Shown piece after piece: positions 1-64,000 of a stretch of DNA of 64,000 nt. Each line of letters begins with the position of its first letter. The stretch's first letter is position 1. Source of the DNA: Desulfosoma sp. (GTDB lineage Bacteria; Desulfobacterota; Syntrophobacteria; Syntrophobacterales; DSM-9756); contig JBBFKW010000010.1 in assembly GCA_037481835.1 (NCBI GenBank), forward strand, positions 108,234 through 172,233, written 5' to 3'. A program made the position numbers and the translations under genes. The notes under the pieces are model-generated. The model did not search any database, had not been told where the DNA came from, and worked only from the letters and a program-made list of their open reading frames with translations.

Positions 1-1
1 T

Positions 2-688
2 CGCAAGCTTCGACGCATCAGTTACGAAGAAATGCTGGAAATGGCGAGCATGGGCGCCAAAGTGCTCCACATCCGATCGGTGGAATTCGGCATGAAATAC
101 AACGTGCCCATATGGGTGCGCTCCTCTTTTACCGATGATCCCGGAACGCTTGTCACCCAGGAGGATGCCGATATGGAAAAGGTCGTGGTCTCAGGGATCA
201 CGTACAGCAAAAAAGAAGCTCGAGTCACCGTGACCGACGTGCCGGACGTGCCGGGGATGGCCTTCAGGTTGTTCGATCCCATCGCTCAAAACGGGATCAA
301 CGTGGACATGATCATTCAAGGAAGCAGCGCCGTGCCCGGTCGGGCCAACATCTCCTTTACCGTGCCCAAGGCCGATTACGAAAAGACCCTGGCCCTGGCG
401 GAAAAGCTCTCCAAAGACATCGGGGCGGGCCATGTCCACGGCAACCCCAATATCGCCAAGGTGTCCGTCATCGGCGTCGGCATGCGCAGCCACACCGGGG
501 TCGCCAGTGTGATGTTCCAGGCGCTGGCCAAGGAAAACATCAATATTCACATGATCAGCACGTCGGAGATCAAGATTTCGTGCGTCATCGACGAAAAATA
601 CACGGAACTGGCCGTTCGGGTGCTCCACGACGCCTTCGAGCTTCACAAGGACCCCCACAACGGCATTAAGATCAACGAAGAACGCTAA
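2..688 (+). CDS. lysC: Aspartate kinase, C-terminal part (kinase end plus two ACT domains); 5' end lies outside the window
   Basis: Frame open from base 2 (RKLRRISYEEMLEMASMGAKVLHIRSVE); ACT motifs NVDMIIQ, VSVIGVGM and MISTSEIKISC. Confidence 0.95.
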   Translation, partial: RKLRRISYEEMLEMASMGAKVLHIRSVEFGMKYNVPIWVRSSFTDDPGTLVTQEDADMEKVVVSGITYSKKEARVTVTDVPDVPGMAFRLFDPIAQNGINVDMIIQGSSAVPGRANISFTVPKADYEKTLALAEKLSKDIGAGHVHGNPNIAKVSVIGVGMRSHTGVASVMFQALAKENINIHMISTSEIKISCVIDEKYTELAVRVLHDAFELHKDPHNGIKINEER

Positions 689-708
689 CCCTCGCACGGA
701 CCGAACCC

Positions 709-1233
709 GTGGCGGCCCGCGGCCTTGTGATAGTGTTTACCGGAAACGGCAAGGGGAAAACCACGGCCGCCCTGGGGATGGTCCTGCGCGCCGCGGGCCA
801 TGACTTGCGAGTGCTGGTGCTGCAGTTCATCAAGGGGGCGTGGAGTCCCGGAGAGGAGGCCGCAGCGCGCCTCCTCCCCACCGTGGAATGGCAAACCCTG
901 GGCAAAGGCTTCACCTGGCGCCGCGCCGACCCGGAAGAAGACTGCAGGCTAGCCTGGCAAGGTTGGCAAAAGGCCCTGGAGGCGCTCACCTCCGGCCGCT
1001 ACGACCTCATCATCCTCGATGAGCTCAACGTCGCCCTGGACCACGGCTTCCTGGAGCTGGATTCCGTCCTGCAGGGTTTGGCTCAAAGGGCCCCCCACTG
1101 TCACGTGGTCATCACCGGCCGAAACGCTCCCGCGGCGCTTTGCGCCGCAGCCGATTGCGTCACAGAAATGGTCGCCGTAAAGCACCACTATAGGGACCAG
1201 GGCATAAAGGCTCAGCGGGGCGTGGAATTCTAA
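709..1233 (+). CDS. cobO: Cob(I)yrinic acid a,c-diamide adenosyltransferase (CobO/BtuR family)
   Basis: VFTGNGKGKTTAALG P-loop, QFIKG, LIILDEL, VITGR, KAQRGVEF C-terminus. Confidence 0.92.
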   Translation: MAARGLVIVFTGNGKGKTTAALGMVLRAAGHDLRVLVLQFIKGAWSPGEEAAARLLPTVEWQTLGKGFTWRRADPEEDCRLAWQGWQKALEALTSGRYDLIILDELNVALDHGFLELDSVLQGLAQRAPHCHVVITGRNAPAALCAAADCVTEMVAVKHHYRDQGIKAQRGVEF

Positions 1234-1238
1234 CTGAT

Positions 1239-2042
1239 TCAAGCCAGCCTCAAAATCTCCCCCGACTCCGGAACCACCACCTCCACATCGCGGCATGCTC
1301 CGACAATCTGCTCAATGTCCCGCCATTGGGTTCGGCGCACATCTCTTTGGATGTGCACGAGAGCCAGCCGCCGCACGCCGGCAGCCCCGGCCCATCGAAG
1401 GCAGCCCTGGACCGTGCCGTGACCGTGGATGCCGTCGTTCCCGTTGACCGCAAAGGCTTCGTGAACGGCGCACTCACAGCCTCGGGCCAGGTTTTCCGTT
1501 TCGGCCGTCGGGCGCCCGTCCCCACTGTAAAAAAGGCTCCACGAAGGCCCATCGATGCGCACACTGAGGTTTTTCTGGCCGTGCTCCGTCTGGGCCGCCC
1601 GCCAGAGGGTTCCGCGGACTTCTTTGGCATCCCCGGCATCCAGCACCACCTCCTCCAAAGGAAAGGTGAGTTTGCCGGCAAAGCCGGGATAGGCCAGGTC
1701 CAGAGCACGAAGAACGGTATCCATCCCGCCGGGCTGGGAGACGATGATCAGGGGTTTGAGCCTTTTCATTTCCCAGAAACGCAGGAGCAACAGAGGGACC
1801 CCGAAGAAATGATCCCCATGGAAATGGGACACCCACAGCACGTCAAGCGCGTCGGGATCCGCGCAGGCTTGAAAATACCGATGCGTCGCCGAAAACCCGC
1901 AATCCAAAAGGATCTGGATCGGTGCAGCATCGCCGCCTTCATCCCCCTCGATCAAGAGACTCGTATTGGGCTGGGTTTCGTCACAGGCTTCCCCCACACC
2001 GAGAAACCGCACGGTTGTCGATCTTTTCCGCTCGCTTTCCAT
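1239..2042 (-). CDS. MBL-fold metallo-hydrolase (RNase Z-like)
   Basis: FLGVGEA, LLDCG, SHFHGDH, YSGD, HEA, LVH motifs; start set at the ATG of MESERK, because the longer ORF overlaps efp. Confidence 0.85.
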   Translation of the reverse strand: MESERKRSTTVRFLGVGEACDETQPNTSLLIEGDEGGDAAPIQILLDCGFSATHRYFQACADPDALDVLWVSHFHGDHFFGVPLLLLRFWEMKRLKPLIIVSQPGGMDTVLRALDLAYPGFAGKLTFPLEEVVLDAGDAKEVRGTLWRAAQTEHGQKNLSVRIDGPSWSLFYSGDGRPTAETENLARGCECAVHEAFAVNGNDGIHGHGTVQGCLRWAGAAGVRRLALVHIQRDVRRTQWRDIEQIVGACRDVEVVVPESGEILRLA

Positions 2043-2142
2043 GAACCGCCACCTCCTGTCTTGACCAACCTTTCCCTCGCTCTGTATGATGCGCCGACGT
2101 TTTGAGGTCAATGCAAAAGCTACCCGAGAGAGGACAGACACC

Positions 2143-2721
2143 ATGGGTGCCACACTGACGGCAGGCGATTTGAGAAAAGGCTTGAAATTGGAAATCGACG
2201 GGGAACCGTACCTCATCGTGGACTTCGAATTTTCCAAGCCCGGAAAAGGCCAGGCCCTGTATCGGTGCCGGCTGCGCAACATGATCACCGGAACCCAATT
2301 CGACCGCACTTATCGGTCGGGCGATAAATTCCTGGCGGCGGACCTGGACGAGCAGGAAATGGAGTTTCTCTACAAAGAAGGCAATCGCTACCATTTCATG
2401 AACACCTCCACCTACGAACAGGTGGAACTGGCCGAAGAATCCGTCGGGGAGGCCAAAAACTTTCTCACCGAAAACCTGCACGTGGACATGCTCTTTTTCA
2501 AGGGATCCCCCATCGGCATTTCGCTGCCCAACTTCGTGGAACTCAAGGTGATCAAGTCCGATCCCGGCGTCAAAGGCGATACGGCTTCCGGAGCCACCAA
2601 GCCGGTCACCCTGGAAACGGGCTACGAAATCCAGGTGCCCTTGTTCATCGAAGAAGGCGATGTCCTGAAGCTGGACACCCGCACGGGGACCTACGTGGAA
2701 CGGGTGAAGACCTCCGCCTGA
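2143..2721 (+). CDS. efp: Elongation factor P
   Basis: KPGKGQA loop, PGVKGDTASG and VPLFIEEGD motifs; RBS-like GAGAGGA upstream. Confidence 0.97.
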   Translation: MGATLTAGDLRKGLKLEIDGEPYLIVDFEFSKPGKGQALYRCRLRNMITGTQFDRTYRSGDKFLAADLDEQEMEFLYKEGNRYHFMNTSTYEQVELAEESVGEAKNFLTENLHVDMLFFKGSPIGISLPNFVELKVIKSDPGVKGDTASGATKPVTLETGYEIQVPLFIEEGDVLKLDTRTGTYVERVKTSA

Positions 2722-3650
2722 TGAGCCGCCGGGATGTTCTTTCCGCCAAACGCTGGAGACTGGAAATGAGAAGCCGCATCCTCCACGGAATGCGGCTTTT
2801 CTTCGTGGATCGGGGCTTCATGGAAGTGCAGACCCCCGTGCGCACCCCGGCCCCCGCTCCCGAACGCCATATCGACGCCGTGCGCTCCGAGGGCTGGTAT
2901 TTGCAAACCAGCCCGGAGCTTTACATGAAGCGGCTTCTTGCGGCCGGCTACGAGAAGATTTTCCAAATCTGCCCCGTCTTCCGGAAGGGGGAACGAGGTC
3001 GCCGCCACCATCCCGAATTCACCCTTCTCGAATGGTACCGACTGGGCTCGGACTACGAGGCGCTCAAGGCGGACTGCCTGGAGCTCTTGCAGGCCGTCTG
3101 CGCTCATGTCGGCCGATACCCCCGCTTCCCTTTCGGCCCTCATTGGCTGACTGTGCTCCCGCCGTGGGAGCATTGGACGGTGAGGGACATCTTCCTGGAT
3201 CGTGCCGGCTGGGATCCCTTGAAAAATTACGATCCAGATCGATTCACGGAAGATCTCGTGGAAAAAATCGAGCCTACCCTGGGCTTTCCCGCTCCGGCCT
3301 TTCTTTCCGACTATCCGCCCGAGGAAGCGGCCTTGGCGAAACTCCGCCCCCATCAGGCCGTCAAGGTCGCCGAACGGTTTGAACTCTACTGGGCGGGCAT
3401 CGAATTGGCCAACGGCTTTTCCGAATTGACCGACCGGAAGGAACAGGAAGAACGCTTTCGAGAATGCCTCGCCCGGCGCCAAGAAGAAGGTCGAGACGTC
3501 TATCCCTGGCCCCTTCGGTTCTTGGAAAGCCTGGACGATTTGGAATCCGCCGCCGGCATCGCTTTGGGCGTCGACCGCCTGGTGATGCTCCTAACCGATG
3601 CCTCGTCCCTGGACGATGTGACGGCTTTCGAACCCGAGCATGAACCGTAA
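2721..3650 (+). CDS. epmA: EF-P lysine aminoacylase (EpmA/GenX)
   Basis: YLQTSPELYMKRLLA, FRKGE..HHPEFTLLEWY, ELANGFSEL and GIALGVDRL; no anticodon-binding domain; coupled to efp. Confidence 0.93.
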   Translation: MSRRDVLSAKRWRLEMRSRILHGMRLFFVDRGFMEVQTPVRTPAPAPERHIDAVRSEGWYLQTSPELYMKRLLAAGYEKIFQICPVFRKGERGRRHHPEFTLLEWYRLGSDYEALKADCLELLQAVCAHVGRYPRFPFGPHWLTVLPPWEHWTVRDIFLDRAGWDPLKNYDPDRFTEDLVEKIEPTLGFPAPAFLSDYPPEEAALAKLRPHQAVKVAERFELYWAGIELANGFSELTDRKEQEERFRECLARRQEEGRDVYPWPLRFLESLDDLESAAGIALGVDRLVMLLTDASSLDDVTAFEPEHEP

Positions 3651-3653
3651 GCC

Positions 3654-4868
3654 TCAGGATTCCTTCGCCCCTTCGCCGTAATAGGCCACAGCCGCAAAAG
3701 TCACGAAAGAGCCTTGACGATCCACCACGGCATGGTCGTGATGAAGCACCCGCCCTCGGGCTTTGCCGCGAAGTACGCGGCTGAGCACGTAAAGCGGGGG
3801 CACGCCGCACACTTTGCGGGCGTTGCCGTCTTTGAGGATTTCAGCCATGAACGCGTCCGGGTCCGGGGCTTCCAGGGCGGCGAGAAGTTTTCGGTCCGCA
3901 TCCAAATGCTCTTGGACCGTCAGGCGATTGGGCAGAAAATCATCGCCGTATCGAGGGCCGATATGGGCCAGGTCCACGCTCGCCAAAACCCCCACGGAGG
4001 TCCCGGATCGGTCCAAAACTTCCCGAAGCGCATCGCAAAACCCATCGATGGCCGCGTGGTGCGATTGCCAGTCCTCCACGCCGAACGAGCACAAAACGGG
4101 CACAATCCGAGCCGTCGGCTGCACGGACGCAAGAAACACCGCTTGAAACTCTATGGTGTGTTCCCGACTGTGCGCATATTCTCCGGCACACACATCCTGA
4201 GGCGCCCGCCGGGCGATTTCTTGGGCCATCTGCCGATCGCACGGCACAAGGCCGAGAGGGGTTTCGAAATCTTTGAAGGTGAGGGCAAAAAAGTTTTCGA
4301 TGGGTTCGTGGCCCGTTCCCACAATGACCCAGACAGCCGGCGGAACCGTTTCCCGAAGCGCCCTGTAGGCGCACCCAAAGGTGGCCGCACCCGCCCGAAT
4401 GTCAATGTGCGGGGCGACCAGGCCCATGAGGGGGCACGATTCTTTTTGGTTTCGGGGCTCGGGGGTGATGAGGGCGTCCAAGAATGCACGCAAATCCTCA
4501 GGTTTTTCCGGATAACTCTTTCCCGCATGGCGCATCCGCCTCACGGGATCCTCTCGGAACCTTTGGACCTCCCGCTGCACATGGTCCGCGTAACGGGCAT
4601 TGTCGAGAAAGAGATTTTCGTCCAGGACGCGGATCACTTCCTCGATCTGCTCGCTGTAGATGAGGTGCCCGGTTCGACGCAGGAAAAACGCCTGGATGTC
4701 CCGCACGGAATGCCGTCCATCCATGAGCGCCAGGAATGGGGCGAAGTCGGCGTTGAGGATCACATGATTCTCGTTGTAACCGAGACGGTCCCTTAACAGG
4801 ATGTACGGGCGCCCCTCATGGTGGATCGGCACGGCTTCCAAGCCATAACGCAGTTTCGGGTGTTCCAT
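3654..4868 (-). CDS. MEMO1-family protein (AmmeMemoRadiSam protein B-like) with N-terminal extension
   Basis: VAPHID, GTGH, HSREHTIEFQ, ASVDLAHIG, VCG motifs. Confidence 0.85.
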   Translation of the reverse strand: MEHPKLRYGLEAVPIHHEGRPYILLRDRLGYNENHVILNADFAPFLALMDGRHSVRDIQAFFLRRTGHLIYSEQIEEVIRVLDENLFLDNARYADHVQREVQRFREDPVRRMRHAGKSYPEKPEDLRAFLDALITPEPRNQKESCPLMGLVAPHIDIRAGAATFGCAYRALRETVPPAVWVIVGTGHEPIENFFALTFKDFETPLGLVPCDRQMAQEIARRAPQDVCAGEYAHSREHTIEFQAVFLASVQPTARIVPVLCSFGVEDWQSHHAAIDGFCDALREVLDRSGTSVGVLASVDLAHIGPRYGDDFLPNRLTVQEHLDADRKLLAALEAPDPDAFMAEILKDGNARKVCGVPPLYVLSRVLRGKARGRVLHHDHAVVDRQGSFVTFAAVAYYGEGAKES

Positions 4869-4970
4869 CGACTCTGCCTCGACGTTGACGGTCCCATGCA
4901 AATGTGATACGTGACAACGTCCATAGCTCCCGGATCGAAACATCTCTCGCGCTCGAAGGACAAAGCCTCC

Positions 4971-6671
4971 ATGCGGCACGCACCGAAGACATGCACCGCC
5001 TTATTTTTCCTTCTGTTCATGAGTTCCTGCAGCACCCTGGGTTTACGGACCGGCCCTTCGGCCCCCGGACCGGAACTGCCCAAGTCTCAAGCGTACGCCG
5101 CTTACCTGTTAGCCCAATACTACCTTCGGGTCAACGAGCCGGAAGAGGCTATCAAAGCCTATCGAAAGGCTTTGGAAATCGACCCCGAAGATCCCACCAT
5201 CCTCACGGACCTCGCCGTCCTGTACGTGCGTCAGGGCAATGTGCAGGAAGCACTTAATCTTGCTGAAAAGGCCGCTGAAGTCGACCCCAAATGCGAAAAC
5301 GCCTTCCTGCTCCTGGGGAGGCTCTACGCCGGCACCGGCAACAATGCCAAGGCCATCAAAGCCTACCAGTCGGTCATCTCCATCAACCCGTCCAACCACG
5401 ATGCCTATCTTTTGCTGGGAACCCTGTACGCGCAGGAAAACCGATTCCGCGAAGCCCTGGAGGCCCTGGAACATCTCAAAGCCCTCTTGCCCGACAACCC
5501 CCTGGCCTCCTATTACAAGGCCCGCATCTTTCTCGACATGAAATTCTACGAGCAAGCGGAAGCAGCCTACCAGGAAGTGCTGCAAATCAACCCGTTTTTC
5601 GATAGGGCCATGTTGGATCTGGCCTATATCTATGAAGTCACCGAGCGGTTTTCGGAAGCGGAAGCCACCTATCTTCGGCTGCTGGAAATCAACCCTGGCC
5701 ATGTCCAGGCGCGAAACCGGCTGAGCAACCTCTACATCCGCCAAAAGCTCTACGATAAGGCCTTGGAGCACCTGCGCATCCTATCCCAACAGGATGCCGA
5801 AGACCTGGAAGCGCGCCTCAAGATCGGCATCATCCACCTCCAACAGCGCAAGTACCAGGAAGCCATCTCCGATTTTCAGGCCCTGTTGAAGGATCGGCCG
5901 CAATACGACCAAGCTCTCTATTATCTGGCCACGTCTTACGAAGAAAAGGGCGAGCGCTCCGATCTGGAACAGGCCGTCGTCAACCTGCGGCTCATTCCCG
6001 AAAGCAGCCCCTTGTGGGATCCGGCCCAAATGCGCCTCGGTGTTCTCTTTTCCAAGCTGAATGACCACAAGTCCGGGATTCAGTGTTTGGAAAAGGCCAT
6101 CGCCCTGAAACCGAAGGTCATCGATTTCTACCTCTACCTGGCGTTTCTCTATGAAGAAGTCAAAGACTTCGCCAAAGCTCTGGAGACCTTGAACGCCGGC
6201 ATGGCCGTTGGCGGCGAAACGGTGACGTTGCTTTTCCGCAAGGGCATCGTGCTCGACCGCATGGATCGCAAGGAAGAAGCCCTGGAGGTCATGAAAAAGA
6301 TCCTCACACTGGAAAAAGACCATGCGGGGGCTCTCAACTACGTGGGCTACACCTATGCGGACAAGGGAATCCATCTGGACGAAGCCAAGGAACTCATCGA
6401 GCGCGCTCTGCAGAAAGAGCCCGAAGACGGCTACATCATGGACAGCCTGGCGTGGGTTTACTACCGACAGGGCAATTACATCAAGGCGTTGGAAGTGATG
6501 CGCAAGGCCCTGGAAATCGTGCCCGACGATCCCGTCATTTTGGAACACTACGGCGATATCCTGCAGGCTTTGGGCCGCTTGGAAGAAGCTCGCAAAGCCT
6601 ACGAAAAGGCCCTGGAAAAGGGGCATGAAAAGCCCGATACAATCCAGGAAAAGATCCAGCGGGTGCGATGA
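4971..6671 (+). CDS. TPR-repeat lipoprotein
   Basis: Lipobox-like FMSSC, many TPRs, C-terminal ALNYVGYTYAD / IMDSLAWVYY / VILEHYGD. Confidence 0.88.
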   Translation: MRHAPKTCTALFFLLFMSSCSTLGLRTGPSAPGPELPKSQAYAAYLLAQYYLRVNEPEEAIKAYRKALEIDPEDPTILTDLAVLYVRQGNVQEALNLAEKAAEVDPKCENAFLLLGRLYAGTGNNAKAIKAYQSVISINPSNHDAYLLLGTLYAQENRFREALEALEHLKALLPDNPLASYYKARIFLDMKFYEQAEAAYQEVLQINPFFDRAMLDLAYIYEVTERFSEAEATYLRLLEINPGHVQARNRLSNLYIRQKLYDKALEHLRILSQQDAEDLEARLKIGIIHLQQRKYQEAISDFQALLKDRPQYDQALYYLATSYEEKGERSDLEQAVVNLRLIPESSPLWDPAQMRLGVLFSKLNDHKSGIQCLEKAIALKPKVIDFYLYLAFLYEEVKDFAKALETLNAGMAVGGETVTLLFRKGIVLDRMDRKEEALEVMKKILTLEKDHAGALNYVGYTYADKGIHLDEAKELIERALQKEPEDGYIMDSLAWVYYRQGNYIKALEVMRKALEIVPDDPVILEHYGDILQALGRLEEARKAYEKALEKGHEKPDTIQEKIQRVR

Positions 6672-7471
6672 AACGCCTCGCCCGAATCCTGTCCTGTGCG
6701 CTCCTGTGCACGGCGCCCTTTATCCTGTCCTCGTGCGTCCCGGCTCGGGCCCCGATGCCCGGACGGGAGGGCGTGGCCGCGGCCTGGGACTCCCAGCGGT
6801 GGAGCCGCAGCCTCCTTGGCCGCTTCGACCGGTGGCAACGATTCCAAGCCGTCTATCAAGCCAAATGGACGGATTCCATGGAACGGGTCTGGCGTGCCAA
6901 AGCCCTCGTCACCGCCCATTTGCCCGACAAGATGCGCATCGAGATCCTAAACTCCTGGGGACAGATCCAAGGGCTTTTCGTCCTCAGAGAACCGTCGGCC
7001 TCTCTGTGGCTCGTCGGGGAAAAGAGCCTGTATCGATCGCGGCGCAGCGCCGCCCTCTTGGAAAAACTCGTGGGCATCGAATTGCCGGGCACGGAATTGG
7101 CCCCCATTCTCGTGGGCTTACCCCCCAAGGAGATCCTTGACGGAGCCCCGGCGCGTCGGCTTCGAGACGGCACGGTCGTCTTCGGTGAGGCGAACCTCCG
7201 GGAGGGCTTTTCGCGCCGGTATGGTCTTTGTCCCGATATGGAGCGCATCTGCAGCATGGAATTCGACCTTGCGGGAGCGCCTCTTTCCATTCTCTTGCAA
7301 TACGACACGCAGGGGGAGATTCGAGAAGTCCCGTCCTCGGTCACCTTCCGAAGCGAGGCGGGTACCGTGGAACTCACCCGCACCCTCGTGACGCGTCCTG
7401 CCAACATCGCTTCGGAAACCTTCGATCCTCCTCCCCTCGGCGACACCGTCCGAATCGTGGAAATCCCCTGA
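6668..7471 (+). CDS. Putative lipoprotein, LolB/DUF4292-like
   Basis: LSSC lipobox; RIEILNSWGQ segment; ATGA overlap with the TPR gene. Confidence 0.55.
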   Translation: MKRLARILSCALLCTAPFILSSCVPARAPMPGREGVAAAWDSQRWSRSLLGRFDRWQRFQAVYQAKWTDSMERVWRAKALVTAHLPDKMRIEILNSWGQIQGLFVLREPSASLWLVGEKSLYRSRRSAALLEKLVGIELPGTELAPILVGLPPKEILDGAPARRLRDGTVVFGEANLREGFSRRYGLCPDMERICSMEFDLAGAPLSILLQYDTQGEIREVPSSVTFRSEAGTVELTRTLVTRPANIASETFDPPPLGDTVRIVEIP

Positions 7472-7495
7472 CCTCACGCGGCAGGAGGAGCCTCC

Positions 7496-7996
7496 ATGGA
7501 GCCTCAGGCACGGTTTTTTGTTGATCGCATGCTCGGAAAGGTGGCAAAATGGTTACGAATCCTCGGCTACGATGCGCGCTACGGATCCATCGAAACCGCC
7601 TCTCAGATCGAGACGCTGCATCGCGAGGGGATCGTCGTGGTGACCGGGAACACGCGATGGCGTCATCTCCCGGGCGTTTTTTTCTGTGAGCCCTTGCGCG
7701 TGGAAGAACAGTGTCGAAAGCTGGCACAAGCCGGCCTCATTCGCCGTGAAGAGGTCAGGCTTTTCAGCCGATGCCTTCGGTGCAATCGGCTCCTGGAAGA
7801 AGCCCCCAAGGAGGAGGTCGGCGGCGTCGTTCCGGACTACGTCTACGCCACGGCCCCGTCGTTTTGCCGCTGCCCTTCGTGCGGCCGCGCGTATTGGCCG
7901 GGATCTCATTGGGACAGAATGACGGAACGCTTTCGACGGATCACAGGCTGGAGTCTTGAGGACTTGAGCGAAAGGAGGACGGAATGGGCGGAGTGA
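7496..7996 (+). CDS. Mut7-C RNase domain protein (PIN-like plus Zn ribbon)
   Basis: FFVDRMLGKVAKWLRILGYD, RCLRCN, CPSCGRAYWPGSHW. Confidence 0.9.
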   Translation: MEPQARFFVDRMLGKVAKWLRILGYDARYGSIETASQIETLHREGIVVVTGNTRWRHLPGVFFCEPLRVEEQCRKLAQAGLIRREEVRLFSRCLRCNRLLEEAPKEEVGGVVPDYVYATAPSFCRCPSCGRAYWPGSHWDRMTERFRRITGWSLEDLSERRTEWAE

Positions 7997-8385
7997 TCAA
8001 CAACGTGATCGCCATGCTGACGAAGATGGGCTACTGGGCTCTGGAATATGCGACGATCGTCTACCACTGGAAAATGAAAGTTTTCAGGACCCAAATGAAA
8101 CGCCTTGCGGTAAGCAGGACACAGAAAAACCTGGCCAAAGCCTACAGCGGCCTCGGCGCCGTGGTCTACGGCATGCTGAAAGAGGGCCAGGAGTCCCTCA
8201 AAGACGACCCCGCGGTCATGACCCAGATGCGCAACGTGGACGAAGCGGAAGCCAAGGTGAAGAGGATCGACGAAGAGATCCAGGAAATCTGCGACGCCTA
8301 CGAAGCGAAGAAAAGAGCCGTTCGAGAAACCTACGCGGCCAAAAGAAGCGCCGTGGGGGGACGGTCGGAAACGGAGGAGGCGTAG
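7984..8385 (+). CDS. Hypothetical coiled-coil protein
   Basis: Strong RBS AGGAGG; protein-like helical composition. Confidence 0.7.
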   Translation: MGGVINNVIAMLTKMGYWALEYATIVYHWKMKVFRTQMKRLAVSRTQKNLAKAYSGLGAVVYGMLKEGQESLKDDPAVMTQMRNVDEAEAKVKRIDEEIQEICDAYEAKKRAVRETYAAKRSAVGGRSETEEA

Positions 8386-8464
8386 GTTCGTTTGAAACCG
8401 TGTGCCGGAGGGGGCTTGGGCCAGGGCCGAGGGGTCCCGCCGAGACGGGGGAAGGATGTTGGGT

Positions 8465-8491
8465 GTTGGGGTTCGCTGCGCTCACCCCAAC
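8465..8491. repeat. REP-like palindrome between convergent genes
   Basis: GTTGGGGT-TCGCTGCGCTC-ACCCCAAC hairpin. Confidence 0.55.
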
Positions 8492-8582
8492 CACCGGGTT
8501 TGTTCAAGGATGGGGGCCGGTGCTTTAAAAGAGCCGCGACACGGCGCCTCACAACGCCCCAGGGAAATCCTTCCTTCGCTTT

Positions 8583-9107
8583 TCACGTGCCGCAATCCGC
8601 CGGGTCGCCTTGGATCTTGGCCAAAGCGTGGGGAAGGGCTGGAAGGATCGCCTCCAGGTTTTCAAGACATCCCTTGAGGCTTCCGGGAAGATTGACGATG
8701 AGGCTGTCGCCTCGGATGCCGGCCACGGCCCGGGAAAGCATGGCATGGGGGGTCTTCCTGAGGCTTTCCAACCGCATGGCTTCAGCCATCCCCGGAATGA
8801 GTCGGTCACACACCGCAACGGTCGCCTCGGGCGTCACATCCCTTGGGGAAACACCCGTCCCGCCAGTGGTCACCACGAGAGCCGCGCCGTGCTTTTCCAC
8901 CGCTTCCAGAAGGGCCTCTTGAATCGCCGATTTTTCATCCGGCACGACCGTGCGCCACACCCCCGTGAAGCCTTCGGCATGGAGCCTTTCCCAGAGTTGG
9001 GCTCCGGAGACATCCTCCCGTTCCCCTCGACTCCCCTTGTCGCTCACCGTAACGACAGCCACTGTCTTGCGACACCGCTCCACGGAAAACACCTCCTCGG
9101 CCTTCAC
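8583..9107 (-). CDS. Molybdenum cofactor biosynthesis protein, MogA/MoaB family
   Basis: VTVSDKG, VVPDE, TTGGTGVSPRDVTPEAT, NLPGS; GTG start overlapping the upstream TGA. Confidence 0.9.
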   Translation of the reverse strand: MKAEEVFSVERCRKTVAVVTVSDKGSRGEREDVSGAQLWERLHAEGFTGVWRTVVPDEKSAIQEALLEAVEKHGAALVVTTGGTGVSPRDVTPEATVAVCDRLIPGMAEAMRLESLRKTPHAMLSRAVAGIRGDSLIVNLPGSLKGCLENLEAILPALPHALAKIQGDPADCGT

Positions 9108-9562
9108 CGCGGGCCGCGCTCCAATTGCCTGCGCGCCGCCTGAACGATAACGCTGGAAACCGATTTGCTCTTGGCGAGAATTTTCAAATCCTGGGGGTTC
9201 AACGTGGCAACCAATTTCAAGGCGATCCCCACGGGGGTTTTGGGGTTTTTCACCAAGGCCAAGCGGACGGGATAGAGTTTGAACCATTCCCGGTTATCGG
9301 CGATTTTCCGAAGGGCCTCATCGCTGATGTTTCGGGAATTGGCGAACCCCGCCACTTCCGAGGAAGTGAGCTTGGGATTTTCCAAAACGGCAAGCTGGAC
9401 GACCCGGTTGGGATCTTGCATGAGAAGCGTGCGGGCTTCCTGGCCGCCCGTCTGCGCCAGCTTGACGCGCTCGGGAACGGTCATCTTCTGGATTTTCACC
9501 GCCAGAGGAAGACGATCGACCTCGTCCTTCGGCGGCCTGTCTTTTTCCTGATCTTCCGTCAC
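9104..9562 (-). CDS. Conserved hypothetical helical-repeat protein
   Basis: KIQKMTVPERVKLA...DPNRVVQLAVLENPK...LALVKNPKTP repeats. Confidence 0.75.
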   Translation of the reverse strand: MTEDQEKDRPPKDEVDRLPLAVKIQKMTVPERVKLAQTGGQEARTLLMQDPNRVVQLAVLENPKLTSSEVAGFANSRNISDEALRKIADNREWFKLYPVRLALVKNPKTPVGIALKLVATLNPQDLKILAKSKSVSSVIVQAARRQLERGPR

Positions 9563-9824
9563 CGATCTCCCCTCGGCCGAATCCCCAAAAAAAAGACTTT
9601 TCCCAAAACGCGGCGGATCTGATCCGTTTCTCATATATCCCGGCGATGCGGCTCATGAAAAGGAAACTGCGGCAGGGAACGGCAAGAGGGCCGAATCCCT
9701 AAAGAAAGAGTTCGGCCCGCACGACGAGCGGGGCCCGAACCCGAAAGAGCACGTCCGTCCCGAAACGTTTCGGCGGGCACCCGTCCCCTTGGGTCGTGGG
9801 AACGGGAGCCCGCCGCACGGAGGA

Positions 9825-9856
9825 GCCGAAAAGGCTTAGGCCTAAGCCTTTTCGGC
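9825..9856. repeat. Perfect 32-bp palindrome spanning the EF-G stop codon
   Basis: GCCGAAAAGGCTTAGG|CCTAAGCCTTTTCGGC. Confidence 0.9.
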
Positions 9857-11929
9857 CTTTTCGGCCTTGGCGGCTTCGATGATCTTTTCCTGAAGCTGGG
9901 CCGGCACTTCTTCGTAATGGGAAAACTTCATAGTGAACATGCCGCGGCCGGCGGTCATGGAGCGCAGATCCGGCGCGTATTTGAGCACTTCCGCAAGGGG
10001 AACCTGGGCGCGAACGATCTGTTTGTTGCCCTGGCTGTCCATCCCCAGGACCTTACCCCGCCGGGAATTGAGATCCCCGATGACGTCGCCCAGGCAGTCG
10101 TCCGGGATGATCACTTCCAGATGGACGATGGGTTCCAACAAGGTGGGCTTGGCCTCCGCCACGGCTTTCTTGAAGGCCATGGAACCGGCGATCTTGAAAG
10201 CCATTTCCGAGGAGTCCACGGCGTGGTAGGAGCCATCCACCAAGTCGACCTTAAAGTCGATCACCGGATAGCCGGCCACCACCCCTTCCTGAGCGGCCTC
10301 CACAATGCCTTTTTCCACCGCGGGGATGTACTGCCTGGGAATGACACCGCCCACGATCTTGTCCACGAACTGGAAGCCTTCCCCCCGGGGCAGGGGTTCC
10401 ATCTCGATCCAGCAGTCCCCGTACTGGCCCCGCCCTCCCGTCTGCTTCTTGTACTTGCCCTGGACCCGTGCCTTGCCCTTGATGGTTTCCTTGTAGGGCA
10501 CTTTGGGCAGGCGCAGGTTCACTTCCACACCGAACTTGCGTTTCAGCTTGTCGATGGTCGCCTCGATGTGGATTTCGCCCATGCCCGAGAGGATCATTTC
10601 CTTGGTCTCGTCGTTGCGTTCCAGCTTGAGGGCCAGGTCCTCTTCCATGAGGCGGGCCAAGGAACTGAAAATCTTGTCCTCGTCGCCTTTGCTCTTGGGT
10701 TCGATGGCCAAGGAATAGACGGCGGCGGGCAGTTCGGGGAAGGGAAAGACGACGGCGTTCTTTTCGTCGCAGAGCGTGTCCCCGGTGGTGGTTTCCTTAA
10801 GCTTGGCCACGGCCACGATATCGCCGGGGCCCGCTTCCTGGAGGCTTTCCTGGGCCTTTCCTTTGATGCGCAGCAGTTGCCCGTAGCGCTCCTTGGACTT
10901 CTTCGTGCTGTTGAACACGGTGGCATCGGGCTTCATGGTCCCTGAAAAGATGCGCACCACGGAAAGCCGGCCGGCATAAGGATCGCTGATGGTCTTGATC
11001 ACCAGTCCCGAATAGGGCGCGGCCGGGTCGGGTTCCCTTTCCACGGAATTTTGCCCATCCAAGGACGTCCCCTTCTTGGGACCGCGATCCAGAGGCGACG
11101 GGAAGCACTCGACGATGATGTCCAAGACTTGGGCCACGCCCACGTTGGCCGTGCCGGAACCGCACGTGATGGGGATGAGGCGCCCGGCGATCACGGCACT
11201 GCGCAAGCCTCCCGTTATCTCGTCCTGGGTGAGCTCCTGGCCTTCCAGGTATTTTTCCAAGAGCGCATCGTTGGCTTCGCACACATTTTCCACAAGCATT
11301 TCTTTATATTGAGCCGCCAGGTCCAGCACTTCCGCGGGCGCGTCCTTCACGTCGAATTTGCCCGTTTCTCCATGGGTGTAGAAAAAGGCCTTGCCCGTGA
11401 GGACATCGACGACACCTTGAAAATTCTCGGCACTGCCGATGGGTACCGTCAAGGGCACGCACCGGGTTCCCAGCTGGTGGCGGATGTTGTCCACGGTCTT
11501 CACGAAGTCGGCCCGTTCGCGGTCCATCTTGCTGATGAAAACCATGCGCGCCAGGCCCAATTCCTCGGCGAATTCCCACACCTTTTCCGTCTGCACCTTG
11601 ACGCCGTCGATGGCATCCACGACAACCAGTGCCGCATCCGCCCCCTGGAGCGAACTCTTGGTTTCGGCGATGAAATTGAAATCGCCCGGCGTGTCGATCA
11701 CGGTGCAGGAATGCTTTTTCCAGGGGAAGGTGTTGAAGGCCGTGCTGATGGTGATCTTGCGGCTGACTTCCTCGGGTTCGAAATCCATGACGGACGTGCT
11801 TTCGTCCACCTTGCCCAGGCGCGTCGTCGCGCCGGCGGTAAAGAGCATGGCCTCCGCCAAAGACGTCTTTCCCGCGCCTCCGTGGGAAATGATGGCAAAC
11901 GTTCGGACCTTGCCTACCGATTCACTCAT
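9842..11929 (-). CDS. fusA: Elongation factor G paralogue (EF-G2-like)
   Basis: Full EF-G architecture (GMGEIH, KKQTGGRGQYG, VDSSEMAF); deviant G motifs SHGGAGKT, DTPGD, SKMD; not in an rpsL-rpsG operon. Confidence 0.9.
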   Translation of the reverse strand: MSESVGKVRTFAIISHGGAGKTSLAEAMLFTAGATTRLGKVDESTSVMDFEPEEVSRKITISTAFNTFPWKKHSCTVIDTPGDFNFIAETKSSLQGADAALVVVDAIDGVKVQTEKVWEFAEELGLARMVFISKMDRERADFVKTVDNIRHQLGTRCVPLTVPIGSAENFQGVVDVLTGKAFFYTHGETGKFDVKDAPAEVLDLAAQYKEMLVENVCEANDALLEKYLEGQELTQDEITGGLRSAVIAGRLIPITCGSGTANVGVAQVLDIIVECFPSPLDRGPKKGTSLDGQNSVEREPDPAAPYSGLVIKTISDPYAGRLSVVRIFSGTMKPDATVFNSTKKSKERYGQLLRIKGKAQESLQEAGPGDIVAVAKLKETTTGDTLCDEKNAVVFPFPELPAAVYSLAIEPKSKGDEDKIFSSLARLMEEDLALKLERNDETKEMILSGMGEIHIEATIDKLKRKFGVEVNLRLPKVPYKETIKGKARVQGKYKKQTGGRGQYGDCWIEMEPLPRGEGFQFVDKIVGGVIPRQYIPAVEKGIVEAAQEGVVAGYPVIDFKVDLVDGSYHAVDSSEMAFKIAGSMAFKKAVAEAKPTLLEPIVHLEVIIPDDCLGDVIGDLNSRRGKVLGMDSQGNKQIVRAQVPLAEVLKYAPDLRSMTAGRGMFTMKFSHYEEVPAQLQEKIIEAAKAEKAEKA

Positions 11930-12274
11930 GCGTCGTTCCTTTCTGCGCCTGCGCCCCGTGCCCTACGGGGCAGATCCTTCGATCATCCCCGAAAACCGAA
12001 AAGACGGCGAAAAACCGATCTAATCCAATCCCTTACGGGGGCTTCGGAAAAAAGGATCGGTCCCGCCGCGGACTTTACGAGGAAAAGCACAAGTGACGTT
12101 CTTAGATGAAGGGCACGAGAAAAGTCAAGAACAATCCCGACTTGGCTCGTATGGGAAGCGTCCTGGAATTTTCTCTATCGCCGCAAGAAAAGACTTCCTC
12201 TCGGAGCGCTTTTCTGATTTTTTATAGCTTTTCAAAACGCCGTCACGTTCGGGAGAAAAGGTCGGAGATTTTCC

Positions 12275-13258
12275 ATGCCCAAAGAGGCTTCATCGCTGCT
12301 CCATCAGGTTTTTCAGGAGTTAGAGGGGCCCGCCGTGGATGCCCTCAAGGACTTCCTCGATTTCCTCCGGTCCCAGCGGGCGTTGAGTCCGGCTACGGTC
12401 AGGAGTTACGGGGCCGACCTGGCCCAGTGGTTTCTTTTCCTGAAGGATCTCCTGGGCCGATCGCGCCTGGAAATGGACGACCTCTCGGAAACCTCCCTGC
12501 GCCGTTTCGTCTTCCACAGGCATCCGCGCCTGGCCAAGAGCAGCCAGGCGCGCGCCTTGGCGACCTATCGATCCTTTTTCCGGTTCCTTATGGAAAGGCA
12601 CGGCCTGGAGCGGAATCCGGCCCGATCTTTGCGGTCCCCCAAGGCGAGCGTCACGGTGCCCGCCTTTTTGGACGTGGATGATATGACGGCCTTCCTGGAC
12701 GCCCTGCAAAGAAACGCCCAAGGCCCATCGGCCCCGTGGATCGCCGTGCGCGACTGGGCTCTTTTCGAAACCCTTTATTCCACGGGGCTGCGGGTCGGAG
12801 AATTGGTTCGGCTGAATCACGGGCATATCGACATGCACGAGGGCATGGTGCGCACCGTGGGCAAAGGCGCCAAGGAACGAATCGTTCCCATCGGATCCAA
12901 GGCCCTGGACGCGATCCGCTCCTACCTTGCCGCCTTCAGGAACCAATGGCAGGGCCCCTACGACCAGGACGCCCTGTTCTTGAACGCCCGGGGTGGGCGC
13001 CTGTCCGATCGCTCCGTGCGGCGCCTCCTGACGGAAAGGCTTCGGGATGCGGGGCAATGGCGGCCGCTCAGCCCCCACGGCATCCGCCACAGTTTCGCCA
13101 CACACCTTCTGGGTTCGGGAGCCGATCTTCGAAGCATCCAGGAAATGCTGGGCCACGCCGGCCTTTCCACAACCCAGCGATACACAAAGGTCGATTTGGA
13201 CCGGCTCATGAGCGTCTATGACGCCGCCCATCCCAGAAGCCGAAAAGAAAGCCCCTAA
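12275..13258 (+). CDS. xerC: Tyrosine recombinase XerC
   Basis: [37 protein letters not shown]; upstream of hslVU. Confidence 0.88.
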
Positions 13259-13281
13259 CTCCCTGTCGAGAAAGGATGCTC

Positions 13282-13845
13282 ATGCCTTCCGCGCACTTTC
13301 CAAAGAGCCGATCCGCCGTCATTCACGGCACCACGATTTTGGCCATCCACAGAGAGCACCAGGTGGTCATGGCCGGAGACGGCCAGGTGACCTTCGGCGA
13401 TACGGTGATGAAACAGCAGGCCCGTAAAGTCCGCAAGATGTACCACGATAGGATTCTCGCCGGTTTTGCCGGTGCCACCGCGGACGCCTTCACCCTGTTC
13501 GAAAGGCTGGAGGCGAAGCTGGAACAGTACAGCGGCAATTTGAAAAGAGCCGCCGTGGAACTGGCCAAGGACTGGCGCATGGATCGGGCCTTAAGGCGCC
13601 TGGAAGCCTTGCTCATCGCCGCGGACCGCAGCCAATGCTTGATCCTGAGCGGCACCGGGGATGTCATCGAACCGGACGACGGCCTGGCCGCCGTGGGCTC
13701 GGGAGGGCCTTACGCCTTGGCCGCCGCCCGGGCCCTGCTCGCCCACACGGGCCTGCCGCTGCGCGCGGTGGCCGAAGAGGCCATGAAAATCGCCGCCCAA
13801 CTGTGCATCTATACCAACGAGGCTTTCACCATCGAGGAGCTGTGA
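13282..13845 (+). CDS. hslV: ATP-dependent protease subunit HslV
   Basis: GTTILA mature N-terminus, [22 protein letters not shown]. Confidence 0.96.
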
Positions 13846-13849
13846 CGCC

Positions 13850-17359
<3,510 letters not shown>

Positions 17360-17363
<4 letters not shown>

Positions 17364-18274
17364 AGAGAGACTTCCTCACCCTGTGGGATGTGAGCGCCGA
17401 AGAGATTCATACTCTTATCGAAAATGGCATTCGTCTCAAAAAGGACTGGGCCGCCGGGCGCCTTAAACCCGTGCTGCAGCAAAAGACCCTGGGTCTCCTC
17501 TTTACCAAGCCGTCCACGAGAACTCGGGTGTCTTTCGAAGGGGCCATGCATCGGCTGGGAGGAAGCTGTACCTTCCTGAGCGTCCAGGACACGCAGCTGT
17601 CTCGAGCGGAACCCCTTTCGGATACGGCCCGGGTGCTCTCACGCTATCTCGACGCCCTGGTCGTGAGAACCTACGATCACAGCGATGTCGTGACCTTGGC
17701 CCGTTACGCCACCATCCCCGTCATCAACGGCTTGACGGACCTCTATCACCCATGCCAGGTGCTGAGTGACCTCATGACCGTGAAGGAAAAGAAAAACCGC
17801 CTTGAAAGCCAGGTGGTGGCCTGGATCGGAGACGGCAACAACATGGCGCATTCCTGGATCAACGCGTCGGCGCGGCTGGGCTTTCGCCTGAACATTTCGT
17901 GCCCGGAAGGCTATTGGCCGTCGGCACACATCCTGGAACGCGCCCGCCGGGAAGGGATCGCCGATATCGGGCTCTACGAGGACCCGGCCGAAGCGGTCAA
18001 AGACGCCACCGTGATCAACACGGACGTCTGGGCCAGCATGGGACAGGAACATGAAGCGGAAAAGCGCCGAAGCGTCTTTCGACCGTTCCAGGTGAACGCC
18101 GAGCTGCTCGCCAAGGCCCCGACGGACGCCATCGTAATGCATTGCCTGCCGGCGCACCGAGGTGAAGAAATCACGGAGGAGGTCCTGGAAGGGCCGCGCT
18201 CCGTCGTTTTCGACCAGGCGGAAAACCGCCTGCACGCCCAGGCCGCCTTGCTCCATTGGCTCTTGGTTCCGTAG
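17360..18274 (+). CDS. argF: Ornithine carbamoyltransferase
   Basis: STRTRVSF, HPCQ, DVWASMG, HCLPAHRG. Confidence 0.96.
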
Positions 18275-18400
18275 TATCTCTTGTCAAAATGCGGGGGCTT
18301 CCGTTATGTAGGACCTTTCTGAACGATTTTTCCAAAGCGCCTTGGGCAGAAAACGCGACCGCACAGCCGCCCCGGCGCCAGTAAGGAGAGACGAGCGATC

Positions 18401-19609
18401 ATGGGCACAAGAAAAGTGGTTTTGGCCTATTCCGGGGGATTGGACACATCCATCATTCTCAAGTGGCTCATCGAAACCTACGGCTGCGACGTGGTGGCTT
18501 TCGCCGCCGACCTGGGCCAGGGCGACGATCTCCACGCCATCGAACAGAAGGCCCTCAACACCGGAGCCGTCAAAGCCCGCGTGGAAGACCTTCGGGAAGA
18601 ATTCGTCCGGGATTTCGTCTTTCCCGCGTTCCGGGCCAATGTCATCTACGAAGGCCAGTACCTCCTGGGGACCGCCATCGCCAGGCCGCTCATTGCCAAA
18701 CGGCAGGTGGAAATCGCCCGAGAAGAAGGGGCTGATGCGGTCAGCCACGGGGCGACGGGCAAAGGCAACGACCAGGTGCGCTTTGAACTCACCTACACCG
18801 CCTTGGCTCCAGACCTCAAGGTCATCGCTCCGTGGCGAGAGTGGAACCTCAAATCCCGCCAAGCCCTCTTGGAATTCGCCCGAAAGCACGGCATCCCCGT
18901 GCCGGTGACTCCGGAGAAGCCCTACAGCTGCGACGCCAATCTGCTCCACATCAGTTACGAGGGAGGGATCCTGGAAGATCCGTGGCGGGAACCGGACCCG
19001 TCCATGTTCACGCTCACGGTGGACCCTCGGGAAGCTCCCGATGAGCCCGAAGTCCTGGAGCTGGATTTTGTTCGAGGCGATCCCGTGGCGATCAACGGCG
19101 AGCCCATGACACCGGCCGCGCTGCTTAATACCCTCAACCGCATCGGCGGTCGCCACGGGGTGGGGCGGGCCGACGTCGTGGAAAGCCGGTTTGTGGGAAT
19201 GAAATCGCGAGGAGTCTACGAAACGCCGGGGGGCACCATTTTGAGGATCGCCCACAGGGCGATGGAATCCATCACCATGGACCGGGAAGTCATGTTCCTG
19301 CGCGACTCCCTTATCCCTCAGTACGCCAAGCTCATCTACAACGGGTTCTGGTACGCCCCGGAACGACTCGCCCTCCAAAGCCTCATCGACACATCCCAAG
19401 AAAACGTCTCCGGAACCGTGCGCCTGAAACTCTACAAGGGCAGCTGCACGGTCATCGGCAGGAAATCGGACCGGTCCCTTTACGATCCCCAACTGGCCAC
19501 CTTTGAAGAAGAAGATGTGTACCGTCAAAGCGACGCCACGGGCTTCATCCGGCTCCAAGGGCTTCGCCTGCGCGTCCAAAACCTGGTGAGAAGCCGCACA
19601 CAAGGATGA
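18401..19609 (+). CDS. argG: Argininosuccinate synthase
   Basis: [32 protein letters not shown]. Confidence 0.97.
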
Positions 19610-19613
19610 AGGC

Positions 19614-21032
19614 ATGTCTGAGAAGATGTGGCAAGGCCGATTCGAACAGCCCACCGACAGCTTGGTGGAAGACTACACGGGATCCATCCACGTCGACCGG
19701 CGCCTTTACCGGTACGACATTCAGGGAAGCATCGCCCATTGCCGCATGCTGGGCGAATGCGGCATCATCCCCCATGAAGAAGCCGCTCAGATTATCCAGG
19801 GGCTGGGGGAAGTCCTGCGCGAAATCGAACGGGGCGAACTGCCCCTGGACGCCGCCCAGGAAGACATTCACATGGCCGTGGAACAGCGGCTCATGCAAAA
19901 GATCGGCGAGGTGGGAGGCAAGCTCCACACCGCCCGCAGCCGTAACGATCAGGTCGCTCTGGACACCCGGCTTTATCTTCGGGATGTGCTCTTGGATTGC
20001 CGCCGGCTCCTCCTTCAAACCGTCGGCACCCTGACCGATTTGGCCGAAAAGCACCTTCATGTCATCATGCCCGGCTACACCCACCTCCAACACGCCCAGC
20101 CCGTCCTGCTCGCGCACCACCTCATGGCCTATGCCGAAATGTTCCTGCGGGACGAAGAGCGCATGGCCCAGTGCTATCACCGCACCAACGTGCTTCCCTT
20201 GGGCAGCGCCGCCCTGGCCGGGACCACCTTCCCCATCGATATGGAGATGACGGCGCGCGCTTTGGGGTTTCCTCGAGTAACCCGCAATAGCATGGACGCG
20301 GTGAGCGACCGGGACTATTTGATCGAATTCTGCGCCGCCTCGGCTTTGCTCATGATGCACGTCAGCCGACTGGCCGAAGAGCTGATCCTGTGGTCGACGA
20401 CGGAATTCGCCTTTGTGGACATCAGCGATGCCTTCTGCACGGGGTCAAGCATCATGCCGCAAAAGAAGAACCCGGACGTCCCCGAACTCATGCGCGGCAA
20501 GACCGGCCGAGTCTACGGCAACCTCATGGCTTTGCTCACCCTGGTCAAGGGACTCCCTCTGACCTACAACCGGGATCTGCAGGAAGACAAGGAACCGGTC
20601 TTCGACACCGCCGACACGGTGCGCCAGACCCTTGCCGTGCTCAACAAGATGCTTCCCGAACTGCGGTTCCGCGAAGATCGCATGGAAGCCTGCGCCGCCC
20701 AAGGCTATGCGCTCGCCACCGAGATCGCGGATTACCTCGTGCGCAAAGGGGTGCCGTTCCGCAAAGCCCACCACGTGGTGGGCCAGTTGGTGCAGTACTG
20801 CGAAAAGGCGGGAAAGGATTTCACGGACTGCACACCGGAGGAACTGAAGAAATTCCACAAGGCTTTGGACACGGATCTCTTTGCGGCCCTGACGCTCCAA
20901 AGCGCCGTCGACAGGCGCACTTCCCTCGGGGGGACCAGTTCCCAAAGGGTCCGGGAAGCCATCGGCGCGGTGCGCGACGAAAGGGTGCGGCGGCTTGAAA
21001 CCGTGGATGCCGATGCTCCCCGGGTTTCCTGA
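19614..21032 (+). CDS. argH: Argininosuccinate lyase
   Basis: WQGRF, RSRNDQ, GSSIMPQKKNPD, YNRDLQEDKE. Confidence 0.97.
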   Translation: MSEKMWQGRFEQPTDSLVEDYTGSIHVDRRLYRYDIQGSIAHCRMLGECGIIPHEEAAQIIQGLGEVLREIERGELPLDAAQEDIHMAVEQRLMQKIGEVGGKLHTARSRNDQVALDTRLYLRDVLLDCRRLLLQTVGTLTDLAEKHLHVIMPGYTHLQHAQPVLLAHHLMAYAEMFLRDEERMAQCYHRTNVLPLGSAALAGTTFPIDMEMTARALGFPRVTRNSMDAVSDRDYLIEFCAASALLMMHVSRLAEELILWSTTEFAFVDISDAFCTGSSIMPQKKNPDVPELMRGKTGRVYGNLMALLTLVKGLPLTYNRDLQEDKEPVFDTADTVRQTLAVLNKMLPELRFREDRMEACAAQGYALATEIADYLVRKGVPFRKAHHVVGQLVQYCEKAGKDFTDCTPEELKKFHKALDTDLFAALTLQSAVDRRTSLGGTSSQRVREAIGAVRDERVRRLETVDADAPRVS

Positions 21033-21090
21033 ACATGCCGCCTCAGGCCTTTTCCATATGCCCCGGGCGACAATGATAAAGGATGGGACG

Positions 21091-22179
21091 ATGCGCGCGT
21101 GTGGTTTCAGGATCGGCAAGTCGGGAAAGAGATGGCTCTTTCGCACCCCTCTCATGGTCGCCCTGGTGCTTGCGGCCGGCTCTTGCGGCAAGAAAATGCC
21201 GCCCCGGCCCATAGGGCCCGAAGGCCCTCCCCAGGTCACGGGGATCCGAGCGGAAGTCATCGACGGGCATGTGCGGCTCTTATGGCCCATCCCGGACATT
21301 TTCCATCAGAAGAAACACCCCGGAGACTTGGTGTTCGTCATCAACCGGGAACAGACGGATCTGGAAAGAGCCCAATGCGGCGAGTGCCCTCCAGAAGCCA
21401 TGCAGACCCTGCTGCGCCTCGATCCCGACAGCCATGGGCCATGGACGGTCAGCCATAACACCGTCCAATGGACCGATACCTCCACGCAGCCCGATGGGGT
21501 CTACCGGTACTGGATCGGCATCATGGACAAGCGGGAGAGGGTCCTGTCCCTGTCTGCGCCCGTCCGCGTCCACGTCGCCCCCGCTCCCAAGGCGCTCAAA
21601 CAAGTGGAAACCCATGCGGACCAGCGCGGCCTTCTCGTGCGATGGGACCCCCCCAGCTCCCCGGCCAAGACACCGGACCTTCAAATGTCCTTTCTCATCG
21701 AAAGGCGTCAGAAGGGTCTGGACTGGGAACCCCTGAATCCGGAATTCTTTCAGGGAAACAGCTACTTGGACACTGCCGTCCAGCCGCAATACCACTACCA
21801 GTACCGAGTGCGCCCGGTGCGGCGCGTCTTGGACGCCGACGTCGTGGGTCCCTGGACGGAAGGCGCCTTCACCAAGGCGCCCGAAAAGGTCCCTCCACCG
21901 CCGCCCAAGACCGTCTGGGCCGTCCCGTCGGGGGATAAGATGGAAGTCCATTGGACCGAATCTCCCCTGCCCGTCTCGGGCTACCATGTGTATCGCCGGG
22001 ATGGAAAAACCATTATGCGGCTGACCTCGGAGCCTTTGAAGAACCCTCCGTACGTGGACAGCAAAGTGGAACCGAACAAGGTCTACGCCTACGCGGTTTC
22101 TTCGGTGAGTCCCGATGCGCCGTACAAGGAAGGGCTTCTTTCCAAGTGGGTGGAAGTGCGACACGTTCGTTTCAAATAG
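21091..22179 (+). CDS. Lipoprotein with fibronectin type III-like repeats (start uncertain)
   Basis: LAAGSC-GKKMPPRP lipobox; repeated L.W...Y.D..V.P...Y.Y.V FN3-like patterns. Confidence 0.75.
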   Translation: MRACGFRIGKSGKRWLFRTPLMVALVLAAGSCGKKMPPRPIGPEGPPQVTGIRAEVIDGHVRLLWPIPDIFHQKKHPGDLVFVINREQTDLERAQCGECPPEAMQTLLRLDPDSHGPWTVSHNTVQWTDTSTQPDGVYRYWIGIMDKRERVLSLSAPVRVHVAPAPKALKQVETHADQRGLLVRWDPPSSPAKTPDLQMSFLIERRQKGLDWEPLNPEFFQGNSYLDTAVQPQYHYQYRVRPVRRVLDADVVGPWTEGAFTKAPEKVPPPPPKTVWAVPSGDKMEVHWTESPLPVSGYHVYRRDGKTIMRLTSEPLKNPPYVDSKVEPNKVYAYAVSSVSPDAPYKEGLLSKWVEVRHVRFK

Positions 22180-22221
22180 GTCTGGACCGGACTCTCGAAG
22201 CGGATCGTTCGAGGAGAGCTC

Positions 22222-23472
22222 ATGCATCATTTTCAATATGAAAACGGGCGGCTGTGCTGCGAGAAGGTGCCCATCGAAAGCCTCGTCCGGGATGTGGGAA
22301 CTCCGGTGTACGTGTACAGCCGAGCGACCCTGACGCATCATTTTACGGTTTTCGACGGGGCCTTTTCCCACATTCCCCATCTCACGTGCTATTCCGTGAA
22401 GGCCAATTCCAACGTGGCCGTCTTGGCTCTTTTCGGGTCCCTGGGCGGCGGCGTGGACATCGTGTCGGGAGGCGAACTGTTTCGAGCGCGCCGGGCAGGC
22501 ATCAAGCCCGAAAAGATCGTCTATTCGGGCGTGGGCAAGACGCGCGAGGAAATCGACTACGCCCTTTCGGAAGACATTCTCATGTTCAACATCGAGTCGC
22601 GCCAGGAACTGGAAGCCATCAGCCAAAGGGCCCAGGCTCTGGGACGCACGGCTCGAATCGCCCTTCGCGTCAATCCCGACGTGGATCCCAAAACCCACCC
22701 GTACATCACGACGGGCATGGAAAAGAACAAATTCGGCATCCGCGTCGACGAGGCTCTGGAAAGCTATCGGCACGCCATGACCCTTCCGGGCGTGGACGTG
22801 GTCGGCATTGACTGCCACATCGGCAGCCAGCTCACCGAAACCGCCCCCTTCGTGGACGCCTTGAAACGGCTCCGGGCCCTCATGGGGCGCCTCCACGAGC
22901 TGGGGCTGTCCATCCGGTACCTGGATCTCGGAGGCGGCTTGGGAATCACCTACGCGGACGAAGAACCGCCCCACCCCACCGAATACGCCGAAGCGATCCT
23001 CAAGGAGATGGAAGGGCTGCCCTGCACGCTCATTTTCGAACCGGGCCGTGTCATTGTGGGAAACGCGGGCATTTTGGTCACGCGCGTCTTGTACACCAAG
23101 AAAACGCCGACCAAGCACTTCGTCATCGTGGACGCCGGCATGAACGACCTCATCCGCCCCAGCCTCTACGGCGCTTACCACCACATCCAGCCCGTGGTTC
23201 TTTCCGAGCGGGCGACGGAGACGGTGGACGTGGTCGGGCCCATCTGCGAAAGCGGCGATTTTCTCGCGCGAGAAAGGGCCATGCCGCAGGTCGCGCCGGG
23301 GGAGCTGCTGGCGGTGATGAGCGCCGGGGCCTACGGGTTCAGTATGGCCTCCAACTACAATTCCCGGCCGCGCCCCGCCGAAGTGCTCGTGGACGGCGAA
23401 ACGTACCACGTCATTCGGCGCCGTGAGACCTGGGACGATTTGGTGCGATTGGAAAACGTTCCCCAGATATGA
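22222..23472 (+). CDS. lysA: Diaminopimelate decarboxylase
   Basis: YSVKANSN, HIGSQ, DLGGG, EPGR, GPICESGD, GAYG. Confidence 0.97.
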   Translation: MHHFQYENGRLCCEKVPIESLVRDVGTPVYVYSRATLTHHFTVFDGAFSHIPHLTCYSVKANSNVAVLALFGSLGGGVDIVSGGELFRARRAGIKPEKIVYSGVGKTREEIDYALSEDILMFNIESRQELEAISQRAQALGRTARIALRVNPDVDPKTHPYITTGMEKNKFGIRVDEALESYRHAMTLPGVDVVGIDCHIGSQLTETAPFVDALKRLRALMGRLHELGLSIRYLDLGGGLGITYADEEPPHPTEYAEAILKEMEGLPCTLIFEPGRVIVGNAGILVTRVLYTKKTPTKHFVIVDAGMNDLIRPSLYGAYHHIQPVVLSERATETVDVVGPICESGDFLARERAMPQVAPGELLAVMSAGAYGFSMASNYNSRPRPAEVLVDGETYHVIRRRETWDDLVRLENVPQI

Positions 23473-23482
23473 GGCTGAACGG

Positions 23483-24343
23483 ATGGAGCGCATCCCCTTT
23501 TTCAAAATGACCGGCTCGGGAAACGATTTCATCGTCATTGACAACCGCTTGGGGATCGTGCCCTCCGACGGCTGCCGGGACTTCGTCCGGGCGGCGTGTC
23601 GAAGGAAGCTTTCGGCCGGTGCCGACGGCGTCATTCTCATTGAAAACGACCCGGAATGCGACTTTGCCTGGAGATTTTTCAACGCCGACGGCAGCGAAGC
23701 GGAAATGTGCGGCAACGGAGCCCGGTGCGCCGCTCGATTCGCCCGCCTTCTCGGAGTCGCATCGAACGACGCCATGACCTTCCGCACCCTTGCCGGAAAG
23801 ATCCGCGCCGTCGTGGACGGGGTCCGTGTGCGGGTGCAGATGCCGGCACCGCACGGCTACGAACCCGACATTGATGTGGACGCCGCCGAACAGTCCCTGC
23901 GCGTTCATTTCATCAACACGGGTGTCCCCCATGTGGTCGTCTTTGTGGATTCCCCTGAGACCTTGTCCCGGTTTGACGTCTTTTCCTTAGGAAGGGCTCT
24001 TCGGTATCACGCCCGGTTCGCCCCGGCGGGCACCAACGCCAATTTCGTCACCGTCCTCGACCCATCCCGGCTCAAGATCCGCACCTACGAACGCGGCGTG
24101 GAAGACGAAACGCTGGCCTGCGGCACGGGCTCCATCGCCGCCGCCCTCATCGCCGCCGCACGAGGACTGGTCCAACCCCCCGTTCGTGTGGAAACCCAAA
24201 GCGGCGAGACGCTCGTCATTCATTTCCGGCACGATGGGAAAGGCTTTCACGATGTTTTTCTGGAGGGGGACGCCCGAGTGGTCTATGAAGGCGTCTTGTG
24301 GGACGAAACGCTCGGCGGGACGCCCGAAGACCGGAAGTCGTAG
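23483..24343 (+). CDS. dapF: Diaminopimelate epimerase
   Basis: GSGNDF, EMCGNG, ERGVEDETLACGTG. Confidence 0.96.
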   Translation: MERIPFFKMTGSGNDFIVIDNRLGIVPSDGCRDFVRAACRRKLSAGADGVILIENDPECDFAWRFFNADGSEAEMCGNGARCAARFARLLGVASNDAMTFRTLAGKIRAVVDGVRVRVQMPAPHGYEPDIDVDAAEQSLRVHFINTGVPHVVVFVDSPETLSRFDVFSLGRALRYHARFAPAGTNANFVTVLDPSRLKIRTYERGVEDETLACGTGSIAAALIAAARGLVQPPVRVETQSGETLVIHFRHDGKGFHDVFLEGDARVVYEGVLWDETLGGTPEDRKS

Positions 24344-24380
24344 GTTTTTTCTTCACCCATAGGAATCACAGGAGGGACCC

Positions 24381-25256
24381 ATGTTTCAAGGCGCCTTTGT
24401 GGCCATTGTCACGCCGTTTCAGAACGGGCGGATCGATGAACCGGCTCTGCGGGATCTCATCGAGTTCCAGATCGAAAACGGCACCCACGGCATCGTGCCG
24501 TGCGGCACTACCGGGGAGTCGGCGACCCTCAGCCATGAAGAACATGAAAGGGTCGTGGAAATTACCGTGGATCAGGTGAAAAAACGCGTCCCGGTCATCG
24601 CCGGCACGGGATCCAACAACACCACGGAAGCCATCCGGCTGACCAAGCACGCCAAGGAATGCGGCGCCGACGCCGCCCTCATGATCGCCCCGTACTACAA
24701 CAAGCCGACCCAAGAAGGCCTCTACCAGCACTTCAAGCAGGTGGCGGAAACGGTGGATCTGCCCATCATTGTCTACAACATTCCGGGACGCACGGCGGTC
24801 AACATGGAACCGGAAACCATCGCCAGACTCGCCAAGATACCCAACATCGTGGGCGTCAAGGAAGCCACGGGGTCCATGAAGCAGATCACGGATATTGTGC
24901 GACTCTGCGGAGACGGCTTCAGCGTCCTTTCCGGAGAAGACTACATCACGTTCCCCCTCATGTGCGTGGGCGGCAAAGGCGTCATTTCCGTGGTGTCCAA
25001 CATCGCGCCGCGGGATATGGCCGACCTGTGCACCCATTTCCTGGAAGGCCGATTCCAGGACGCCTATGCCCTCTATTACAAGCTTTTGCCGCTGTGCCAC
25101 GCCATGTTCGTGGAAACCAACCCGGCTCCAGTGAAAGCCGCACTGAAAATGATGGGAAAAATCGGAAGCGACGAAGTGCGGCTGCCTCTGGTGGGTTTGA
25201 GTGAGGTGAGCAAGGCGAAGGTGGCCCAAGCCCTGAAAGACTACGGCCTTATTTAA
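24381..25256 (+). CDS. dapA: 4-hydroxy-tetrahydrodipicolinate synthase
   Basis: GTTGES, PYYNKP, YNIPGRT, VKEA, ETNP. Confidence 0.96.
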   Translation: MFQGAFVAIVTPFQNGRIDEPALRDLIEFQIENGTHGIVPCGTTGESATLSHEEHERVVEITVDQVKKRVPVIAGTGSNNTTEAIRLTKHAKECGADAALMIAPYYNKPTQEGLYQHFKQVAETVDLPIIVYNIPGRTAVNMEPETIARLAKIPNIVGVKEATGSMKQITDIVRLCGDGFSVLSGEDYITFPLMCVGGKGVISVVSNIAPRDMADLCTHFLEGRFQDAYALYYKLLPLCHAMFVETNPAPVKAALKMMGKIGSDEVRLPLVGLSEVSKAKVAQALKDYGLI

Positions 25257-25278
25257 GGCACCCACGGGAGGCGCTGCG

Positions 25279-26085
25279 ATGGTCAAGGCAGCTGTAGCGG
25301 GGATCGGAGGCCGCATGGGATCGCGCATTGCGCAGATCCTTTTTGAAACGGAGGGCATCGAACTCATCGGTGGGGTCGAGCGGCCGGGGCATGCGGCCGT
25401 CGGCCGGGATATCGGATCTTTGGCGGGCCTGCAGCCCTGCGGTATTGTGGTGGATGACGCCGTGGAAGCCGTCCTGGCGCGATGCCATGTGCTCATCGAT
25501 TTCACGGCGCCGGAAGCCTCCCTTAAACACATGGAAAAGGCAGCGGCCTCAGGGACGGCCATGGTCGTCGGCACCACGGGGTTCACGTCGGCCCACATGG
25601 AAAAAATCCGGGAGCTCACCCAAAAGATGCCGTGCGTGTTGGCGCCCAACATGAGTGTCGGGGTCAACGTCTTGTTTAAGGTGATCCGCGACCTCACCCG
25701 GCTTCTGGGCCCGGGCTACGACGTGGAAATCGTGGAAGCCCACCATCGGTTCAAGAAGGACGCCCCCAGCGGCACGGCCCTGAGGCTCGCCGAGGCGGTG
25801 GCGGAAGCTCGAGGCCGTTCTTTGCAAGAGGTGGGCCTTTATGAACGACACGGCGTCATCGGCGAAAGGCCCCAAGAGGCCATCGGGCTTCAAACGGTTC
25901 GAGGGGGCGATGTGGTGGGCGAACACACGGTCTTTTTCCTGGGCATGGGGGAACGCATCGAAGTGACCCATCGGGCCCACAGTCGGGATAATTTCGCTCG
26001 GGGTGCCGTGGCGGCAGCCAAATGGGTCATCGGAAAGCCGGCCGGGCTCTACAGCATGCAGGATGTTTTGGGCATTGCAGGATGA
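25279..26085 (+). CDS. dapB: 4-hydroxy-tetrahydrodipicolinate reductase
   Basis: [27 protein letters not shown]. Confidence 0.96.
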
Positions 26086-26101
26086 CGAAGCGGAGGCGCG
26101 C

Positions 26102-27268
26102 ATGAAGGTGGATTTTGCGGATCGAGTGAAGAATCTTCCCCCTTACCTTTTCAAAGAGATCGACCGGCTCAAGGCGGAACTATTGGCCAAAGGCGTGGAC
26201 GTCATCAATCTGGGCGTGGGCGACCCCGACCTTCCGACCCCGCCGCACATCATCGAGCGGTTGAAGACCGCCGCGGAAGACCCGGCGAACCACCAATACC
26301 CCTTATATTCCGGCATGAACGATTTTCGCGATGCAGTGGCCCGCTGGTACAAGCGCCGTTTCGACGTGGACTTGGACCCGGCCACCCAAGTGCTCACCCT
26401 CATCGGCTCCAAAGAAGGCATCGCCCATCTGCCTTTGGCGTTCATCAATCCGGGGGACACGGCCCTGGTGCCCAGCCCGGCCTACCCCGTCTATCAGGTG
26501 GCCGTAATGTTTGCAGGCGGCACTTCCCATATCATGCCCCTTCGCAAGGAAAACGCCTTTCTTCCCGATTTGGACGCCATCCCTCAAGAGACGGCTCGAC
26601 GGGCCAAGCTGCTCTTCATCAACTACCCCAACAACCCGACGGGAGCCGTGGCCGATGCGTCGTTCTTCGAAAAAGTGGTGGCTTTTGCCAAGCGCAACGA
26701 CCTCATCGTGTGCCACGACGCCGCGTATTCGGAAATGGCCTTCGACGGGTATCGGCCCATGAGCTTCCTCCAGGTGCCGGGGGCCATGGACGTGGGGATC
26801 GAGTTTCATTCCCTGTCCAAGACCTACAACATGACCGGCTGGCGCATCGGGTTCGCCGTGGGAAACGCCCACGTCATCGCAGGGCTTGCCCAGATCAAAA
26901 GCAACGTGGACTCGGGCGTCTTCAACGCCGTGCAATTAGCCGGCATGGAAGCCTTGGACGGCGATCAGCAGTGTGTGCGAGAGATGCAAGCCGTGTATCA
27001 AGAAAGGCGCGACATCTTGATCGAAGGGCTTCGCCGTGCGGGGCTTAACCCCGAACCGCCCAAGGCGACCTTCTATGTGTGGTGCCCCACGCCGCCCGGG
27101 GTGTCGTCGGCCGAATTCACCGCCAGGCTCCTGAAGGAAGCCGGCATCGTGACGACGCCGGGAAGCGGCTTCGGGGAGCCCGGCGAAGGCTACGTGCGCA
27201 TGGCCCTCACCGTGGACAAGGAACGGATCCGTGAAGCCGTGGACAGGATCCTGGCGCTCCGATTCTAG
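26102..27268 (+). CDS. dapL: LL-diaminopimelate aminotransferase
   Basis: Class I aminotransferase ([27 protein letters not shown]) inside the dap operon. Confidence 0.85.
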
Positions 27269-27344
27269 GAGCCCGTCCGATAATCCCGTTCGAAGCGATG
27301 CGTGCCCTGCAGCGTGTGCGGGGCGGGCGCCCTGGGTCTTTCCC

Positions 27345-27830
27345 GTGCTCATCGGGTTCGGCGCCAACCAAGGAGACAGTGAAGCGATCTGCCGAGATGC
27401 CGTGGATCGGCTTTCCCGGTGGGACGGGTTTCGGATCGTGGCGGTTTCGTCTCTCTATCGCACGGAACCCATCGGCTTTACGGATCAGCAATGGTTCGTC
27501 AACGGTGTGGTCTTGGGAGAGACGACTTTGACCCCGCAGGATCTCCTGGCCGCGCTTTTGGATGTGGAACGCCTTTTCGGCCGGGTGCGCACCGTGCGAT
27601 GGGGCCCCCGGACGTTGGACCTGGACGTGATCTTTTACGGGGATCGGGTGGTGGATCTAGACCATCTGCGCATCCCCCACCCTCGAGCCCATGAACGCCG
27701 CTTCGTCCTCGAGCCGGCGGCGGAAGTGTGCCCGGATTTCGTCCATCCCGTTCTGGGCCTTTCGGTGCGGGAATTGCTCCGCCGCCCCGCCGTCCAGTCC
27801 CAAGACGTGCGCCGGTGGAAAGCCCTATGA
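27345..27830 (+). CDS. folK: 2-amino-4-hydroxy-6-hydroxymethyldihydropteridine diphosphokinase (start uncertain)
   Basis: IGFGANQG, SSLYRTEP, RWGPRTLDLD, PHPRAHERRFVL. Confidence 0.92.
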   Translation: MLIGFGANQGDSEAICRDAVDRLSRWDGFRIVAVSSLYRTEPIGFTDQQWFVNGVVLGETTLTPQDLLAALLDVERLFGRVRTVRWGPRTLDLDVIFYGDRVVDLDHLRIPHPRAHERRFVLEPAAEVCPDFVHPVLGLSVRELLRRPAVQSQDVRRWKAL

Positions 27831-28090
27831 TCCGACTGCTCCTTTTGGCCCTTATCGTCTACGCCGTTTACCGATACCTGAAACCCCGATTGGGCCCCAT
27901 GCAGGGAAAACGAGGGGAAGGCGAGGAACCGGAAGAAGCGGAACTCATCAAAGACCCTCAATGCGGCGCCTATTTTCTCAGGCACAAAGGGGTTTCGGCC
28001 CGCATCCATGGGGAAAAGCTCTACTTTTGCAGCCCGCAGTGCCGCGACGCCTACGCGGCCCGTCAGAGAAAGGAGCCTAAGGAAGAATGA
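27827..28090 (+). CDS. Small membrane-anchored protein with TRASH/YHS-like metal-binding motif
   Basis: N-terminal TM helix; DPQCG...YFCSPQC. Confidence 0.75.
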
Positions 28091-28746
28091 AATTTTTCAT
28101 CGATACGGCGAACCTGGATGAAATCCAAAAGGCCCACGCGCTTGGAATTCTCGACGGCGTGACGACCAATCCGTCGCTCATCGCCAAGGAAGGAATTTCG
28201 GACCGTGAGGGCTTCCTGGCGCACATCAAAAAGATTTGCGATATCGTGCAGGCTCCGGTGAGCGCCGAAGCCGTCAGCACCACCGCCGAGGCCATGATCG
28301 CCGAAGCCCGGGAACTGGCGGCCGTCGACGGCCACGTGGTCGTCAAAATCCCCATGACGGAAGAAGGCCTCAAGGCCGTCAAGGTTTGTGCCGATGAAGG
28401 GATTAAGACCAACGTGACGTTGGTCTTTTCGCCCCTGCAGGCCCTGCTGGCCGCCAAAGCGGGGGCGACGTACGTGAGCCCTTTCGTGGGGCGGCTTGAC
28501 GACATCGCCGCCTCGGGCATGCAGGTGGTGTCCCAAATCGTGGACATTTTCTCCAATTATCTCTTTGACACGGAAATCATCGTGGCGAGTATCCGCAACC
28601 CCATCCATGTGCTGGAAGCCGCCCGCATGGGGGCCGATATCGCCACGATCCCCTATGCCGTCATCGCACAGCTCGTGCGGCATCCCCTGACGGACGTGGG
28701 GCTGGAAAAGTTCTTGAAAGATTGGCAAAAGGTGGACAAAAGCTAA
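28087..28746 (+). CDS. Transaldolase / fructose-6-phosphate aldolase family
   Basis: [32 protein letters not shown]-like VASIR. Confidence 0.93.
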
Positions 28747-28778
28747 AGAGGTTCGGCTCGACGATGAGGAGGACGAAG

Positions 28779-29396
28779 ATGGGTGATGGACTCTCGGCGC
28801 ATTTTCGCCTCTCCCCTGGCTTCTTGACCGCGATTCTTTTCGTCGCTTCGATGGGTATCCCGGCGGGCGCTTTCTGTGCCGGAGCCATCTACAAGTACGT
28901 GGACGAAAAGGGCGTCGTCCATTTCACCAACGTGCCGACGAGCCCTCGATTTCAAAAGGTGGCCTTGGCGCCGCTTCCCACGATCACGGTGCCGCTGCGC
29001 ACCTTTGAAGGATCTTACGACGCCCATATCTACAAGGCCGCGGAAATTCACGGTATCGATCATCGGTTGATTCGAGCCGTCATCAAGGCGGAATCCAACT
29101 ATAACCCGCGGGCGGTCTCCCCGAAGGGAGCCATGGGACTCATGCAGCTCATGCCGCAAACCGCCCGGGACATGGGCGTCACGAACCCCTTCGATCCCAT
29201 GGAAAACATCTTCGGCGGCACCCGATACCTCAAGGAGATGCTTCGCCGCTTCGACAACAGCTTGCTCCTGGCCCTGGCCGCCTACAACGCCGGCCCTCAA
29301 ACGGTCGAAGCTTACGGCGGCATTCCGCCTATCCCGGAAACCAATCAATACCTGCGGACGGTGCTGCGCAATTACATGCAGTACAAGAGAAAATGA
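28779..29396 (+). CDS. Lytic transglycosylase (DUF4124-like N-terminus plus SLT domain)
   Basis: IYKYVDEKGVVHFTN; AES, GAMGLMQL, ALAAYNAG. Confidence 0.9.
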   Translation: MGDGLSAHFRLSPGFLTAILFVASMGIPAGAFCAGAIYKYVDEKGVVHFTNVPTSPRFQKVALAPLPTITVPLRTFEGSYDAHIYKAAEIHGIDHRLIRAVIKAESNYNPRAVSPKGAMGLMQLMPQTARDMGVTNPFDPMENIFGGTRYLKEMLRRFDNSLLLALAAYNAGPQTVEAYGGIPPIPETNQYLRTVLRNYMQYKRK

Positions 29397-30016
29397 CCCG
29401 AGACGATTTTTCCCGAAAAAACCTCACGGCCTTGCCCAACCTGCTGACCTACTTGAGGGTTCTGGCCATCCCCGTCATCGTCGTGATCCTCAATCCGCCC
29501 ACCTCGGGGAGCATGCGGAATGCGGCCTTTGCCCTGTATGTCTTGGCGTCCTTGACGGATTACTTGGACGGGATTCTGGCGCGACGACACAACCTGGTGA
29601 CCTCCGTCGGGAAGCTCCTGGACCCCCTGGCGGATAAACTCCTCACCTGTGCCGTCCTCATCATGCTCATCGAATTGGGGAAAGTCCACGGCTGGGTGGT
29701 TTTTCTCATCATCGGCCGGGAATTCATCATCACGGGGCTGCGCTCCATCGCCGCCAGCCAAGGGCTCATCTTGGACGCGAGCCGCATGGGCAAAAACAAG
29801 ATGGTCTCCCAGACCGTGGCCATCCTATGTCTTCTCCTGCACGTGGAAAGGCTTCAACGCCCCCTGTTTCTCACCGGAACCGCGTTCTTGTGGATCTCCA
29901 TCGCCTTCGGGTATTGGTCGGCCGGGGCTTACTTTGTGGATTTCTACTACAAGGCCAAAGCACTTCACGCCCCGAAGCCTCCAAGGGCTCCCGCACCCGC
30001 CCAAACAGATTCTTGA
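29393..30016 (+). CDS. pgsA: CDP-diacylglycerol--glycerol-3-phosphate 3-phosphatidyltransferase
   Basis: PNLLT..R; TDYLDGILAR...GKLLDPLADK. Confidence 0.93.
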   Translation: MTRDDFSRKNLTALPNLLTYLRVLAIPVIVVILNPPTSGSMRNAAFALYVLASLTDYLDGILARRHNLVTSVGKLLDPLADKLLTCAVLIMLIELGKVHGWVVFLIIGREFIITGLRSIAASQGLILDASRMGKNKMVSQTVAILCLLLHVERLQRPLFLTGTAFLWISIAFGYWSAGAYFVDFYYKAKALHAPKPPRAPAPAQTDS

Positions 30017-30041
30017 CAGATCCACCCGTTTCCGTTAAGCA
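30013..30041 (+). promoter_or_regulatory. Candidate sigma70 promoter of tRNA-Cys
   Basis: Perfect TTGACA at 30013-30018, 17-nt spacer, weak -10 (TAAGCA). Confidence 0.4.
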
Positions 30042-30055
30042 GAAAGCACGCGGTC

Positions 30056-30130
30056 GGCGGCATACCCAAGTGGTAAGGGAGCGGTCTGCAAAACCGTTAT
30101 TCACCGGTTCGAATCCGGTTGCCGCCTCCA
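30056..30130 (+). tRNA. tRNA-Cys (GCA)
   Basis: Acceptor stem GGCGGCA/TGCCGCC, anticodon arm GCGGT-CTGCAAA-ACCGT, GGTTCGAATCC T-loop, encoded CCA. Confidence 0.97.
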
Positions 30131-30140
30131 GGGCGAACGA

Positions 30141-30179
30141 GGGATCCGGCCCGCAAAGGGGTCGGGTCCCTTTTTGTTT
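30141..30179 (+). terminator. Rho-independent terminator after tRNA-Cys
   Basis: GGGATCCGGCCC...GGGTCGGGTCCC stem followed by TTTTTGTTT. Confidence 0.8.
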
Positions 30180-30309
30180 GGCGTTTCAGCTTTGCTTTCG
30201 GTGCGGGGGTTCTTTCGCTCCAGCCCCGGATTTGGTAAAAGGACGGAAGGCTTCGTGAGCTTTCGGCAGAGGCCCCCATGGGTCAGGTTTCAAACCCCAG
30301 GAGGACATC

Positions 30310-30963
30310 ATGGACCGACCGGTGGAACACTATTGGGATCTCAGATTGAAACGGGTTCAGGAGAAGTTGGAAAAGAACAACTTCAGCGTGACCCTCGCCC
30401 GCGATCGGGAAGACGCCAAGAACATCGTGCTCGAAAAAATCCTGCCCACACTCCAGGTGAAATCCGTCTCCTGGGGAGGGTCCATGACCTTTACGGCCAC
30501 AGGCCTCTATGACGTCCTCAAGGACCGGGACGATCTGGAAGTCCTGGACACCTACGAAAAGGGCCTGGCCTTTGAAGACATGCTGGAACGGCGGCGTCGG
30601 TCCCTGCTGGTGGATCTCTTTTTCACCGGCACCAACGCCGTGACGGAAGACGGCCAGTTGGTGAACCTGGACATGTACGGCAACCGCGTCGCCGCCATCA
30701 CCTTCGGGCCTCGGCACGTGGTCGTGCTCGTCGGCCGAAACAAGGTGGTTCCCGACCTGGAATCGGCCATGATGCGCATCAAGGAATACGCGGCGCCGGC
30801 CAACGCCATGCGCCTGGACAAGAAGACCCCCTGTTACCACACCGGGGCGTGCGAGGAATGCTCCAGCCCGGAACGCATCTGCAACCATTGGACGATCACG
30901 GAAAAGAGCTTCCCCAAGGGGCGCATCCACGTGGTGCTCATCAACGAAGACCTGGGGCTCTGA
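30310..30963 (+). CDS. LUD-domain (lactate utilization/YkgG-like) protein
   Basis: GGSMT, FTGTNAVTEDGQLVNLD..GNRVAA, PCYHTGACEECSSPERIC. Confidence 0.85.
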   Translation: MDRPVEHYWDLRLKRVQEKLEKNNFSVTLARDREDAKNIVLEKILPTLQVKSVSWGGSMTFTATGLYDVLKDRDDLEVLDTYEKGLAFEDMLERRRRSLLVDLFFTGTNAVTEDGQLVNLDMYGNRVAAITFGPRHVVVLVGRNKVVPDLESAMMRIKEYAAPANAMRLDKKTPCYHTGACEECSSPERICNHWTITEKSFPKGRIHVVLINEDLGL

Positions 30964-31020
30964 GGCGGTACAAGCCTCGCGCGCACGTTCCTGCATCATG
31001 GATTCTGAGGAGCCGGGACC

Positions 31021-31935
31021 ATGAAAACACACAATTTCGATGTGGCCGTCATTGGCACGGGGCCTGCCGGGCTCCAGGCCGCCATCCACGCGGCGCGAAA
31101 AAAGGTTTCCGTGGCGGTGGTGGGGAAGGTCCCCAAGAGCAGCGCCTACCGGGCGCATGTGGAAAACTTCTGCTGCATCCCTTACGCGTCGGGTGAAGAT
31201 CTTTTGGCCCAAGGCCGTCGGCAGGCGGAAAAATTCGGCGCCGTCTTCTTCGACGAAGATGTGGTCTCCGTGGAGCGCGAGGACGGCCGGTTCCATCTCA
31301 ACTTGGAAGGGGGCGATGGCATCCAGGCCAAGGCCCTTGTTTTGGCCATGGGCATTTCCCGAAAGAAATTGGGCGTACCCGGTGAAAAAGAGTTCCTCGG
31401 CAAGGGCGTGAGCTATTGCGTGGAATGCGACGCCGGTTTCTTCAAGGGCGTGCCCGTGGCCGTGGTGGGCTGCGAAAGCGCGGCCGTCTCGGGAGCGCTC
31501 ACCTTGCTTTTCTACGCCGACCGGGTGCACCTCATCTGCGAAAAACTCCAGGTGTCGGAAAACCTTGCAGAGAAGCTCCGGGAGAGCGCCATTGAACTGC
31601 ACGAAGGGCGCCGCGTCGTGCAAATCGCCGGAACCCAGGCGGTGGAAGCCGTCGTTTTGGACGACGGCACCCGGATCGCCGTCCAAGGGGTGTTCATCGA
31701 GCGGGGCGCCAAGGGCGCCTTGGAAATCGCCGGTGCCCTGGGGGTGGATCTGGATCCCGAATCCTTCCAGTACGTGATCACCAACAAGAAACAAGAAACC
31801 AACGTTCCCGGCGTCTATGCTGCTGGAGACATCTGCGGCCCGCCGTGGCAGATTGCCAAGGCGGTGGGAGAAGGCTGCGTGGCGGGGCTGGAAGCGGCCG
31901 AGTACGTGCGAAAACTCAGGGACGGGGCGTCTTGA
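31021..31935 (+). CDS. Thioredoxin reductase-like FAD-dependent oxidoreductase
   Basis: IGTGPAG, GVSYCVECD, GVYAAGD, AVGEG. Confidence 0.88.
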   Translation: MKTHNFDVAVIGTGPAGLQAAIHAARKKVSVAVVGKVPKSSAYRAHVENFCCIPYASGEDLLAQGRRQAEKFGAVFFDEDVVSVEREDGRFHLNLEGGDGIQAKALVLAMGISRKKLGVPGEKEFLGKGVSYCVECDAGFFKGVPVAVVGCESAAVSGALTLLFYADRVHLICEKLQVSENLAEKLRESAIELHEGRRVVQIAGTQAVEAVVLDDGTRIAVQGVFIERGAKGALEIAGALGVDLDPESFQYVITNKKQETNVPGVYAAGDICGPPWQIAKAVGEGCVAGLEAAEYVRKLRDGAS

Positions 31936-31992
31936 CCTCGACGCGGGCTCCCACGTCTGTGTTCGCCGAGGAGCTTGTCCGAGAATGGTATA

Positions 31993-32055
31993 CTCCTGGG
32001 AGCGCGGGCGTCTCACCCGCTTCTCGTGCGGGCCGGAGGCCCGCGCTCCCAGGAG
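31993..32055. repeat. REP-like doublet (inverted pair of palindromes)
   Basis: 17-bp inverted repeat CTCCTGGGAGCGCGGGC ... GCCCGCGCTCCCAGGAG, with an internal hairpin in each half; between convergent genes. Confidence 0.75.
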
Positions 32056-32174
32056 AAGAGGCCTTCGGGTTCGTTCTCAGACAGCCTCCTGGGTTCTCGT
32101 GCGGAAGCCGGCGGAGCGGCGCTCGCCCTTGTAAGGCGCGCCGCTTCGAAAACCGCCCCCCCGGCATTCGCCCG

Positions 32175-32642
32175 TCAATCCAGATTCTCCTGGGACGATG
32201 CCTCCACTTCTTCGGCCCTTCCTTCCACCCGCAGGATATGGCGGCGAACCTCGTCGGGCAGGGGCGCCTTGGTGTTCTTTCGGTAATCGTAGGACACCAC
32301 CAGAGCGTCCCCTTCCGCGGCGATCCGTTTGTGGCGATGGCTGACGATTCGATATTCCATGCGGAAGCGGTCTTCCTGGACCGTGGGCACCCTGGCCCCC
32401 ACGGAGATCGTGTCCGGGTAGGTGAGCGGAAAGCGGTACCGGCACTGGGTGGAGGCAAGGATCGGTCCGATCCCGGTCTCCTCCATGATCTTCATGTAGT
32501 TCATCTTGAGGAAATAAGCGATCCGAGCCGTCTCGAAGTAGCGAAAAAAGACCACATTGTTCACGTGCTGGAACGCGTCCATCTCGCCCCACACCACGGG
32601 AAGTTCAATCACCACGGGAAAGCCTTCGAGCAGTTCGCGCAT
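32175..32642 (-). CDS. Acyl-CoA thioesterase (4HBT/YbgC-like)
   Basis: WGEMDAFQHVNNVVFFRYFETAR. Confidence 0.9.
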   Translation of the reverse strand: MRELLEGFPVVIELPVVWGEMDAFQHVNNVVFFRYFETARIAYFLKMNYMKIMEETGIGPILASTQCRYRFPLTYPDTISVGARVPTVQEDRFRMEYRIVSHRHKRIAAEGDALVVSYDYRKNTKAPLPDEVRRHILRVEGRAEEVEASSQENLD

Positions 32643-32779
32643 CGTCTTTTCCTCCCACGCTGCACATGGCATCCTGTTCTTGCACGTCACAAGGCATCAA
32701 ATCCATGAAACCGCATTTCCCGCCGGATCCAGCCGAACGGTGGATCGGGCCGGGTTCGGAGTCCGGAAAAAACTATCCC

Positions 32780-33247
32780 ATGCGCCTCCACCACTTTGAA
32801 ACCCGCATCCTGCTCCGCAGCAGCCTAAACAACGTCTTTCCCTTTTTCGCCGATGCGGTCAACCTGGAACGCATCACTCCGCCCGAACTTTCCTTTCGCA
32901 TCGTCACCCGCCTGCCCATCGCCATGGCCGAAGGCACGATCATTGACTACAAGCTCAGGCTTTTCGGCATTCCCTTTCGGTGGAAGACCCGGATCCAGGA
33001 ATGGGCGCCTCCCCGGCGGTTCGTGGATGAACAGATCCGAGGCCCCTACTGGGTGTGGGTGCACACCCATGAATTCCACGACCGCCCCGACGGGACGCTC
33101 ATGATCGACCGGGTCCGTTACGCCCTTCCCCTTTATCCGCTGGGCGAATGGGCTGCTCCGGTCATCCGCATGCTTATTTCATGGATCTTTCGATACAGAG
33201 CCCGCACCATCGCGCACTTGATCCCCGGCACGAATCCTTGGCGATGA
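32780..33247 (+). CDS. SRPBCC family protein
   Basis: VFPFFADAVNLERITPP, FVDEQIRGPY..WVHTH. Confidence 0.85.
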   Translation: MRLHHFETRILLRSSLNNVFPFFADAVNLERITPPELSFRIVTRLPIAMAEGTIIDYKLRLFGIPFRWKTRIQEWAPPRRFVDEQIRGPYWVWVHTHEFHDRPDGTLMIDRVRYALPLYPLGEWAAPVIRMLISWIFRYRARTIAHLIPGTNPWR

Positions 33248-33267
33248 GGAGCTTGCAATCTGGACAC

Positions 33268-34362
33268 TCATGCGGAACGGCCGGCGTTTACGGAACCCCG
33301 CAAGGCTTTGGCCAAGTCCTTCACCGTCCTGGGCGGGGAAGGAAAATCCGGCTTGTTCACCATGACCACGGCGCCTTCCGGGCAGCCCGTGGCGCACGCC
33401 CCGCATCCGAAGCATCGATCCCGATTGACCGCGGGGATATTTTCTTCTGTCATGCGCAGAGCTTCGGCCGGACATCGTCCCAGGCACGTTTCGCACCCCA
33501 CACAGCGGTCCGCATCGAAGGCGGGTTCGAACCCCGAATTGAACACGAGACCGGGTTTGGGCTGCTGTAAGACCTGGCGGACCACTTCGCAGTGCCAACG
33601 ATCGCAATGGCACATGAAGTCGATGTCCTCGGCCGTGTTCCGGCTCATGTGAATGAGGCCGGCGTGTTCGCACCGGTCCACGATCTCTCTGGCTTCCTCC
33701 TTGCCGATCCGTCGTCCTCCCAGCCGTTCGGTGATGTTTTCCGCCATTTCACCGAACCACATGCATACCTCGATGGGCATTCCATGGAGGTCCTCACCGC
33801 GGAGCTTGGCCGCCTGCCGGCAATAGCACGCCCCGACGCCAATGGCATCGTACTTGTCGATGTAGGTCATGACCTGATGGTACGTGTGAATCGTGTTTCC
33901 GGCCTTGATCGTTCGCAGCACGGGGATAACCCGTGTCACGGGATAGGGGATTTTTTCGACGCCCTTGGCCGCCACATAGGCCTTCTTGTAGGCCTGGATC
34001 AGTCGGGCGAGCTTCACCTCCCGTTCCGTTTCGCCGCCGCCGATGAACGTGAATTCAAAGATCCCCGGCATGAAAGGAAGCCCCCGATAAAGGACACCCT
34101 CGGGGCTCTTCGTGACGCCGCACAGGCCCTTGCCCGCCATGCGCTCGAGGATCCCCGAAACCTCTTCGATGGGACGGCCGCTCCGGACGGCAATCTCTTC
34201 AACCGGAGCGGGCTTTTTTGTGAGAACATTGTTGACGGCCGCTTCCTCGGGATCGAAAAGTTCTTGAACGAGTTCGAAAAATTCCGGAATGTCCAATCCG
34301 GCATAGGGGCCCCCTCGGCTCTTCATCACATCCAGCAGTTCTCGGTACACGATCTGAGTCAT
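33268..34362 (-). CDS. 4Fe-4S dicluster-domain protein with N-terminal HTH-like region
   Basis: CYCR, CHCDRWHC, CVGCETCLGRCP, CFGCGACATGCP. Confidence 0.85.
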   Translation of the reverse strand: MTQIVYRELLDVMKSRGGPYAGLDIPEFFELVQELFDPEEAAVNNVLTKKPAPVEEIAVRSGRPIEEVSGILERMAGKGLCGVTKSPEGVLYRGLPFMPGIFEFTFIGGGETEREVKLARLIQAYKKAYVAAKGVEKIPYPVTRVIPVLRTIKAGNTIHTYHQVMTYIDKYDAIGVGACYCRQAAKLRGEDLHGMPIEVCMWFGEMAENITERLGGRRIGKEEAREIVDRCEHAGLIHMSRNTAEDIDFMCHCDRWHCEVVRQVLQQPKPGLVFNSGFEPAFDADRCVGCETCLGRCPAEALRMTEENIPAVNRDRCFGCGACATGCPEGAVVMVNKPDFPSPPRTVKDLAKALRGSVNAGRSA

Positions 34363-34386
34363 CCGCTTTTCTCCTCTGCTCCAGGC

Positions 34387-34869
34387 TCAACGGCGTCCGT
34401 GCGGCCCTCCCTCCGCATCCTCCGAAGGAGCCGCCTTTGCGGCGATCCTTGCAAACTTTTCGAAGATACCCATGAGCACCTTTCGATAGGCGTCGATTTC
34501 TTGTTCCGAAAACCCTTCCTGGATTTCTGCATTCACCTTTCGGATGACCTCTTTGGCTTTTCCCACCTCCCGCAGCCCCTCCGGGGTGATGTGAATCCGG
34601 TACGCGCGCCGATCCATCGGGCACGGTGTGCGGACGATGCAGCCGAGATTTTCCAGCCGATCCACGAGGCCCGTCACCGCGGAATTATCCGTGGAAAGGG
34701 CCTCGCTCAGCTCCGTCATGGTCCTGCCGTCCTTGTGCTTGAACAGGAACAAGATTCCGGCCTGAGCGGCGCTGATGCGCACACCGGCCGCGGACAGCCT
34801 TTCCCTGAGATGGTTCCGGAGGACGTTGTGGGCCCTGGACAAGAGGAAGATCAGCCGATCGTCGGGCAC
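34387..34869 (-). CDS. MarR family transcriptional regulator
   Basis: ELSEAL...SAVTGLVDRLE, DRRAYRIHITPEG. Confidence 0.9.
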   Translation of the reverse strand: MPDDRLIFLLSRAHNVLRNHLRERLSAAGVRISAAQAGILFLFKHKDGRTMTELSEALSTDNSAVTGLVDRLENLGCIVRTPCPMDRRAYRIHITPEGLREVGKAKEVIRKVNAEIQEGFSEQEIDAYRKVLMGIFEKFARIAAKAAPSEDAEGGPHGRR

Positions 34870-34903
34870 GGCCCGATCCTTTCCTTTTCCGCCGAAGCGT
34901 CCC

Positions 34904-35653
34904 TTACAAAGGACAAGCGGCCACGCAGGCAACACACGTGTACATGGAATGGTCGTCCACTGCCGCCACGTGATTGACCAGTTCCAAGTCGCTTTCCTTG
35001 ACCTCGCCGCTCTTCATCAGGTGGGAAAACAGGGGACTGCGCATGGAATGGCGCGTGCATTTCAACCGATCCACCCTCCCGTCGGAATCGATGGCCTGAA
35101 CGGGGCAGGCTTCCCGGCATGCATGGCAATGGCCGGGACATCCGGCTTCTTCCTCGCCGTGGGGGCGCACCTGAGGCAAGGAGGCCGTCGTGACGATCCC
35201 GCCGAGGAGCAGGCGCGATCCGGCCCGAGCGCTGATGAGCAGCCCGTTTTTACCCCTTTTTCCAAGCCCCGAAAGTTCAGCCATTCTCACGAGGTTGCAG
35301 TACCCGTACAAGTCCCCTTTCCCTCTGACCACGTAGGGAAAACAGCCGAAAACGGGCACCGCCGATGCTCCCGCCTGCTCCAAAAGCGCAGCGCATCGGA
35401 CCAACACGGCGTCGAGATACCGGTAGGTCACATTGGCCGTTCGCCAATAGGACGGCTCGGAGCGCACGCCGCATTGAAACACGCCTTTGGGCACCGGAAG
35501 ACCCAGGCACATGACGCTTTGAGCCCCGGGAAGAAGATCGGACGGCCGATGCCCTGTGGGTTCGTCTTCCAAGGGTGTGGAAGAAGCCGTCCCGTAGGAA
35601 AAGAGTCCCGACCGGTCCAGAAAATCGCCGATTTTCTCCATCACGTCGCCCAT
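34904..35653 (-). CDS. Epoxyqueuosine-reductase-like 4Fe-4S protein
   Basis: PSDLLPGAQSV, AELSGLG..GKNGLL, CHACREACP, CVACVAACP. Confidence 0.8.
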   Translation of the reverse strand: MGDVMEKIGDFLDRSGLFSYGTASSTPLEDEPTGHRPSDLLPGAQSVMCLGLPVPKGVFQCGVRSEPSYWRTANVTYRYLDAVLVRCAALLEQAGASAVPVFGCFPYVVRGKGDLYGYCNLVRMAELSGLGKRGKNGLLISARAGSRLLLGGIVTTASLPQVRPHGEEEAGCPGHCHACREACPVQAIDSDGRVDRLKCTRHSMRSPLFSHLMKSGEVKESDLELVNHVAAVDDHSMYTCVACVAACPL

Positions 35654-35721
35654 CCCTTCCCCCCTCTTTCCCGTTGTGCACTTCCGCGACCGGAGAGACC
35701 GGACGAACACTTTTCACAGAA

Positions 35722-35741
35722 ATTTTCGACATGTCAACTAT
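35722..35741 (-). promoter_or_regulatory. TTGACA -35 element overlapped by an imperfect palindrome (candidate MarR operator)
   Basis: Minus strand ATAGTTGACATGTCGAAAAT, core GACATGTC, upstream of the operon containing marR. Confidence 0.35.
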
Positions 35742-35950
35742 ATTTCGACCGTTCATCCCTTGCAGGCGGCTCCATTCTTCGATCATGAGCCGGATTCAAA
35801 GACGGAACGCCCGGACGAGTGGTGAGCGGGAGGATGAAGAGGCCGGAGCCCCGCCGCCCGCTTGTGGAACCGGGCGGCATTTCTTTCCGGCACTTCTTTC
35901 AAAGGCGTCGAGAAGCTTCAAAGGACAGGGCGCATCTTGTGGAGCTGCCC

Positions 35951-37018
35951 TTACCCCAATGCGATGGCTTTTTCGGGGCACATCTCCTGGCAGCAGAAGC
36001 ACGTGATGCACACTGCCGGGTCCACTTGGGGCAGGTTTTCGGGCATGGAAAGAGCCGAGACGGGGCAGTGCTCCACGCAGGTGCCGCAGGCCGTGCACAG
36101 ATCCGGATCCACCTTGGGCCGAAGCGACATTTTGGCCTCGAAGAGCTGCTGAATCTGCTGGTTGTTCATGTTGGCTTCGCCGCTCAAAGGTGGAAGTTTA
36201 TAGTTTTCCAGCCGTATCAGATCCCCCAGGATCCTGATCCGGCCGAGGTCATAGTCCCCGAGCCCCAGTTTCTTGGCCTGCTGCAAAAACCCAAGGGATG
36301 CGGGGGCACAGCCCATCATGTGGGCGATCACGGCGTCCACAGCCACGGCGTTATCTCCCGCCAGCAGGAGGCCCACGTGGCGAAGCTCCGGGGAAGCCGG
36401 ACCGTTCCCTTCCATGCCCGTGACGGCGTCCACGATGAAAAGATCCGGCACTCGAAGGCGGAAGATGTCCACCAGAAGCTCATGGAATCTCTGGGGTGTT
36501 CCGGCCGCCTTGTGAAGCCGGGCTTTCTGCGCTCCGGGCAAGATCCCGTAGGAATTCTTCACGGCCCCGGTGATGACGGTGAGGCCGTGGGTCTTGAATT
36601 TGGGCAGGCTGATGACAACGTCCGCCCTCAAGACGATGGTCGACACACTTACGGTTTCCATGAAATCCGGGTTGAAGGGCACCCGGGTGGAATCGAGCCC
36701 GATGTTGGCATAATAGCCCTTGGCCGCGTCCATGAGGCCCGTTTCCCGAAACACCCTTTCATTGGCCCCATAATCGAAAGCCCCGGGGTTGTCGCCGACG
36801 ACGATCCTGGCCGGCCGTTCCCGTTCCACCCGATCCACTACGGCGCGAAGCACCGCCGGGTGCGTCACGATCCCCTCCTCGGGTTTGGACGCTCGAAGCG
36901 CATTGGGCTTGATAAAAACCATTTTGCCGGTGAGCTCCACCGGAAAGATCTGGAAGACCTTCTCCACCGCGGCCGCCACATCGGTGTAGTTTGTGCGCTC
37001 GATCAGTACCGTCGCCAT
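35951..37018 (-). CDS. DUF362 domain protein with C-terminal 2x4Fe-4S ferredoxin
   Basis: IKPN, THP, LPKFKTH, GAVKN, GMEGNGP, CTACGTC / CITCFCCQEMCP. Confidence 0.9.
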   Translation of the reverse strand: MATVLIERTNYTDVAAAVEKVFQIFPVELTGKMVFIKPNALRASKPEEGIVTHPAVLRAVVDRVERERPARIVVGDNPGAFDYGANERVFRETGLMDAAKGYYANIGLDSTRVPFNPDFMETVSVSTIVLRADVVISLPKFKTHGLTVITGAVKNSYGILPGAQKARLHKAAGTPQRFHELLVDIFRLRVPDLFIVDAVTGMEGNGPASPELRHVGLLLAGDNAVAVDAVIAHMMGCAPASLGFLQQAKKLGLGDYDLGRIRILGDLIRLENYKLPPLSGEANMNNQQIQQLFEAKMSLRPKVDPDLCTACGTCVEHCPVSALSMPENLPQVDPAVCITCFCCQEMCPEKAIALG

Positions 37019-37166
37019 GTTTCCCTCCTAAGATTGTGAACCGTTGGGATTCCTCTCCGGTCCGAAGGGGTTCACCCCTTGAAGGATCACCCCCGGGGTT
37101 TTCGGGATCGGAACATCCCGAAGGCCACGTCCGCCTCTGTTCTGGCAGGAGCCCCCAGGCGTCCCT

Positions 37167-37357
37167 TCAAAATCGCGCATCAACATGCTCTCCGGCATAA
37201 GCGGGCGTGGGAGTCTTGGTCATGGTCAAAGGCGTTTCAGTTCCCCCGGGATTTCCTCGATAACCGCCTGGACGCCCCTTTCTTGGTCGGCCGCCAAGCC
37301 GTAGAGAATGGGTCTTCCCAAGCTCACCGGTCGGGCGCCGAAGGCCGGCCCTTTCAA
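37167..37357 (-). pseudogene. 3' remnant of an FMN-dependent alpha-hydroxy-acid oxidase/dehydrogenase
   Basis: Reads LKGPAFGARPVSLGRPILYGLAADQERGVQAVIEEIPGELKRL, then a frameshift (MTKTP); resembles the family motif KALALGA.AV..GRP.LYGLA. Confidence 0.6.
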
Positions 37358-37545
37358 CCGCGGCCATCAACCTGGCGCCACCGCCTGCCGATTCACCTTC
37401 GCCCGCTTGTGTTTGCGCCGATCCCCCAAGGGATACATTCCGGACTCCTTCTTTTCCTTCAAGAGAGTGCGGCCGCCTTCCGAAAACACAAAAAAGGAAG
37501 GAAATCCTTTTTTCCGAAACGTCATGGAAGACAGGAGAAGAGATC

Positions 37546-38400
37546 ATGTTTGCCGCACAAAACCTTGGCACCTTCTACAGTGCCGAAAAGTTTTCCACTT
37601 GGCAACACTTCATGGGGAGCGCCGGCGTGGATTCCATCCAGAACCGGGTTGCGGGAAGCGGGCGGACCTTGCCGGTGGAAAATTCCCAGGGGGACTTGTT
37701 AAGCCTTTCTCCGGCCCTGCAGGCCCTATCCCGGTCCGGCGTCAGGCTGGATGAAAGCTGGGTGATGGAAAAGGCCCAGGCCCTTTCCTTTTCCTTGCGG
37801 CTGGAAGAGCAGTCGCTTCGGGAAGTGAAAGCCGACGGCCGGTGGAATCTTGAGGCCCAATCGCTTGCCGTGGACTTTTCCTTCCAGGCCGCCGTGTCGT
37901 TTGCCGACGAGGAGACGGGTGAGAGCGTCCAGCGCCTGGTGCAGTTCGACTTCCACCTGGAGGCGTCCCGGGTTTCCCTGGAACAGGGAGTGCCGGCCGG
38001 GGAGGCGACCCGCGATATCTTGGACGTGGCCCGAAACGTCATGAAAAAGGCGTTCAGCGGTCGCGGGCGGGGCGCTGAGAAAGGGGGGAGAGCCATGGGC
38101 CTGGAGGACCTGGAGTCCCACTTGAATCCCAAGAAGCTTCTCAAGGCTGTAGCGTCCCTCGTTCACGAGATGCAAAAGATGTTGCGGAACGGGTCGTCCG
38201 ATGTGTGGCGCGGCCCGCACGGGGCCGAGGGGGGCTCCGGCCCGGATGATCGAGTCGGCGATCCCCTTTTCCAGGCGGAGATCACCTCCTTCCAGATGTC
38301 CTATCACTATGTGTCCCAACAGCGTCTGGAAATGGGAAGCGGGGCGGCCTCATCCGAAGGAGCCACCGTGGAAGCGGCCGAGGAGACCGCTGCCGCCTGA
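37546..38400 (+). CDS. Hypothetical protein
   Basis: 284-aa ORF with RBS AGGAG, followed by a GC hairpin; no recognised motif. Confidence 0.7.
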   Translation: MFAAQNLGTFYSAEKFSTWQHFMGSAGVDSIQNRVAGSGRTLPVENSQGDLLSLSPALQALSRSGVRLDESWVMEKAQALSFSLRLEEQSLREVKADGRWNLEAQSLAVDFSFQAAVSFADEETGESVQRLVQFDFHLEASRVSLEQGVPAGEATRDILDVARNVMKKAFSGRGRGAEKGGRAMGLEDLESHLNPKKLLKAVASLVHEMQKMLRNGSSDVWRGPHGAEGGSGPDDRVGDPLFQAEITSFQMSYHYVSQQRLEMGSGAASSEGATVEAAEETAAA

Positions 38401-38434
38401 TCCCCCGCTCGCAAAGGATTTCCCGAGCGAATGA

Positions 38435-38476
38435 CCCGCCCGGGGCGAATCCCCGGGCGGGCCATCCGCATTTTTT
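38435..38476 (+). terminator. GC-rich hairpin, possible terminator
   Basis: CCCGCCCGGGG-CGAAT-CCCCGGGCGGG; T-run about 9 nt downstream. Confidence 0.45.
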
Positions 38477-38508
38477 GGCCTCTTTCATATCGCTCACGTT
38501 TCTTTCAT

Positions 38509-38586
38509 GTCCTGAAATCCAGCTTCGACCTGGGCTACCATCTGAAGCACATGGACACCCTCTCCCGGCGGGTCTTCGCCGAGTGA
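38509..38586 (+). pseudogene. purB: Isolated 3' end of adenylosuccinate lyase
   Basis: VLKSSFDLGYHLKHMDTLSRRVFAE*, resembling the PurB C-terminal FDL.YHLKHVDTIF.RVF. Confidence 0.6.
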
Positions 38587-38618
38587 GTTTATTTGGCTTT
38601 CGGTCGCGCTCCGGCGGA

Positions 38619-39073
38619 ATAGGGGTAGAAACGGTGTATTGCTTTGCCCAGTCCCTCTCCCCTCTGAACCGTGCGTGCGGATCTCCCGCGCACGGCCCTC
38701 CCCTCGGGGGAATACCGAGCGGCCTCTTGGCCTTGGAACCCGGCTTGTCCAGGAGACCCGTCGGGTCGGCCTTGGACGGTACCTGCCCTCCTGCAGTTCC
38801 TGATGCAGTCGGGTGAGGTTGCCATCGAGGGTGCGCTCAAATTTTCGAGGGTCTCCAGTATGCCCTCCGTCCACACGTAACGTTCCACCCACGTCCAGTC
38901 TCTGGGCCGGGTTTCTCCCTTTTGTTCAGCCTTCTCAGACACCGCCGCGGGTTTCCTTTCGCTCCGCGTGGGCTTTGCCCATCCACCTTCCTGCGTCCCT
39001 TCGCTCCACGGGCATTACCCCGCTTCCTCGCTCCTACGAACGCTCTGACTCCTGCCCCGCTGGCTCTCCACAC
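38619..39073 (-). mobile_element. Group II intron remnant: DIII-like RNA, deleted RT fragment, DV and DVI
   Basis: Minus strand GGAGTCAGAGCGTTCGTAGGAGCGAGGAAGCGGGGTAATGCCCGTGGAGCGAAGGG; RT N-terminal pieces WTWVERYVWTEG and FERTLDGNLTRLHQELQEGRYRPRPTRRV; DV GGCCGTGCGCGGGAGATCCGCACGCACGGTTC; 3' end CTACCCCTAT. Confidence 0.85.
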
Positions 39074-39102
39074 CCAGCAGGGGGGCGAGGGCCTCGCACC
39101 GA

Positions 39103-40068
39103 GCGGCCGAAGAAGAACAGCTCAGGCTGGAAAGCGCCGAAAACCTGGTGCAGGTGGTGACCATCCACCCGAGCAAGGGCCTGGAATACCCGTTGGTCTT
39201 CCTGCCGTTTCCCTGGTCGGGAGGCTCTTCCGGGGACGGGGACGCGGTGGAGGTTTCACGACCCCGAAGACCTCAAGCTCTGCGTGGACCTGGCATCCGA
39301 TGATCTCGAGGACCGCCGGGCGTTGCAGGAAAGGGAGGACCTGGCCGAGCGGATGCGCCTCCTGCACGTGGCCCTCACCCGCGCCAAGCACCTGTGCGTC
39401 ACCACCTGGGGAAAAATCTATGAAGCGTCCCGGTCCGCCATGGCCCGGCTGCTCTTTCCGGATCCGGATTTCCCCGGGGACCGCGCCCGGGCGAATGTTT
39501 GATGGAACGGGTCCTGGACACCCCGCTCAACGCGGACGGCCTGAATCTTCGAGGAATCGAAAGCCGGAACCGACTGGACGAACTGGAATTCCACTACTCC
39601 CTCGGGCTTCTCACGCCCGATTCCCTGGCGGAAGCCGTCCGGGGTGAAGCGTTCTACGAAAGATCCTTGGAAGGGCTCGGCTTCGGACACCTGCGGGGGC
39701 TCATGCGAGGCTTCATCGACCTGGCCTTTCAATCCGACGACCGCGACTACATCGCCGACTACAAATCGAACCACCTGGGAAACCGCGTGGAAGACTATGC
39801 CGCGGACGCCCTGGGACGGGCCATGCACGCCCACCGCTACCCGCTCCAGGCGCTCGTCTACACCGTGGCCCTCCACCGGTATCTGCGGGCTCGGCTTCCC
39901 GGCTACGACTACGAGCGCCACTTCGGCGGCGTCTTCTACCTCTTCCTTCGCGGCATGCGCCCCGAAACCGGCCCCGCCTCCGGCGCCTTCTTCACCAAGC
40001 CGCGCCGCGACCTGGTGCAACGCCTCGACGAGACCTCGAAGGGCTCGCCCCACGCCGCGCCGGGATAG
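39103..40068 (+). pseudogene. recB: RecB remnant (helicase motifs V/VI plus nuclease domain; frameshift, stop and internal deletion)
   Basis: EQLRLESAENLVQVVTIHPSKGLEYP; ERMRLLHVALTRA; GFIDL...IADYKSNHLG; HRYPLQ; FGGVFYLFLRG. Confidence 0.85.
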
Positions 40069-40232
40069 AAAACGCAGGCGCCACCTGCCCCGGGAAACCC
40101 TGTCCGGCTATCGTTTCATCCACTGTTGGTGGAAGGGACCGCGAGGCGGCATTGAAGGTAGGAGGTCAGGTTCGCTCGCCTTCAGAATCCGCAAGCGCTT
40201 TTCCCCGCGGCGCCCTACTGTCTCCTGAATGC

Positions 40233-40309
<77 letters not shown>

Positions 40310-40331
40310 AGCCCGTTTTTGGCACGTAAAC

Positions 40332-40574
40332 CTACGCCACCTGAAAAGATTGACCAAGCGGCTGAAACTCGGCCACTTCTTGCCTCTCCAGTTTCTGTCG
40401 AATTTGCTCAAAGCGCCTGACTGTCTCAGCAGAATACAACCGTTCACCACAGCGCAAACACACCTCAGCACGCACCGTAATCACCGCTGTATGGACACCA
40501 CCTTTGAGCAGTTTTTCTACGTGCTTTTCGACCAACTCGCCACCACAGACAGGACACTTTTCAAAAGGTCTCAT
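40332..40574 (-). CDS. YgiT/MqsA-type zinc-finger protein (cassette 2, putative antitoxin)
   Basis: CPVCGG...AEVCLRCGERLY; ATGA-coupled to the DUF4258-like gene. Confidence 0.85.
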   Translation of the reverse strand: MRPFEKCPVCGGELVEKHVEKLLKGGVHTAVITVRAEVCLRCGERLYSAETVRRFEQIRQKLERQEVAEFQPLGQSFQVA

Positions 40575-40885
40575 CTCTTTCTCCTGATGCGCCAGTCAAT
40601 CCATCGATTGGGGTCAGGTCGGTACACAGTGACCAGCACAGCCCATTCTGTTTCGGAATTGTAAGCCCAAACACTGTGGATCGGCTCTCCAGCAAAATTG
40701 TCACCATAGATCAGGCAACTCGGATAAGGCTTGTCAGACGGATAATCTTCAATGATCTCGCCGCGTAGGACGCTGAAGAAGATTTCATCGAAGGATAGAT
40801 GGTCTGCTTGTGCTTCTTCGTCGGCGTGGTCACTGATGCGAATACGGTTATGACGGATAGCCTCAATTATGTTTTCCATGTCCAC
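40571..40885 (-). CDS. DUF4258-like protein (cassette 2, putative RelE-like toxin)
   Basis: SDHADEE, GEIIEDYPSDKPYPSCLIYG, PIHSV, VTVYRPDPNRW. Confidence 0.85.
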   Translation of the reverse strand: MDMENIIEAIRHNRIRISDHADEEAQADHLSFDEIFFSVLRGEIIEDYPSDKPYPSCLIYGDNFAGEPIHSVWAYNSETEWAVLVTVYRPDPNRWIDWRIRRKR

Positions 40886-40950
40886 GTGTAACTCTTGCTG
40901 AACAGATTTGGTCTCTATTGTATCCCGACATGGTAGAGAAGCACAGGGCT

Positions 40951-41019
40951 GGCTAACGATTGAGCTCACCTGCGAGTGGCGCGTCAGCGCCACGAGTCAG
41001 GTGTAGCGATTTGTTAGGG
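40951..41019 (-). other. Integron attC site (proximal, 69 bp)
   Basis: Minus strand R'' CCCTAAC (contains the cassette 1 stop codon), GCTACACC / GGTGAGC, R' GTTAGCC. Confidence 0.9.
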
Positions 41020-41721
41020 CGCGTTGTCATCGGGTTTCTGTGCTGAGCTAAGCTGTTCGGGCTCTTCTTCGCGCTCTTTGCGGTAGCGCTCGCGGTCCTT
41101 ACTCGTGAAGACGTCTACTTTTAGCTTTTGGAATCCCGTTGCGACCTTGTGAAGGTCACCTTGCAGTTTCTCGATGTTCTTGGCGATCTTCAGCAGAGGG
41201 GGCTCGCCGATGCGCTGCACTCCCTTCAATTCGGAGAGATCGATAACATGCTGTCGTTCTTTTGTCTGTCCGGACGCGCTTCTATAGCGGCTTCTGATGG
41301 TCACCTGGGTCTGGAGCTTCTCTTCAAAATGTTCATTCATGGAAGTCCAGAAGGAAAAGAACTCTTGTCCTGGGCCGAGAAAAGCTATCCCGGTGCTCAG
41401 CCCCTTGATGTTGCCCAAACTGTCGATAAGGTCACTGCTGCCTTTGCTGGTCGTATTTGCAGACCACGTGAACGTTAGATCGTACGCGGGACCAGCACCG
41501 ATGTTCTTTACGACTATATCAATCAGAGAAATCCATTCATCGCGCGGGCGATAAGAGACTTCAATGTGCGGCTCGGTTTCTGCTTCGCGGAGACGTTTCG
41601 TTTAGGACACGAGCCGGGCCGTGAGCCACGCATAAACGACCGTGGAAGCGGCCACGACGCCAGCAAAGAGAAGGTTGATAACCCCCGAATTCTGGTTGAG
41701 AAAATTGACGAGCTCGGTCAT
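41014..41721 (-). pseudogene. Cassette 1 ORF: single-TM hypothetical protein with one in-frame TAA at codon 40
   Basis: MTELVNFLNQNSGVINLLFAGVVAASTVVYAWLTARLVS*TKRLREAETEPHIEV..., continuing in frame into ORF 41014..41418. Confidence 0.8.
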
Positions 41722-41728
41722 GTGTGCG

Positions 41729-41760
41729 CCCTAACTGTTTATTCTACACAATCTCCCTTA
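41729..41760 (-). other. Predicted attI site (crossover at G/TTAGGG, 41735)
   Basis: Cassette 1 begins GTTAGGGCGC, the exact complement of its own R'' GCGCCCTAAC; no attC palindrome upstream; adjacent to divergent intI. Confidence 0.7.
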
Positions 41761-41906
41761 GCAAGATGGTTGTTATAGCCCATTTAACTAGTTACCCATC
41801 AAGCTTCTCCTTGTCAAAAAGAAAAATAAGAAAACTCGTTGGCCGGAACCCTAATCTCGGATAGGCTAACTAAGGCGGGACCGGTGTTATGGAGATTGTG
41901 TAGAAT
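41741..41906. repeat. Perfect 16-bp inverted repeat bracketing the attI-intI spacer
   Basis: ATTCTACACAATCTCC (41741-41756) and GGAGATTGTGTAGAAT (41891-41906). Confidence 0.9.
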
Positions 41907-41919
41907 CGCAAGGCTGAAT

Positions 41920-42630
41920 ATGGCCGCGATTGACACAAACTTGAAAGCCGTGCTGGAAGGATATGCTGACTTCCTGGGGGAAAAGAAGTTGGCCCCGCAC
42001 AAACATCAACCCCACCTGGTACGGTGGGTGCGGCAATTCCTGCTCTATGCCAGAGAGCACGGTGGCTACACTTTCGAGCAAACCTTGAACCTGTTCCTGA
42101 GCGCGCTGGGCAAACGTGCCGGCGTCGAGGCGTGGCAAATCCAGCAGGCTGCGGACGCCATTCGCATTTATCGGTATCAGTATCGCGGCGAAGGCGGGCC
42201 CAAAGAGGAGAAACTGAAAGACGACAGCGTTTCAGGGAGTGACGAGAGGTTGCTCGATCGGCTTCGCGAGGTTATTCGACTGCGCCACTATGCAAAGAGT
42301 ACGGAGAAATCCTACCTGCAGTGGACGCGGAGATTTCTCGCGTATCGCAAGCATGCCGGGCTTGCGGGCGAGCCCGCCGTCTCCGATGTGAAGGCGTTTC
42401 TCACCCGTCTGGCAATGGTTAAGAATGTAAGCGCATCGACACAGAATCAGGCGTTCAGAGCATTGCTTCTTTTTTTCAGGGAACTCTTGCGAAAGGACTT
42501 AAACGAAATGGGCCAGACCGTTGAAATCCAAGAACTCTTGGGCCACAAGAGCCTCGAGACGACGATGATCTATACGCACGTCGCACGAGAACTGAAGACA
42601 AACGCACGCAGTCCGCTTGACGATCTGTAA
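41920..42630 (+). pseudogene. intI: Integron integrase with N-terminal extension; catalytic core deleted in frame
   Basis: IRLRHYAKSTEKSYLQW, VSASTQNQA (IntI SAM domain) joined near 42522 directly to EIQELLGHKSLETTMIYTHV...RSPLD; the R, K and HxxR regions are absent. Confidence 0.9.
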
Positions 42631-43105
42631 GCGACGGCATCCCCGCCGCGGCCTGCCGCCGGAGACGAACATGGACACCGACGGGCCCGTCGCCTCCTCG
42701 ATCCGCATTGGGAAGCTCCATACCGCCGGGAAATCGTGGCGGACCGAACTCTAATTCAACGAGCAACGGCTGCTGGATGTGCTGATGTGAGCCGGAAGCG
42801 GGGGATATCCAGAAGCTGTCCGGCCATGGCTGATTTGCGCCGTTTAGCGCCCGTTCGTCCCTCTCCGTGAAGTCCGTCCGCGGGTTGGACGAGAGCGGAG
42901 GTCCAAAATTGTCAGCACCTGATGGTCTTCTGCTTACGCGGGAGTAGCAGTTGGGGGAGTTCCCAGAGAGCCTCCCAGGAATCCAAGGAGAAGAGCCTCC
43001 CGGGTCGCCGGTGTGGAATCGCACTGGGTTTGGGACGACCTCGTGCGCCGCCTGGGATTCATGGGCGGTTTCATCCGGCGGCGAAAGGAGCGAGGGAAAG
43101 GGGGC

Positions 43106-43125
43106 GGGCGAAGGACTTTTCGCCC
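43106..43125. repeat. Degenerate REP-like palindrome
   Basis: GGGCGAA-GGACTT-TTCGCCC. Confidence 0.4.
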
Positions 43126-43237
43126 CCGAAGGCAGAAGATCCGGGGATCCTTGAGGGCTAGGAGTTGGAAGGCTCTGCACAGTCCCGGAATGTGTAGGCA
43201 CACGTTCCGGCCTCCGTTTGCATGATGATTGATTAGC

Positions 43238-43262
43238 GGGCGGGGATAAACCCCGCCCCTAC
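43238..43262 (-). repeat. GTAG-type REP-like element
   Basis: Minus strand GTAG-GGGCGGGG-TTTAT-CCCCGCCC. Confidence 0.7.
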
Positions 43263-43284
43263 CCAAGGGGTCCGTCCCTTTTTG

Positions 43285-43409
43285 ATAGGCGTAGGAAGGG
43301 CTCGTTACCGAGTCCCTCCCCTCTCGGAACCGTACGTGCGGATCTCCCGCATACGGCTCTCCGGTCGGAGGACTTTCATCTCTATGATCGCGCCTGCTCC
43401 CAGGCGCAC
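43285..43409 (-). mobile_element. 125-nt group II intron relic: 5' end fused directly to DV-DVI
   Basis: Minus strand GTGCGCCTGGGAGCAGGCGCGATCATAGAGATGAAAGTCCTCC-GACCG-GAGAGCCGTATGCGGGAGATCCGCACGTACGGTTC-CGAGAGGGGAGGGACTCGGTAACGAGCCCTTCCTACGCCTAT. Confidence 0.85.
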
Positions 43410-43410
43410 A

Positions 43411-43433
43411 AGGGGCGAGTTATGCCTTGCCCC
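43411..43433 (+). repeat. REP-like hairpin immediately 5' of the mini-intron
   Basis: AGGGGCGAG-TTATGC-CTTGCCCC. Confidence 0.6.
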
Positions 43434-43546
43434 CAAGGCCCGCCCTTCAGGCACGCACGATGACAAAAGGTGAAAGACCGGCGCTTTCCAGCCCATGCGC
43501 CGTTGTGGTAAAAGGCGGGAAATTCCCACATCCGGAAGGAGCCGAC

Positions 43547-45540
43547 GTGCTGAGCGAAGCCCGCCGCATCCTGAAAACCGTCTTCGGCTACGACGATTTT
43601 ATCTTCTTGCAGGAGCGGGTCCTGGAAAACGTGCTGGAACGCCGGGAGACCCTGGCCGTCATGCCCACGGGCGGCGGAAAATCCGTCTGCTACCAGATCC
43701 CGGCCCTCCTGTGGGACGGCCTCACCGTGGTGGTCTCGCCCCTCATCTCGCTCATGAAGGACCAGGTGGACCAGCTCCTCACCCTGGGCGTTCCCGCCGT
43801 CATGCTTAGCAGCTCCCTTACGGAAGAACAGTACCGGTCCAACGTGGCGGCGATCCGCGCCGGCCGGGCCTGGATCGTTTACATGGCGCCGGAGACGGCC
43901 CGCCATCCGGCGGTGATGGATCTCTTGAGATCCTGCCAGGTGGAACTCCTCGCCATCGACGAAGCCCACTGCATTTCCGAATGGGGCCCGGACTTTCGGC
44001 CCGAATACCGGAGGCTCGCGGAACTCCGGGACGCCTTCCCCGACGCCGTCTGTCTCGCCCTGACCGCCACGGCCACCCCCCGCGTGCGTCGGGACATCCT
44101 GGAGTGCCTCCGGATGTCGTCCGCCGCCGAAGTGGTGGCCGGGTTCAACCGGGAAAACCTTTTCCTGAAGGTGGACTACAAGGTGGATCCGCTGGGGCAG
44201 GTGCTCCGGGTGATCGGGCGCTTCCCAAGAGAATCCGGCATCATCTACTGCCACACGCGCCGGCGCGGGGATTTCCTGTGCGGGTCCCTCCAGGACCGGG
44301 GCATCCCGGCGGCGGCCTACCACGCCGGCCTGGACGACGCCCAACGCCGCCGGGCCCAGGAACTCTTCGTGGGGGACGACATCCGGGTCATGGTGGCCAC
44401 GGTGGCCTTCGGCATGGGCATCGACAAGTCCAACGTTTGGTACGTGATCCACTACGATCTTCCCAAGAACCTGGAAGGCTATTACCAGGAGATCGGCCGG
44501 TCGGGGCGCGACGGCCTGCCCGCTGAATGCGTACTGCTCTTTTCCCACGCCGATGCGGCCGGGAGGCGGCGGCACATCCAACGCCTGGAAGATCCCCTTC
44601 TTCGCAGGGCCGCCCCCGCCCAGCTGGACGCCATGGTGCGCTTCGCCGAAACGGAATCCTGCCGCCGAATTCCCCTGCTGGGCTACTTCGGTGAAGAGAC
44701 GCCGGAAGCAAACTGCAATATGTGCGACAACTGCACGGAACCGGACCGCCCGGCCTTGGACGTGACCGTTCCCGCCCAGAAGCTCCTTTCCTGCGTGGTG
44801 AGGACGGGCCAGAGGTTCGGAGCGGGCTACGTGGTCTCCGTGCTGTGCGGATCGAAGACGAAGCGGATTCTCGAAAACCGCCACCACGAACTGTCCACCC
44901 ACGGCATCGGCACGGAATACTCCCCGCGCGGATGGCGATCGTTGGCCGAATGTCTCACCTGGCGGGGCCTGCTGGAAAGGGACTCCGAATTCGGAGCCCT
45001 CCGCCTCACCCGGGAAGGCTGGGACGTGCTCCGTTCGCGCCACCCGATCCATGTGCGCTGGCACCCGCTGGATGAGGCCATGCCCGGTCAGGCGGCGGAC
45101 CCGGACGCGGAAGAGGCGGCCTTTCCCCGGGAGCTCTTCGAACGGCTTCGTAAGAAACGGCGGGAATCGGCCCAGGCGCTGGGGGTGCCTCCCTACGTGA
45201 TCTTTTCCGATCGCAGCCTGGCGGACATGGCGGCCCGGATGCCCCAAACTCCGGAAGAGATGCTCGCCGTGCACGGGGTGGGAGAGGGAAAACTGGAAAG
45301 GTTCGGCGAGGATTTCCTTTCGGTCTTCCGGGACTTTCGCCGCGAACATCCCGACGTGCAACCGGTCCCGTCGGCCTCGACCCCGACCCCCAAAACGCGC
45401 TCTTCCGGCCGGACGGGACGCCACCACCAGGTGGCGAAAGCCTTCAACCAGGGAAGGTCCCTGGACGACCTCTGCCGGGACTTCGGCGTCCAGAAACGGA
45501 CCGTTTTGTGGCACCTGCGCCGTTACCAGATGGAAGGCTG
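43547..45540 (+). pseudogene. recQ: RecQ helicase (helicase, Zn, RQC and HRDC domains present); C-terminal HTH truncated and reading through into foreign sequence to 46306
   Basis: MPTGGGKS, IDEAHCISEWG, TATA, QEIGRSGRDG, CNMCDNC, PPYVIFSDRSL; homology ends after HLRRYQMEG. Confidence 0.85.
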
Positions 45541-45560
45541 CGCGCCCCGGTGGGCCGGCC

Positions 45561-45895
45561 CATCAACCGGAAAACCGGCTCCTGGGCGACGGCCCGGTCC
45601 GCCGTCTCGGGAATTTTCCGCTGGACCGGGTGGAAGAGCTGTGCGACCCGGTGGAAACCCTCTGGGCCGTCGGAAACAGCAGCTTCGCGGGCCTGAACGA
45701 CCGCATGAGCCTGGAGCAGACCAAGCAGGCCCCTGCCGGGTCGCTCCTTTTCATCGAGCCGGAAAATCTTGCGTTCCGCATCGCCCTCAACAGCAAGGGG
45801 CTCAAAAAGGTCTGGGCCGAATTCTTCTTTCGCGGTATCCCTTACCGGCTCAGCGTGACGGACCCGGCCGTGGAGGCGGAGCTTCTGGACAATGG
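45561..45895 (+). pseudogene. Internal fragment of a dual-OB-fold-like protein
   Basis: HQPENRLL...LWAVGNSSFAGLNDRM...SLLFIEP...VWAEFFFRGIPYRLSVTDP; no own start or stop. Confidence 0.55.
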
Positions 45896-47894
45896 AGGAT
45901 GTCGGCGAAAGGGTCGCCGTGGCCGGGCAGGAGCTGCCCCGAAAGGGCTTTCTCGTCTGCCGCCACTGCGGCAAGGTGCAGCTCCGGCGCGACCGCCAGG
46001 AACATGCGCTCACATGCAAGGCGCGAAACCAGAGCGCCGATGAAAACGTGCTGGAGTGCGTCTATCTCTACCGGGAATTCGCCTCGGAAGCGGTGCGGAT
46101 TCTCCTTCCCACGGCAACGGGAGAATACGCCCGGAGCGCCCACGAATCCTTTGTCGCCGCCCTGCAGCTGGGGCTTCGGCGAATGTTCGGCGGCAACGTG
46201 GATCATCTTCGGATCATGGACCACGAGGAGCCGGTGCCGGAGACGTCCTATCGCAAGAAGTACTTGGTCCTCTTCGACACCGTCCCGGGCGGCACGGGCT
46301 ACCTGAAGCAGCTCATGCGCTCTCCGGAGCCCCTCATGGACGTGCTCCAGCGCGTTCTGGACGTACTCAAGGCCTGCTCCTGCCGCCAAGATCCCGCCAA
46401 GGACGGCTGTTACCGCTGCCTCTATGCCTACAAATACGGCAACCGGCTGCCGGCCATCTCCCGGGAACGGGCCATGGAGCAGCTTTCGGCGGTGCTGGAC
46501 CGGAGGGACAAGCTGGTGCGGGTGGAATCGCTCAAGCACGTGCCGGTGACCGGCCTGCTGGAAAGCGAACTGGAAGCCCTCTTCATCGAGGCGCTGCGGC
46601 GCAGCCGAGCCCGCGGGCGCAGGGTGAGCCTGAAAAAGGGGCTGGTCCGCGGCAAGCCGGGCTATTACCTGAAGATCGACGATGAGGCCTATCTCATCGA
46701 ACCCCAGGTGGAACTGGGCGCCTCCCAGGGGGTGGCGGAACCCAGCCGGGCCGATTTCGTCTTCCGGCCGCTTCGGGAGAGTCGGGGAATCAAGCCCATC
46801 GTCGTTTTTGCCGACGGATTCGCCTATCACCGCAAACGTGTGGGCCTGGATCTGGCCCAGCCCATGGCCCTGGTGCAAAGCGGACGCTTCCGGGTCTGGT
46901 CCCTCACCTGGCACGATGTGCAGGCGCGGCTTTCCGCGGCTCCAGCGGCCCCCCACTACGTGGACCTGGCCGGCAGCCTGGAGACCAACCTGGGAAAGAA
47001 CCTGGGCCAGGTTTGCCGGATGTTCGGCGTGGAGGATCTGGGCCCGCTTCGGGGGGACGATGGCTTTTCCTGGCTCTTGGCCTTCCTGGCCGAACCCGAT
47101 GCGGACCGGTGGAGCCGTTTCGCCCATGTGTGCGGCCTGTCGCTCATAAACGGCGCGGCAGGCGATCACGCCATGAGCCGCGAAGCCTTCCTGGCCCGGT
47201 TGCCGCGTGAAAACATGGCGGACGCGAAAGGGATTTTTGAGGACGTCTTGGAAATCGCCCTGTTGGGAATCCATCCGCCGGATCCCGAGGATGCCCGGAA
47301 GCAGGTGCAGATGTTCGTGGCCGCCGGCAAGGAGGCTGTGCGCCTGCAGAAGCCTGAAGATCTCCGCCTGCTGATCTGCCTGGAAGACGGCTCCGAGCAG
47401 CAGGAAGCCGACGGTTTCCAGGCGGCCTGGAACGGGGGGCTTCGCGCCTACAATCTCTTTCATTTCGTTCCGCGCACCCTGGCGGTGGCCGCTCGGGGTT
47501 GGAAAAGGGCCTCTACGGCGGACTGCTGACCCCCGCACCCGAAGGGCCTTCGGAGACGGCCGGGGCCGAGCCGCCGGAACTTTCGTCGCAGAGGGCGGGG
47601 CTTTCTCCGGATTGGGATCAGGTTTTGAAGTTCGTGGACCCGGCCCTGCGGCCGGTTTTGGACCTTGCCGCCCAAAAGGGGCTGCCGCCGCCCCAGGTGG
47701 GTTTTGAGTTGCAAGGGGACGACGGCGGGGTCATCGCCCAGGCCGAAGCGGCCTGGGAGGACGCCCGGCTGGCTTGGCTCCGGGACGACGAGATGGAATT
47801 CGCCCCCGTGTTTGCCGACGCCGGCTGGCAAACGGCCTTTCTTGCGGAGGTCGCGGCCCGGCCGGAAGAACACCTGGCGCCGCTGATCGAATGA
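45892..47894 (+). pseudogene. C-terminal remnant of a large DEAD/DEAH helicase with DUF1998 (MrfA-like Zn) domain; frameshift near 47495
   Basis: CRHCG, SFVAALQLGL, LFDTVPGGTGYL, CSC....DGCYRCL, ESELE, RADF, DGFAYH; tail PQVGFEL...AEAAW in the second frame; no helicase motifs remain. Confidence 0.8.
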
Positions 47895-47994
47895 CCGGTT
47901 TTCATCGGCAATGGCTTAGGTCATACTTAAGCGAGTATTTGAGCGGCTTGTAACCGAACAGATCCAAGGTGCCCGATATGGGAGGAAAGGAGAA

Positions 47995-48201
47995 ATGGGG
48001 ATGCTCAATATGGAAGAAATATTGTCATCCATTGAAGCCCTCTCTAAAGAGGATTTTGCACGCTTGAGAGAATGGTTTTATGAGAGAGATTGGGAAAGGT
48101 GGGACAAGGAGATTGAATCTGACTCAAGATTAGGGAAGTTAGATTTTCTGGTTAAGGAAGCCCTTTGCGAAAAGGAAGATGGAAGGCTGAGGGAACTCTA
48201 A
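47995..48201 (+). CDS. Putative antitoxin (small acidic protein)
   Basis: EEILSSIEALSKEDFARLREWF...WDKEIESD...GKLDFL; strong RBS; abuts the toxin-like gene; AT-rich. Confidence 0.75.
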   Translation: MGMLNMEEILSSIEALSKEDFARLREWFYERDWERWDKEIESDSRLGKLDFLVKEALCEKEDGRLREL

Positions 48202-48471
48202 ATGCATCGAGCAACCACCCGTTTCTGGAAATTATTTGGGGGGCTTCCACAAAACGTGCAGCAAACAGCAAGAAAGAATTTTGATTTACTTAAGGCCGAC
48301 CCATTGCATCCTTCGCTTCAATTCAAGAAGGTCGGGAAATTTTGGTCCATCCGAGTCGGTGTCAACCACCGAGCATTGGCCGTAAAGGAGGGCCGGGATT
48401 TCATCTGGGTATGGATCGGAGATCATAGTGATTATGAGAGAATAATAAAGGAAACAGCTGGCGCTCCGTAG
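48202..48471 (+). CDS. RelE/ParE-like toxin
   Basis: RFWKLF..LP..VQ, DPLHPSLQFKKVG, WSIRVG..HRALA, WIGDHSDY. Confidence 0.82.
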   Translation: MHRATTRFWKLFGGLPQNVQQTARKNFDLLKADPLHPSLQFKKVGKFWSIRVGVNHRALAVKEGRDFIWVWIGDHSDYERIIKETAGAP

Positions 48472-48497
48472 CGGCGGGGGAGTTCAGTCGTTCGGCG

Positions 48498-49865
48498 GTG
48501 GTGGAGGTGGTGGAAAGCCGGGAGGAACCACCGGCCCCGCCCGCCGGGGAGACGCCCGGGGTTTCGGGCGGGCTTTTTGCCGAATTTCCCGATCGGATCC
48601 TGCTCCGCCTGGGGGTCCCCCGCGTGCAGTTCCCGCTGGTGCGTGCCGTCCGAAGCCAAGACGACTTGGACCAGGTGGCGCCCAAGCTCCCCCAGGAAGC
48701 GGCCGAAGCCCTTTACATGCTGGCCAGCGGATATTCGGTGGATGAGACCCTGAGGGAACTGGACCGGGCCGTGGAGGCGGCACCGGCGGTGGATCCGGAA
48801 GATTTCGAGAAGGCCCTGGACCATCCCGATTCCAGGCGGCGCTTTTTCGTGGTGGAAGACGACCTGGAACTGGCCGCCATCCTGGAGGCGCCCCTGGAAA
48901 AATGGCGGGTCTTTCTGCACCCGACCCAGCGCAGCCTGGTGGAACGGGACTGGAACGGTCCGGTGCGGGTGCTGGGCGGGGCCGGCACAGGAAAGACGGT
49001 GGCCGCCCTTCACCGGGCCAAATACTTGGCCGTTCGGGTCTTCACCGGCGCCGACGACCGGGTGCTCTTCACCCCCTTCACTCGGAATCTTGCGGCCGAT
49101 ATCCGAGAAAACCTGGCCAAGATCTGCCCTCCGGAAGCCATGGCGCGAATCGAAGTGGTGAATCTGGACAAGTGGGTGTCCGATTTCCTTCGGAAAAACA
49201 ACTATCGCTTCGAGATCGATTACGGGAAACGAACCGGGGAGTTGTGGGAAAAGGCCTTGGTGTTGGCCCCCTCCCAGTTGCCATTGGATGAACGGTTTTA
49301 CCGGGAAGAACGGGAGAGGGTGATCCAACTCCAAAACATTACCATTTTGCAGGACTACCTGAAGGCTCCGCGATTGGGCCGAGGCGTTCGGTTGAGTCGG
49401 CCGCAGCGGGCCGCCGTCTGGCCAGTGTTCGAGGAATACCGGATCCAGCTGCAGGAACACGGCCTGAAGGAGCCCGAGGACGCCCTGCGGGATGCGCGCC
49501 TGCTCCTGGAAAGCAAGGGGGACGTGCTGCCCTACCGCGCGGTGGTGGTGGACGAGGCCCAGGACATGAGCCCGGAAGCCTTCCGCCTGATCCGCTGCAT
49601 CGCCGGCCCCGGGCACAAGAACGATCTTTTCGTCGTGGGCGACGCCCACCAGAGGATCTATCGGCACAAGGTGGTGTTGGGCCGCTGCGGCATCGACGTC
49701 CGAGGCCGCGGCCGCAGGCTTCGAATCAGCTACCGCACCACCGAAGAAACCCGCCGGTGGGCGGTGAACCTGCTCCGAGCCGTGGCGGTGGACGACCTGG
49801 ACGGCGGGACCGACGATCGGAAGGGATACCGTTCCCTGCTGCACGGTGCAGCCCCGCAGGTGCAG
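48498..49865 (+). pseudogene. UvrD-like (SF1) helicase fragment, truncated at both ends
   Basis: PLEKWRVFLHPTQ, GGAGTGKT, VVDEAQD, VGDAHQRIY, SYRTT; motifs V/VI missing; frame runs into pgl. Confidence 0.82.
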
Positions 49866-49875
49866 AGGAGAGAAC

Positions 49876-50676
49876 ATGGATTCGTCGATCGGTTTATACG
49901 TTTTTCCCGACCAGGACCGACTGTGCGCAGCCCTTTGGGCCCATGTGGCTCAATTGGCGGCTCGGGCGGCAGCGCAAAGGGGACGGTTTTTCGTCGCTCT
50001 GTCCGGCGGATCGGCCTTGGACCTTATGATGGCAGGTTTCCGCACAGAGCCCGCGCGTGATGACGAAAACTGGTCTCAATGGCACGTTTTCTGGGCGGAT
50101 GAACGTTGGGTCCCGTGGGACAGTCCCGAGTCCAATTACGGCAGGGCCCGGCGGCCGTTCTTGGACCTCGTTCCCATCCCCGCCCAACAAATTCATGCCG
50201 TGGACTGTTCGTTAAGCCCTTCCGACGCCGCCGAACACTATGAATCCGTTCTGGAAAATGTGCTTCGCCCGGAAAAAGGCCGAGCGCCGCAGTTCGATCT
50301 GATCCTGCTCGGCCTGGGACAAGACGGTCATATCGCGTCTCTCTTTCCTGACCATCCCGCTCTGCAGGAAACCCTTCGATGGGTGCTTCCGGTTTTCGAT
50401 GCGCCCAAGCCGCCGCCGGTCCGCATCACTTTGACGCTGCCGGTGATCAATCAAGCCCGGCACGTGATTTTTGCGGCCATTGGAAAAAACAAAGCCCAAA
50501 TCGTGGCCCGCGTGCTCCACGGTCGGGAGACCCCTTCACCTCTGCCGGCCCAAAGGGTCAGGCCTGTCGACGGCGATGTGCGATGGTTTCTCGACCAGGA
50601 GGCGGCCGCAAGCTTGTCGGCTTTCGGGGACGGTGCGGTTCGAGGAAGTTCCCCGGGGAAATCCGCGACTCCCTGA
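49876..50676 (+). CDS. pgl: 6-phosphogluconolactonase
   Basis: ALSGGS, FWADERWVP, ESNYG, LLGLGQDGHIASLFP, PKPPPVRITLT. Confidence 0.92.
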   Translation: MDSSIGLYVFPDQDRLCAALWAHVAQLAARAAAQRGRFFVALSGGSALDLMMAGFRTEPARDDENWSQWHVFWADERWVPWDSPESNYGRARRPFLDLVPIPAQQIHAVDCSLSPSDAAEHYESVLENVLRPEKGRAPQFDLILLGLGQDGHIASLFPDHPALQETLRWVLPVFDAPKPPPVRITLTLPVINQARHVIFAAIGKNKAQIVARVLHGRETPSPLPAQRVRPVDGDVRWFLDQEAAASLSAFGDGAVRGSSPGKSATP

Positions 50677-50859
50677 CTCTGAGGCGCCGCTACGGCCCTA
50701 TGAGGGTGTTTTTGCTGGAGTACCGAGACCGCAGCTTATGGGAAGACGCGTATATGAAAGTCGCGATCGGAATCCGGAAGAGTAGGACTATCATGGTTCG
50801 TTTTCTCCCCTCGCGTGACGGGAGCTATAGGGAATACAAACCGTGCGAAAGGCCGGAAA

Positions 50860-51633
50860 ATGAATGAGGGCAAAACAGGAAAAACAACCGCAAAGATCGT
50901 GCTGATCGCACTCATTGCCCTCGGCATCGTCGCTTTCCAATACTTCGACCTCAAACAATACCTTTCGCTGGACTCCATCAAGGCATCCCAGGAAAAATTC
51001 CAGGCCCTTTACGCCTCGCACCGCCTAATGGTCATCACCGCCTACATGGTCATTTACATCGCCGTGACCGCGCTCTCCCTGCCCGGCGCCGCTGTCTTGA
51101 CCCTTGCGGGCGGCGCCCTGTTCGGACTGGCCGTAGGCACCGTCGTGGTGTCCTTTGCAAGCACCATCGGAGCCACCCTGGCGTGCTTCGTCTCCCGCTT
51201 CCTCCTTCGCGAGTGGGTCCAGAAGAAATTCGGGGACAAGCTGGCGGCCGTCAACCAGGGGATTGAAAAGGACGGCGCCCTCTACCTGTTTTCCCTCCGG
51301 CTGGTGCCGGTCTTTCCGTTCTTTGTCATCAATCTGCTTATGGGTCTTACACGCCTTCGCCTCACCACCTTTTTCTGGGTGTCGCAAATTGGCATGCTTC
51401 CTGGCACCGTCGTGTACGTCAATGCCGGCAGGGAACTCGCAAAGATCCAATCCCTTGGAGGCATCCTGTCTCCGAGGCTTTTCATCGCCTTTGCCCTGCT
51501 CGGGATCTTTCCCATAGTGGCCAAAAAACTCCTGGCTTTTTATCAAATCAGGGTTGGGTCGGGGTTCAAAGCAGCCGGCGTCGACGGCGTAAAAAGCAAC
51601 GATCCGTTACCCGAAGAACCCCGTATCCGATGA
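50860..51633 (+). CDS. TVP38/TMEM64 (VTT/DedA superfamily) membrane protein
   Basis: LSLPGA, GGALFG, ASTIGA, LRLVPVFPFFVIN, GMLPGT. Confidence 0.9.
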   Translation: MNEGKTGKTTAKIVLIALIALGIVAFQYFDLKQYLSLDSIKASQEKFQALYASHRLMVITAYMVIYIAVTALSLPGAAVLTLAGGALFGLAVGTVVVSFASTIGATLACFVSRFLLREWVQKKFGDKLAAVNQGIEKDGALYLFSLRLVPVFPFFVINLLMGLTRLRLTTFFWVSQIGMLPGTVVYVNAGRELAKIQSLGGILSPRLFIAFALLGIFPIVAKKLLAFYQIRVGSGFKAAGVDGVKSNDPLPEEPRIR

Positions 51634-51675
51634 GGCAACCGAAGGGCTCCACTCTCAAGAGTTAAGGAGGATGTC

Positions 51676-52287
51676 ATGAGAAAAACGACCATGATCTTAA
51701 CCATCGCATGGATTCTGACCGTCGGGGCGGGAATGGGGTGGGCCCAGGACAACCCGTGGAACTTCGATCCGGCGCATACCAGTGTGACCTTTACCGTTCA
51801 GCACGTTTTGGCAAAGGTCGTGGGCACGTTTGACGACATTCAGGGGAAGGTGGTCTTTGACCCGGCGCATCCGGAGAAGGGGAGCGTGGAGGTGAGCATC
51901 CCTGTGAGCAGCATCAACACCCGGGTGGGCCAGCGGGACGATCACCTGAGGTCGCCGGATTTCTTCGATGCCGCCAAGTATCCGGTCATGACCTTTGTGA
52001 GCCGAGAGATCCGCTCCGGCGGAGAGCCCGGCCGGTTCGTCGCCCGGGGGATTCTGACCATCAAGAACGTCAGCCGCCCTCTGGATCTGCCTTTCGCCTT
52101 CCTGGGTCTTCGGCCGGATCCCTTTGATCCCAAAAGGGAGATCGCCGGCTTTGAAGCTCATGTGTCCCTGGATCGGCTGGAATTTGGTGTGGGAAACGGT
52201 GAGTTTTTCCGCAAGGGGCTGATCGGAAAAGAGGTTGATGTCTCCATCTATTTGGAAATGGAGCGCGAAAAGAGCCCGTCCAACTAG
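51676..52287 (+). CDS. YceI family periplasmic protein
   Basis: Signal peptide; DPAHTSVTF, RDDHLRSPDFFDAAKYP, LTIK. Confidence 0.92.
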   Translation: MRKTTMILTIAWILTVGAGMGWAQDNPWNFDPAHTSVTFTVQHVLAKVVGTFDDIQGKVVFDPAHPEKGSVEVSIPVSSINTRVGQRDDHLRSPDFFDAAKYPVMTFVSREIRSGGEPGRFVARGILTIKNVSRPLDLPFAFLGLRPDPFDPKREIAGFEAHVSLDRLEFGVGNGEFFRKGLIGKEVDVSIYLEMEREKSPSN

Positions 52288-52299
52288 GTCAGGGCTCGA

Positions 52300-52915
52300 A
52301 GAGGCACAGTGGGTGCGACCGCGGTGGGAGACCAATCCCATTTATGTTGATCCCGATTCCCCGTGTTGGTTCGCCGCCCACGAGACGGGAAACCGGGTGC
52401 TTCGAGAAGGGGCGACACGATCCACTGCTGTCCATGTCCATGGCACCTCTCGCTTTCGGGCAGGGCTCCCCGAAACGGCACCGCCGGACTGCACGGGACG
52501 AGAGGATCGGATGGAGCCGCGCGTTCTCAAAGAGTTCTGGATCCATCTCACCACCCGGCGCACTTTGTCCTGCACCCACTGCCTCTTTGCCTCCTCGCCG
52601 TCTAAGGTCCAAGAAATCCCGGCGGACCCAGTGCTCGAGGCGGCTCGACAAGCCCACGCTCCGGGCAGTCGCCTTTTCGCCCTCACCGGGGGGCAATCCC
52701 TTCGGTCATCGCGATTTTCCTCATATCATCAAAACCCTTCTGGATCTTCCCAACTCCCACGGGGTCGTGCTCACCAACGGCCCGGCCGCCCGGCTCGCCA
52801 TGAAAAAGGACGCGTGGGATCCCCAACGCCTACACCTTCAGGCAAGCCTGGACGGGCTCGAACAACCCCACGGCGCCGTGCGCCTCACCGCCGAATGCGC
52901 CGAACGCTTAACGCA
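52300..52915 (+). pseudogene. Degenerate radical SAM protein N-terminal fragment
   Basis: EFWIHLTTRRTLSCTHC (first Cys of CxxxCxxC lost), ALTGG, frameshift, VVLTNG, LQASLDG. Confidence 0.6.
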
Positions 52916-52918
52916 ACC

Positions 52919-53041
52919 GGCCTCAAAGGTCTCGCATCCACCATCCACCCCTACCCCACCGTCGGTGAAGCCCTGCGCACGGTGGGGGATCATTACAATG
53001 GGACCTGTCTCACCCCGCGCGCGAAATGGATTTTTCCATGA
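52919..53041 (+). pseudogene. 3' tip of a pyridine nucleotide-disulfide oxidoreductase (MerA/Lpd-like)
   Basis: GLKGLASTIHPYPTVGEALRTVGDHY...LTPR. Confidence 0.6.
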
Positions 53042-53249
53042 TGATGCCCGAACGCCTTCGGAGGTGGAAGAAATACAGGTCGGATCCGGCCAGACAGTCC
53101 AACCCCCTTGACTTTTAACCCAGGGGGCGGTTCCAAGTGTCGAAAAAGGACCGGTTTACGGGGTCGCGTGAAAGGTCTTGTCCGGCGGTGCCGGCACGCT
53201 CAGGGATTTTAAGCCCGAACTGTTTTGGAGGAGCCGAAAGAGGACGATC

Positions 53250-54704
53250 ATGAACGGGCCGTGGAGAACAAAACGGAAGAACCGCAAGCGCGCCACCACG
53301 TGCGCGTGGGCTCTGGCAATGCTGGCGGTGACGGCCTATGCCGGGTGTTCCGGGCCGGGCCGCGCGGCACGGCTCGCCGGCGGCTGGAGCGACCTTGCCG
53401 GGCTCAATGAAACCCTTCCCGGGGACATGGGACTTTCGGGGCAGGAAAGGCCCCTTCCCGACAACCCCACGCTCCAGGATTACCTGACCTACGCCGCACT
53501 CAACAATCCCGGCCTCCGGGCCGCCTTCGAGGCATGGAAGGCCGCGTTGTGGAAGATCCCTCAGGTGCGGAGCCTGCCTGATCCGCGTTTTACCTACGCC
53601 TATTTCGTGGAGCGGGTGGAGACGCGGGTGGGACCGCAACGCCAAAGGTTCGCCCTGGCCCAGACCTTTCCATGGCTGAGCAAGCTGGAACTTCAAGGCG
53701 ACGCAGCGGCCCGCGAGGCCGAAGCCAAGAGGGCTCTTTACGAGGCCGCCAAGTGGAAGCTGTTCGAAAGAGTGAAAAAAGCCTACTTTGAATATGCCTA
53801 CCTGAGGCAGGCCGTCGCGGTCACGGAGGAAAACATTCGGCTGCTGAAGCACCTGGAACGCGTGGTTCAAACCCAATACGCCGCATCGCTGAGTCCCTAC
53901 GGCGCCCTTGTCCGGCTCCAGACCGAACTGGGCCGGTTGGAAGACCGCCTGAAGACGCTGCAGGATTTGCGAAATCCCCTGTCCGAGGAACTCAACGCCG
54001 CCCTCAACCGCCCCAGGGACGCCGCACTGCCATGGCCGCAACCCATCCGATCGGAACCCGTCCCCTGGTCCGATGAAGAACTCAGAGGCCGGCTCCTGGA
54101 CGACAATCCGGAGCTCAAGGCGCTGAGCCGGCTTGTGGACAAGGAGAAAGCGGGGGAGGCTCTGGCACGCAAAAACTATTACCCGGACCTCACGGTGAGC
54201 CTGGAGGCGGTGGATACCGGTCAAGCCATGAACCGGGCGACTCCCGACAGCGGCAAAGACCCCGTGGCTGTGGGGTTTTCCATCAACCTGCCCATTTGGT
54301 GGACCAAGTACGATGCGGGAGTGCGGGAGGCCCAGAGCCGACGGGATGCGGCCTTGGAAAACCTGAAAGAGAAGCGGAATGAGTTGACCGCCCAACTGTC
54401 CATGGCCCTCTACAAGCTGCGGGATGCGGAGCGGCGCATCGACTTGTACAAAAACGGCTTGATTCCCAAAGGCCGGCAGTCCCTTCACGTGAGTCTCGAG
54501 AATTTCGAGGCGGGCCTCGGAACCTACTCGGACCTCATGGATGCCCAGCGGATGCTCCTTGAGTTTGAGCTGAACTATGAGCGGGCCGAGGCGGACAAAG
54601 CGCAACGACTGGCGGAGGTGGAGCGTCTCGTCGGGCGCTCTTTGGCGCAGGCTCCCACGGAAACCGCTCCGGCGGCCACCGGCGGGGAACAGACGAGGAA
54701 GTGA
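53250..54704 (+). CDS. TolC family outer-membrane efflux protein (CusC-like)
   Basis: ALNNPGLRAA, LPDP, QTFPW..KL, YYPD, INLPIW. Confidence 0.9.
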   Translation: MNGPWRTKRKNRKRATTCAWALAMLAVTAYAGCSGPGRAARLAGGWSDLAGLNETLPGDMGLSGQERPLPDNPTLQDYLTYAALNNPGLRAAFEAWKAALWKIPQVRSLPDPRFTYAYFVERVETRVGPQRQRFALAQTFPWLSKLELQGDAAAREAEAKRALYEAAKWKLFERVKKAYFEYAYLRQAVAVTEENIRLLKHLERVVQTQYAASLSPYGALVRLQTELGRLEDRLKTLQDLRNPLSEELNAALNRPRDAALPWPQPIRSEPVPWSDEELRGRLLDDNPELKALSRLVDKEKAGEALARKNYYPDLTVSLEAVDTGQAMNRATPDSGKDPVAVGFSINLPIWWTKYDAGVREAQSRRDAALENLKEKRNELTAQLSMALYKLRDAERRIDLYKNGLIPKGRQSLHVSLENFEAGLGTYSDLMDAQRMLLEFELNYERAEADKAQRLAEVERLVGRSLAQAPTETAPAATGGEQTRK

Positions 54705-54732
54705 ACCGAAGAGAAGAACAAGGCATGGGACC

Positions 54733-55008
54733 ATGACGCGAAGAAAATGGATCGTGACGGCAATGACCCTGGTGTTTCTGTTAGGAAGTTTGGGGGTCGG
54801 CGTAACGGCCGCCGGGGGGCGCCCTCAAGAAAAATGCCCCGTGATGGGAGGCCCCATCAACAAGAACATCTATACGGATTACAAGGGAAAGAGGATCTAC
54901 TTTTGCTGTCCGGCATGTCCGGGCGAGTTCAAGAAGGATCCCGAAAAGTACATGAAGAAACTGGAAGCCGAAGGCGTCGAGCTTGAAAAGGCGCCGCCCG
55001 GCAACTGA
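54733..55008 (+). CDS. Periplasmic YHS-domain metal-binding protein
   Basis: Signal peptide; CPVMGG, YFCCPAC..EFKKDPEKY. Confidence 0.88.
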   Translation: MTRRKWIVTAMTLVFLLGSLGVGVTAAGGRPQEKCPVMGGPINKNIYTDYKGKRIYFCCPACPGEFKKDPEKYMKKLEAEGVELEKAPPGN

Positions 55009-55277
55009 GGAGGCGGCGCCCTGGGGGATACCCCAAAGCCTATGGGCGAACCTATCCCGGAAAGGCCGCGTGAGTCCTCCGGCACAGGCACGAGTCCACC
55101 ACCTGCCGAAATTTGGGATGTCCGCTTCCCGTTCAATCCGGAGACTCGTTCCTCGGGAATGGTGAAGAGGCGATATAAATTTATAGACTCTCAAACACGC
55201 TTTCCAAGGAAACGGGCAAGAGAAGCGGCCGGCGCCATGAAAGTGTGACGGGTGCGGTGGGAGAAGAAAGGCGGGTG

Positions 55278-57152
55278 ATGGCACACTCGACGGCAGGAAA
55301 ACTTCGGAGGCACACGTGGAAGGCCCTTGCGGTCGCCTGTGCGGCGGCCGCGGTCTTCGCAAGTCCCCACGGTCGCGACGAAGGGCAGATCGAGGGGACC
55401 GGTGAACCGTTCACCATGGTCGGCCTGGCCCATGCCCAGCATGATCACGGCCCGGAAAAAAAGGTGCAGATTTGGACCTGTTCCATGCATCCCCAGATCC
55501 GCCTGCCCAACCCTGGAAAATGCCCCATCTGCGGCATGGACCTCATTCCGGCCGGCGAGGAAGGCGCTTCCGACGCGGGAGAAAAGACCCCAGTGCCGCG
55601 GCTCGTGCTTTCGGAGACGGCCCGAAGGCTCGCCCAGGTGCAGGTAAGTCCCGTGGAGCGCAGGCCCGTGGAAGTCACCCGGCGCCTGGTGGGCAAGCTT
55701 GCCTACGACGAGCGCCGCACGGCTTATATCACGGCGTGGGTTTCCGGCCGCCTCGATCGTCTCTACGTGGACTTCACCGGCACCGTGGTGGAAAAAGGCC
55801 GCCCCATGGTCTCCCTCTACAGCCCGGAACTCCTCGCGGCCCAATCGGAACTCATCCATGCCGTTCGCGCCGCACGGGATCTTACCAAGACCGGCCTGGA
55901 ATCCCTGCAGGCCACGGCGGCCCAGACCATCGAATCCGCCAAGGAAAAACTTCGACTCTGGGGCCTGACCGACGCTCAGATCCAGGACATCCTCCGGCGA
56001 GGCACCCCATCGGATCACATCACCATCTTGGCGCCCATGACCGGAACCGTGGTGCACAAGGACGGATTCGAAGGGATGTACGTGAAGACCGGAACCCGCA
56101 TCTACACCATCGCGGACCTGTCGTCCTTGTGGCTCAAGCTGGACGCCTACGAGTCGGATCTCGCCTGGATTGGGGTGGGAAACCGGGTGCGCTTTGAAAC
56201 GCAATCGTATCCCGGCGAGGAATTCAGCGGCATCGTCTCCTTTATCGATCCCTTTCTGGACGAACAAACGCGCACCATCAAGGTGCGCGTGGACGTGCCC
56301 AACCCCGACGGACGCCTTCGGCCCGGCATGTTCGCCCGGGCCGTGCTGCACGCCGCCATGGGCGAAGATCGGCCGCCGCTTGTCATTCCCGCCACCGCCC
56401 CCCTGATCACCGGAAAACGGGCCGTGGTCTACGTGGCCGTTGCGGACCAGCCGGGAACCTATGAGGGACGGGAAGTCATCCTGGGGCCCCGGGCCGACCG
56501 CTATTACGTGGTCCGCCACGGCCTCGAAGAAGGCGACATGGTGGTCACACACGGAAATTTCAAGATCGACAGCGCCCTGCAGATCCTGGCCAAACCCAGC
56601 ATGATGGCGCCGGAAGGCGGGGGCGGGGGCGGCATGCACCATCACGGCAATGCGGCTCCGGCCTCGGCCGCTCAAGGGACCGCCGGAGGCCCCCTCAACG
56701 TCCCCGACGCCTTCCGCGGGCAGCTCCGCCGGGTTATGGACGCATACCTGCAGGTTCACGAAGCCTTGGCCGCGGACAAGACTCAGGAGGCTTTGAAGGC
56801 TGCGGCAAAAATACGCACAGCCGTGGACCAGTTGGATATGGCGCTGCTCCAAGGCGATGCTCACATGATGTGGATGCGCGACCAGGAAAACATCCGCACG
56901 GCCCTGGGGCATATGGAAGCCTCCAAGGACCTGGACGCCCTTCGCACAGGCTTTGCCGGTCTCTCCGAGTCCATAGCGGTCCTGGCCAGGGACTTCGGCC
57001 TGGGTGCGGACAGACCCCTGTACCTCATCAAGTGCCCCATGGCCTTTGACGGCCAGGGAGCCTTCTGGCTCCAGCCGGACGATACGGTGCGCAACCCTTA
57101 CTATGGCGCCCGGATGCTCGGCTGCGGCGAGGTGCAGGAGATCCTCCGGTAG
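55278..57152 (+). CDS. RND periplasmic adaptor (CusB-like) with N-terminal heavy-metal-binding domain and C-terminal DUF3347-like domain
   Basis: WTCSMHPQI..PGKCPICGMDL, YSPEL, LRPGM, CPMAF...NPYYG..ML.CG. Confidence 0.9.
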   Translation: MAHSTAGKLRRHTWKALAVACAAAAVFASPHGRDEGQIEGTGEPFTMVGLAHAQHDHGPEKKVQIWTCSMHPQIRLPNPGKCPICGMDLIPAGEEGASDAGEKTPVPRLVLSETARRLAQVQVSPVERRPVEVTRRLVGKLAYDERRTAYITAWVSGRLDRLYVDFTGTVVEKGRPMVSLYSPELLAAQSELIHAVRAARDLTKTGLESLQATAAQTIESAKEKLRLWGLTDAQIQDILRRGTPSDHITILAPMTGTVVHKDGFEGMYVKTGTRIYTIADLSSLWLKLDAYESDLAWIGVGNRVRFETQSYPGEEFSGIVSFIDPFLDEQTRTIKVRVDVPNPDGRLRPGMFARAVLHAAMGEDRPPLVIPATAPLITGKRAVVYVAVADQPGTYEGREVILGPRADRYYVVRHGLEEGDMVVTHGNFKIDSALQILAKPSMMAPEGGGGGGMHHHGNAAPASAAQGTAGGPLNVPDAFRGQLRRVMDAYLQVHEALAADKTQEALKAAAKIRTAVDQLDMALLQGDAHMMWMRDQENIRTALGHMEASKDLDALRTGFAGLSESIAVLARDFGLGADRPLYLIKCPMAFDGQGAFWLQPDDTVRNPYYGARMLGCGEVQEILR

Positions 57153-57194
57153 CGGCGCTGCACAGTTTCCTGAATTGATTTGGATGGAGCCCCG

Positions 57195-60100
57195 ATGGCC
57201 ATGGGATATGGGCGTGACGAGAAGACGCGCAACGGGTCGTGGATCGCCCGGCTGATCCGCTTTTGCCTGGAAATGAAGATCGTGGTCTTCCTGTTTGTCC
57301 TGGTGATGGTGGCCTGGGGGATCATGGTGGCGCCCTTCGACTGGCACCTGGGCGGCCTGCCTCGCAATCCCGTTCCGGTGGACGCCATTCCGGACATCGG
57401 GGAAAATCAGCAGATCGTCTTCACGGAATGGATGGGAAGATCGCCCCAGGACGTGGAAGACCAGATCACCTACCCCCTGACCGTTTCCCTGCTCGGCATT
57501 CCCGGCGTCAAGACCATCCGAAGCTACTCCATGTTCGGTTTTTCCACCATTTACGTCATCTTCAAGGAAGACGTGAACTTTTACTGGTCGCGGTCCCGGT
57601 TGCTGGAAAAGCTCAACAGCCTTTCCGGCTCCACGCTCCCTCCGGGGGTTCAGCCCGTCCTGGGACCGGACGCCACCGCTCTCGGCCAAGTCTTCTGGTA
57701 CACGCTGGAAGGCCGAGATCCTGAGGGACAGCCCACGGGGGGATGGGACCTGGACGAGCTGCGCAGCATCCAGGATTGGTATGTGCGCTATGCGCTCCTT
57801 TCCGCCGACGGGGTGAGTGAAGTGGCCTCCGTGGGCGGTTTCGTCAAGGAATACCAGATCGATGTGGATCCGGATGCCATGCGGGCCCACCGCATTGCGC
57901 TCCAGGACGTCTTCCAGGCCGTGCAGGCTTCCAACCTGGACGTGGGTGCCCGCACCATCGAAGTGAACCAGGTGGAATATGTGATTCGGGGCGTGGGTTT
58001 CGTCCGCAGTCTGGAGGACCTGGAAGAGACGGTGGTGGCCGTTCGGGACCGGGTGCCGATCCGGGTCAAGGACGTGGCCCATGTGACCCTGGGCCCTGCC
58101 CTTCGCCGAGGGGCTTTGGACAAGGAAGGGGCCGAGGTGGTGGGCGGTGTGGTGGTGGTCCGCTACGGCGAAAATCCCCTGGCGGCCATCAAGAACGTGA
58201 AGAAAAAGATCGCGGAAATCTCCCCCGGCCTTCCCAAGAAGACCCTGCCCGACGGGACGGTGAGCCAGGTGTGGATCGTGCCGTTCTACGACCGAACGGG
58301 ACTCATCTACGAAACCTTGGGCACACTCAACCGGGCTCTTTACGAAGAAATCCTCGTGACGGTGATCGTCATCCTCCTTATGGTCATGCACCTGCGGAGC
58401 TCCCTGCTCATCTCGGGGCTGCTGCCCCTGGCGGTTCTCATGTGCTTCATCGCCATGAAACTCTTCCACGTGGACGCCAACATCGTGGCCCTCTCCGGGA
58501 TCGCCATCGCCATCGGCACCATGGTGGACATGGGAATTGTGATCTGCGAAAACATCCTTCGACGCATGCAGGAAGCCCCGGCCGGAGCCGATCGTCTGGA
58601 GGTGGTCCACAGGGCGTCGGTGGAAGTGGGAAGCGCCGTGCTGACGGCGGTGTCCACAACGGTGGTGAGCTTCCTGCCGGTGTTCACCATGGAGGGAGCC
58701 GAGGGAAAGCTCTTCAAACCCCTGGCTTTTACCAAGACTTTCGCCCTGATCGCCTCCATCGTCGTGGCCCTCACCGTCATCCCCCCCTTGGCCCACCTCC
58801 TTTTTCGGCCGAAGACGCCCCGTGAGGTTGCTGCGGGCCTTTGGAAGCGCGCGCTCTACGGTGCGCTCATTGCGGCCGGGGTTGCGGCCTTTTGGTTCGT
58901 ACCCTGGTGGGCCGCTTGCCTTGTGGTGGGCACGGGAATCTACCGGATGGCGGAATCCTTTGTGCCGCCGAGCGTTCGGGAGTGGATGTCCCGGGCCGTG
59001 AATCTCGCCCTCGTGGTGCTGGTGGCCCTTCTCCTGGCGGAGGAATGGCTCCCCTTGGGCCCGGAAAAGGGCCTGGTCCTCAACTTCCTTTTCGTGGCGA
59101 TCCTCATCGGAACCTTGCTGGGGACTTTCGGGCTCTTTCGCTGGGTCTACGAACCGGTGCTGAGCTGGAGCCTGCGGCACAAGGCGGTTTTCTTGTGCGC
59201 CCCTGTGCTGATCACGGGGACCGGGTTCCTCGTGTGGCTGGGCTTCGATGCCTTCTTCGGGTGGCTTCCCCGGGACATCCGCCAGACGACTCCCGTGCAG
59301 GTTCTAGCCCGCACCTTTCCCGGGCTGGGCAAGGAATTCATGCCGCCCCTGGACGAGGGCTCCTACCTCTATATGCCCACGACCATGCCCCATGCATCCA
59401 TCGGGGAGGCCTTGGACGTGCTTCAAAAACAGGACATGGCCATCCGGGCCATCCCGGAAATCCAATCGGTGGTGGGTAAGATCGGGCGCGTGGATTCGCC
59501 CCTGGATCCCGCGCCCATCTCCATGATCGAGACGGTGATCACCTATAAGCCCGAATATCTGGTGGACGAGGCGGGCCGCCGACTGCGCTTTCGCTTTTCC
59601 CCTTCGCAGAGGGATCTCTTCCGCGACGTGGATGGCGCCCCGCTTCCAGCTCCCGACGGCCGACCGTACTCGGTGCAGGGCACATTCCAGCGGGACGATC
59701 GGGGTAGGCTCATCCCCGACGAGCATGGCATGCCTTTCCGACTTTGGCGCCCGCCGCTGGACCCGGATCTCAATCCGGGACGAGCCCCATGGCCGGGGGT
59801 GAAGAAACCCGATGACATCTGGAAGCTTATCGTCGATGCGGCCGAGATTCCCGGCACCACTTCAGCCCCCAAGCTCCAGCCCATCGCGGCGCGCATCGTC
59901 ATGCTCCAGAGCGGCATGCGGGCGCCCATGGGCGTGAAGGTGAAAGGGCCCGACCTGGAAAGCATCGAGAAGGTGGGGCTGCAGCTGGAGCGGTTCCTCA
60001 AGGAGGTGCCGTCCATCGAACCCGCGACAGTCATTGCCGATCGGATCGTGGGGAAGCCCTACCTGGAAATCCGGATCGACCGAAACGCCATTGCGCGCTA

Positions 60101-61130
60101 TGGCCTTTCCATCCGGAGGGTGCAGGAGGTGATCGAAGTGGCCGTCGGCGGGAAAACCATCACGACCACGGTGGAAGGCCGCGAGCGCTACCCGGTCCGC
60201 GTGCGCTACCTTCGGGAACTCAGGGACACCATCGAGTCCCTGTCGCGGATCCTGGTGCCCGCTCCGGATGGGACGCAGGTGCCCCTGGAGGAGCTGGCGG
60301 AGGTCGTCTACGTTCGGGGCCCGCAGATGATCAAGAGCGAAGACACCTTCCAGGTGGGTTATGTGGTTTTTGACAAGAGGCCTGGATACGCGGAAGTCAA
60401 CGTGGTGGAGCAGGCCCAGGCCTACCTTCGGCAAAAGATGGCTTCGGGGGAGTTGGAGCTGCCGGCGGGGGTAAGCTATGCCTTTGCGGGAAATTACGAA
60501 AACCAGGTTCGGGCGCAGAAAAAACTTTCCGTGGTGCTGCCTCTGGCGCTTTTTATCATTTTCATGATCCTTTACCTTCAGTTCCGGTCCGTAACGACCA
60601 CCGCCTTGGTCTTTTCGGGGGTCTTTTTATGCTGGTCCGGAGGCTTCCTCACGCTGTGGCTCTACGGCCAATCCTGGTTCCTGGATTTTTCCGTCTTTGG
60701 AACGTCCATGCGGGAGCTCTTTTCCATCCATCCCGTCAACCTGAGTGTCGCGGTATGGGTGGGTTTTCTGGCCCTTTTCGGCATTGCCACCGACGACGGG
60801 GTGATTGTGGCGACCTACTTGGATGACAGCTTCCGGGAGCGGAAGCCGAAAACCGTGGAGGAGGTGAGACGGGCCGTCTTGGAAGGGGCCAAGAGGCGCC
60901 TGAGGCCGGCCCTGATGACCGTCGCCACCACCATCCTGGCCTTGCTCCCCGTGCTGACGTCCTCGGGGCGGGGTTCCGACGTCATGATTCCCATGGCGAT
61001 TCCGTCCTTCGGCGGGATGCTTTTGGGCCTCATCACCGTCCAGACCGTCCCCGTGCTCTATTGCGCCAAGGAAGAGCTCCGGCTGCGCTGGGACGCCCGC
61101 CGCAGCCACGCCCGGAAACGCCTTCGATAA
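57195..61130 (+). CDS. CusA/CzcA family heavy-metal RND efflux transporter (Cu/Ag-type)
   Basis: DAIPDIGENQ, GPDAT, AIAIGTMVD, EFMPPLDEG, TDPAP-like LDPAPISMIET, RLRPALMT. Confidence 0.93.
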   Translation: MAMGYGRDEKTRNGSWIARLIRFCLEMKIVVFLFVLVMVAWGIMVAPFDWHLGGLPRNPVPVDAIPDIGENQQIVFTEWMGRSPQDVEDQITYPLTVSLLGIPGVKTIRSYSMFGFSTIYVIFKEDVNFYWSRSRLLEKLNSLSGSTLPPGVQPVLGPDATALGQVFWYTLEGRDPEGQPTGGWDLDELRSIQDWYVRYALLSADGVSEVASVGGFVKEYQIDVDPDAMRAHRIALQDVFQAVQASNLDVGARTIEVNQVEYVIRGVGFVRSLEDLEETVVAVRDRVPIRVKDVAHVTLGPALRRGALDKEGAEVVGGVVVVRYGENPLAAIKNVKKKIAEISPGLPKKTLPDGTVSQVWIVPFYDRTGLIYETLGTLNRALYEEILVTVIVILLMVMHLRSSLLISGLLPLAVLMCFIAMKLFHVDANIVALSGIAIAIGTMVDMGIVICENILRRMQEAPAGADRLEVVHRASVEVGSAVLTAVSTTVVSFLPVFTMEGAEGKLFKPLAFTKTFALIASIVVALTVIPPLAHLLFRPKTPREVAAGLWKRALYGALIAAGVAAFWFVPWWAACLVVGTGIYRMAESFVPPSVREWMSRAVNLALVVLVALLLAEEWLPLGPEKGLVLNFLFVAILIGTLLGTFGLFRWVYEPVLSWSLRHKAVFLCAPVLITGTGFLVWLGFDAFFGWLPRDIRQTTPVQVLARTFPGLGKEFMPPLDEGSYLYMPTTMPHASIGEALDVLQKQDMAIRAIPEIQSVVGKIGRVDSPLDPAPISMIETVITYKPEYLVDEAGRRLRFRFSPSQRDLFRDVDGAPLPAPDGRPYSVQGTFQRDDRGRLIPDEHGMPFRLWRPPLDPDLNPGRAPWPGVKKPDDIWKLIVDAAEIPGTTSAPKLQPIAARIVMLQSGMRAPMGVKVKGPDLESIEKVGLQLERFLKEVPSIEPATVIADRIVGKPYLEIRIDRNAIARYGLSIRRVQEVIEVAVGGKTITTTVEGRERYPVRVRYLRELRDTIESLSRILVPAPDGTQVPLEELAEVVYVRGPQMIKSEDTFQVGYVVFDKRPGYAEVNVVEQAQAYLRQKMASGELELPAGVSYAFAGNYENQVRAQKKLSVVLPLALFIIFMILYLQFRSVTTTALVFSGVFLCWSGGFLTLWLYGQSWFLDFSVFGTSMRELFSIHPVNLSVAVWVGFLALFGIATDDGVIVATYLDDSFRERKPKTVEEVRRAVLEGAKRRLRPALMTVATTILALLPVLTSSGRGSDVMIPMAIPSFGGMLLGLITVQTVPVLYCAKEELRLRWDARRSHARKRLR

Positions 61131-61391
61131 CTCAAAAGCCCTTGGCCCCCATGCCCGCGGGAATCCGTCCCCTGCCGGCACCGCCGGGTTCCATTCCACG
61201 GGCTTTTTGGAATTTTGGTTACTTCTGGACAACGATTCCGCCGTGGTTCCTTCCGTGGTGAGTTTCGACGAGGCCACCGGCCGGATCCTCCCGCGCCGCG
61301 AAGCCCGGAACCGCGTGGCGGCCTTTCTCTCCAGACGGCCCGCTCCATCAAGCGGCTCATGGGATACGATGACATAAGCATCCCGTGAAAT

Positions 61392-61607
61392 TTAAAGTTC
61401 GTCTTCGGAGAGTATAATGAAAGCATCGATGTAATTGTGGATAAGTGTCTCGTCTGAAATTGATCGGTTAGCAACGATAGCAAGATAGACAAGATTTTTG
61501 CCCTTCTTGAAACCATAATCAACTTTGTTGATATAGACTTTTTCCCTAACCTCTGCCACTCCCAGTTCCAAGTGCGACTGAAGGCACGCGATACGTGCGA
61601 TAAGCCT
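61392..61607 (-). pseudogene. AT-rich gene remnant of unknown family
   Basis: Stop-free stretch ...LELGVAEVREKVYINKVDYGFKKGKNLVYLAIVANRSISDETLIHNYIDAFIILSEDEL*. Confidence 0.35.
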
Positions 61608-61968
61608 CTACTCTACAGGACCGGGACCCACCCCGAACCAGTAAACGTCCTCCTGGAGGGTGTTCGCAGCTGCCACAGCTGTAAAAAAGTAATGCCGAGG
61701 CGTGATGGCTTCGGTGATTTCTTCCGCCTTCCGAAAAGTCTCGGCGGCCCTCTCCACCCCGGACAGCATTGGAGATGACGGCTTTTCTCGGAGCGCAGCC
61801 CTTTAGGGCTGTGGGTAGATCCCCGGTCGTCCAGTCGACCATCGGGCATTGCCCGTCACTTCACTGGGCTGTGATGGTTCCCTTCCCGCGGGGCTGAAGC
61901 CACGCGGCGACGGAAGAGCTCGGGTTCCTTGCCGGTTGGTGAGAGGAAACCCATTCCCGCACAAGGGC

Positions 61969-62607
61969 TCAAAGCAGCCACTCGCGCACCGACACCTTTT
62001 GCCATGCGTCTTTGAAGATGCGATCGAAGGTGAAGAGCTCCGCGATTCCCTTGTCCCGCCTCCAAAGGACCACCTTCGTGAAGTCGTGCATTTCCGCGCA
62101 CTCGCGGCAGAACTCCAGGGACGCCACCTCTTCCAGCTCCTTCTTGAGATACCTGTGCACGTGCACGACCCGCGAGAGCTGAAACCGGGTGAAGATCTCC
62201 CTTTCCGTGATGAGCTCCCCGCACCGGGCGCATTCAAAGTAATAGTAGAGAACGTCACCCTCTTCCCCATCGAAAAGCTCCACCACGTTTTCCTCCGTCT
62301 CCTCGGCGGCATCCGCCTCCTCGGCCCATACGGCACCAGGGCGCTGGACGGGCCGCACCGTGGACAGATCGTAGCGGGCGGCGCACTCTTCGCAGAGCGC
62401 CAACCAGTCCTCCCCGTCCAGGATTTCCAGGGCGTCGCCCACCGCACGGCATTCATACGTGCTGACCGACAGGAAGGGAACGGTTGTGCGCATGTAGCGA
62501 CCGCACGCGGCGCACGGCTTCGGCAGTTCCACGATCTTGCCCTTTCCGCGGGAAAGGGCCGCATCGAAGCGTTCCAGAAAAGGGTCTTCCCGATCGACAA
62601 ATTTCAT
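61969..62607 (-). CDS. Hypothetical protein with two tandem Zn-ribbon-like repeats
   Basis: CAACG...CEECA and CARCG...CRECA; RBS GAGGAGG. Confidence 0.75.
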   Translation of the reverse strand: MKFVDREDPFLERFDAALSRGKGKIVELPKPCAACGRYMRTTVPFLSVSTYECRAVGDALEILDGEDWLALCEECAARYDLSTVRPVQRPGAVWAEEADAAEETEENVVELFDGEEGDVLYYYFECARCGELITEREIFTRFQLSRVVHVHRYLKKELEEVASLEFCRECAEMHDFTKVVLWRRDKGIAELFTFDRIFKDAWQKVSVREWLL

Positions 62608-62984
62608 AGCGCCTCCTCTCTGCGTTCCCGGGCCGCGGAACGCTGAAGCTCCCACAGCTGATGCCACACCCCGTGATAGGCGGAGGCCCTTTCACGGCGA
62701 ACCGCGGGAGGATCGTCCGGGTTGTGGCACGCTCGATTTTTGAAATTGTCGTAATCCAGCATCTTAATCGTCTGCACCATGGACCTAATGAAAACCTCTT
62801 CAGGCACTTCCACCCGAAAGCGGTAATCGTAACGGCCGCTTTCCAGGATCCCGTCTTCGGGAATCGCCGCTGCCCGGCAGAAGCGGACCAGGTCTTCCCG
62901 GACGCGGGCCCGCACCAGGAGCCGGTCCGGGAAATGGCGATGGCGCACCACGGAAAGAAAACCGTCTTCGGTGAAGATCCACAT
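62604..62984 (-). CDS. Hypothetical protein (phage/MGE-like family)
   Basis: MWIFTEDGFLSVV...LLVRARVREDL...DYRFR...LDYDNFK; RBS AGGAGG. Confidence 0.75.
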   Translation of the reverse strand: MWIFTEDGFLSVVRHRHFPDRLLVRARVREDLVRFCRAAAIPEDGILESGRYDYRFRVEVPEEVFIRSMVQTIKMLDYDNFKNRACHNPDDPPAVRRERASAYHGVWHQLWELQRSAARERREEAL

Positions 62985-62997
62985 GGGCACTCCTCCT

Positions 62998-63729
62998 TTA
63001 TCGAGGTTCCAGGGCAAATCGGGGCAGATCCGCCGAACCCAGCCAGCTTCGGCAGAGATCCAACGTGTGGCGCCATTCCCGAATGGACAGGTATTCTTGG
63101 GCGCTGTGTTCGTGGTAGTAGCCCACACTCAGGTTCACGCCGCAGATGTCCCGGCACAGGGTGCAGATGTCCGTGAAGGCACGTCGGTCCGGTTCCGCGT
63201 AGCCCGTGACGGAGGCCACGTAGCTTCTGAAATCATCGGTTCCCACGTCGTAGCACTTGAAATCGGCGGCGTTTCGCCGGTCGAACTCCACCATGAACCC
63301 GTGGGTTTCATTGATTTCGTCGTAGATGTCCGGACACTCCTCGACGAGGAACCAACTGCCCAGCTGCCCTTTTTCCTCGCCGTCGGTCACGAGAAGCGAA
63401 TGGCCTGAATCCTTGAGAAGCCACAGGATGGCGCAGCCTGCCCGGTCGTCGGCACCCAGACCCGAGGACTCCGAACGGAAGATCCCGTTTTCCCGTACCA
63501 CCCTGTGGGGCCTCGAAGTCCTCTCCCGGCCCCAAAGGGTCCAGACGGTGTCCGCATGGGCCACCAGCACGATCCGATCCTTTCGGCTTCCCGGCACGTA
63601 GACGAACCGGCGGCCGTCTCCACCATCCCGGTGGACCGCCCCGGGAAGGTTTCCGAAACGCTGCAGAACCGGATCCGAAGATTCCAACGAAAGGGACAAA
63701 AACTCTTCCAACACCTTGATCTCTTCCAT
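62998..63729 (-). CDS. Zn-dependent exopeptidase-fold protein (M28/M20-like)
   Basis: AHADTV, LGADDRAG, DGEEKG, FDRR, FTDI, NLSVGYYHEH. Confidence 0.8.
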   Translation of the reverse strand: MEEIKVLEEFLSLSLESSDPVLQRFGNLPGAVHRDGGDGRRFVYVPGSRKDRIVLVAHADTVWTLWGRERTSRPHRVVRENGIFRSESSGLGADDRAGCAILWLLKDSGHSLLVTDGEEKGQLGSWFLVEECPDIYDEINETHGFMVEFDRRNAADFKCYDVGTDDFRSYVASVTGYAEPDRRAFTDICTLCRDICGVNLSVGYYHEHSAQEYLSIREWRHTLDLCRSWLGSADLPRFALEPR

Positions 63730-64000
63730 GCCTTGTCCTCCTTTCCCGGCATCGTTTCGCGGCACAAAGATCCCCTGTGCCGTTTCCTTTGCGTTTTCGC
63801 GAAGGCAAACCGCCTGAAACCTTCCCCGCTTTGTGGATGGGGGATTCGGGGGAGAACACCCCCCGGAGATTCGCTCGGCCCGGGAATCGGCTGAGCCGGA
63901 ACAGGCCCGGCCTACGCCGGCAATGCTGTTGACTTAAGAGCGAATAACATGGGGGTGCATTTCGCAAGATGCCGAAATAGATAATTTTTCATTGTAATTA

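Follow-up and report, generated by a model that had tools for sequence, protein, structure and literature searches.

A 125-nt group II intron remnant with both intron ends, between a decayed integron and recQ in Desulfosoma sp.

The locus and its features

The window, i.e. the whole stretch of DNA that was analysed, comprises 64,000 nt from Desulfosoma sp. (contig JBBFKW010000010.1, positions 108,234-172,233), and all coordinates below are window positions. The subject of this study is a 125-nt element on the minus strand. The features that surround and compose it are as follows, with the domains V and VI of the intron abbreviated DV and DVI.

38619-39083, minus strand: another copy of this intron family (the second remnant), truncated at the 5' end, with most of the RT gene deleted and DV-DVI retained
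41839-42630, plus strand: integron-integrase remnant, Phage_int_SAM_4 and only the last ~35 residues of Phage_integrase
43285-43409, minus strand: the 125-nt element, a group II intron remnant in which positions 1 to ~42 are joined to the last ~83 nt
43290-43323, minus strand: DVI, upper helix and GTAA loop intact, both basal pairs mismatched
43327-43359, minus strand: DV, 33 nt, AGC triad, every stem pair kept (RF00029 alignment, fold and alignment with relatives)
43362-43371, minus strand: deletion junction zone; 43371-43368 belongs to both the 5'-derived and the 3'-derived alignment, context CC(T/A)CC
43368-43409, minus strand: 5' segment, GTGCG, first hairpin (7 bp, 4-nt loop) and GAGA-TGAAAGT-CCTC hairpin
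43411-43434, minus strand: imperfect hairpin in the 5' flank, ending 1 nt before the intron, probable target motif (RNAfold)
43460-46306, plus strand: recQ helicase gene (Pfam DEAD, Helicase_C, RecQ_Zn_bind, RQC, HRDC)

The element is intergenic and lies at the edge of a decayed integron. On one side the ATG of recQ, at 43460, is 50 nt from the 5' end of the element and the gene runs divergently. A long minus-strand ORF crosses the element; it was rejected as a gene, being the shadow frame of the plus-strand recQ. On the other side is the integron integrase, with the element beyond its 3' end and outside the cassette array. Integron-associated IIC-attC introns, by comparison, are defined by a position within an attC recombination site. 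The integrase remnant reaches 108 bits against TIGR02249, under the cut-off of 265. Its translation lacks the catalytic core and passes directly from the SAM-like N-terminal part to the C-terminal tyrosine motif.

The second remnant is located 4.3 kb from the element. RF00029 matches its DV-DVI at 38619-38700(-) with 43.2 bits, and it aligns with positions 348-581 (74%, E 1e-38) and 1807-1886 (72%) of L010, a complete relative described below. Its RT gene is left in pieces that tblastn assigns to residues 1-46, 91-120 and 122-136. There is no intact RT gene in the window: the RT of L010 matches, by tblastn, only the fragment in this second remnant.

The region between the two remnants holds some further features. 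The second remnant adjoins a PD-(D/E)XK nuclease fragment (39499-40068, plus strand; PF12705 at 23 bits, cut-off 22) that by eye is like the C-terminal nuclease domain of RecB, and its upstream part has apparently been cut off by the remnant. At 40232-41418 on the minus strand we find cassette-like small genes, an unassigned 134-aa ORF followed by a pair of DUF4258 and MqsA-like zinc-ribbon genes that looks like a toxin-antitoxin module. Long imperfect hairpins at 40940-41015 (z -2.9) and 40232-40325 (z -3.2) each follow one cassette-like gene and look like attC sites. Elsewhere in the window there is a tRNA gene at 30056-30127 (plus strand; RF00005, 67.2 bits), which is unrelated to the element.

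Anatomy and decay of the element

Termini of the 5' GUGYG and 3' AY type are present in the element, GTGCG at 43409-43405 and ..CTAT at 43285. The 5' boundary is the start shared with at least 121 intron 5' ends, and the 3' boundary (..CTAT) is the same end as in L010, L070, L079 and the second copy in the window. The original prediction, made from the letters alone, had listed a GTGCG 5' end with its first stem, a DV with an AGC triad and a DVI ending CCTAT on the minus strand, and all of these are present. The Rfam search for group II introns that it proposed gives a match of RF00029 to 43285-43361(-) along the full model, with 50.6 bits (gathering score 40, E 5.6e-07 for the whole window).

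DV is the hairpin with catalytic triad and 2-nt bulge; all its pairs form and it carries no damaging change. In DVI the branch-site A (43292) precedes the 3' end by 8 nt, and CCTAT terminates the domain at 43285. Both pairs beneath the branch A are broken, as seen in the non-canonical-pair marks of RF00029 and in the fold: the base reads CTACGCC in the element versus CTACCCC in four of four relatives, a G for a C. The claim that DV-DVI is intact thus held for DV, which is perfect, but not for DVI, where the basal helix is broken.

The 5' segment has also changed. Position 31 (43379), which closes the second hairpin, is A in the element versus G in all 86 unique reference 5' ends among the matches listed. 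Further, the motif after the first hairpin is GATGAAAGTCC in the element versus GGTGAAAGTCC in the relatives.

Could the element be retained as a functional RNA, either a trans-acting DV-DVI for an intron without DV, or an antisense or leader element affecting recQ? DV can act in trans in vitro, the DV found here is flawless, and the element lies on the opposite strand 50 nt from the start of recQ. The MFE fold of the 125 nt, in which the DV, DVI and first hairpins form and the second small hairpin is absent, is stronger than 200 of 200 shuffles (z -3.8). However, this strength comes from the DV and DVI hairpins, as a legacy of the intron, and is uninformative on present function. The changes in the basal helix of DVI and in the conserved 5' hairpin are disruptive, no DV-less partner exists in the window, where the one further intron piece carries a DV itself, and there is no promoter-like site on either strand at 43000-43600 (sigma-70 consensus only). 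In the same interval one terminator-like site is found versus 0.9 expected, which is uninformative. We regard a retained function as very improbable. For the trans-acting DV RNA that the original prediction had offered as one option, the decay in DVI and in the 5' hairpin counts against it and the idea is left unsupported.

Between the two ends hardly anything of the intron is left. From DI-DIII only DI positions 1-42 remain, and there is no Rfam D1-D4 match in the element. At a permissive threshold over 43150-43520, Rfam gives no DI-DIV family for the 48-nt 5' part, a result that is uninformative at such a length. The RT/maturase of DIV is absent, 125 nt being too short for it, and the region of DI bearing the EBS2 and IBS1-EBS1 pairing is deleted.

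Group II introns need DI-DIII to fold and splice, and it is DI that binds the exons. With no DI beyond 42 nt and neither DII nor DIII, the RNA should be unable to bind exons, splice or reverse-splice, and the sequence is presumably drifting. This agrees with the original view that self-splicing is unlikely. The would-be spliced exon junction would join ..CCCCTT to CAAAAAGG...

The hairpin in the 5' flank has a z of -1.24 for the 51-nt flank, which is not significant, and it falls short of a strict criterion that 100 of the 120 listed relatives satisfy. The only repeats around the element that resemble a target-site duplication are two-copy families of 14-15 nt with 86-87% identity, taken as chance.

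The intron family of the element

To compare the 5' end with those of other introns, 185,579 representative genomes were scanned with the pattern GTGCGCC-N(16-23)-GAGNTGAAAGTCCTC. The scan gave at least 121 stretches, all beginning at GTGCGCC; the 2-kb flanks of 80 of these at least 121 loci were examined, and all scan-based counts are lower bounds from a partial sample. Since the pattern was derived from the element itself, only the 20 positions that it leaves free were tested, in the 75 of the at least 121 listed loci that have an equal gap length. L011 matches the element at 18 of the 20 free positions, and L010 and L065 match at 17; per comparison, the binomial P (p=0.25) is 1.6e-09 for 18 and 3e-08 for 17 matches.

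It had been proposed that the claim of two ends would fall if the 5' 45 nt did not align with the 5' ends of full-length introns. They do align: by blastn, positions 1-42 of L010 match 43409-43368 with 90.5% identity (E 2e-10 against the window). Among the matches listed, 100 of 120 unique flanks have a hairpin whose end is at most 12 nt upstream, versus 16 of 117 control windows, placed 200 nt further upstream; a run of T is present in 86 of the 120.

Among plasmids, blastn with the full 125-mer matches 132 records, none of them with at least 80% coverage, and among the 30 listed of these 132 all begin at query 50 or 51, i.e. they cover DV-DVI only. The 48-nt 5' part alone gives 21 weak matches (E 0.8-10), four of which share one stretch, query 15/16-43, and come from three E. 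coli plasmids and Polaromonas JS666 plasmid 2. In the Polaromonas plasmid (L002) this match begins ~15 nt past a GTGCG and is followed by a match to RF02001 (group-II-D1D4-3) and, ~335 nt away on the same strand, by an annotated ltrA. The E. coli plasmid pHum4b has the same arrangement, an extreme intron 5' end and then RF02001. On these sequence comparisons, the identification of the first 42 nt of the element as a real group II intron 5' end stands.

As an aside, the Polaromonas locus holds at 2987-6028 two tandem group II introns, each with its own ltrA, and the 5' end of the second begins a few nt past the 3' end of the first.

Three relatives are complete introns. L010 is 1886 nt long and encodes a 445-aa RT/maturase (TIGR04416 at 383 bits, cut-off 300) with RVT_1 and GIIM only and no endonuclease domain. 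L070 is 1841 nt long, and L079 is an ORF-less intron of 764 nt. The 3' half of the element aligns with the ends of these introns: L070 positions 1751-1841 match 43371-43285 (76%, E 5e-12) and L079 positions 676-735 match 43371-43312 (83%). In the alignment of L010 to the element there is nothing between positions 42 and ~1784.

Each half of the element thus aligns, in colinear order, with one end of full-length introns from a single family, and ~1.75 kb is absent, namely the remainder of DI, DII, DIII and the RT gene. This corresponds to a loss of ~93% of the intron (125 of ~1886 nt remain). This supports one of the options in the original prediction, a deletion scar that keeps both ends.

To which class does this family belong? 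The criteria for class C (IIC) given by Toor et al. 2006 (PMC1702495) are small size, a CGC triad and a distal DV stem with 2 bp fewer than that of IIA/IIB. The same source adds the lack of EBS2, a short IBS1-EBS1 pairing (3-4 bp) and insertion after a terminator or another stem-loop. Most of the fetched loci fit IIC, with a 30-nt DV of the CGC type and a run of T.

The family of the element shares some of these properties. Its 5' 42-nt motif is common to many CGC-type IIC introns, it inserts after a hairpin, and its RT is without endonuclease. Against solved structures the L010 RT reaches 210 bits with 7uim, 204 with GsI-IIC RT, 153 with 6me0 and 149 with LtrA; judged by these scores, it scores best against, and appears closest to, the IIC RTs.

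In other respects the family is unlike class C. The DV triad is AGC, not CGC, in the element, the second copy, L010, L070 and L079, and DV is 33 nt long versus 30 nt in the CGC-type loci, with a distal stem of full length. The target hairpins of six close relatives are perfect, 8-9 bp long, end 2-3 nt upstream and are without a run of T. The ribozyme is also larger, as the ORF-less L079 has 764 nt versus ~425 nt in the CGC-type L075. In summary, the parent family is best called IIC-like, as distinct from canonical IIC. It blurs a textbook class boundary, as it combines the 5' end, targeting and RT of class C with a standard AGC-type DV, and it may merit a proper phylogenetic placement.

A side observation concerns L011 (108-152), L065 (59-103) and L043 (189-233), from three metagenome-assembled genomes. 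These loci have nearly the same 8-bp hairpin with a GAAG loop 2 nt before the intron, which suggests that this intron subfamily targets a conserved repeated sequence.

Deletions and the origin of the element

Short derivatives with both ends are not restricted to Desulfosoma. DV was searched with a pairing-based finder that accepts AGC or CGC and may miss the DV at some loci; two of its matches (L074 at 436 and L027 at 828) did not resemble a DV on inspection by eye and were discarded. Of the fetched loci, a partial sample, 45 extend at least 800 nt past the 5' end; six of these have DV within 1 kb of the 5' end, and in eleven loci it is found at 1742-1855. A DV regular expression and an nhmmer profile of three seeds returned nothing beyond the seeds, both being too narrow. 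The six short derivatives, in each of which the intron begins at locus position 2001, are:

L041: ~215 nt, both ends and a piece of DI
L078: ~265 nt, 5' ~58 nt and 3' ~205 nt, same architecture as the 125-nt element
L075: ~425 nt, ribozyme only
L072: ~635 nt, internal deletions
L079: 764 nt, complete ORF-less intron
L055: ~1025 nt, RT gene partly deleted

The junction is different in each of these six, so they are independent deletions and not one spreading family. A converse kind of remnant occurs in L043 (234-300), where a solo 5' fragment of ~65 nt from the same subfamily is followed by unrelated AT-rich sequence that, by eye, encodes a pilin-like N-terminus.

Such derivatives bear on the proposal, also part of the original prediction, that the element is a MITE-like, non-autonomous mini-intron mobilised in trans by full-length members of the family. 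Both termini are retained, short derivatives that keep both ends recur in other genomes (L041 at ~215 nt, L078 at ~265 nt), and there are known ORF-less introns that use a related RT in trans (PMC4424553, PMC2504315). On the other hand, the mobile ORF-less introns on record keep the complete ribozyme, every short derivative has a different junction and the window has no intact RT gene. By the known mechanism, an element without the target-pairing regions of DI would not reverse-splice.

Copy number points the same way. Searching with the first 40 nt and up to 3 mismatches gives one copy only in the 64-kb window. For the 5' variant of the element, the pattern ATAG.G.TGAAAGTCC has 0 matches in the 185,579 representative genomes; this pattern, modelled on another intron, is over-specific, and the collection is without this organism's own genome. 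Neither a parent copy nor an empty site was found in that same collection. As far as searched, there is one copy in the window and none elsewhere, which is the pattern that the original prediction had associated with a simple scar, and we consider a MITE-like element extremely unlikely.

Instead, the element is very probably an inactive relic, that is a deletion scar, of a mobile group II intron of ~1.85 kb. The homology of its halves to both intron ends, the missing interior, the single copy in the window and the mutations at conserved positions are demonstrated by the data above. From these we infer the sequence of events, how the deletion came about and that the element is without function. 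The parent would have been a member of the family of L010 and L070, with an RT/maturase without endonuclease, inserting 2-3 nt past a GC-rich hairpin. It would have inserted on the minus strand after the hairpin at 43411-43434, between the decayed integron integrase and recQ. Later, a loss of positions ~43 to ~1803 would have removed DII, DIII, DIV with its RT gene and all but the beginning of DI.

On balance, we favour a loss by one or more deletions at the DNA level after the insertion; within these 5 kb the integrase and the second remnant have also lost internal sequence. Both ends survive because the deletion is internal, and one that went past the 5' end would also have struck the start of recQ, 50 nt off.

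Before DV the relatives read ..ACCACC(A/G)ACTGG-AGAGCC versus ..GTCCTC-CGACCGG-AGAGCC in the element, and the CGACCGG past the junction corresponds to ..CCGACTGG.. before DV in the relatives. The 5'- and 3'-derived alignments overlap by 4 nt, but given the CC(T/A)CC context the true microhomology is at most 1-2 nt. An imperfect direct repeat flanking the deletion was considered and rejected: in a local alignment with shuffle control, the observed score was reached by 86 (L010), 308 (L070) and 33 (L079) of 500 shuffles.

The large deletion of the second remnant ends within a few nt of that of the element, before DV, and both breakpoints are just before the ..CCGA..GG that precedes DV. In the other genomes, L041 and L075 break at most ~10 nt from DV, while L078, L072 and L055 break inside the RT gene. 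As detection based on DV is blind to deletions that enter it, these breakpoint counts are biased towards positions outside DV.

Retrohoming offers another route to the same structure. In this process full reverse splicing attaches both RNA ends to DNA before cDNA synthesis. The copy could have been born deleted, if the RT, having copied DVI and DV, left the template at the base of DIV and resumed at ~position 42 within the same RNA. It would never have been full-length at this site, and would still be a dead relic; only its origin differs.

An RT jump after full reverse splicing would give exactly the architecture of the element (for retrohoming see the abstract of PMC3280974), and published abstracts describe group II RTs as prone to template switching. 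The microhomology of only 1-2 nt fits as well, and it is a weak hint in the same direction that 3' breakpoints in the element, the second remnant, L041 and L075 cluster shortly before DV. Against this, the breakpoints of L078, L072 and L055 lie elsewhere, the preference for DV-bearing loci favours breakpoints outside DV in any case, and the second remnant would require several events as well as a 5' truncation. Further, the adjacent integrase has an internal deletion that no RT explains. We think that a copy born deleted is rather unlikely.

For the relic reading as a whole there is some counter-evidence. A flawless DV fits constraint, yet it is expected by chance in 33 nt of a young relic. 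The upstream hairpin of the element is weaker than those of the relatives. Finally, the clustering of 3' breakpoints before DV is unexplained by random DNA deletion and could reflect a hotspot, an RT jump or selection.

A more speculative idea is that solo-end copies such as the element, L041 and L078 are no random debris but a recurrent product of RT jumps from the base of DIV to the first hairpins of DI, or that they persist as RNAs of 5' hairpin and DV-DVI that bind the intron protein or supply DV in trans. We judge it very unlikely. If true, the near-identical 3' breakpoints of the two remnants in the window would be a signature of this solo-end process.

Comparison with known systems

The deletion relic that we favour records a past invasion by an IIC-like intron family beside recQ and a decayed integron, and is of little import alone. 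Of wider interest is that extreme internal-deletion derivatives with both exact termini recur, as in the partial sample of 45 loci with enough sequence. Such derivatives are overlooked by censuses that start from the RT gene. Conversely, as RF00029 matches them at full score, annotation pipelines could take terminus-keeping relics for intact introns.

DV or DV-DVI RNAs have been supplied in trans to DV-less ribozymes in vitro. The DV-DVI module of the element is likewise separated from DI-DIII. Unlike those RNAs, however, it is joined to an intron 5' end, its DVI is damaged and it is without a known partner. Natural trans-splicing is described for organellar introns (PMC4424553, seen in part).

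The group III introns of Euglena chloroplasts have 90-120 nt, with motifs of DI and DVI but without DV (PMC4424553). The element is of similar size and is likewise an extreme reduction of a group II intron. However, group III introns are in essential plastid genes, are spliced and have no DV, whereas in the element, located between bacterial genes, DV is the best-preserved part and nothing in its sequence suggests that it is spliced.

ORF-less group II introns of bacteria are rare and keep the whole ribozyme (PMC4424553, PMC2504315). As in the element, an internal deletion has left both ends in place, and L079, from the family of the element, and L075, from a sister subfamily, are examples. 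In contrast to the element, with only 42 nt of DI, these introns keep DI-DIII, DV and DVI, and they can splice or move with an RT in trans.

The closest parallel is with intron fragments. Group II introns in bacteria fragment frequently (PMC2504315, citing Dai and Zimmerly; seen in part), and 111 fragments were counted in 90 Enterobacteriales genomes (PMC3522654, in the part consulted). In S. meliloti AK83 there is an RmInt1 copy with nt 1520-1844 deleted, and the FRE652 remnant and conserved 5' remnants are described as well (PMC4181065, likewise in part). No published description of this exact architecture was found in a partial literature collection, which is weak evidence, and the best 10 of 82 records on miniature group II introns in bacteria held nothing on mini-introns of such a kind.

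Like the known fragments, the element is inactive, is in a noncoding region, has a single copy in the window and a decayed relative nearby, and has no intact parent that we could see. Unlike those fragments, which in the sources as far as seen are mostly truncated at one end or carry a smaller internal deletion, it has lost ~93% of the intron and kept both exact termini. In kind the element is ordinary, but its reduction is unusually extreme.
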